Part shown: in pieces, positions 1 through 19,804 of the stretch
How the letters are laid out: every line of letters begins with the position of its first letter
Position numbering within the stretch: the first letter of the stretch is position 1
DNA from: a virus
Lineage: Duplodnaviria; Heunggongvirae; Uroviricota; Caudoviricetes
DNA length: 19,804 nucleotides
Strand: one strand, 5' to 3'
Virus record (IMG/VR): IMGVR_UViG_2648501400_000003
Notes under the pieces: model-generated
What the model was told of the DNA's origin: nothing
The model's database searches: none
What the model saw: the letters and a program-made list of their open reading frames with translations, nothing else
Made by a program: the position numbers and the translations under genes

Positions 1-93
1 ATCTGCTCTCCAATGACTAGTCTAAAAACTAGTATTAAGACTATCACTTATTTAAGTGATATTGGTTGTCTGGAGATTCAGGGGGCCAGTCTA
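1..93 (-). mobile_element. IS2 left end, partial (IRL plus leader up to the first two bases of the orfA ATG); body of the element lies outside the window to the left
   Basis: Bases 1-97 are the exact reverse complement of 19704-19800 (checked base by base). Read on the - strand, the sequence TAGACTGGCCCCCTGAATCTCCAGACAACCAATATCACTTAAATAAGTGATAG... matches the IS2 (IS3 family) IRL and leader as I remember it. From memory, not database-checked. Confidence 0.7.
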
Positions 94-383
94 GTCAACG
101 TGATGTAGCAGAACTCGATGCCAGATACACAAAGGAGCTTGCTGATGCTAACGCGACTATCGAAAGTCTACGTGCTGATGTTTCTGCTGGGCGTAAGCGC
201 CTGCAAGTCACCGCCACCTGTGCAAAGTCAACGACCGGAGCCAGCAGCATGGGCGATGGAGAAAGCCCAAGACTTACAGCAGATGCTGAACTCAATTATT
301 ACCGTCTCCGAAGTGGAATCGACAGGATAACCGCGCAGGTTAACTACCTGCAGGAGTACATCAGGACGCAATGCCTGAAATAA
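94..383 (+). pseudogene. Rz: Rz i-spanin, 5'-truncated by the IS2 insertion (about codons 58-153 retained; N-terminal transmembrane anchor and start codon missing)
   Basis: Translation from 96 (QRDVAELDARYTKELADANATIESLRADVSAGRKRL...YIRTQCLK) aligns with the C-terminal two thirds of lambda Rz (RQRDVAALDAKYTKELADA...). The reading frame hits a TGA at 57-59 inside the IS-derived sequence, so the TTG 'start' at 66 in the ORF track is not a real start. Confidence 0.8.
145..330 (+). CDS. Rz1: Rz1 o-spanin lipoprotein, embedded in the +1 frame of Rz
   Basis: ATG at 145 gives MLTRLSKVYVLMFLLGVSAC KSPPPVQSQRPEPAAW...: a roughly 19-aa signal peptide, a lipobox-like VSAC with Cys20, and a Pro-rich mature part. 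Length (61 aa) and nesting inside Rz match lambda Rz1. Confidence 0.75.
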   Translation: MLTRLSKVYVLMFLLGVSACKSPPPVQSQRPEPAAWAMEKAQDLQQMLNSIITVSEVESTG

Positions 384-416
384 TTTTTTTTGCAAATCAC
401 AAAGTCAATTTAATGA

Positions 417-439
417 GCCTCGCGATGCGGGGCTTTTTT
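417..439 (+). terminator. Candidate intrinsic terminator after the lysis cassette
   Basis: GCCTCGC-GAT-GCGGGGC hairpin (7-bp stem including one G-U pair) followed by TTTTTT, 34 nt after the Rz stop. Confidence 0.45.
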
Positions 440-586
440 ATGTCCGCAGTAAACGCGCTTCACACGCGCGACTTATGAACACAGAACCTTTCAGGATGAC
501 CCTTGAGGATGCCGGTTTGGTGATCGGTGCCTTTCTGTGGGCCGGAATCCTGTGTGACAAGGTTCATCACTAAAAGGTGAGCACTG

Positions 587-1141
587 ATGAATTATCCAAC
601 TATCGTTAACGGCATCGATTTCCGAGATCTGATTTTTGTGGCAAACAACGATCCGGTTACAGATTCTTTTATGGTGGCAAAAGCATTTGGAAAGCTGCCG
701 AAGAACGTAGTTCGTGACATTGAACGAACCATAGAAGCTTGCCCTCCTGAGTTTGATACAAAGCTCAACTTTGAGCTTTGCTATAAAAACAATGAGTTAC
801 AGAATGGTAAGCCGCAAAAATTCTACCGTCTCCGCAAGGATGGGTTGATGCTTTTGGTTATGTCCTACACCAAAAAAGAAGCAATGCGTATCAAAATTGC
901 TTATATCAACGCATTTAACTGGATGTACGCCATGCTTCAGGTTGGTCATCGTCAATTTGAAGAAGAGAGAAATGCCGTAATGCTGGAGTACATGAAAGAG
1001 AAGGATGTCGCCAGCATGTCAGGCCGTCTGCTCAATCGCTGGGGGAGAACGAAAAAACCTCAATTGCTTGCAAAGCTGAAACGCCTGGAGAGACAGGGAC
1101 AGTTTTTATTACCGGGATTCGATAAGGGGATTCAAGCCTGA
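587..1141 (+). CDS. Rha-family phage regulatory protein (pfam Phage_pRha-like N-terminal domain)
   Basis: ATG at 587 preceded by AAGGTGA. N-terminus TDSFMVAKAFGKLPKNVVRDIER and YRLRKDGLMLLVMSYTKKEAMRIKIAYINAF match the conserved Rha-family motifs as I remember them. Sits between the lysis genes and cos. Confidence 0.65.
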   Translation: MNYPTIVNGIDFRDLIFVANNDPVTDSFMVAKAFGKLPKNVVRDIERTIEACPPEFDTKLNFELCYKNNELQNGKPQKFYRLRKDGLMLLVMSYTKKEAMRIKIAYINAFNWMYAMLQVGHRQFEEERNAVMLEYMKEKDVASMSGRLLNRWGRTKKPQLLAKLKRLERQGQFLLPGFDKGIQA

Positions 1142-1462
1142 CACATCATGCGCTGTATCGTCGCTGTATTCCTGCATTAACCATGACCGTAGCCCGACGG
1201 GGAACTCCTTCTGCGTGAGTGTGCGGGAATAATCAAAAACGATGCACACCGGGTTTTTACCGCGCTAATGATTCGCGGGTTTGTCCCTCATGCTCGCCAG
1301 TCCTGTGCGGGGGTGGAAGAAACAGGACACTCACACAGATTCTTGTGGGCACGATGCTATTCCTTTCTGGATTATCCCGATGCCATTCATGCAGGGCGCT
1401 GTATCAGACGTTCGTCATGGCTGTCAGGCTGACGGGTCCTCCCGGTGGGGTGGCCTGCCACG

Positions 1463-1474
1463 GGGCGGGAGCGT
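1463..1474. other. cosN-like cohesive-end site; predicted 12-nt 5' overhang GGGCGGGAGCGT
   Basis: CGGGTCCTCCCGGTGGGGTGGCCTGCCACG|GGGCGGGAGCGT|CGCGG parallels lambda ...CGGGTCCTTTCCGGTGATCCGACAGGTTACG|GGGCGGCGACCT|CGCGGG (lambda right end, cosN and left end, from memory). It lies about 185-195 bp upstream of the small terminase start, the same spacing as lambda cosN to Nu1. Confidence 0.65.
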
Positions 1475-1525
1475 CGCGGAAAAAGGCTAGTTTTTGCATT
1501 TCCATGGCGGCGGCAACATGTTTAG

Positions 1526-1538
1526 TAATTTATTGATA
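1526..1538 (+). promoter_or_regulatory. Candidate IHF binding site within cosB
   Basis: TAATTTATTGATA fits the IHF consensus YAANNNNTTGATW. It sits in the AT-rich stretch between cosN and the small terminase gene, where lambda has IHF site I1. Confidence 0.3.
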
Positions 1539-1658
1539 ATTAAAAGTTATTTCTCTTTTCACCTGTACAATATTTTTTTCTCCCTGTCATTAGACCAGTT
1601 TGCAATTAATTGAAATATATAAATAAACCTGATTTTCACCTGCCAGATGGAGTTGCTT

Positions 1659-2186
1659 ATGTCAAATGTGAGCGGGATCGGTGATGCTTATTACTGGAGT
1701 GTTTTTAAAATCGCCGAGGCCTTTGGGCTTCACCGGGACACAGTAAAAAAACGGCTCCTCGCGGCCAACACTCCTGTGGCTGCGACTGTCAGGGGGAACC
1801 CCGTTTACGCCCTGCAGCATGTCGGGCCAGCCCTGTTTAGTGTGAAGCATGAGGCAGCAGACTCTGTTCATGATCCATCCCGTATGGAGCCGAAAGAGAG
1901 AAAGGACTGGTACCAGTCTGAAAATGAAAGGATCAAGCTGGAAAAGGAGCAGCGAAAACTCATCCCAGTTGATGAAGTAGTCATCGTCTATTCGTCCATG
2001 AGAAAGGCTGTCGTCCAGGTTCTGGAGACAATTCCGGATGTTCTTGAACGCGATTGCGCCCTGACTCCTCAGGCCGTCGGCGTTGTACAGCAGGCCATTG
2101 ATGACCTGCGATACACTCTTCAGGAAAAATCCTACGAGGCTTGTGCTGCTGAATTAATTCCTGATGAGGAAGGAGAGAGTCTCTAG
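1659..2186 (+). CDS. Terminase small subunit (Nu1-like, N-terminal HTH)
   Basis: IAEAFGLHRDTVKKRL... HTH region and ELIPDEE C-terminus parallel lambda Nu1 (ADIFGASIRTIQNW..., ...ELIPGLLSEY). ATG at 1659 has GGAG 6 nt upstream; the upstream ATG at 1647 (ORF track start) has no SD but cannot be excluded. Confidence 0.75.
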   Translation: MSNVSGIGDAYYWSVFKIAEAFGLHRDTVKKRLLAANTPVAATVRGNPVYALQHVGPALFSVKHEAADSVHDPSRMEPKERKDWYQSENERIKLEKEQRKLIPVDEVVIVYSSMRKAVVQVLETIPDVLERDCALTPQAVGVVQQAIDDLRYTLQEKSYEACAAELIPDEEGESL

Positions 2187-2194
2187 GAGGAATA

Positions 2195-4294
2195 ATGGGT
2201 TTTTCATCAGCCCGAAATTTGGGAAGGGACATATCGGCAGGATTTTCCCCACCACGTCGCATGCCGATTTCGGAGGCTGTTAAAAAATTCATGCGTGTTC
2301 CCAAGGGGGCTGGTAACTCGGTGCCATGGGATCCTGAACTGACACCCTACATCATTGAGCCCATGAACTGCCTGGCATCGCGTGAATACGATGCGGTGAT
2401 TTTTGTTGGTCCTGCGCGAACAGGGAAGACCATTGGTCTGATCGATGGATGGATTGTCTATACCATCGTTTGCGATCCTTCGGACATGCTCGTTGTGCAG
2501 ATGACCGAAGATAAGGCCCGCGAGCATTCTAAAAAGCGCCTCGACAGAACGTTCAGAAGCAGTGCGGCGGTAAAGAAAAGAATGAGTCCACGTCGTAACG
2601 ACAATAATGTTCATGATAAGACGTTCAGGGATGGCTCGTTCCTTAAAATTGGTTGGCCCTCGGTCAACATTATGTCGTCGTCGGATTACCGGTTTGTCGC
2701 CTTAACCGATTACGACCGTTTTCCGGAGAATATCGACAGCGAGGGTGATGGTTTCTCCCTGGCCTCAAAACGTACCACCACATTTATGTCCGCCGGGATG
2801 ACTCTGGTGGAGAGCTCGCCGGGACGTGACATCTGCGACAGCAAATGGCGACGTAAGTCGCCTCATGAAGCGCCACCGACGACTGGTATTCTTTCCCTTT
2901 ACAATCGTGGTGACCGCCGCCGCTGGTACTGGCCATGTCCGCACTGCGGTGAATATTTTCAGCCAGCCATGGATGCCATGACCGGCTACCGTAATGAACC
3001 GGATCCCTTTAAAGCCAGTGAGGCGGCGTATCTACTTTGCCCGCACTGCAGCGGCATTATCACTGCGGAGAAAAAGCGTGAGCTCAATAGTGCAGGAGTC
3101 TGGTTGCGTGAAGGTCAGGTCATTGATCGTAACGGCAACGTTTCCGGTGAACCGCGCCGCTCCCGTATCGCCAGTTTCTGGATGGAAGGGCCAGCTGCTG
3201 CGTATCAGACCTGGGCGCAACTGGTTTACAAATTACTGACTGCAGAACAGGAGTATGAAGCGACAGGAAGCGAAGAAACACTCAGGGCGGTTATCAATAC
3301 CGACTGGGGATTACCTTATCTTCCCCGCGCCAGCATGGAGCAACGAAAAAGTGAACTGCTTGAGCAGCGGGCAGAGCCAGTTCCTTCCCGCAGTGTGCCG
3401 GATGGCGTTAATTTCCTTGTGGCGGCAGTGGATGTGCAGGCGGGACGTCATCGCCGTTTTGTGGTTCAGGTAACGGGCTATGGCAGCCGTGGCGAACGCT
3501 GGATTATTGATCGTTACAACATCACGCAGTCATTGCGCGGTGACAGCGACGGGGAGAGCCAGCGAATTGATCCGGCCAGCTATCCGGAAGACTGGGATGT
3601 CCTGCTGACGGATGTTTTTCATAAAAGCTGGCCGCTGGCCTCCGATCCTTCTCAACAAATGCGACTGATGGCAATGGCGGTGGACTCCGGCGGTGAAGAC
3701 GGGGTCACTGATAATGCCTATAAATTCTGGCGTCGTTGCCGTCGTGATGGCCTTGGTAAACGTATTTACCTGTTTAAGGGCGACAGCATCCGGCGCGCAA
3801 AACTGATCAGCCGTACATTCCCTGATAACACCGGACGAACGGGCCGACGGGCGCAGGCCGCAGGTGATGTGCCGCTCTGGTTTCTTCAGACGGATGCCCT
3901 GAAAGACCGGGTGAATAACGCGTTATGGCGTGACTCGCCAGGTCCCGGCTATGTGCATTTCCCTGACTGGCTGGGGAGCTGGTTTTACGACGAACTGACG
4001 TATGAAGAGCGGAGCAGTGACGGGAAATGGAGTAAACCGGGTCGCGGTGCCAACGAAGCTTTTGACCTGATGGTGTATGCCGAGGCTCTGGTCATTCTGC
4101 ATGGATACGAAAAGATCCGCTGGCCGGATGCACCGGAGTGGGCGAGCCGGGAAACCTGGCTGGAGTGTGTCCCGGACAGTACCGAACCGTCACCCTCACC
4201 GGAACCGGTATCCACGCCTGTTAAAAAACAAAAACGGAAGAAAACAGTAACTGACGATGTTAACCCCTGGCTGACTTCCGGAGGATGGTTATGA
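2195..4294 (+). CDS. Terminase large subunit (lambda GpA family)
   Basis: 699-aa ORF with perfect AGGAGG SD. Walker A-like VGPARTGKT near the N-terminus; position directly after the small subunit; size and overall architecture as for lambda A. Confidence 0.9.
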   Translation: MGFSSARNLGRDISAGFSPPRRMPISEAVKKFMRVPKGAGNSVPWDPELTPYIIEPMNCLASREYDAVIFVGPARTGKTIGLIDGWIVYTIVCDPSDMLVVQMTEDKAREHSKKRLDRTFRSSAAVKKRMSPRRNDNNVHDKTFRDGSFLKIGWPSVNIMSSSDYRFVALTDYDRFPENIDSEGDGFSLASKRTTTFMSAGMTLVESSPGRDICDSKWRRKSPHEAPPTTGILSLYNRGDRRRWYWPCPHCGEYFQPAMDAMTGYRNEPDPFKASEAAYLLCPHCSGIITAEKKRELNSAGVWLREGQVIDRNGNVSGEPRRSRIASFWMEGPAAAYQTWAQLVYKLLTAEQEYEATGSEETLRAVINTDWGLPYLPRASMEQRKSELLEQRAEPVPSRSVPDGVNFLVAAVDVQAGRHRRFVVQVTGYGSRGERWIIDRYNITQSLRGDSDGESQRIDPASYPEDWDVLLTDVFHKSWPLASDPSQQMRLMAMAVDSGGEDGVTDNAYKFWRRCRRDGLGKRIYLFKGDSIRRAKLISRTFPDNTGRTGRRAQAAGDVPLWFLQTDALKDRVNNALWRDSPGPGYVHFPDWLGSWFYDELTYEERSSDGKWSKPGRGANEAFDLMVYAEALVILHGYEKIRWPDAPEWASRETWLECVPDSTEPSPSPEPVSTPVKKQKRKKTVTDDVNPWLTSGGWL

Positions 4295-4503
4295 ATCAGA
4301 ATGATATTGAAGCCATGATTCAGCGTTATACGGAAGCTGAAATGGCGGTGCTGGACGGAAAATCCGTCACTTTTAATGGTCAGCAGATGACCATGGAAAA
4401 CTTATCTGAGATCCGGCAGGGGCGGCAGGAGTGGGAGCGCCGCCTTGCGGCTCTGATTACACGACGACGGGGGCATCCCGGGTACCGGTTGGCGAGGTTC
4501 TGA
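4291..4503 (+). CDS. Head-tail joining protein (gpW-like)
   Basis: 70-aa ORF, ATG overlapping the terminase stop (ATGA), GGAGG 6 nt upstream. Size, position between terminase and portal, and the C-terminal ...RRRGHPGY resemble lambda W (...RRRGPAGFYV). Confidence 0.65.
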   Translation: MNQNDIEAMIQRYTEAEMAVLDGKSVTFNGQQMTMENLSEIRQGRQEWERRLAALITRRRGHPGYRLARF

Positions 4504-6011
4504 TGGCAATTCTTGATGATGTGATTGGCGTTTTTTCACCAGGATGGAAAGCGGCAAGGCTGCGTTCCCGTGCGGTGATCCAGGCTTATGAGGCCGTAAA
4601 AACGACGCGGACACACAAAGCCCGACGGGAGAACCGAACTGCCGACCAGTTAAGCCAGTACGGGGCCGTGTCGTTACGTGAGCAGGCCCGTTACCTTGAT
4701 AACAACCACGATCTGGTCATTGGTGTATTTGACAAGCTGGAAGAACGGGTGGTGGGGAAAAACGGGATTATTGTCGAGCCACATCCGGTATTACGCAATG
4801 GGGCCATTGCCCGTGATCTGGCAGCGGAGATACGCACCCGATGGAGTGAATGGTCTGTCAGTCCGGAAGTCACCGGGCAGTTTACCCGTCCGATGCTGGA
4901 ACGTCTGATGCTGCGTACCTGGCTGCGCGATGGTGAGGTGTTTGCCCAGATGGTTTCCGGGCGCATAAACAGCCTGACGCCTTCTGCCGGTGTTCATTTC
5001 TGGCTGGAGGCGCTCGAGCCGGACTTTATTCCCATGACCAGTGATGAGAGCAACAGGCTGAATCAGGGCGTGTTTGTTGATGACTGGGGGCGTCCCGAAA
5101 AATATCTGGTGTATAAAAGCCGTCCCGTATCCGGACGGCAGATGGAAACCAAAGAAGTGGATGCAGAGCGAATGCTGCATCTTAAATTTGTTCGCCGTCT
5201 GCACCAGATGCGCGGGACGTCTTTATTGTCCGGTGTGCTGATCCGCCTCAGCGCCCTGAAAGAGTATGAAGATTCTGAGCTGACTGCAGCAAGGATCGCC
5301 GCTGCTCTGGGGATGTACATCCGGAAAGGCGACGGACAGAGCTATGAAACGGATGGTAATGACAGCAAGGAGAATGAACGCGAGCTTACCATTCAGCCAG
5401 GCATTATTTACGACGATCTGAAACCCGGCGAAGAAATCGGAATGGTGAAGTCGGATCGTCCCAATCCTAACCTGGAAACTTTTCGTAATGGTCAGTTGCG
5501 TGCCGTGGCGGCGGGCAGTCGTCTGAGTTTTTCCAGTACGGCACGCAACTATAACGGCACTTACAGCGCCCAGCGTCAGGAACTGGTTGAGTCTACTGAT
5601 GGCTACCTGATCCTGCAGGACTGGTTTATTGGTGCCGTCACCCGTCCGATGTATCGTGCCTGGCTGAAACAGGCTGTGGCATCCGGTGTTATCAGGCTAC
5701 CCCGCGATCTTGACCGTTCTTCACTGTATACCGCGGTGTATTTCGGACCAGTGATGCCGTGGATTGACCCTGTTAAGGAGGCTGAGGCCTGGAAAATCCA
5801 GATTCGTGGTGGAGCGGCGACAGAATCAGACTGGGTACGTGCTGGTGGTCGTAATCCGGATGATGTCAAACGTCGGCGCAAGGCCGAAATTGATGAAAAC
5901 CGCAAGCTGGATCTGGTATTTGATACCGATCCGGCCAGTGATAAAGGAGGCAGCAGTGCCGCAACGAAACGACAGGAGCCGCAGCACACCGACGACCAGT
6001 CCGAAGAATAA
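4503..6011 (+). CDS. Portal protein
   Basis: 502-aa ORF starting at the ATG that overlaps the W stop (TGATG), GAGG 5 nt upstream. Position and size are typical of the portal in the lambda gene order. The ORF-track start at 4431 is an upstream in-frame extension overlapping W. Confidence 0.85.
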   Translation: MAILDDVIGVFSPGWKAARLRSRAVIQAYEAVKTTRTHKARRENRTADQLSQYGAVSLREQARYLDNNHDLVIGVFDKLEERVVGKNGIIVEPHPVLRNGAIARDLAAEIRTRWSEWSVSPEVTGQFTRPMLERLMLRTWLRDGEVFAQMVSGRINSLTPSAGVHFWLEALEPDFIPMTSDESNRLNQGVFVDDWGRPEKYLVYKSRPVSGRQMETKEVDAERMLHLKFVRRLHQMRGTSLLSGVLIRLSALKEYEDSELTAARIAAALGMYIRKGDGQSYETDGNDSKENERELTIQPGIIYDDLKPGEEIGMVKSDRPNPNLETFRNGQLRAVAAGSRLSFSSTARNYNGTYSAQRQELVESTDGYLILQDWFIGAVTRPMYRAWLKQAVASGVIRLPRDLDRSSLYTAVYFGPVMPWIDPVKEAEAWKIQIRGGAATESDWVRAGGRNPDDVKRRRKAEIDENRKLDLVFDTDPASDKGGSSAATKRQEPQHTDDQSEE

Positions 6012-6024
6012 TTCCTGGTTCAGG

Positions 6025-7983
6025 ATGCAGGCTGGTCACCAGAGTGACGCGGATATTTATATTTATGACGAGATTGGTTTCTGGGGTGTTACAGCGAAGC
6101 AGTTTATCAGTGATCTGAATGCACTGGGCGATATCACCCACATTAATCTTCATATTAATTCACCGGGTGGCGATGTCTTTGAAGGCATCGCCATTTTTAA
6201 TGCACTGAAAACACATGGTGCGTCCATTACCGTTTATGTCGACGGTGTGGCGGCGTCAATGGCGTCGGTCATTGCGATGGTGGGAAACCCGGTCATTATG
6301 CCGGAAAACACTTTCATGATGATTCATAAACCATTTGGCTTTACGGGCGGTGATGCGGAGGACATGCGCACCTATGCCGACCTGCTCGATAAAGTTGAGG
6401 CGGTTCTGTTACCCGCTTATGCACAGAAAACCGGGAAAACCACCGATGAAATTGCTGCCATGCTGGCGGATGAGACCTGGATGTCCGGTGCCGAATGTCT
6501 GGCACATGGATTTGCTGATCAGGTAACGCCAGCCGTTAAGGCAATGGCATGTATTCAGTCAAAACGTACAGAGGAATTTAAAAAGATGCCGGAATCCATT
6601 CGAAACATGATTACTCCGCCACGCAACAGTGCTCCACGCGTACAGGATGATGAACCTGCAGCCTCCCGGACGCCAGTGCAGGCAGCAGCACCCGTGGTGG
6701 ATGAAAACAGTATCCGTGCGCAGGTACTGGCAGAGCAAAAAGCGCGTGTAAACGGTATTAATGATCTGTTTGCCATGTTTGGCGGGCGTTATCAGACGCT
6801 GCAGGCTCAGTGTCTTGCCGATCCTGAATGTTCGCTGGAGCAGGCCCGCGAAAAGCTGTTGAACGAGATGGGGCGCGAGTCCACGCCATCCAATAAAAAT
6901 ACCCCGGCTCATATTTATGCCGGTAACGGTAATTTTGTGGGGGACGGGATCCGCCAGGCGCTGATGGCGCGTGCCGGATTTGAAAAAACCGAACGTGATA
7001 ATGTCTACAACGGGATGACCCTGCGTGAATATGCCCGTATGTCACTGACTGAACGGGGTATTGGGGTTTCCGGTTATAACCCGATGCAGATGGTCGGTGC
7101 GGCGTTCACACACAGTACGTCTGACTTCGGTAATATTCTGCTGGATGTTGCGAACAAAGCCATTCTGCAGGGCTGGGAAGATGCCCCTGAAACCTATGAA
7201 CAGTGGACGCGGAAAGGTCAGTTGTCTGATTTTAAAATTGCCCATCGTGTGGGTATGGGGGGCTTCAGTGCTCTGCGTCAGGTGCGTGAAGGGGCGGAAT
7301 ATAAATACGTCACCACCGGAGATAAACAGGCCACTATTGCACTGGCGACCTATGGCGAGCTGTTCAGTATCACCCGTCAGGCCATTATCAATGATGATCT
7401 GAATATGCTGACCGATGTCCCGATGAAACTGGGCCGTGCGGCGAAATCCACCATTGCCGATCTGGTTTATGCCATTCTGACGTCTAACCCGAAAATCTCC
7501 ACAGATAATGTAAGTCTGTTCGATAAAGCGAAACATGCAAACGTACTGGAGAGCGCTGCAATGGACGTGGCATCGCTGGATAAAGCCCGCCAGTTGATGC
7601 GCGTTCAGAAAGAGGGGGAGCGTCATCTGAATATTCGTCCTGCGTTCGTACTGGTACCGACGGCGATGGAGTCTGTTGCTAACCAGGTCATTCGCTCCTC
7701 AAGTGTCAAGGGGGCTGACATTAACGCCGGTATTATTAACCCGGTGAAAGATTTTGCGACCGTTATTGCAGAGCCTCGTCTTGATGATAACAGCCAGACC
7801 ACCTTCTACCTGGCTGCGTCCAAAGGCTCCGATACGATTGAAGTGGCTTATCTCAACGGTGTGGATACGCCATATATTGATCAGATGGAGGGCTTCAGTG
7901 TGGATGGCGTGACAACGAAAGTGCGTATTGACGCCGGTGTCGCGCCAGTTGATCACCGCGGTCTGGTGAAATGTACGGCGTAA
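6025..7983 (+). CDS. Fused head maturation protease (ClpP-like) - scaffold - major capsid protein
   Basis: N-terminal domain has ClpP-type catalytic motifs GVAASMAS (Ser) and MMIHKP (His). A Pro/Ala/Gln-rich middle segment precedes a roughly 310-aa C-terminal domain the size of a major capsid protein. First ATG after the portal stop; the ORF is open upstream to 5764 but that part overlaps the portal. Confidence 0.85.
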   Translation: MQAGHQSDADIYIYDEIGFWGVTAKQFISDLNALGDITHINLHINSPGGDVFEGIAIFNALKTHGASITVYVDGVAASMASVIAMVGNPVIMPENTFMMIHKPFGFTGGDAEDMRTYADLLDKVEAVLLPAYAQKTGKTTDEIAAMLADETWMSGAECLAHGFADQVTPAVKAMACIQSKRTEEFKKMPESIRNMITPPRNSAPRVQDDEPAASRTPVQAAAPVVDENSIRAQVLAEQKARVNGINDLFAMFGGRYQTLQAQCLADPECSLEQAREKLLNEMGRESTPSNKNTPAHIYAGNGNFVGDGIRQALMARAGFEKTERDNVYNGMTLREYARMSLTERGIGVSGYNPMQMVGAAFTHSTSDFGNILLDVANKAILQGWEDAPETYEQWTRKGQLSDFKIAHRVGMGGFSALRQVREGAEYKYVTTGDKQATIALATYGELFSITRQAIINDDLNMLTDVPMKLGRAAKSTIADLVYAILTSNPKISTDNVSLFDKAKHANVLESAAMDVASLDKARQLMRVQKEGERHLNIRPAFVLVPTAMESVANQVIRSSSVKGADINAGIINPVKDFATVIAEPRLDDNSQTTFYLAASKGSDTIEVAYLNGVDTPYIDQMEGFSVDGVTTKVRIDAGVAPVDHRGLVKCTA

Positions 7984-8006
7984 ACGTCGCAGACAACAAC
8001 TCTGAT

Positions 8007-8026
8007 GGCCCGTAAGGGCTTTTTTT
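8007..8026 (+). terminator. Weak intrinsic terminator-like hairpin plus T-run after the capsid gene
   Basis: GGCCC-GTAA-GGGC followed by TTTTTTT, immediately after the capsid stop. A second hairpin (CAGCCCC-TGAAC-GGGGCTG, 8038-8056) follows without a T-run. Confidence 0.35.
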
Positions 8027-8069
8027 GTACCTGAAATCAGCCCCTGAACGGGGCTGTGCGGAGACAGTT

Positions 8070-8393
8070 ATGGCAAAGAATTTTGTAGAAGAAGGAAAAA
8101 CGGTGGCGATTGTTGCCAGTGCAGCCATCAGCAGCGGAGATCTGGTGCAGGTGGGTGATGTTTTTGCGGTGGCGCTGACCGATATTCCACAGGGTGAAAC
8201 AGGCGACGGCATGACCGAAGGTGTGTTTATCCTGCCTAAACTGAAAACGGATGACATGAAAACGGGTAAGAAGGTTTATCTGAAGTCCGGAAAAGTTCAG
8301 CTGACTAACAGCGGCTCTGATCCGCTGGTCGGGGTTGTCTGGGCAGATGCCGGAACCAGTGCAGAAGAAGTGCCGGTAAAACTCAATGTCTGA
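8070..8393 (+). CDS. DUF2190-family small head protein (putative head decoration/cement protein)
   Basis: 107-aa ORF from the ATG with GGAGA SD (MAKNFVEEGKTV...). Small Gly/Val-rich protein immediately after the capsid gene, the usual position of DUF2190 proteins. Family assignment from memory. Confidence 0.55.
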   Translation: MAKNFVEEGKTVAIVASAAISSGDLVQVGDVFAVALTDIPQGETGDGMTEGVFILPKLKTDDMKTGKKVYLKSGKVQLTNSGSDPLVGVVWADAGTSAEEVPVKLNV

Positions 8394-8661
8394 TCCCTTT
8401 TCCCGGCTGGCAGCGCGTATGGATGCGATCACGGTCAGAAAGATGGGAAAGACAGCCTCGATTAATGATGTCGATATGGCTGTGATCCCGGGCGAAACAC
8501 TGGCAGAACTGAATGCTCTGTCCGGACCTGCGGTCTCTCTGGTGGTGTTTTCTTCGGGATACCGCCCACGGCGCGGGGATCGCGTTGTTTATGACGGACA
8601 ACAATGGACGGTCACACGGCATGAACGTTTTAACGGTAAGCCAATGATCTTTATTGAGTAA
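8386..8661 (+). CDS. Head-tail attachment protein (gpFII-like, Phage_attach family)
   Basis: 91-aa ORF overlapping the previous stop, located directly before the Z homolog as FII is in lambda. Product assignment is positional plus weak recall. Confidence 0.5.
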   Translation: MSDPFSRLAARMDAITVRKMGKTASINDVDMAVIPGETLAELNALSGPAVSLVVFSSGYRPRRGDRVVYDGQQWTVTRHERFNGKPMIFIE

Positions 8662-8672
8662 AGAGGTGTGGG

Positions 8673-9251
8673 ATGAAGGGGCTTGAGAATGCCATCCGCA
8701 ATCTGAACAGCCTTGATACCCGTATGGTGCCACAGGCCAGCGCATGGGCGATAAACCGTGTGGCACAGAAAGCGGTCTCGGTTGCCACCCGGCAGGTTGC
8801 CGGGAATACCGTTGCGGGAGATAACCAGGTGAAAGGGATCCCCCTGAAACTGGTACGTCAGCGTGTCCGGGTGTTTAAAGCCAGTCCGTCAGGAAAAATG
8901 ACGGCCAGGATCCGCGTTAACCGGGGCAATCTGCCCGCCATTAAGCTGGGGACAGCCCGGGTCAGACTGGCCCGGCGTGGTGGAAAACTGCAGTACCGTG
9001 GCAGTGTGCTGAAGGTGGGTAAATATCTTTTCCGGGATGCGTTTATTCAGCAACTGGCGAATGGTCGCTGGCATGTGATGCGGCGTATTGATGGCAAAAA
9101 TCGTTACCCCATTGATGTGGTGAAAATCCCGCTTTCCGGACCGCTGACACAGGCATTTGAAGATGCCCGCGACCGCATCATTGCTGCGGAAATGCCGAAA
9201 CAGCTGGGGTATGCACTGAAACAACAACTGAGGTTATGGCTGACCCGATGA
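8673..9251 (+). CDS. Z: Minor tail protein Z
   Basis: 192 aa, same length as lambda Z. Shared stretches include KGLE, AINRV, IRVNRGNLPAIKLG, FIQQLANGRWHVM, GKNRYPIDVVKIP and LGYAL.QQLR. AGAGG SD. Confidence 0.85.
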   Translation: MKGLENAIRNLNSLDTRMVPQASAWAINRVAQKAVSVATRQVAGNTVAGDNQVKGIPLKLVRQRVRVFKASPSGKMTARIRVNRGNLPAIKLGTARVRLARRGGKLQYRGSVLKVGKYLFRDAFIQQLANGRWHVMRRIDGKNRYPIDVVKIPLSGPLTQAFEDARDRIIAAEMPKQLGYALKQQLRLWLTR

Positions 9252-9649
9252 ACCGACATACACAAATCCGCCAGGTCGTACTGGCACGCCTTCGGGAGCA
9301 GTGTGGAGACAGCGCCACGTTTTTTGACGGGCTTCCGGCATTTGTTGATGCGCAGGAACTGCCTGCCGTGGCGGTGTGGCTGAGTGATGCTCAGTACACC
9401 GGAAAAATGACGGATGAAGATGACTGGCAGGCTGTTCTGCATATTGCTGTCTTCATCCGGGCACAGGCACCGGATTCAGAGCTGGATATGTGGATGGAGA
9501 GCACCATTTTCCCGGCCCTGAATGATGTACCGGCACTTTCCGGACTCATCGACACCCTGATCCCACTCGGTTTTAACTATCAACGTGATAATGAGATGGC
9601 CACCTGGGCGATGGCGGAAATCACGTACCAGATCACGTACACGAATTAA
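9248..9649 (+). CDS. U: Minor tail protein U (tail terminator)
   Basis: ATG overlaps the Z stop (ATGA). ATFFDG, PAVAV.L, YTG, PDSELD.WMES and ITY.ITY motifs parallel lambda U. Confidence 0.85.
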   Translation: MNRHTQIRQVVLARLREQCGDSATFFDGLPAFVDAQELPAVAVWLSDAQYTGKMTDEDDWQAVLHIAVFIRAQAPDSELDMWMESTIFPALNDVPALSGLIDTLIPLGFNYQRDNEMATWAMAEITYQITYTN

Positions 9650-9659
9650 GGAGGTGGTA

Positions 9660-10403
9660 ATGACCACACCAAATCCACTGGCAAAGACGAAAGGTGCGGG
9701 GACGACGTTCTGGATGTATACCGGCAAGGGCGATGCGTTTGCGAACCCTTTGTCGGACACTGACTGGCTGCGTCTTGCGATGGTGAAGGATCTGCAACCT
9801 GGCGAAATGACCACTGATGCAGAAGATGACACTTATCTCGATGATGAGGATGCAGACTGGAAAACGACAACCCAGGGGCAGAAATCCGTTGGTGATACTT
9901 CGGCGACGCTGGCCTGGCGTCCGGGTGACAGCGGGCAGAAAAAACTGGTTCAGTTGTTCGACTCCGGTGAAGTCTGCGCGTTTCGTATCAAATATCCCAA
10001 CGGTACTGTTGATGTTTTCCGCGGCTGGCTGAGCTCACTGGGTAAAACCATTGCCTCAAAAGACGTGATGACCCGCACTGTGAAAATCAGCGGTGTGGGG
10101 CGTCCGTATCTGGCAGAGGAAGGCACTGAAACCGTGAGCGTTACCGGGCTGACGGTGGCACCGGCATCTGCCAGTGTAAAAGTGGGAGCAACCACCACGC
10201 TGACCTTTACAGTAAAACCTGACGGAGCCAGTGACAAAGCGATCAGTGTGCATTTGACAGATCCACAGACTGCCACGGTGACCCTGAACGGGCTTGTGGC
10301 CACGGTGAAAGGCGTGAAGCAGGGCAGTGTCAGCATTGTGGGCATGACTTCTGACGGCGATTTTGTGGCAGTGGCTACGGTGGCTGTCAGCGCCGCAGGT
10401 TAA
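9660..10403 (+). CDS. V: Major tail protein V with C-terminal Ig-like (Big_2-type) domain
   Basis: AAGGAGG SD. MTTPNPLAKTKGAGTTFWMY...YLDDEDADW...FRGW closely parallels lambda V ([20 protein letters not shown]...); the C-terminal 90 aa are a beta-rich Ig-like region as in lambda V. Confidence 0.9.
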   Translation: MTTPNPLAKTKGAGTTFWMYTGKGDAFANPLSDTDWLRLAMVKDLQPGEMTTDAEDDTYLDDEDADWKTTTQGQKSVGDTSATLAWRPGDSGQKKLVQLFDSGEVCAFRIKYPNGTVDVFRGWLSSLGKTIASKDVMTRTVKISGVGRPYLAEEGTETVSVTGLTVAPASASVKVGATTTLTFTVKPDGASDKAISVHLTDPQTATVTLNGLVATVKGVKQGSVSIVGMTSDGDFVAVATVAVSAAG

Positions 10404-10423
10404 CAGGACGATACTCATCATTT

Positions 10424-10447
10424 GCCCCGGTTATCCGGGGCTTTTTT
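10424..10447 (+). terminator. Intrinsic terminator after the major tail gene
   Basis: GCCCCGG-TTAT-CCGGGGC perfect 7-bp GC stem followed by TTTTTT, 20 nt after the V stop. Confidence 0.6.
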
Positions 10448-10460
10448 GCAGGTGGAGAAC

Positions 10461-10850
10461 ATGATGTTTCTGAAACAGGGCACGTTTAATTATGAAAAGC
10501 AGTCCGTGGTGCTCAGTGAGCTGTCCGGGCTGCAGAGAATTGAATATCTGGCGTTTGTTCAGCAGCGAACGGCAAAGTTTGATGCCGAAGAGGGAGAACT
10601 GCCGGAGGCTGAACGACAGATTGCTTTTCTGCGGATGGGGATGGATATCAATGCCTGGCTGGTTTCCCGCTCACTGTGGAATGCGGAACAGTCTCAGGAT
10701 GTTGAGACGCTTTGCGCATCCGTTATTACAACATGGTCGTATGATGCCCTGGGAGCGGGGGCGGAGATGGTTCTGTCGCTGAGCGGTATGGGAGCCATTG
10801 AGAATGCCGGGGATCTGGAGCATGAGGTGCTGACGCCGGAAAAGTCCTGA
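10461..10850 (+). CDS. G: Tail assembly chaperone G
   Basis: MMFLKQGTFNYEKQSVVLSELSGLQRIEYLAF parallels lambda G (MFLKTESFEHNGVTVTLSELSALQRIEHLAL). GGAG SD; the start could be the ATG at 10461 or 10464. The ORF-track start at 10422 overlaps the V terminator. Confidence 0.85.
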   Translation: MMFLKQGTFNYEKQSVVLSELSGLQRIEYLAFVQQRTAKFDAEEGELPEAERQIAFLRMGMDINAWLVSRSLWNAEQSQDVETLCASVITTWSYDALGAGAEMVLSLSGMGAIENAGDLEHEVLTPEKS

Positions 10851-11188
10851 CGCGGGAAATGCAGTTTGTCATGCGGCTTGCCCGGGAGTTCCGGCGGGCA
10901 GACTGGCGGCGGATGCTGTCGGAAATGTCGGCCACTGAGCTTGGTGAGTGGGGCGATTATTTCCGGATGCAGAGCTTCAGTGATGTGTGGATGGATGCGC
11001 AGTTTGCCTCGCTGAAGGCATTGATCGTGAGAATGGTGTCCGGCAGCAGTGATGCTGCGGTGGCTGATTTCAGCCTTTTACCGGAAGAGAACGGGATACC
11101 GGAGCGAACGGACGAAGAACTGATGCATCTTGGGGAAGGTATTTCCGGAGGTGTGCGTTATGGACCAGATAGCCAACCTGGTCATTGA
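10461..11188 (+). CDS. T: Tail assembly chaperone G-T fusion, made by -1 programmed frameshift near the end of G (T part 10826-11188)
   Basis: The T ORF is in the -1 frame relative to G and open from 10826, overlapping the last 22 nt of G, as in lambda G/T. Candidate slip site G GAA AAG at 10838-10844 (lambda has G GGA AAG). Confidence 0.6.
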
Positions 11189-14100
11189 TTTGGGGATTGA
11201 TGCGGCAGAGTTTAAAAATGAAATTCCCCGTATCAAAAACCTTCTGAATGGTGCAGCCAGCGATGCAGAACGGTCTTCTGCCCGTATGCAGCGTTTTATG
11301 GAGCGTCAGACTCAGGCCGCCAGGCAGACAACGCAGGCGGCTTCTTCGGCTGCAACAGCCGCATCCGTCCATGCGCAGACGGTGGAGAAGAACGCACAGG
11401 CTCATGAACGCATGGCCCGCGAGGTGGAGAAAACCCGCCAGCGCATGGAGGCACTGAGCCAGAAAATGCGCGAGGAACAGGCGCAGGCCATGGCTCTGGC
11501 GGAGGCTCAGGATAAAGCGGCTGCTGCGTTTTATCGTCAGATTGACAGTGTGAAACAGGCCAGTGCGGGGCTACAGGAATTACAGCGTATTCAGCAGCAG
11601 ATCCGACAGGCCAGAAACAGTGGCGGGATTGGCCAGCAGGATTATCTGGCGCTGATTTCTGAGGTTACTGCGAAAACCCGTGTTCTTACACAGGCTGAGG
11701 AAGAGGCTACCCGACAGAAAGTGGCGTTTATCCGTCAGCTTAAAGAGCAGGCAACCCGCCAGAATCTTTCATCTTCTGAGTTGCTTCGTGCCAGGGCAGC
11801 CCAGCTAGGGGTAAGCAGTGCTGCAGAAGTGTATATCCGCAAAATGGAGCAGGCAGGAAAAGCCACGCATTCGCTGGGTCTGAAAAGTGCAGCAGCCCGC
11901 CAGGAGATAGGCGTTCTGATAGGTGAACTGGCCCGTGGCAATTTAGGAGCGCTGAGGGGATCCGGGATAACGCTGGCTAACCGTGCCGGATGGATAGACA
12001 CACTGATGTCACCGAAAGGCATGATGCCAGGAGCGGTTATTGGCGGTATTGCCGCGGCCGTCTATGGTCTGGGTAAAGCCTGGTATGACGGTCAGAAGGA
12101 GGGGGAAGAATTTAACCGCCAGCTATCACTGACGGGGCATTATGCCGGAGTCACTGCCGGGCAGCTGTGGACGCTCAGTCGTGCTATTTCCGGGAATGGT
12201 ATCACGCAACATGCTGCAGCCGGTGCGCTGGCTCAGGTGGTGGGGAGTGGTGCATTTCGTGGAAACGATATCGGTATGGTGGCGAGAGCTGCCGCACAGA
12301 TGGAGCGATCGGTTGGCCAGTCGGTCAGCGATACCATAAATCAGTTTAAGCGGCTGAAGGATGATCCTGTAAATGCCGCGAAGGCTCTGGACAATGAGCT
12401 GCATTTTCTTACTGCCACTCAGCTTGAGCAGATACGCGTCCTTGGGGATCAGGGGCGGTCCAGTGATGCGGCACGGATAGCCATGTCTGCACTGGCAGAG
12501 GAAACCGGTCGGCGTACTGCGGATATTGATAATAACCTCAATGCGCTGGGCAGTACGCTGAAGTATCTGTCTGATTTATGGAGTCGTTTCTGGGATGCGG
12601 CCATGAATATTGGTCGTGAAGACTCGCTGGATGAACAGATTGCCGCTTTACAGGAGAAAGTGTCGCGGGCGAAAAGACTCCCCTGGACGGCATCATCTTC
12701 TCAGGTTGAATACGATCAGCAGCGTCTTAACGATCTTCAGGAGAAAAAACGCCAGAAGGATTTGCAGGATGCAAAAGAGCAGGCAGAGCGGAATTATCAG
12801 GAGCAACAGAAACGCCGTAATGCTGAAAATGCTGCACTGAACCGGATGAATGAAACGGAAGCAGCACGACATCAGCGTGAAATTGCGCGTATTAATGCCA
12901 TGCAGTACGCCGATCAGGCTGTCAGGGATGCGGCGATACAACGTGAAAATGAACGTTACGAGAAAGCCCTGGCATCCGGTAAGAAAAAAACACGCGAAAC
13001 CCGTAATGATGAGGCCACCCGGTTATTGCTGCAGTACAGTCAGCAACAGGCACAGGTGGAAGGACAGATTGCTGCTGCCAGACAGTCAGCAGGCATTGCC
13101 ACGGAAAGGATGACAGAAGCGCATAAACAGCTTCTGGCTCTGCAGCAGCGCATCAGCGACCTGGACGGGAAAAAACTGACGGCAGATGAAAAGAGTGTGC
13201 TGGCCAGTAAAGATGAACTGATTCAGGCACTGACGCTGCTGGATGTAAAACAGCAGGAGCTTCAGAAACAGACGGCACTCAACGATCTGAAGAAAAAAAC
13301 AATTCAGCTGACCAGTCAACTGGCTGAAGAAGAGCGCGCTCAGCGTCAGCAACATGACCTGGATATCGCCACGGTGGGTATGGGTGATCAGCAGCGGCAG
13401 CGATATCAGGTACAACTGAGTCTTCGCCAGAAATACCAGCAACAGCTGGAGCAGTTGAGGCGGGATAGTGAGCAGAAAGGGACATATAACACGGATGACT
13501 ACAGAAAGGCCGAGCAGGCGCTGACGGAGAGCCTGAACCGACAACTGAATGAGAATCGCCGTTACTGGCAACAGCTTGAAATTGCTCAGGGTAACTGGAA
13601 AAACGGTGCCATGCGGGCGTTTCAGAATTTCACGGCAGATGCGGATAATGCGGCAGGCACTGCTGAGCAGATGCTTACAGCGGCATTTAACAGTGCTGGT
13701 AATGCACTGGCGACCTTCTGTACCACCGGAAAACTGAACTTCAAATCTTTTACCGCCTCACTCCTTTCCGATCTGGCAAAAATTATGGCGCAGATGGCCA
13801 TGATGCAGGCGGTGAAGGGGATTGGTTCGGCGTTTGGCTGGGGGAGTGCTGCCGCTGCCAGTGTGACGCCCAATGCTGATGGTGGCGTTTATCAGTCGGC
13901 TGATTTGAGTCGCTACAGCGGCACGGTGGTTAACCGACCGACGTTTTTTGCTTTTGCAAAAGGCGCGGGTGTGATGGGGGAAGCGGGACCTGAAGCCATT
14001 CTGCCACTGCGCCGTGGTGCTGACGGTAAGCTGGGGGTTGTGGCAAATATTGGTGGTTCAGGTATGGCGATGTTTGAGCAGAATAACCATGTGGTGATTA

Positions 14101-14234
14101 ACAACGACGGCACGAACGGGCAGATAGGTCCGGCTGCTCTGAAGGCGGTGTATGACATGGCCCGCAAGGGTGCCCGTGATGAAATTCAGACACAGATGCG
14201 TGATGGTGGCCTGTTCTCCGGAGGTGGACGATGA
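11160..14234 (+). CDS. H: Tail tape measure protein H
   Basis: 1024-aa ORF from the ATG with GGAG SD, after G/T. Long Gln/Glu/Arg/Ala-rich predicted coiled-coil body. The C-terminus ...FEQNNHVVINNDGTNGQIGPAALKAVYDMARKGARDEIQTQMRDGGLFSGGGR matches lambda H as I recall it; the N-terminus MDQIANLVIDLGIDAAEF parallels lambda MAEPVGDLVVDLSLDAARF. Confidence 0.9.
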   Translation: MDQIANLVIDLGIDAAEFKNEIPRIKNLLNGAASDAERSSARMQRFMERQTQAARQTTQAASSAATAASVHAQTVEKNAQAHERMAREVEKTRQRMEALSQKMREEQAQAMALAEAQDKAAAAFYRQIDSVKQASAGLQELQRIQQQIRQARNSGGIGQQDYLALISEVTAKTRVLTQAEEEATRQKVAFIRQLKEQATRQNLSSSELLRARAAQLGVSSAAEVYIRKMEQAGKATHSLGLKSAAARQEIGVLIGELARGNLGALRGSGITLANRAGWIDTLMSPKGMMPGAVIGGIAAAVYGLGKAWYDGQKEGEEFNRQLSLTGHYAGVTAGQLWTLSRAISGNGITQHAAAGALAQVVGSGAFRGNDIGMVARAAAQMERSVGQSVSDTINQFKRLKDDPVNAAKALDNELHFLTATQLEQIRVLGDQGRSSDAARIAMSALAEETGRRTADIDNNLNALGSTLKYLSDLWSRFWDAAMNIGREDSLDEQIAALQEKVSRAKRLPWTASSSQVEYDQQRLNDLQEKKRQKDLQDAKEQAERNYQEQQKRRNAENAALNRMNETEAARHQREIARINAMQYADQAVRDAAIQRENERYEKALASGKKKTRETRNDEATRLLLQYSQQQAQVEGQIAAARQSAGIATERMTEAHKQLLALQQRISDLDGKKLTADEKSVLASKDELIQALTLLDVKQQELQKQTALNDLKKKTIQLTSQLAEEERAQRQQHDLDIATVGMGDQQRQRYQVQLSLRQKYQQQLEQLRRDSEQKGTYNTDDYRKAEQALTESLNRQLNENRRYWQQLEIAQGNWKNGAMRAFQNFTADADNAAGTAEQMLTAAFNSAGNALATFCTTGKLNFKSFTASLLSDLAKIMAQMAMMQAVKGIGSAFGWGSAAAASVTPNADGGVYQSADLSRYSGTVVNRPTFFAFAKGAGVMGEAGPEAILPLRRGADGKLGVVANIGGSGMAMFEQNNHVVINNDGTNGQIGPAALKAVYDMARKGARDEIQTQMRDGGLFSGGGR

Positions 14235-14560
14235 AAACCTTCCGCTGGAAAGTGAAACCCGGTATGGATGTGGCTTCGGCCCCTTCTGTAAGAAAGGTGC
14301 GCTTTGGTGATGGCTATTCCCAGCGAGCGCCTGCCGGGCTGAATTCCAACCTGAAAACGTACAGCGTGACGTTTTCTGTTCCCCGTTGGGAGGCCACGGC
14401 GCTGGAGTCGTTTCTGGCTGAGCACGGGGGCTGGAAAGCCTTTCTGTGGACGCCGCCTTATGAGTGGCGGCAGATAAAGGTGACCTGCGCAAAATGGTCG
14501 TCGCGGGTCAGTATGCTGCGTGTTGAGTTCAGCGCAGAGTTTGAACAGGTGGTGAACTGA
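14231..14560 (+). CDS. M: Tail tip protein M
   Basis: 109 aa, ATG overlapping the H stop (ATGA). Same length and junction geometry as lambda M; sequence appears near-identical to lambda M from memory. Confidence 0.95.
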   Translation: MKTFRWKVKPGMDVASAPSVRKVRFGDGYSQRAPAGLNSNLKTYSVTFSVPRWEATALESFLAEHGGWKAFLWTPPYEWRQIKVTCAKWSSRVSMLRVEFSAEFEQVVN

Positions 14561-15258
14561 TGCAGGATATCCGGCAGGAAACACTGAATGAATGCACCCG
14601 TGCGGAGCAGTCGGCCAGCGTGGTGCTCTGGGAAATCGATCTGACAGAGGTCGGTGGAGAACGTTATTTTTTCTGCAATGAGCAGAACGAAAAAGGTGAG
14701 CCGGTCACCTGGCAGGGGCGACAGTATCAGGCGTACCCCATTCAGGGGAGCGGATTTGAGATGAACGGTAAAGGAGCCAGCGCCAGGCCAACGCTGAAAG
14801 TCTCTAATCTGCACGGCATGGTCACCGGGATGGTGGAAGATTTGCAGAGCCTGGTCGGCGGAACGGTGGTCAGGCGTAAGGTTTACGCCCGTTTTCTGGA
14901 TGCGGTGAATTTCGTCAACGGAAACAGTGACGCCGATCCTGAGCAGGAGGTGATCAGCCGCTGGCGCATTGAGCAGTGCAGCGAACTGAGCTCGGTCAGC
15001 GCGAGCTTTGTGCTGTCCACACCGACGGAAACGGATGGCGCTGTTTTTCCGGGGCGCACCATGCTGGCCAACACCTGTACCTGGACCTATCGCGGTGATG
15101 AGTGCGGTTATCACGGTCCGGCGGTCGCGGATGAATATGACCAGCCGACATCCGATATCACGAAGGATAAATGCAGCAAATGCCTGAGCGGCTGTAAGTT
15201 TCGCAATAACCTCGGCAACTTTGGCGGTTACCTTTCCATCAACAAACTTTCGCAGTAA
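14560..15258 (+). CDS. L: Tail tip protein L
   Basis: 232 aa, start overlapping the M stop (TGATG). Same length and offset as lambda L; four-Cys cluster near the C-terminus (CSKCLSGC). Confidence 0.95.
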   Translation: MQDIRQETLNECTRAEQSASVVLWEIDLTEVGGERYFFCNEQNEKGEPVTWQGRQYQAYPIQGSGFEMNGKGASARPTLKVSNLHGMVTGMVEDLQSLVGGTVVRRKVYARFLDAVNFVNGNSDADPEQEVISRWRIEQCSELSSVSASFVLSTPTETDGAVFPGRTMLANTCTWTYRGDECGYHGPAVADEYDQPTSDITKDKCSKCLSGCKFRNNLGNFGGYLSINKLSQ

Positions 15259-15262
15259 ATCC

Positions 15263-16006
15263 ATGACACAGACAGATTCAGCGATTCTGGCGCACGCCCG
15301 GCGATGTGCGCCAGCGGAGTCGTGCGGCTTCGTGGTGAGAACGCCGGAGGGAGAAAGATATTTTCCCTGCGTGAATATCTCCGGTGAGCCGGAGGATTAT
15401 TTCAGGCTGTCGCCGGAGGACTGGCTGCGGGCAGAGATGCAGGGTGAGATTGTGGCGCTGGTCCACAGCCACCCCGGTGGTCTGCCCTGGCTGAGTGAGG
15501 CCGACAGGCGGTTGCAGGTGCAGAGTGATTTGCCGTGGTGGCTGGTCTGCCGGGGGGCGATTCACAAGTTCCGCTGTGTGCCACATCTCACCGGGCGGCG
15601 CTTTGAGCACGGGGTGACAGATTGTTACACGCTGTTCCGGGATGCTTACCATCTGGCGGGGATTGAGATGCCGGATTTTCATCGTGAGGATGACTGGTGG
15701 CGTCACGGTCAGAATCTCTATCTGGATAATCTGGAGGCCACAGGGCTGTATCAGGTGCCGTTGTCATCAGTACAACCGGGTGATGTGCTGCTGTGCTGTT
15801 TTGGTTCATCGGTGCCAAATCATGCCGCTATTTACTGTGGTGACGGCGAGCTGCTGCACCATATTCCTGAACAACTGAGCAAACGAGAGAGGTATACCGA
15901 AAAATGGCAGCGACGCACACACTCCCTCTGGCGTCACCGGGCATGGCACGCATCTGCCTTTACGGGGATTTACAACGATTTGGCCGCCGCATCGGCCTTC
16001 GTGTGA
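15263..16006 (+). CDS. K: Tail tip assembly protein K (JAMM/MPN domain plus NlpC/P60 domain)
   Basis: JAMM motif H-x-H-x7-S-x2-D visible in HSHPGGLPWLSEAD. The 3' end coincides with lambda K. The first ATG of the ORF is used here; classical lambda annotation starts 48 codons later at a Met that is Leu here (FRLSPED), so the long form is more likely. Confidence 0.85.
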   Translation: MTQTDSAILAHARRCAPAESCGFVVRTPEGERYFPCVNISGEPEDYFRLSPEDWLRAEMQGEIVALVHSHPGGLPWLSEADRRLQVQSDLPWWLVCRGAIHKFRCVPHLTGRRFEHGVTDCYTLFRDAYHLAGIEMPDFHREDDWWRHGQNLYLDNLEATGLYQVPLSSVQPGDVLLCCFGSSVPNHAAIYCGDGELLHHIPEQLSKRERYTEKWQRRTHSLWRHRAWHASAFTGIYNDLAAASAFV

Positions 16007-16575
16007 AAACGGGGGCTGAAGCCATCCGGGCGCTGGCCACGCAGCTTCCGTCGTTTCGCCAGAAACTGAGCGACGGCTGGTATCAGGTACGGATTGCCGG
16101 GCAGGATGTCAGCACGTCCGGATTAACGGCGCAGTTACATGAGACTCTGCCTGATGGCGCTGTGATTCATATTGTTCCCAGAGTCGCCGGGGCCAAGTCA
16201 GGTGGTGTATTCCAGATTGTCCTGGGAGCAGCCGCCATTGCCGGATCATTCTTTACCGCCGGAGCCACCCTTGCAGCATGGGGGGCAGCCATTGGGGCCG
16301 GTGGTATGACCGGCATCCTGTTTTCTCTCGGTGCCAGTATGGTGCTCGGTGGTGTGGCGCAGATGCTGGCCCCTAAACCAAGAACTCCCCGCACACAAAC
16401 AACGGATAACGGTAAGCAGAACACGTATTTCTCGTCACTGGATAACATGGTTGCCCAGGGCAATGTTCTGCCTGTTCTGTACGGTGAAATGCGCGTGGGG
16501 TCACGTGTTGTCTCTCAGGAGATTAGCACGGCAGACGAGGGGGACGGTGGTCAGGTTGTGGTGATTGGTCGTTGA
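15904..16575 (+). CDS. I: Tail tip assembly protein I
   Basis: 223 aa, overlapping the 3' end of K by 103 nt in another frame, exactly as lambda I does. Gly/Ala-rich hydrophobic stretch in the middle. Confidence 0.85.
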   Translation: MAATHTLPLASPGMARICLYGDLQRFGRRIGLRVKTGAEAIRALATQLPSFRQKLSDGWYQVRIAGQDVSTSGLTAQLHETLPDGAVIHIVPRVAGAKSGGVFQIVLGAAAIAGSFFTAGATLAAWGAAIGAGGMTGILFSLGASMVLGGVAQMLAPKPRTPRTQTTDNGKQNTYFSSLDNMVAQGNVLPVLYGEMRVGSRVVSQEISTADEGDGGQVVVIGR

Positions 16576-16593
16576 TGAAAAACGTTTTATGTG

Positions 16594-16614
16594 AAACCGC
16601 CTCAGGGCGGTTTT
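16594..16614 (+). terminator. Hairpin between I and J (possible attenuator or RNA processing site)
   Basis: AAACCGCC-TCAG-GGCGGTTT perfect 8-bp stem followed by TTTT, 18 nt after the I stop and about 20 nt before the J start. Confidence 0.35.
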
Positions 16615-16635
16615 GTCGTTTCTGGAGCGAGAGGA

Positions 16636-19804: not shown

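What the first reader, a model, noticed from the sequence alone, without database searches (positions are those of the whole stretch)
1..383. Rz i-spanin decapitated by IS2 while the nested Rz1 o-spanin stays intact
The left IS2 end abuts Rz sequence at 93/94, corresponding to about codon 58 of lambda Rz. The N-terminal transmembrane anchor and start codon are gone, but the embedded +1-frame Rz1 lipoprotein gene (145-330) is complete, with signal peptide and lipobox Cys. Rz1 would therefore be an unpartnered o-spanin, and the holin/endolysin genes that should lie upstream are now beyond an IS element. Outer-membrane disruption by this prophage is predicted to be defective.
Basis: partly seen in the sequence, partly recalled or inferred. 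Interest (0 to 1): 0.5.

Follow-up and report, generated by a model that had tools for sequence, protein, structure and literature searches.

The report
IS2-cut prophage Rz, intact Rz1
A common jumping gene (IS2) has cut off the front of a prophage gene needed to break the bacterial outer membrane, leaving the small gene nested inside it whole; this is ordinary prophage decay in an E. coli-type draft genome, not a new system.

Summary
Window 1-93 is the reverse complement of the IS2 left end (92/93 identical to K-12 IS2A) and ends exactly at the IS2 terminus. From base 94 the sequence is the 3' 290 nt of a 145-codon P22/HK97-type Rz gene. The break lies in codon 50, which aligns with lambda Rz R57/Q58. 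The start codon and the transmembrane anchor are missing. The +1-frame Rz1 gene (145-330) is complete, with a Shine-Dalgarno sequence, signal peptide, VSAC lipobox and Cys20.

- The window is a whole 19,804-bp draft contig (GCA_001266175.1, JHSW01000062.1).
- Its right end also stops in an IS2 left end, which removes about 140 C-terminal residues of tail-tip protein J.
- So the assembly broke at IS2 repeats. What lies beyond the left IS2 (S, R, the Rz 5' end) cannot be read here and could not be recovered.

A prophage 99.986% identical over 14.2 kb has an intact holin-endolysin-Rz cassette, so the insertion is recent. E. coli K-12 Rac (rzpR pseudogene with intact rzoR) shows the same configuration. 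A spanin-null lysis defect is a fair prediction, but the prophage already has a second lesion in J. Low interest.

The parts
1..93 (-). Left end of IS2 (IRL side, IS2 nt 1-93, up to the first two bases of the insA/insC start codon). The IS2 body would lie to the left, outside the contig.
   Evidence: 92/93 identical to annotated K-12 IS2A nt 1-93, with a precise terminus
94..383 (+). 3' remnant of the Rz i-spanin gene: last two bases of codon 50, codons 51-145 and the stop. No start codon and no transmembrane anchor.
   Evidence: Alignment to intact Rz of L001, L002, L003, L014 and L020. Pfam PF03245 E=1.4e-33, profile positions 30-125 of 126
145..330 (+). Complete Rz1 o-spanin gene in the +1 frame (61 aa). 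It has a signal peptide with R4 and K7, lipobox V-S-A-C with Cys20, and Lys at +2.
   Evidence: Pfam PF06085 E=2.3e-20. 95-97% identical to Rz1 of intact relatives, including annotated Sf101 Rz1. Cys20 aligns with lambda Rz1 Cys20
132..137 (+). AAGGAG Shine-Dalgarno sequence 7 nt upstream of the Rz1 ATG. It is untouched by the insertion.
   Evidence: Read directly from the sequence
66..383 (+). Mechanical ORF (105 aa) that starts at a TTG inside the IS2 end and runs in frame into the Rz remnant. It has no hydrophobic segment and is bounded upstream by TGA 57-59. Probably not a gene.
   Evidence: This exact product is not on record in the protein collection
415..445 (+). Terminator-like GC-rich hairpin plus T-run just after the lysis cassette
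   Evidence: Consensus scan only
16636..19710 (+). Tail-tip / host-specificity protein J, truncated after about residue 1023 of about 1165. The stop codon TAG is supplied by the first bases of the second IS2.
   Evidence: NCBIfam lambda_TipJ matched over profile positions 1-1022 of 1163. Intact J of 3498 nt in strain CT282. Sequence
19708..19804 (+). Second IS2 left end (nt 1-97), inverted relative to the first. It carries the same A-to-G variant at IS2 nt 88. The contig ends here.
   Evidence: 96/97 identical to K-12 IS2A nt 1-97

Best explanation
A copy of IS2 sits in codon 50 of the Rz i-spanin gene of a lambdoid prophage in an E. coli-type draft genome. It is oriented opposite to the phage late operon.

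Shown:
- The piece right of IS2 keeps the periplasmic part of Rz but has lost the start codon and the N-terminal membrane anchor.
- The nested Rz1 gene, with its own ribosome-binding site, signal peptide and lipobox, is untouched.

Inferred:
- No functional inner-membrane spanin subunit can be made from this locus.
- If late transcription still crosses IS2, Rz1 would be made, lipidated and sent to the outer membrane. Without Rz it cannot form the periplasm-spanning complex that fuses the two membranes.
- Lysis would therefore stall at the spherical-cell stage, as in lambda Rz mutants.

The event is recent and is one of at least two IS2 hits in this prophage. The other truncates tail-tip protein J. 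This is prophage decay by IS expansion, not a designed arrangement.
For: - IS2 terminus and identity.
- Break point and loss of residues 1-49.
- Pfam Rz and Rz1 assignments.
- Rz1 integrity.
- Intact cassette in relatives: the order holin-endolysin-Rz(145 aa)-Rha-terminase is seen. L020 matches window 94-14294 at 99.986% without gaps, so the insertion is recent.
- Recurrence in this prophage family: a complete IS2 sits in the same orientation in the endolysin gene of a 99.5%-identical prophage (L008, CP043258.1). It is flanked by a 5-bp GCCCT duplication, so it is a simple insertion.
- Other IS2-cut Rz alleles: P0001 and P0002 end in exactly the IS2 right-end read-through predicted.
- Second IS2 and truncated J.
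- Requirement for both spanin subunits and for the Rz membrane anchor: PMC5295617, PMC6139136.
Against: - The other side of the IS2 is not in the contig, because the window is the whole contig. Simple insertion with a GTCAA duplication is therefore assumed, not shown.
- The predicted reciprocal product, Rz(1-51) plus IS2 read-through, was absent from the homologue search. It was also absent from an exact look-up of 10 length variants and from DNA pattern scans.
- Expression of Rz1 downstream of IS2 is untested. No promoter-like site was found on the + strand in 1-700.
- Another prophage in the same genome might supply a compatible Rz.
Confidence: 0.9

Rival explanations
1. The IS2 marks a deletion or rearrangement rather than a simple insertion. 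On this view the 19.6-kb late-gene block (Rz' to J') is a prophage remnant bracketed by two inverted IS2 copies. The holin, endolysin and Rz 5' end are either gone or located elsewhere (IS2-mediated adjacent deletion, or inversion between the two copies).
For: - Both contig ends are IS2 left ends facing inward.
- No reciprocal Rz(1-51)-IS2 right-end junction was found as a protein or as DNA.
Against: - The negative searches are weak. The DNA collections searched do not hold this assembly's other contigs. The protein clustering is also imprecise: the Rz1 cluster contains endolysins.
- The rest of the block is 99.986% identical to an intact prophage, which argues for very recent single events.
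- The IS2 in the endolysin gene of L008 is a plain insertion with a target duplication.
Confidence: 0.25
2. The IS2/Rz junction is an assembly artefact, that is, a chimeric join at a contig end.
For: The junction sits 93 nt from the end of a short-read draft contig.
Against: - The join falls exactly at the canonical IS2 terminus at both contig ends.
- A random chimera would not do that twice.
- IS2-cut Rz genes and an IS2-cut endolysin gene are seen in other genomes.
Confidence: 0.02
3. The orphan Rz1 is kept and expressed as a host outer-membrane lipoprotein with a role of its own, as has been speculated for rzoR and rzoD of K-12 cryptic prophages.
For: - Rz1 with its ribosome-binding site is intact.
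- K-12 Rac keeps an intact rzoR inside a truncated rzpR.
Against: - The insertion is too recent for retention to mean selection.
- Rz1 survives simply because IS2 landed 51 nt upstream of it.
- There is no promoter-like site between IS2 and Rz1.
Confidence: 0.03

Closest known systems
E. coli K-12 cryptic prophage Rac: rzpR pseudogene with embedded intact rzoR
   Same: A 5'-truncated Rz gene (300-nt pseudogene) still contains a complete 61-codon Rz1-type lipoprotein gene.
   Different: - In Rac the truncation is an old deletion, not an IS2 insertion.
- The allele is lambda-type: RzoR is 93% identical to lambda Rz1, whereas the window's Rz1 is only 40% identical.
Embedded two-component spanins of the HK97/P22/Sf101/CUS-3/POCJ13 family (Kongari et al. 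2018, PMC6139136)
   Same: - The same Rz/Rz1 sequences: 94-98% DNA or protein identity to Sf101, POCJ13 and E. coli prophage copies.
- Rz1 lies in the +1 frame in the distal half of Rz.
   Different: Here the i-spanin gene lacks codons 1-49, so only the o-spanin half of the pair is intact.
IS2 insertions in lysis genes of sister prophages (L008 endolysin::IS2; Rz::IS2 alleles P0001 and P0002)
   Same: The same element in the same orientation relative to the late operon, in the same cassette.
   Different: - The insertion sites differ.
- L008 is a complete genome, so both IS2 ends and the 5-bp duplication are visible.
Lambda Rz amber / Rz1+ mutants (e.g. lambda900 RzQ100am Rz1+, PMC5295617)
   Same: The genotype is the same: no functional Rz and an intact Rz1. 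The expected phenotype is a lysis block with spherical cells in Mg2+.
   Different: - Those are engineered point mutants in an otherwise fully functional phage.
- Here the phenotype is only inferred, and the prophage has further damage.

Membership tests
IS2 (IS3 family insertion sequence) | Terminal sequence identical to the IS2 end, stopping at the canonical terminus | tested here: met
   92/93 (left) and 96/97 (right) identity to annotated K-12 IS2A nt 1-93 and 1-97
IS2 (IS3 family insertion sequence) | insA/insB transposase genes and the right inverted repeat present | not testable with these tools
   The contig ends 93 or 97 nt into the element
IS2 (IS3 family insertion sequence) | 5-bp target-site duplication flanking the element | not testable with these tools
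   The other junction is outside the contig. The predicted junction was not found
Rz i-spanin (Pfam PF03245) | Sequence match to the Rz family | tested here: met
   E=1.4e-33, 116 bits against a cut-off of 25.4, but only profile positions 30-125 of 126
Rz i-spanin (Pfam PF03245) | N-terminal transmembrane anchor and start codon (type II inner-membrane topology) | tested here: not met
   Residues 1-49 are absent. The frame is closed by TGA 57-59, and the only upstream start (TTG 66) adds a hydrophilic IS2-derived peptide. The piece is a gene fragment, not a functional member.
Rz1 o-spanin (Pfam PF06085; HK97-type embedded family) | Sequence match to the Rz1 family | tested here: met
   E=2.3e-20, 72.5 bits against a cut-off of 27.9. 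97% identical to annotated Sf101 Rz1
Rz1 o-spanin (Pfam PF06085; HK97-type embedded family) | Lipoprotein signal peptide with lipobox Cys, and no Asp at +2 (outer-membrane sorting) | tested here: met
   MLTRLSKVYVLMFLLGVSA-C20-K. Cys20 aligns with lambda Rz1 Cys20. No dedicated signal-peptide predictor was run.
Rz1 o-spanin (Pfam PF06085; HK97-type embedded family) | Gene embedded in the +1 frame of Rz, with its own ribosome-binding site | tested here: met
   145-330 lies inside 94-383 in the +1 frame, with AAGGAG at 132-137
Rz1 o-spanin (Pfam PF06085; HK97-type embedded family) | Forms a complex with a cognate Rz and is needed for outer-membrane disruption | not testable with these tools
   This needs genetics or biochemistry

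The most novel reading that the evidence does not exclude
The two inward-facing IS2 copies might make the 19.6-kb late-gene block (Rz' to J') an invertible or mobilisable unit. Alternatively, the stranded Rz1 might be expressed as a stand-alone outer-membrane lipoprotein that benefits the host. Nothing in the data points to either reading. They are simply not excluded.
Probability: 0.03. Interest if true: 0.3.

Novelty: already known. Interest (0 to 1): 0.08.

Why it matters
It matters little beyond annotation.
- The Rz remnant in this contig should be marked as a pseudogene.
- Rz1, which gene callers often miss, should be annotated.
- The prophage should be scored as defective (Rz and J).
- It is one more example of IS2 expansion eroding lambdoid prophages.
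- It also shows that a feature lying at a contig end made of repeat sequence cannot be interpreted beyond that end.

Tried and rejected
1. Searched for the source genome or the same junction elsewhere.
   - No record among 5,426 complete E. coli genomes spans window 1-600.
   - The junction pattern gave 0 hits in genome contigs, viral contigs and metagenome contigs.
2. Looked up exact proteins.
   - Rha and TerL gave only relatives with intact Rz.
   - The truncated J finally identified the contig.
   - The 105-aa TTG-started fusion ORF is not on record.
3. Tried to find the reciprocal junction.
   - I predicted the product Rz(1-51)+WICPYISRHLL...GER.
   - The homologue search returned no such protein.
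   - Exact look-up of 10 length variants found nothing.
   - DNA pattern scans found nothing.
4. P0013 breaks after the same codon 51. Its contig continues with an unrelated 22-nt sequence and comes from another genome, so I rejected it as the partner.
5. In L015, L019, L022 and L024 only Rz1 was called, which looked like further broken Rz genes. Rz is intact there and the difference is only in gene calling.
6. I looked for an IS2-provided outward promoter for Rz1. None was detected.
7. NCBIfam has no model that hits either spanin piece.
8. A unimolecular spanin is rejected, because relatives have the two-gene embedded pair.

Full report
**What is in the sequence**

The first 93 bases of the window, read on the minus strand, are the left end of IS2. 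They match nt 1-93 of the annotated K-12 element IS2A at 92 of 93 positions. The match ends exactly at the IS2 terminus TAGACTGG. Only this stub is present. The IS2 body and its transposase genes would lie further left.

From base 94 the sequence aligns without gaps to the 3' part of intact 438-nt Rz genes of E. coli prophages and of phage Sf101. Base 94 is the second nucleotide of codon 50 of the 145-codon gene.

The missing 49 residues include the start codon and the hydrophobic N-terminal anchor. The Rz frame is closed upstream by TGA at 57-59. The only in-frame start is a TTG at 66 inside IS2. It would add nine hydrophilic IS2-derived residues and no membrane segment.

Pfam places the remnant in PF03245, covering profile positions 30-125 of 126 with E=1.4e-33.

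**Rz1**

The +1-frame ORF at 145-330 encodes 61 residues. It scores PF06085 at E=2.3e-20. It is 95-97% identical to the Rz1 of intact relatives, including the annotated o-spanin of Sf101. Its features are:
- an AAGGAG Shine-Dalgarno sequence 7 nt upstream of the ATG;
- a positively charged N-terminus and a hydrophobic core;
- the lipobox V-S-A-C, whose Cys20 aligns with the lipoylated Cys20 of lambda Rz1;
- Lys at +2.

Its one unusual residue (Tyr9 in the signal peptide) is also present in the intact sister prophage L020. So the nested o-spanin gene is intact.

By its nearest phage relatives (Sf101, POCJ13, CUS-3), the pair belongs to the embedded HK97/P22 spanin family listed by Kongari et al. 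(PMC6139136).

An exact look-up of the truncated J protein showed that the window is a complete contig: GCA_001266175.1, JHSW01000062.1, 19,804 bp. Its right end (19708-19804) is a second IS2 left end, inverted relative to the first and carrying the same A-to-G variant at IS2 nt 88.

That IS2 supplies the stop codon of tail-tip protein J after about residue 1023. A full-length relative has about 1165 residues, and the NCBIfam lambda_TipJ profile is matched only over positions 1-1022 of 1163.

The contig is therefore the unique DNA between two IS2 repeats at which a draft assembly broke. Both junctions fall on canonical IS2 termini, so they are real insertion junctions, not chimeras. Nothing beyond either IS2 can be read.

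**Age and ordinariness of the event**

Locus L020, from another assembly, matches window 94-14294 at 99.986% with no gaps. It carries holin, endolysin and an intact 145-codon Rz directly upstream. The IS2 hit is therefore very recent, and the rest of the late region shows no other lesion up to 14.3 kb.

IS2 hits in this cassette recur:
- A 99.5%-identical prophage in a complete genome (L008, CP043258.1) has a whole IS2 in its endolysin gene. It lies in the same orientation and is flanked by a 5-bp GCCCT duplication.
- Two other Rz alleles (P0001, P0002) end in exactly the peptide predicted for read-through into the IS2 right end.

E. coli K-12 itself carries the same end state in cryptic prophage Rac: a 5'-truncated rzpR pseudogene containing an intact rzoR.

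**How it most likely works**

Shown: the i-spanin gene is split, its 3' part lacks a start and an anchor, and Rz1 is whole.

Inferred from lambda genetics: Rz needs its N-terminal transmembrane domain to sit in the inner membrane. Rz and Rz1 must bind through their periplasmic domains. [quoted passage not shown] This locus should therefore give a spanin-null phenotype.

Whether Rz1 is made at all depends on late transcription crossing IS2 antisense to its transposase genes. From general knowledge, antiterminated lambda-type transcription can read through IS polarity, but this was not tested here. No promoter-like site lies between IS2 and Rz1.

The practical weight of the lysis defect is small, because the same prophage has lost the C-terminal part of J.

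**What could not be settled**

It remains open whether S, R and the first 51 codons of Rz still sit on the far side of the IS2 (simple insertion with a GTCAA duplication), or whether they were deleted or moved.

I predicted the reciprocal product, Rz(1-51) followed by WICPYISRHLL…GER (79 aa). It was not found among 4,065 homologues. It was not found by exact look-up of ten length variants. Pattern scans of genome and metagenome contigs also found nothing.

These negatives are weak:
- The DNA collections do not contain this assembly's other contigs.
- The protein clustering is visibly imprecise. The Rz1 cluster contains endolysins.

I put simple insertion at roughly three in four and IS2-associated deletion or rearrangement at roughly one in four.

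**Verdict**

Both components and this configuration are already known, and the event is ordinary prophage decay by IS2.

Noticed in passing
window 19708-19804 and 16636-19710: The right end of the window is a second IS2 left end, inverted relative to the first. It truncates tail-tip protein J after about residue 1023 of about 1165, and IS2 supplies the TAG stop. The 19.6-kb late-gene block is thus bracketed by two inward-facing IS2 left ends.
   Followed up: yes
whole window: The window is an entire draft contig (GCA_001266175.1, JHSW01000062.1, 19,804 bp). Both of its ends are assembly breaks inside IS2.
   Followed up: yes
L008 7751-9081 (CP043258.1): A complete IS2 (99.8% identical to K-12 IS2A) sits in the endolysin gene of a 99.5%-identical prophage. 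It has the same orientation and a 5-bp GCCCT target duplication.
   Followed up: partly
database proteins P0003, P0009, P0011, P0034, P0038, P0061, P0098: There is a recurrent class of 127-132-aa proteins carrying both Pfam Rz and Rz1 domains. The two sequences read (P0061, P0098) are frameshift fusions that join the Rz N-terminal membrane anchor to the whole Rz1 reading frame. They could be sequencing errors or real alleles. They are seen in several E. coli genomes, including complete chromosomes.
   Followed up: no
L027 10001-10176 (GCA_019436645.1): Another Rz allele departs from homology right after the same ...CGTCAA (codon 51). It continues with CTGTCAACGCCAAGATTATTGGC up to the contig end. 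The nature of the adjoining sequence is unknown.
   Followed up: partly
window 415-445: A GC-rich hairpin followed by a T-run lies between the Rz stop and the Rha gene. It looks like an intrinsic terminator at the end of the lysis cassette.
   Followed up: no
window 587-1141: A Rha-family / ORF11CD3-domain gene (184 aa) sits between the lysis cassette and the terminase genes. It is conserved at this position in relatives.
   Followed up: no
cluster 2: The 90% cluster that holds this 61-aa Rz1 also holds 158-aa endolysins. Cluster membership in that collection is therefore not a reliable guide to homology for very short proteins.
   Followed up: no

What the first reader, a model, noticed from the sequence alone, without database searches (positions are those of the whole stretch)
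1440..1540. cos site with a variant 12-nt cohesive end (GGGCGGGAGCGT) and an IHF-like site in cosB
The sequence around 1463 parallels the lambda right end/cosN/left end (shared ACG|GGGCGG...|CGCGG framing) but the predicted 12-nt overhang differs from lambda's GGGCGGCGACCT at four positions. The distance to the small terminase start matches lambda cosN to Nu1. This fits a head/packaging module with its own terminase specificity joined to a lambda tail module, and means the prophage segment retains a packaging origin. A consensus IHF site (TAATTTATTGATA, 1526-1538) lies where lambda cosB has I1.
Basis: partly seen in the sequence, partly recalled or inferred. Interest (0 to 1): 0.5.

Follow-up and report, generated by a model that had tools for sequence, protein, structure and literature searches.

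The report
Known lambdoid prophage cos packaging site
This is the DNA-packaging (cos) site of a common E. coli lambda-like prophage, with sticky ends four bases different from lambda's; the same site already marks the ends of two deposited phage genomes, so it is real but ordinary.

Summary
Window 1434-1646 is a complete lambda-type cos. It has cosQ GGGTCCT (1434-1440) and cosN CG|GGGCGGGAGCGT|CG (12-mer 1463-1474, differing from lambda at bp 7, 8, 9, 11). Its cosB holds the window's only perfect IHF consensus (1526-1538, minus strand). A DUF1441-type small terminase (ATG 1659, +197) and a GpA-type large terminase follow.

The genome records of phage cdtI (2007) and of the plaque-forming phage Tritos begin at GGGCGGGAGCGT and end at ...CCACG, 99.6% and 98.7% identical to the window over the first 238 bases. 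I could not read how those ends were fixed. About 14% of complete E. coli genomes carry this cos type.

Published work from the Feiss laboratory already reports that bp 7-12 of cosN vary freely among lambda-like phages, while the CG flanks and cosQ stay fixed.

My comparisons add two things. The overhang sequence and the terminase/cosB type assort independently. In 14 of 20 diverged relatives, the best IHF-consensus match lies at +64/+65. CA(C/G)(C/G)TG motifs, candidate small-terminase sites, recur near +55, +98 and +175; the window has the last two.

The physical ends were not tested.

The parts
1434..1440 (+). cosQ heptamer GGGTCCT, the packaging-termination signal in lambda
   Evidence: Identical to lambda cosQ and 29 nt before the nick, against 30 in lambda. 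It is unchanged in all but one of the ~40 distinct upstream sequences of close relatives; L164 reads GGGTCCTACC just after the heptamer.
1461..1476 (.). cosN core CG|GGGCGGGAGCGT|CG. The predicted nicks are after 1462 on the top strand and after 1474 on the bottom strand, leaving a 12-nt 5' overhang (1463-1474).
   Evidence: The cdtI and Tritos records start at 1463-equivalent and end at 1462-equivalent. CG flanks both nicks as in lambda. 12 of 22 bp show twofold symmetry, against 10 of 22 in lambda.
1475..1505 (+). Conserved spacer between cosN and cosB: CGCGGAAAAAGGCTAGTTTTTGCATTTCCAT
   Evidence: CGCGG, GGCTAGTTTT and TTTCAT are conserved in 20 diverged relatives. The stretch is partly alignable to lambda +13..+45.
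1506..1522 (+). R3-equivalent position (+44..+60): GGCGGCGGCAACATGTT, a candidate small-terminase site
   Evidence: It lies close to lambda R3, which spans bp 50-65 (PMC9026076). Seven of 20 relatives carry CA(C/G)(C/G)TG at +55/+56, preceded by triplet runs such as CAGCAG or CATCAT. The window's copy is degenerate (CATGTT). Function is inferred.
1526..1538 (-). IHF consensus TATCAATAAATTA (I1-equivalent), flanked by A/T-rich sequence
   Evidence: It is the only WATCAANNNNTTR match in the window. In 14 of 20 diverged relatives the best match lies at +64/+65 on the minus strand. Mean best mismatch is 0.90, against 2.12 +/- 0.15 in shuffles.
1556..1565 (+). R2-equivalent TTTTCACCTG (CACCTG at +98)
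   Evidence: It is an exact direct repeat of 1633-1642. CA(C/G)(C/G)TG starts at +98 in 8 of 20 diverged relatives. The sequence co-varies with small-terminase N-terminal subtype.
1584..1605 (+). Conserved block CTGTCATTAGACCAGTTTGCAA, role unknown
   Evidence: The pattern TCAxCTGACCAGxTTGxAA is shared with relatives whose neighbouring sequence has diverged.
1633..1642 (+). R1-equivalent TTTTCACCTG (CACCTG at +175)
   Evidence: CA(C/G)(C/G)TG starts at +174/+175 in 12 of 20 diverged relatives. It ends 16 nt before the small-terminase ATG. By my recollection (not checked here), lambda R1 lies near +153..+168, ahead of Nu1 at +191.
1659..2186 (+). Small terminase (175 aa; DUF1441 family). GGAG at 1649-1652 favours ATG 1659 over ATG 1647.
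   Evidence: Pfam PF07278, E 1.7e-44. 100% identical to the small terminase of cdtI, Tritos and HannyBb. Profile comparison to the Nu1 group is collinear (E 1.7e-4, probability 49%). [quoted passage not shown]
2195..4294 (+). Large terminase (699 aa), gpA family, with ATPase and endonuclease domains
   Evidence: Pfam GpA_ATPase E 4.9e-81 and GpA_nuclease E 3.8e-86, both covering the full profile. 24% identical to lambda gpA over 627 aa, E 3e-22.

Best explanation
Window 1434-1646 is the cos site of a lambdoid prophage of the cdtI/Tritos type. Its head genes resemble Gifsy-2 and its distal tail genes resemble lambda.

Proposed mechanism, by analogy with lambda:
[quoted passage not shown] The likely sites are the CAxxTG-core sequences near +55, +98 and +175.
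- IHF bends the DNA at +64..+76, between the first two sites.
- This anchors the gpA-type large terminase on cosN. It nicks the top strand after 1462 and the bottom strand after 1474, giving 12-nt 5' ends (GGGCGGGAGCGT).
- DNA is then packaged rightwards until the next cosQ-cosN.

What is shown: the sequence anatomy, its conservation, the protein families, and the coincidence with the ends of deposited phage genomes. What is inferred: the nick positions, IHF binding, and the identity of the small-terminase sites.

The four differences from lambda's overhang lie in bp 7-12, the half of cosN reported to drift freely. They do not define packaging specificity.
For: - Record ends. The cdtI and Tritos records begin at GGGCGGGAGCGT and end at ...CCACG, at 99.6% and 98.7% identity over the first 238 bases. 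Tritos forms plaques and was imaged as a siphovirus (PMC9928086). An IMG/VR contig (L218) begins exactly at +1 of a related cos.
- Chance. The composite cosQ-cosN pattern occurs in 0 of 200 shuffles.
- Gene context. The order is Rz, Rha, cos, small terminase, gpA-type large terminase, lambda-family portal, ClpP-capsid fusion.
- Geometry. In 19 of 20 diverged small-terminase-anchored relatives, the start codon is at +195..+199 from the predicted nick; the exception, L208, is at +210.
- IHF consensus. It is perfect in the window, and its position recurs in relatives.
- Candidate small-terminase sites. CA(C/G)(C/G)TG recurs at +55, +98 and +174/175, and co-varies with small-terminase subtype.
- Small-terminase fold. 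It has a winged helix-turn-helix and is remotely collinear with Nu1.
- Literature. Differences at bp 7-12 are common (N15: 9, 12; Gifsy-1: 8, 9, 11). The CG flanks and cosQ are conserved, and lambda's large terminase tolerates right-half changes (PMC4669245). Phage Cr-LKS3, whose small terminase is 38% identical to the window's, is reported to have 5' cohesive ends with lambda-like flanks (PMC9303873).
Against: - No virion DNA ends were measured here. The paper on cdtI (Asakura 2007) and the cosN survey (Vahanian 2017) could not be read, so the record starts may rest on analogy with lambda. The cdtI record is flagged circular.
- Overhang length is not fixed in the wider family. Cr-LKS3 is reported with 9 nt, and one relative (L208) appears to have 13 nt between the CG flanks.
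- The window's R3-equivalent lacks the CAxxTG core (it reads CATGTT). All cosB sites are co-inherited with the small-terminase gene, so the co-variation could be phylogenetic.
- An IS3-family element truncates Rz at window 1-93. This prophage may not complete lysis on its own.
Confidence: 0.9

Rival explanations
1. The site is a relic. The sequence is cos-like, but this prophage is defective and the site is no longer used for packaging.
For: An IS3-family element end occupies window 1-93. Rz homology to lambda begins only at window 94, which matches lambda 46135, about codon 57 of Rz. The rest of the prophage lies outside the window and is unknown.
Against: The cos-to-small-terminase segment differs from inducible cdtI at 1 of 238 bases, and the small terminase is 100% identical to that of plaque-forming Tritos. 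Both large-terminase domains and the portal are full length. A cos site can also be used in trans by a related helper, which I state from general knowledge of lambdoid prophage pools.
Confidence: 0.1
2. The site is a cos, but the nicks or the overhang length differ from the lambda-style 12-nt 5' prediction.
For: Related phages with DUF1441 small terminases differ in overhang length. Cr-LKS3 is reported with 9 nt, and L208 shows a 13-nt spacing between the flanks. How the deposited record ends were fixed could not be verified.
Against: The CG|N12|CG framing matches lambda exactly and is conserved in close relatives. Three independent records or contigs start at +1. The left half GGGCGG is identical to lambda's.
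Confidence: 0.06
3. The TTGAT-containing element at 1526-1538 is a small-terminase contact or only a bendable A/T tract, not an IHF site.
For: The element is flanked by a short inverted repeat (TAATT...AATTA). In the mEp460-type cosB the matching element lies inside an 8-bp inverted repeat (ACTGTAAT-N8-ATTACAGT). The region is A/T-rich, which raises the chance of consensus matches.
Against: The consensus is perfect in 7 of 20 diverged relatives and lies at +64/+65 in 14 of 20. It is far better than composition-matched shuffles (0.90 against 2.12 mismatches). The strand and interval match lambda I1. One Salmonella relative (L137) has almost the lambda I1 sequence at this position.
Confidence: 0.15

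Closest known systems
Bacteriophage lambda cos (cosQ-cosN-cosB with R3-I1-R2-R1)
   Same: cosQ is the identical heptamer at nearly the same distance (29 against 30 nt). The CG|12 nt|CG framing is the same, and the left half GGGCGG is identical. An IHF consensus lies on the same strand between the first two putative small-terminase sites. The small-terminase start is at +197 against +191. The large terminase is of the gpA family.
   Different: The overhang differs at bp 7, 8, 9 and 11. The cosB sequence is unrelated to lambda's R sites. The small terminase is DUF1441, not Nu1, with no significant pairwise similarity and only a weak profile match. The large terminase is 24% identical. The IHF core lies 10-15 bp nearer to cosN.
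Phage cdtI (AB285204/NC_009514) and phage Tritos (OV696610, prophage 3 of E. coli LF82)
   Same: These carry the same cos. The records start at GGGCGGGAGCGT and end at CCACG, the first 238 bases are 99.6% and 98.7% identical to the window, and the small terminase is 100% identical.
   Different: The sequence to the left of cosQ differs, as do the accessory genes. Here an IS element interrupts Rz.
mEp460/Ayreon-type and mEp213/mEp043/LLS-type lambdoid phages
   Same: They share the family framing CCACG|N12|CGCGGxAAxGGCTAGTTTT, a DUF1441 small terminase and Gifsy-2-like heads. mEp460-type phages carry the identical 12-mer. LLS and mEp213 are inferred to carry GGGCGGCGCGCT (PMC12315714).
   Different: Their small-terminase N-terminal domain is of a different type (MDRELKNL... 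or MDQEIATL...). Their cosB is different (TCATCAxCA, TGTCGAAT and TGTTCAxCA elements), and in the mEp213 type the start codon is at +130.
Gifsy-1 and N15 cosN variants described by the Feiss laboratory
   Same: The pattern of natural variation is the same: changes are confined to bp 7-12 (Gifsy-1: 8, 9, 11; N15: 9, 12), with conserved CG flanks and cosQ (PMC4669245).
   Different: The window also changes bp 7. N15 has a simple cosB with one R site and no IHF site. Gifsy-1 did not appear among the 60 listed phage records with a DUF1441-like small terminase (61 matched), so its small terminase is probably of another type.

Membership tests
Lambda-type cos site (5' 12-nt cohesive ends made by a gpA-family terminase) | gpA-family large terminase with ATPase and endonuclease domains encoded just downstream | tested here: met
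   Pfam GpA_ATPase E 4.9e-81 and GpA_nuclease E 3.8e-86, both covering the full profile. BLASTP against lambda gpA: E 3e-22, 24% identity.
Lambda-type cos site (5' 12-nt cohesive ends made by a gpA-family terminase) | cosN: two nick sites 12 bp apart, each preceded by 5'-CG on its own strand, with partial twofold symmetry | tested here: met
   CG|GGGCGGGAGCGT|CG at 1461-1476. 12 of 22 bp are symmetric, against 10 of 22 in lambda. This shows the sequence only, not cleavage.
Lambda-type cos site (5' 12-nt cohesive ends made by a gpA-family terminase) | cosQ heptamer upstream of cosN | tested here: met
   GGGTCCT at 1434-1440, 29 nt before the nick against 30 in lambda.
Lambda-type cos site (5' 12-nt cohesive ends made by a gpA-family terminase) | Complex cosB: three small-terminase sites in the order R3-I1-R2-R1, with R2 inverted | tested here: inconclusive
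   An IHF consensus is present and its position recurs in relatives. CAxxTG-core motifs occur near +55, +98 and +175 in relatives, and at +98 and +175 in the window. Orientation cannot be assigned from a near-palindromic core, and binding was not tested.
Lambda-type cos site (5' 12-nt cohesive ends made by a gpA-family terminase) | [quoted passage not shown] | tested here: met
   The AF2 model (pLDDT 82) shows H-E-H-H-E-E followed by long helices. Foldseek matches MerR-like winged helix-turn-helix domains and a phage small-terminase DNA-binding domain (probability 0.9-0.99, E 0.09-1). hhalign to the Nu1 group is collinear (E 1.7e-4). The protein is not a member of the Nu1 Pfam family; it is DUF1441.
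Lambda-type cos site (5' 12-nt cohesive ends made by a gpA-family terminase) | Virion DNA carries complementary 12-nt 5' single-stranded ends of this sequence | not testable with these tools
   The only evidence is indirect. The cdtI and Tritos records and one IMG/VR contig start at +1. The primary paper on cdtI is not held.
IHF binding site | Match to WATCAANNNNTTR with an A/T-rich flank on the 5' side of the consensus | tested here: met
   TATCAATAAATTA at 1526-1538 (minus strand) has 0 mismatches and is the only match in the window. The flank on the minus strand is ATAACTTTTAAT. Binding was not tested.

The most novel reading that the evidence does not exclude
The DUF1441 small terminases form a second, undissected branch of lambda-style packaging recognition. 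In this reading they read a CA(C/G)(C/G)TG-core triad at about +55, +98 and +175 around an IHF bend fixed at +64. [quoted passage not shown] That would make co-resident prophages with the same ends but different cosB, or the reverse, a natural test bed for packaging specificity and cross-packaging in pathogenic E. coli.
Probability: 0.35. Interest if true: 0.3.

Novelty: already known. Interest (0 to 1): 0.13.

Why it matters
The practical value is small. The site fixes the natural genome ends for annotating this very common prophage type: matches covering at least 80% of window 1380-1700 occur in 773 of 5,426 complete E. coli genomes. It also shows that this copy keeps an intact packaging signal, so it could be mobilised by itself or by a related helper even though an IS element interrupts Rz. 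It does not open a new question. Variation of cosN at bp 7-12 and the lambda-like layout of such cos sites are already in the literature. The only modestly new material is the comparative map of cosB for DUF1441-type terminases.

Tried and rejected
- Literature searches. A search for the exact 12-mer found only an unrelated mammalian promoter paper. Asakura 2007 (cdtI), Vahanian 2017 (the cosN survey) and Casjens & Gilcrease 2009 are not held. I therefore could not establish whether the cdtI ends were measured or whether this 12-mer is listed. The Tritos paper does not describe end determination.
- Sequence search of solved structures with the small-terminase profile gave nothing significant.
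- Pairwise BLASTP of the small terminase against Nu1 was not significant.
- The repeat-finding tool did not report the 10-nt TTTTCACCTG repeat. I found it with a k-mer script.
- A Salmonella relative (L137) could not be tied to Gifsy-1 or Gifsy-2 by DNA search; only a weak Fels-1 match appeared.
- The exact 20-mer scan of species-representative genomes gave true cos hits only in E. coli, E. ruysiae and three metagenome bins carrying the same phage flanks. The hits in Streptomyces, Sphingomonas and a Treponema bin lack the flanks and look like chance or unrelated matches.
- I considered a satellite (PICI) cos and rejected it, because a full terminase-head-tail gene set follows the site.
- I considered that ORF 1219-1536, which spans cos, is coding. 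I set this aside because no family or annotation supports it, and the flanking sequence varies by non-triplet changes among relatives.
- Bias in the first IMG/VR scan. Its pattern fixed the left half and the flanks, so apparent invariance there is imposed by the search. I repeated the sampling anchored on the small-terminase gene.

Full report
**Observation**

Window 1463-1474 is GGGCGGGAGCGT, embedded in ...GACGGGTCCTCCCGGTGGGGTGGCCTGCCACG|GGGCGGGAGCGT|CGCGGAAAAAGGCTAG....

I aligned this stretch to lambda's joined ends (J02459). The alignment shows:
- the lambda cosQ heptamer GGGTCCT at 1434-1440, 29 nt before the predicted nick (30 in lambda);
- the ACG|GGGCGG and T|CGCGG framing;
- partial similarity up to about +45.

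The 12-mer differs from lambda's at positions 7, 8, 9 and 11. The composite cosQ-cosN pattern occurs once in the window and in none of 200 shuffles.

TAATTTATTGATA at 1526-1538 is, on the minus strand, a perfect IHF consensus (WATCAANNNNTTR). It is the only match in the 19.8 kb window, where 0.43 are expected.

**Gene context**

Upstream of the site lie a truncated Rz and an Rha-family gene. Downstream lie:
- a DUF1441 protein (1647/1659-2186);
- a gpA-family large terminase with complete ATPase and nuclease domains (2195-4294);
- a lambda-family portal;
- a ClpP-protease/major-capsid fusion.

The large terminase is 24% identical to lambda gpA (E 3e-22).

The DUF1441 protein shows no significant pairwise similarity to Nu1. 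A profile-profile comparison is nevertheless collinear over 125 columns, including the N-terminal helix-turn-helix (E 1.7e-4, probability 49%). [quoted passage not shown] That domain matches MerR-like DNA-binding domains and a phage small-terminase DNA-binding domain. The protein therefore looks like a small terminase that works as Nu1 does, without belonging to the Nu1 family.

GGAG at 1649-1652 favours ATG 1659 (+197) as its start.

Against lambda DNA, only 14069-19132 (M-J) is closely related, at 94%. Z-U-V is 66% identical, and the head and terminase genes show no DNA similarity.

**Identity with known phages**

A blastn search of deposited phage genomes shows that two records begin exactly at window 1463. 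These are phage cdtI (AB285204.1/NC_009514.1) and phage Tritos (OV696610.1). They are 99.6% and 98.7% identical to the window over their first 238 bases.

Reading both ends of both records confirms that they start with GGGCGGGAGCGT and end with ...CCACG. The small terminase is 100% identical in cdtI, Tritos and HannyBb.

Tritos is prophage 3 of E. coli LF82. It is spontaneously induced, plaque-forming, and was imaged as a siphovirus (PMC9928086). I could not read the cdtI paper, so I do not know whether those ends were measured or set by analogy with lambda.

Two weaker observations point the same way. An IMG/VR contig (L218) begins exactly at +1 of a related cos. A linear assembly of mEp460_4F5 breaks 5 nt from the predicted nick.

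The cos type is common. Of 5,426 complete E. coli genomes, 773 contain a match covering at least 80% of window 1380-1700.

**What the literature already says**

Feiss and colleagues define lambda-like phages by their 12-nt 5' ends. They report that differences at bp 7-12 are common (N15 at 9 and 12; Gifsy-1 at 8, 9 and 11). They also report that the CG dinucleotides flanking both nicks and cosQ are conserved, and that lambda's large terminase nicks cosN efficiently when the right half is changed (PMC4669245).

A dedicated survey exists (Vahanian et al. 2017, Virology 509:140), but it is not held. A 2025 paper infers GGGCGGCGCGCT for phages LLS and mEp213, which have the same head type (PMC12315714).

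Phage Cr-LKS3, whose small terminase is a DUF1441 relative, is reported to have 5' cohesive ends with lambda-like flanks (PMC9303873).

The window's variant (7, 8, 9, 11) therefore fits a documented pattern.

**Comparative analysis**

I scanned IMG/VR for ACGGGGCGGNNNNNTCGCGG. The scan returned:

| 12-mer | copies |
|---|---|
| GGGCGGCGACCT (lambda) | 64 |
| GGGCGGGAGCGT (window) | 19 |
| GGGCGGCGCGCT | 9 |
| GGGCGGCGGACT | 5 |
| other variants | 1-3 each |

Most of the non-lambda variants, apart from a few GC-rich chance matches, share the flank CGCGG(A/G)AA(A/T)(A/C)GGCT(A/G)GTTTT.

The window's 12-mer precedes at least three cosB types and two small-terminase N-terminal types. Conversely, a contig with an identical small terminase and near-identical cosB (L147) carries GGGCGGCAGCGG. 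The overhang sequence and packaging specificity therefore assort independently.

That first scan fixed the left half and the flanks by design. I repeated the sampling anchored on the small-terminase gene. Among 20 diverged relatives:
- the CCACG|N12|CGCGG framing and the GGCTAGTTTT block persist;
- the start codon lies at +195..+199 in all but one relative (+210);
- the 12-mer itself varies, including its left half in other genera.

In 14 of the 20, the best IHF-consensus match between +40 and +110 lies at +64/+65 on the minus strand, and 7 of these matches are perfect. The mean best mismatch is 0.90, against 2.12 +/- 0.15 in shuffles. Lambda's best matches lie at +79 and +74 on the same strand.

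CA(C/G)(C/G)TG recurs at three positions across the 20 sequences:
- +55/+56 in 7;
- +98 in 8;
- +174/+175 in 12.

The window has TTTTCACCTG at +94..+103 and +171..+180, and a degenerate CATGTT at +55. These site sequences differ between small-terminase N-terminal subtypes. That is consistent with their being recognition sites, but linked inheritance would give the same pattern.

**Mechanism**

The best-supported explanation is lambda-style packaging:
1. The small terminase binds cosB.
2. IHF bends the DNA between the first two sites.
3. The gpA-type large terminase nicks 12 bp apart at cosN.
4. cosQ serves termination at the next cos.

The anatomy, the conservation and the record ends are shown by the data. 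Cleavage positions, IHF binding and the small-terminase sites are inferred.

The rivals carry low weight, but only virion-end sequencing and binding assays can exclude them. They are:
- a relic site in a defective prophage, suggested by an IS3-family element that truncates Rz at window 1-93;
- a different overhang geometry;
- a non-IHF role for the TTGAT element.

**Verdict**

The site is nevertheless an already known feature of a common, previously sequenced phage type, and the kind of variation it shows has been described. Interest is low.

Noticed in passing
window 1-93 (and Rz at 94-383): The window opens with the end of an IS3-family insertion sequence, which I recognise from memory as IS2. 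It has 21,679 matching places in 4,742 E. coli genomes. Homology to lambda Rz starts only at window 94, which matches lambda 46135, so Rz and its nested Rz1 are truncated and the prophage may be lysis-impaired.
   Followed up: partly
L147 (IMG/VR 2778261579_000006), cos region; compare window 1463-1474: A contig with a 100% identical small terminase and near-identical cosB carries the overhang GGGCGGCAGCGG instead of GGGCGGGAGCGT. The same 12-mer occurs in a Salmonella relative (L137). Conversely, the window's 12-mer precedes three different cosB and small-terminase types. cosN and cosB appear to be exchanged independently.
   Followed up: partly
L191-L214, L139 (small-terminase-anchored relatives), position of the 12-mer: In other genera the left half of the 12-mer also varies (AGGCGGCGGCCC, GGGAGTGGGACT, GGTAATCAGCGC, GGTCACGCGCCA, GGTTAACGTGCG, GGGGCGCTAACT). 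The CCACG...CGCGG frame and the +195..+199 start codon persist. One relative (L208) appears to have 13 nt between the flanks.
   Followed up: no
relatives L137, L139, L140, L195-L219, about 29 nt before the nick; window 1434-1462: Most relatives outside the window's own clade (several from Salmonella, Klebsiella and Moellerella genomes) read AGGTACTCC where lambda and the window have GGGTCCT (cosQ). This is often nearly palindromic with the bases just before the nick (GGTACTCCC-NNN-GGGGTACC). The papers I could read describe cosQ as invariant.
   Followed up: no
window 1506-1514 and the same position in relatives: The R3-equivalent position carries triplet-periodic runs: GGCGGCGGC here, and CATCATCATCAT, CAGCAGCAG or CACCACCAC in relatives. 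Lambda has TTCTTCTTC at its R3.
   Followed up: no
L218 (IMG/VR 3300038809_000004) base 1; LR595868.1 bases 1-30: A metagenomic viral contig begins exactly at +1 of a related cos (GGGCGGCGGACT). A linear assembly of mEp460_4F5 starts 5 nt left of the predicted nick and lacks 3 nt of the 12-mer. This looks like an assembly artefact at physical DNA ends.
   Followed up: partly
window 1659-2186 compared with alignment A1: The small terminase is mosaic. The N-terminal ~60 residues (the DNA-binding domain) fall into distinct types, while the C-terminal ~100 residues (...WYQSENERIKLE...VLETIPDVLERDCAL...IDDLR) are conserved across types. This suggests that the domain and cosB are exchanged as a cassette.
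   Followed up: partly
window 14069-19132; 9000-10120; 1149-1256: There are sharp mosaic boundaries relative to lambda. M-J are 94% identical and Z-U-V 66%. A 108-bp patch (1149-1256) is 83% identical to lambda 46868-46974, downstream of the lysis genes.
   Followed up: no
window 1584-1605: A block CTGTCATTAGACCAGTTTGCAA in cosB is conserved in relatives whose neighbouring sequence has diverged. It partly resembles the conserved GGCTAGTTTTTGCA at +23..+36. Its role is unknown.
   Followed up: no

What the first reader, a model, noticed from the sequence alone, without database searches (positions are those of the whole stretch)
10826..10850. G/T programmed frameshift window with a non-canonical slippery heptamer
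T is open in the -1 frame only from 10826 and G stops at 10850, so the obligatory -1 shift must occur within these 22 nt. The only slippery candidate is G GAA AAG (10838-10844), one base different from lambda's canonical G GGA AAG. The P-site re-pairing would be imperfect (GAA to GGA), which could alter the G to G-T ratio that sets tail assembly stoichiometry.
Basis: partly seen in the sequence, partly recalled or inferred. Interest (0 to 1): 0.45.

Follow-up and report, generated by a model that had tools for sequence, protein, structure and literature searches.

The report
Tail-chaperone G/T frameshift site, common variant
This is the ribosomal -1 frameshift site that fuses the tail-assembly chaperone genes G and T of a very common lambda-like E. 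coli prophage; its 'odd' slippery sequence G GAA AAG turns out to be the usual one in this gene family, and lambda's textbook G GGA AAG is the rarer form.

Summary
G (10464-10850) ends at TGA 10848. The T frame (-1) is open only from 10826, after TGA 10823-10825. The only slip-capable heptamer in the overlap is G_GAA_AAG (10838-10844). It sits at exactly the position of lambda's G_GGA_AAG, and the conceptual G-T fusion aligns colinearly with lambda gpGT (E=1e-41).

The heptamer is not a peculiarity of this window. In 43 sequence clusters of lambda-type G/T junctions, 35 use G_GAA_AAG and 6 use G_GGA_AAG. Among 69 near-full-length 50%-identity representatives of the G family, 48 end in ..EK and 4 in ..GK.

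The invariant feature is the A-site Lys on A_AAR. The base before GAA is G in 41/43 clusters, at a synonymous site. This argues for tandem slippage, with tRNA-Glu re-pairing GAA to GGA through a central G·U.

No conserved downstream structure exists. An SD-like GAGGTG lies 8 nt upstream, and such elements are modestly enriched in this subgroup.

Public records (1,849 of 5,426 complete E. coli genomes) annotate G and T as separate genes.

Verdict: an ordinary member of a known recoding system, carrying a widespread heptamer variant that is not annotated in any record checked.

The parts
10464..10850 (+). Gene G, tail assembly chaperone (128 aa; an alternative ATG lies at 10461); stop TGA 10848-10850
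   Evidence: PF06894 E=1.7e-39; TIGR01674 at 188 bits against a cutoff of 74; translation
10823..10825 (+). TGA in the -1 (T) frame; 5' limit of the window in which the shift can occur
10824..10829 (+). SD-like GAGGTG, 8 nt upstream of the heptamer; candidate 5' stimulator (inferred)
   Evidence: Predicted duplex with the 16S 3' end is -9.2 kcal/mol. SD-like elements at this distance are enriched in G_GAA_AAG clusters against codon shuffles, p=0.003. The review gives 9-14 nt as the working range for -1 shifts.
10838..10844 (+). Slip heptamer G_GAA_AAG: P-site GAA (Glu), A-site AAG (Lys). After the -1 slip, decoding resumes at GTC 10844-10846.
10844..11188 (+). T part of the G-T fusion, read in the -1 frame (VLTREMQFVMRLAREF...); stop TGA 11186-11188. 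The frame is open from 10826.
   Evidence: PF06223 E=5e-15; TIGR01715 at 134 bits against a cutoff of 77; colinear alignment with lambda gpGT
10859..10861 (+). ATG that public annotations use as an independent start of T; probably not a real start
   Evidence: Annotations. A Met is at this position in only 3/43 clusters. No properly spaced SD, read directly.
9660..10403 (+). Context: major tail tube gene V (upstream neighbour)
   Evidence: PF16461 E=9e-66 plus Big_2
11160..14234 (+). Context: tape measure gene H (downstream neighbour); overlaps the end of T by 29 nt
   Evidence: PF06791, PF24622, PF09718

Best explanation
This is the programmed -1 ribosomal frameshift site of the lambda-type tail assembly chaperone pair G/GT.

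Most ribosomes read G to TGA 10848 and release the 128-aa chaperone. A minority slip back one base when GAA (10839-10841) is in the P site and AAG (10842-10844) is in the A site.

- tRNA-Lys(UUU) re-pairs perfectly from AAG to AAA.
- tRNA-Glu(UUC) re-pairs from GAA to GGA, with G:C, a central G·U and A:U.
- Decoding continues at GTC 10844 and yields a 241-aa G-T fusion (...EVLTPEK|VLTREMQF...).

By homology with lambda, the G part of the fusion binds the tape measure protein and the T part recruits the tail tube protein.

Shown here: the anatomy, the homology, the positional identity with lambda's site, and strong nucleotide-level conservation of the heptamer and of its first G.

Inferred: that the slip is tandem (two tRNAs), that the upstream GAGGTG stimulates it, and what the efficiency is.
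For: - Anatomy.
- Homology and gene order V-G-T-H.
- The heptamer is at the lambda position and the fusion is colinear with gpGT with no gap at the junction (E=1e-41).
- Gifsy-1 (56% identical G) has the same CCG GAA AAG TCC TGA, and its record calls T 'part of ... gpG by translational frameshifting'.
- G C-terminus PEK[SP] is invariant while the linker before it is hypervariable.
- 197 unique junctions fall into 43 clusters at 80% identity: 35 G_GAA_AAG, 6 G_GGA_AAG, 2 A/C_GAA_AAG, none mixed.
- Of 69 near-full-length 50%-identity representatives, 48 end ..EK and 4 ..GK. DNA of 7 EK representatives shows 6 G_GAA_AAG and 1 A_GAA_AAG.
- The Lys codon is always AAG in the EK and GK junctions read as DNA, although AAG is the minor Lys codon in E. 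coli (0.24).
- The codon before GAA ends in G in 41/43 clusters (CCG, GCG, CTG, TTG, GTG). Flanking Pro/Ala/Val codons end in G only 25-32% of the time.
- T-frame conservation begins at the heptamer.
- A_AAG is the most shift-prone tetramer in E. coli, and cognate A-site re-pairing is the main bacterial rule: PMC4066793.
Against: - No protein evidence exists for this family; everything rests on homology and conservation.
- In a reconstituted E. coli system, AUG GAA AAG gave mainly the 0-frame product at all EF-G concentrations and was used as the 'only one tRNA can slip' control (PMC6924986).
- A_AAG alone is near background without a stimulator.
- No conserved downstream structure was found. 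The window fold has z=-0.96, and the 13-sequence consensus is -1.5 kcal/mol with no compensatory pairs.
- The SD-like enrichment is modest, post hoc in its distance window, not corrected for phylogeny, and absent from the 10 G_GAA_AAG clusters whose G stop lies 15 nt downstream.
- G_GAA_AAG also occurs in slip register twice elsewhere in the window (1940 and 18882). There a shift would truncate the protein after 8 codons, so the heptamer alone is probably weak.
Confidence: 0.85

Rival explanations
1. Same site and same product, but only tRNA-Lys slips. This would be A-site or P-site single-tRNA slippage on A_AAG, with the P-site codon and the first G playing no part.
For: - Family members exist whose P-site tRNA cannot re-pair: A_GAA_AAG and C_GAA_AAG and A_GCA_AAG.
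- The only invariant across all heptamer types is the Lys on A_AAR.
- The B. subtilis cdd shift at CGA AAG is a cited precedent (title only).
Against: - The first base of the heptamer is G in 41/43 clusters, at a synonymous third position of four different amino acids. That is hard to explain if P-site re-pairing is irrelevant.
- Three of the four A/C_GAA_AAG junctions (cluster 11, plus L479) have the stop codon immediately after AAG. This suggests they compensate in another way.
Confidence: 0.2
2. T is made on its own, either by initiation or by termination-reinitiation at ATG 10859 (8 nt after the G stop). No G-T fusion is needed.
For: An ATG exists at 10859 close to the G stop. All public annotations of this module start T there.
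Against: - A Met is at that position in only 3/43 clusters, and 18/43 clusters have no Met in the first 12 T-frame residues.
- The conserved residues K-V/A-L..E..F lie upstream of any candidate start.
- No properly spaced SD precedes it: GGGAA abuts the ATG.
- The AAG and first-G constraints would be unexplained.
- In lambda the function is understood to need G and T in one chain (review PMC5009743).
Confidence: 0.05
3. The overlap is a relic with no functional recoding, because the prophage tail module is decaying.
For: Many copies are prophages. Database ORFs with G-T deletions or fusions exist (P0032 and P0049).
Against: - Phage records named as separate phages with a stated E. coli host carry the same site at 98-99.6% identity: phi458, Ayreon, cdtI, mEp460, Tritos.
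- The site is conserved across genera.
Confidence: 0.03
4. Transcriptional slippage on the A run adds or removes a base in the mRNA.
For: None beyond the presence of AAAA.
Against: The run is only 4 A. Known polymerase slippage sites need much longer homopolymers (established knowledge). The conserved G flanks and the AAG codon fit ribosomal slippage.
Confidence: 0.01

Closest known systems
Bacteriophage lambda G/GT -1 frameshift (G_GGA_AAG; Levin, Hendrix & Casjens 1993; Xu, Hendrix & Duda 2004, 2013, 2014, as cited in PMC5009743)
   Same: Homologous G and T proteins, the same V-G-T-H gene order, and the slip heptamer at the identical alignment position. A-site Lys AAG slips to AAA, and the fusion junction is K|V. 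No conserved downstream structure was found in 13 G_GAA_AAG/A_GAA_AAG junctions; lambda-type junctions were not in that alignment.
   Different: The P-site codon is GAA (Glu) instead of GGA (Gly), so -1 re-pairing has a central G·U instead of a third-position G·U. The G stop is 3 nt rather than 15 nt after the heptamer. An SD-like GAGGTG lies 8 nt upstream, which lambda lacks.
Salmonella phage Gifsy-1 STM2596/STM2595 (NC_010392)
   Same: Same subfamily (56% identical G) and an identical CCG GAA AAG TCC TGA junction. The record's product name for T already states translational frameshifting.
   Different: The slip site itself is not stated in that record, and the two CDS are not joined.
G GAA AAG model mRNA of Peng et al. 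2019 (PMC6924986)
   Same: The identical heptamer, decoded by E. coli tRNA-Glu and tRNA-Lys.
   Different: There it follows the start codon (fMet in the E/P position). It was used as a poorly slippery control and gave mostly 0-frame product. Here it is a conserved natural site deep inside an ORF.
A_AAG tetramer sites, e.g. B. subtilis cdd CGA_AAG, and the dnaX A_AAA_AAG site with its 5' SD-like stimulator
   Same: The shift depends on tRNA-Lys moving AAG to AAA. P-site re-pairing is imperfect. An SD-like element lies 8-10 nt upstream, at or near the 9-14 nt range given for -1 shifts.
   Different: No downstream hairpin like that of dnaX. The product is a C-terminally extended structural chaperone. 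Details of cdd are known to me only from the cited title.
PRFect 'twofour' motif class and the G:U re-pairing idea for GGGGGAA in actinophage tail chaperones (PMC10885494)
   Same: GGAAAA fits the XXYYYY 'twofour' pattern. That paper proposes that a GAA-decoding tRNA re-pairs with GGA through G:U.
   Different: That paper treats motifs generically on SEA-PHAGES data and does not discuss lambda-type G/T.

Membership tests
Lambda-type tail assembly chaperone G/GT with programmed -1 frameshift | Gene pair located between the major tail tube gene and the tape measure gene | tested here: met
   V (PF16461) ends at 10403. H (PF06791/PF09718) starts at 11160.
Lambda-type tail assembly chaperone G/GT with programmed -1 frameshift | Upstream ORF is a gpG homologue | tested here: met
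   PF06894 E=1.7e-39; TIGR01674 equivalog at 188 bits against a cutoff of 74
Lambda-type tail assembly chaperone G/GT with programmed -1 frameshift | Downstream ORF is a gpT homologue, in the -1 frame, overlapping the 3' end of G | tested here: met
   PF06223 and TIGR01715; 25-nt overlap in the -1 frame
Lambda-type tail assembly chaperone G/GT with programmed -1 frameshift | T has no start of its own; coding conservation in the T frame begins at the slip site | tested here: met
   Family level: conservation GK[VA]L..E..F starts at the heptamer. The Met matching ATG 10859 is present in 3/43 clusters. For this window alone an ATG exists, so independent initiation is unlikely rather than excluded.
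Lambda-type tail assembly chaperone G/GT with programmed -1 frameshift | Canonical X_XXY_YYZ slippery heptamer in the overlap | tested here: not met
   The only candidate is G_GAA_AAG. The same holds for 35/43 clusters of the family, so this feature does not define the family in practice.
Lambda-type tail assembly chaperone G/GT with programmed -1 frameshift | A-site Lys codon on A_AAR at the position homologous to lambda's AAG | tested here: met
   Lys is invariant in the protein alignment (K135). AAG in all EK/GK junctions read as DNA.
Lambda-type tail assembly chaperone G/GT with programmed -1 frameshift | G-T fusion protein actually made at a few percent of G, and required for tail assembly | not testable with these tools
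   Needs a reporter assay, immunoblot or mass spectrometry. Lambda values: about 4% shifted and a 30:1 ratio.
Stimulated -1 PRF cassettes of the dnaX / IS type | Downstream stem-loop or pseudoknot 5-9 nt after the heptamer | tested here: not met
   z=-0.96 for 100 nt downstream. The alignment fold is -1.47 kcal/mol with no compensatory pairs.
Stimulated -1 PRF cassettes of the dnaX / IS type | SD-like sequence 9-14 nt upstream of the shift site | tested here: inconclusive
   GAGGTG at 10824-10829, 8 nt before the heptamer and 9 nt before the P-site codon, at -9.2 kcal/mol. Enrichment against codon shuffles has p=0.003 overall, but only in the subgroup with a nearby stop. The test window was chosen post hoc and clusters are not phylogenetically independent.

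The most novel reading that the evidence does not exclude
G_GAA_AAG, not lambda's G_GGA_AAG, is the majority and possibly ancestral slip site of lambda-type tail chaperone genes. It works by tandem slippage in which tRNA-Glu tolerates a second-position G·U in the P site. In many lineages, including this one, it is helped by an SD-like element about 8-13 nt upstream.

Both slipping tRNAs (Glu-UUC and Lys-UUU) carry mnm5s2U34. The G:GT ratio, and hence tail assembly, of a prophage module found in a third of complete E. coli genomes would then be doubly sensitive to the host Tus/MnmA thiolation state. It would also mean that a sequence used in mechanistic work as a 'non-slippery' control is a natural programmed site.
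Probability: 0.4. Interest if true: 0.55.

Novelty: new member of a known kind. Interest (0 to 1): 0.33.

Why it matters
**Annotation.** This G/T module is in 1,849 of 5,426 complete E. coli genomes, and the closely related phage records I opened (Ayreon, mEp460, PhiR47_1, Tritos) and the RefSeq example call T as a free-standing ORF from a non-conserved ATG. Tools that look only for XXXYYYZ heptamers will miss the site in most of the family.

**Mechanism.** The family offers a natural series of heptamers at one homologous position: G_GAA_AAG, G_GGA_AAG, A_GCA_AAG, C_CCA_AAA, A_AAA_AAG and A/C_GAA_AAG. All have the same biological read-out, the G:GT ratio. This makes the long-debated contribution of P-site re-pairing, including a central G·U, directly testable in a setting where the ratio matters for fitness.

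Tried and rejected
- **Downstream stimulatory structure.** A single-sequence fold and a 13-sequence consensus fold showed nothing conserved, so I rejected it.
- **The search for related loci with the window G and with a lambda-first alignment.** Both returned 80 near-identical E. coli prophage copies. They confirmed invariance but gave no diversity. I replaced them with fixed-spacing DNA pattern scans. I filtered hits by G/T context.
- **Other GGNAAAG variants.** GGCAAAG and GGTAAAG matches were all chance hits outside G/T genes.
- **Literature on this heptamer in tail genes.** Searches found no paper in the held library describing G_GAA_AAG as a tail-chaperone slip site. Xu et al. 2004 (Mol Cell) is not held, so I cannot say whether it lists it.
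- **The thermodynamic model of Bock et al.** It does not cover second-position changes, so no efficiency prediction was possible.
- **Stop-codon proximity as a stimulator.** Stops at 0, 3 or 15 nt follow from T-frame Leu codons (CTG A). The association with the heptamer type is confounded by phylogeny, so I make no claim.
- **Transcriptional slippage and independent T initiation.** Considered and judged unlikely (see the rival explanations).

Full report
**What is there**

The window is the late (virion) region of a lambdoid E. coli phage or prophage of the cdtI / mEp460 / Ayreon / phi458 type, with 98-99.6% nucleotide identity over 10400-11200.

Around the finding the gene order is as follows:
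- V, the tail tube gene (PF16461), ending at 10403.
- A terminator-like hairpin.
- G (PF06894), 10464-10850.
- T (PF06223), in the -1 frame, ending at 11188.
- H, the tape measure gene, starting at 11160.

NCBIfam equivalog models for lambda G and lambda T both score far above their cut-offs on the conceptual fusion.

**Checking the observation**

G ends ...GAG GTG CTG ACG CCG GAA AAG TCC TGA, with TGA at 10848-10850. The -1 frame carries TGA at 10823-10825 and is open from 10826 for 121 codons. The shift must therefore occur within 10826-10847.

Of the seven in-register heptamers in that window, only G_GAA_AAG (10838-10844) allows the A-site tRNA to re-pair. The bare heptamer is common in the window, with 7 copies against 2.8 expected. 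Sequence alone therefore means little; context and conservation carry the argument.

**Homology of the site**

Lambda reads GCG GGA AAG TGT and, after the shift, GTG TTC GAC.... Here the sequence is CCG GAA AAG TCC and, after the shift, GTC CTG ACG... The two fusions align without a gap through the junction (EVLTPEK|VLTREMQF against EPVSAGK|VFDGELSF; E=1e-41).

Gifsy-1, whose G is only 56% identical, has the identical CCG GAA AAG TCC TGA. Its record names T as made by translational frameshifting.

**How general the heptamer is**

- **Protein alignment.** Among G homologues down to 54% identity, the C-terminus PEK[SP] is invariant while the preceding linker is hypervariable.
- **Species-dereplicated genomes.** A protein-pattern scan of one genome per species gave 33 loci, from E. 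coli, Shigella, Citrobacter, Xenorhabdus, Proteus, Buttiauxella, Morganella, Serratia, Symbiopectobacterium, Edwardsiella, Enterobacter, Erwinia, Kosakonia and others. Of these, 28 had G_GAA_AAG, 4 had G_GGA_AAG and 1 had A_GAA_AAG.
- **DNA pattern scans.** I scanned IMG/VR with patterns anchored on the invariant GAYTGGCG (Asp-Trp-Arg of T) exactly 56 nt downstream of the heptamer. Together with the loci above this gave 197 unique junctions in 43 clusters at 80% identity. Of these, 35 have G_GAA_AAG, 6 have G_GGA_AAG and 2 have A/C_GAA_AAG. No cluster is mixed.
- **Tree.** A quick neighbour-joining tree places the lambda clade inside G_GAA_AAG lineages, and Fitch parsimony assigns GGAAAAG to the root with 4 changes. 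This tree has no support values and ignores mosaicism.
- **Unbiased protein census.** A profile search of 1.84 billion 50%-identity representatives found 125 G homologues. Of the 69 that are near full length, 48 end in ..EK followed by 0-5 residues. Only 4 end in ..GK (one being lambda-like, AGKCSTVS), 4 in ..AK, 3 in ..PK and 2 in ..KK.
- **DNA behind those representatives.** I read the DNA of 12 of them. EK is G_GAA_AAG in six and A_GAA_AAG followed directly by TAA in one. AK is A_GCA_AAG in two. PK is C_CCA_AAA, KK is A_AAA_AAA and SKK is A_AAA_AAG.

The invariant of the family is therefore a Lys codon on A_AAR at a fixed position. G_GAA_AAG is its usual form and lambda's heptamer is a minority form.

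**Evidence on mechanism**

1. AAG is used at the slip Lys in every EK and GK junction read as DNA, although it is the minor Lys codon in E. coli (0.24). This fits the rule that A_AAG is by far the most shift-prone tetramer in E. coli and that cognate A-site re-pairing dominates in bacteria (PMC4066793).
2. The first base of the heptamer is the third base of a Pro, Ala, Leu or Val codon and is G in 41 of 43 clusters. Flanking Pro/Ala/Val codons end in G only 25-32% of the time. Selection at this synonymous site is what tandem slippage predicts, because G is needed for C36 of tRNA-Glu after the slip. The re-paired P-site duplex would be G:C, G·U, A:U. PRFect proposes the same GAA to GGA re-pairing through G:U for another tail-chaperone motif, and GGAAAA fits its 'twofour' class.
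3. Against high efficiency: Peng et al. used exactly AUG GAA AAG as the control in which 'only one tRNA can slip' and saw mainly 0-frame product. A_AAG alone is near background without a stimulator. G_GAA_AAG also occurs in slip register at 1940 and 18882 inside other genes of this window, where a shift would truncate the protein.
4. Stimulators: there is no conserved downstream structure. Upstream, the window has GAGGTG (10824-10829), a six-base match to the SD consensus, 8 nt before the heptamer and with a predicted -9.2 kcal/mol. The working range quoted for -1 shifts is 9-14 nt.
5. Across G_GAA_AAG clusters, SD-like pairing at this distance is stronger than in codon-shuffled controls. The mean is -4.39 against -3.21±0.41 kcal/mol (p=0.003), and 17 against 10.3 clusters fall at or below -5 (p=0.011). 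The excess lies entirely in clusters whose G stop is 0-3 nt after the heptamer. It is absent where the stop is 15 nt away and in G_GGA_AAG clusters. I chose the distance window after seeing the profile, and the clusters are not independent, so this is a lead and not a result.

**Independent translation of T**

Annotators start T at ATG 10859; Ayreon starts it even later. That Met is present in 3 of 43 clusters. Eighteen clusters have no Met in the first 12 T-frame residues, and conservation (G-K-V/A-L-x-x-E-x-x-F) starts at the heptamer. No properly spaced SD precedes 10859. Reinitiation after the G stop cannot be excluded for this lineage alone, but it would not explain the nucleotide constraints on the heptamer.

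**Comparison with what is known**

This is a member of the lambda G/GT recoding system. Every defining feature that I could test is met, except the canonical XXXYYYZ form of the heptamer, and most of the family also lacks that feature.

The frameshift in this subfamily was already recognised in the Gifsy-1 record. I found no paper in the held library that names G_GAA_AAG as a tail-chaperone slip site. Xu et al. 2004 could not be read, so prior description cannot be excluded.

The module occurs in 1,849 of 5,426 complete E. coli genomes. The rows listed name G and T as separate genes, and the one RefSeq record I opened has no slippage join.

**Verdict**

The feature is an ordinary, very common instance of a known system.

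The modestly interesting by-product is the family-level picture. The 'non-canonical' heptamer is the norm, and its first G is under selection. Because both slipping tRNAs carry mnm5s2U34 (modification targets per Maynard et al.), it may respond more strongly than lambda's site to host tRNA thiolation. That last point is speculation.

Noticed in passing
window 10424-10447: Terminator-like hairpin GCCCCGG-TTAT-CCGGGGC followed by TTTTTT, in the 60-nt gap between the V stop (10403) and the G start (10464). It is annotated as a terminator in the Ayreon and mEp460 records. It could lower G/T/H transcription relative to the abundant tube protein V.
   Followed up: partly
window 10859-11188; loci L001, L002, L118, L466, L467: Public records annotate T as a free-standing 109-aa ORF from ATG 10859; Ayreon starts it even later, giving 87 aa. 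None of the five records opened joins G and T by ribosomal slippage. The same module is found in 1,849 of 5,426 complete E. coli genomes.
   Followed up: yes
window 1940-1946 and 18882-18888: Two further G_GAA_AAG heptamers lie in the slip register. One is inside the DUF1441 gene (1647-2186) and one inside the J-like gene (16591-19710). A -1 shift at either would stop after 8 codons. This suggests the heptamer alone is not very slippery.
   Followed up: partly
L101, L445, L446, L479 (Morganella-like lineage); L444: Rare junctions with A_GAA_AAG or C_GAA_AAG, where the P-site tRNA cannot re-pair at its first position. In the Morganella-like lineage the G stop (TAA) follows AAG directly, which hints at a different, possibly termination-pause-assisted, single-tRNA slip.
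   Followed up: partly
L471, L472, L473, L474, L475: Other slip heptamers at the homologous position of distant G/T pairs: A_GCA_AAG (twice), C_CCA_AAA, A_AAA_AAA and A_AAA_AAG. This is a natural allelic series at one site.
   Followed up: partly
proteins P0032 (215 aa) and P0049 (212 aa): Database ORFs in which G and T are fused in one frame by internal deletions (...WSYDA|GKVLTREMQ... and ...LSLSG|FVMRLAREF...). They are probably decayed prophages or assembly artefacts.
   Followed up: no
window 6010-7980: A single long ORF combines a ClpP-type protease domain (PF00574) with a major capsid domain (PF25209), i.e. a protease-capsid fusion arrangement in the head module.
   Followed up: no
window 587-1138 and 1647-2183: A Rha-family regulator with an ORF11CD3 domain lies just upstream of the packaging genes. 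A DUF1441 protein sits where a small terminase subunit is expected, immediately before the gpA-type large terminase (2195-4291).
   Followed up: no
window 11160-11188: The tape measure gene H starts (ATG 11160) 29 nt inside the end of T, in another frame. The same T/H overlap is annotated in the related records opened (Gifsy-1, Ayreon, mEp460, PhiR47_1, Tritos, one RefSeq E. coli).
   Followed up: no
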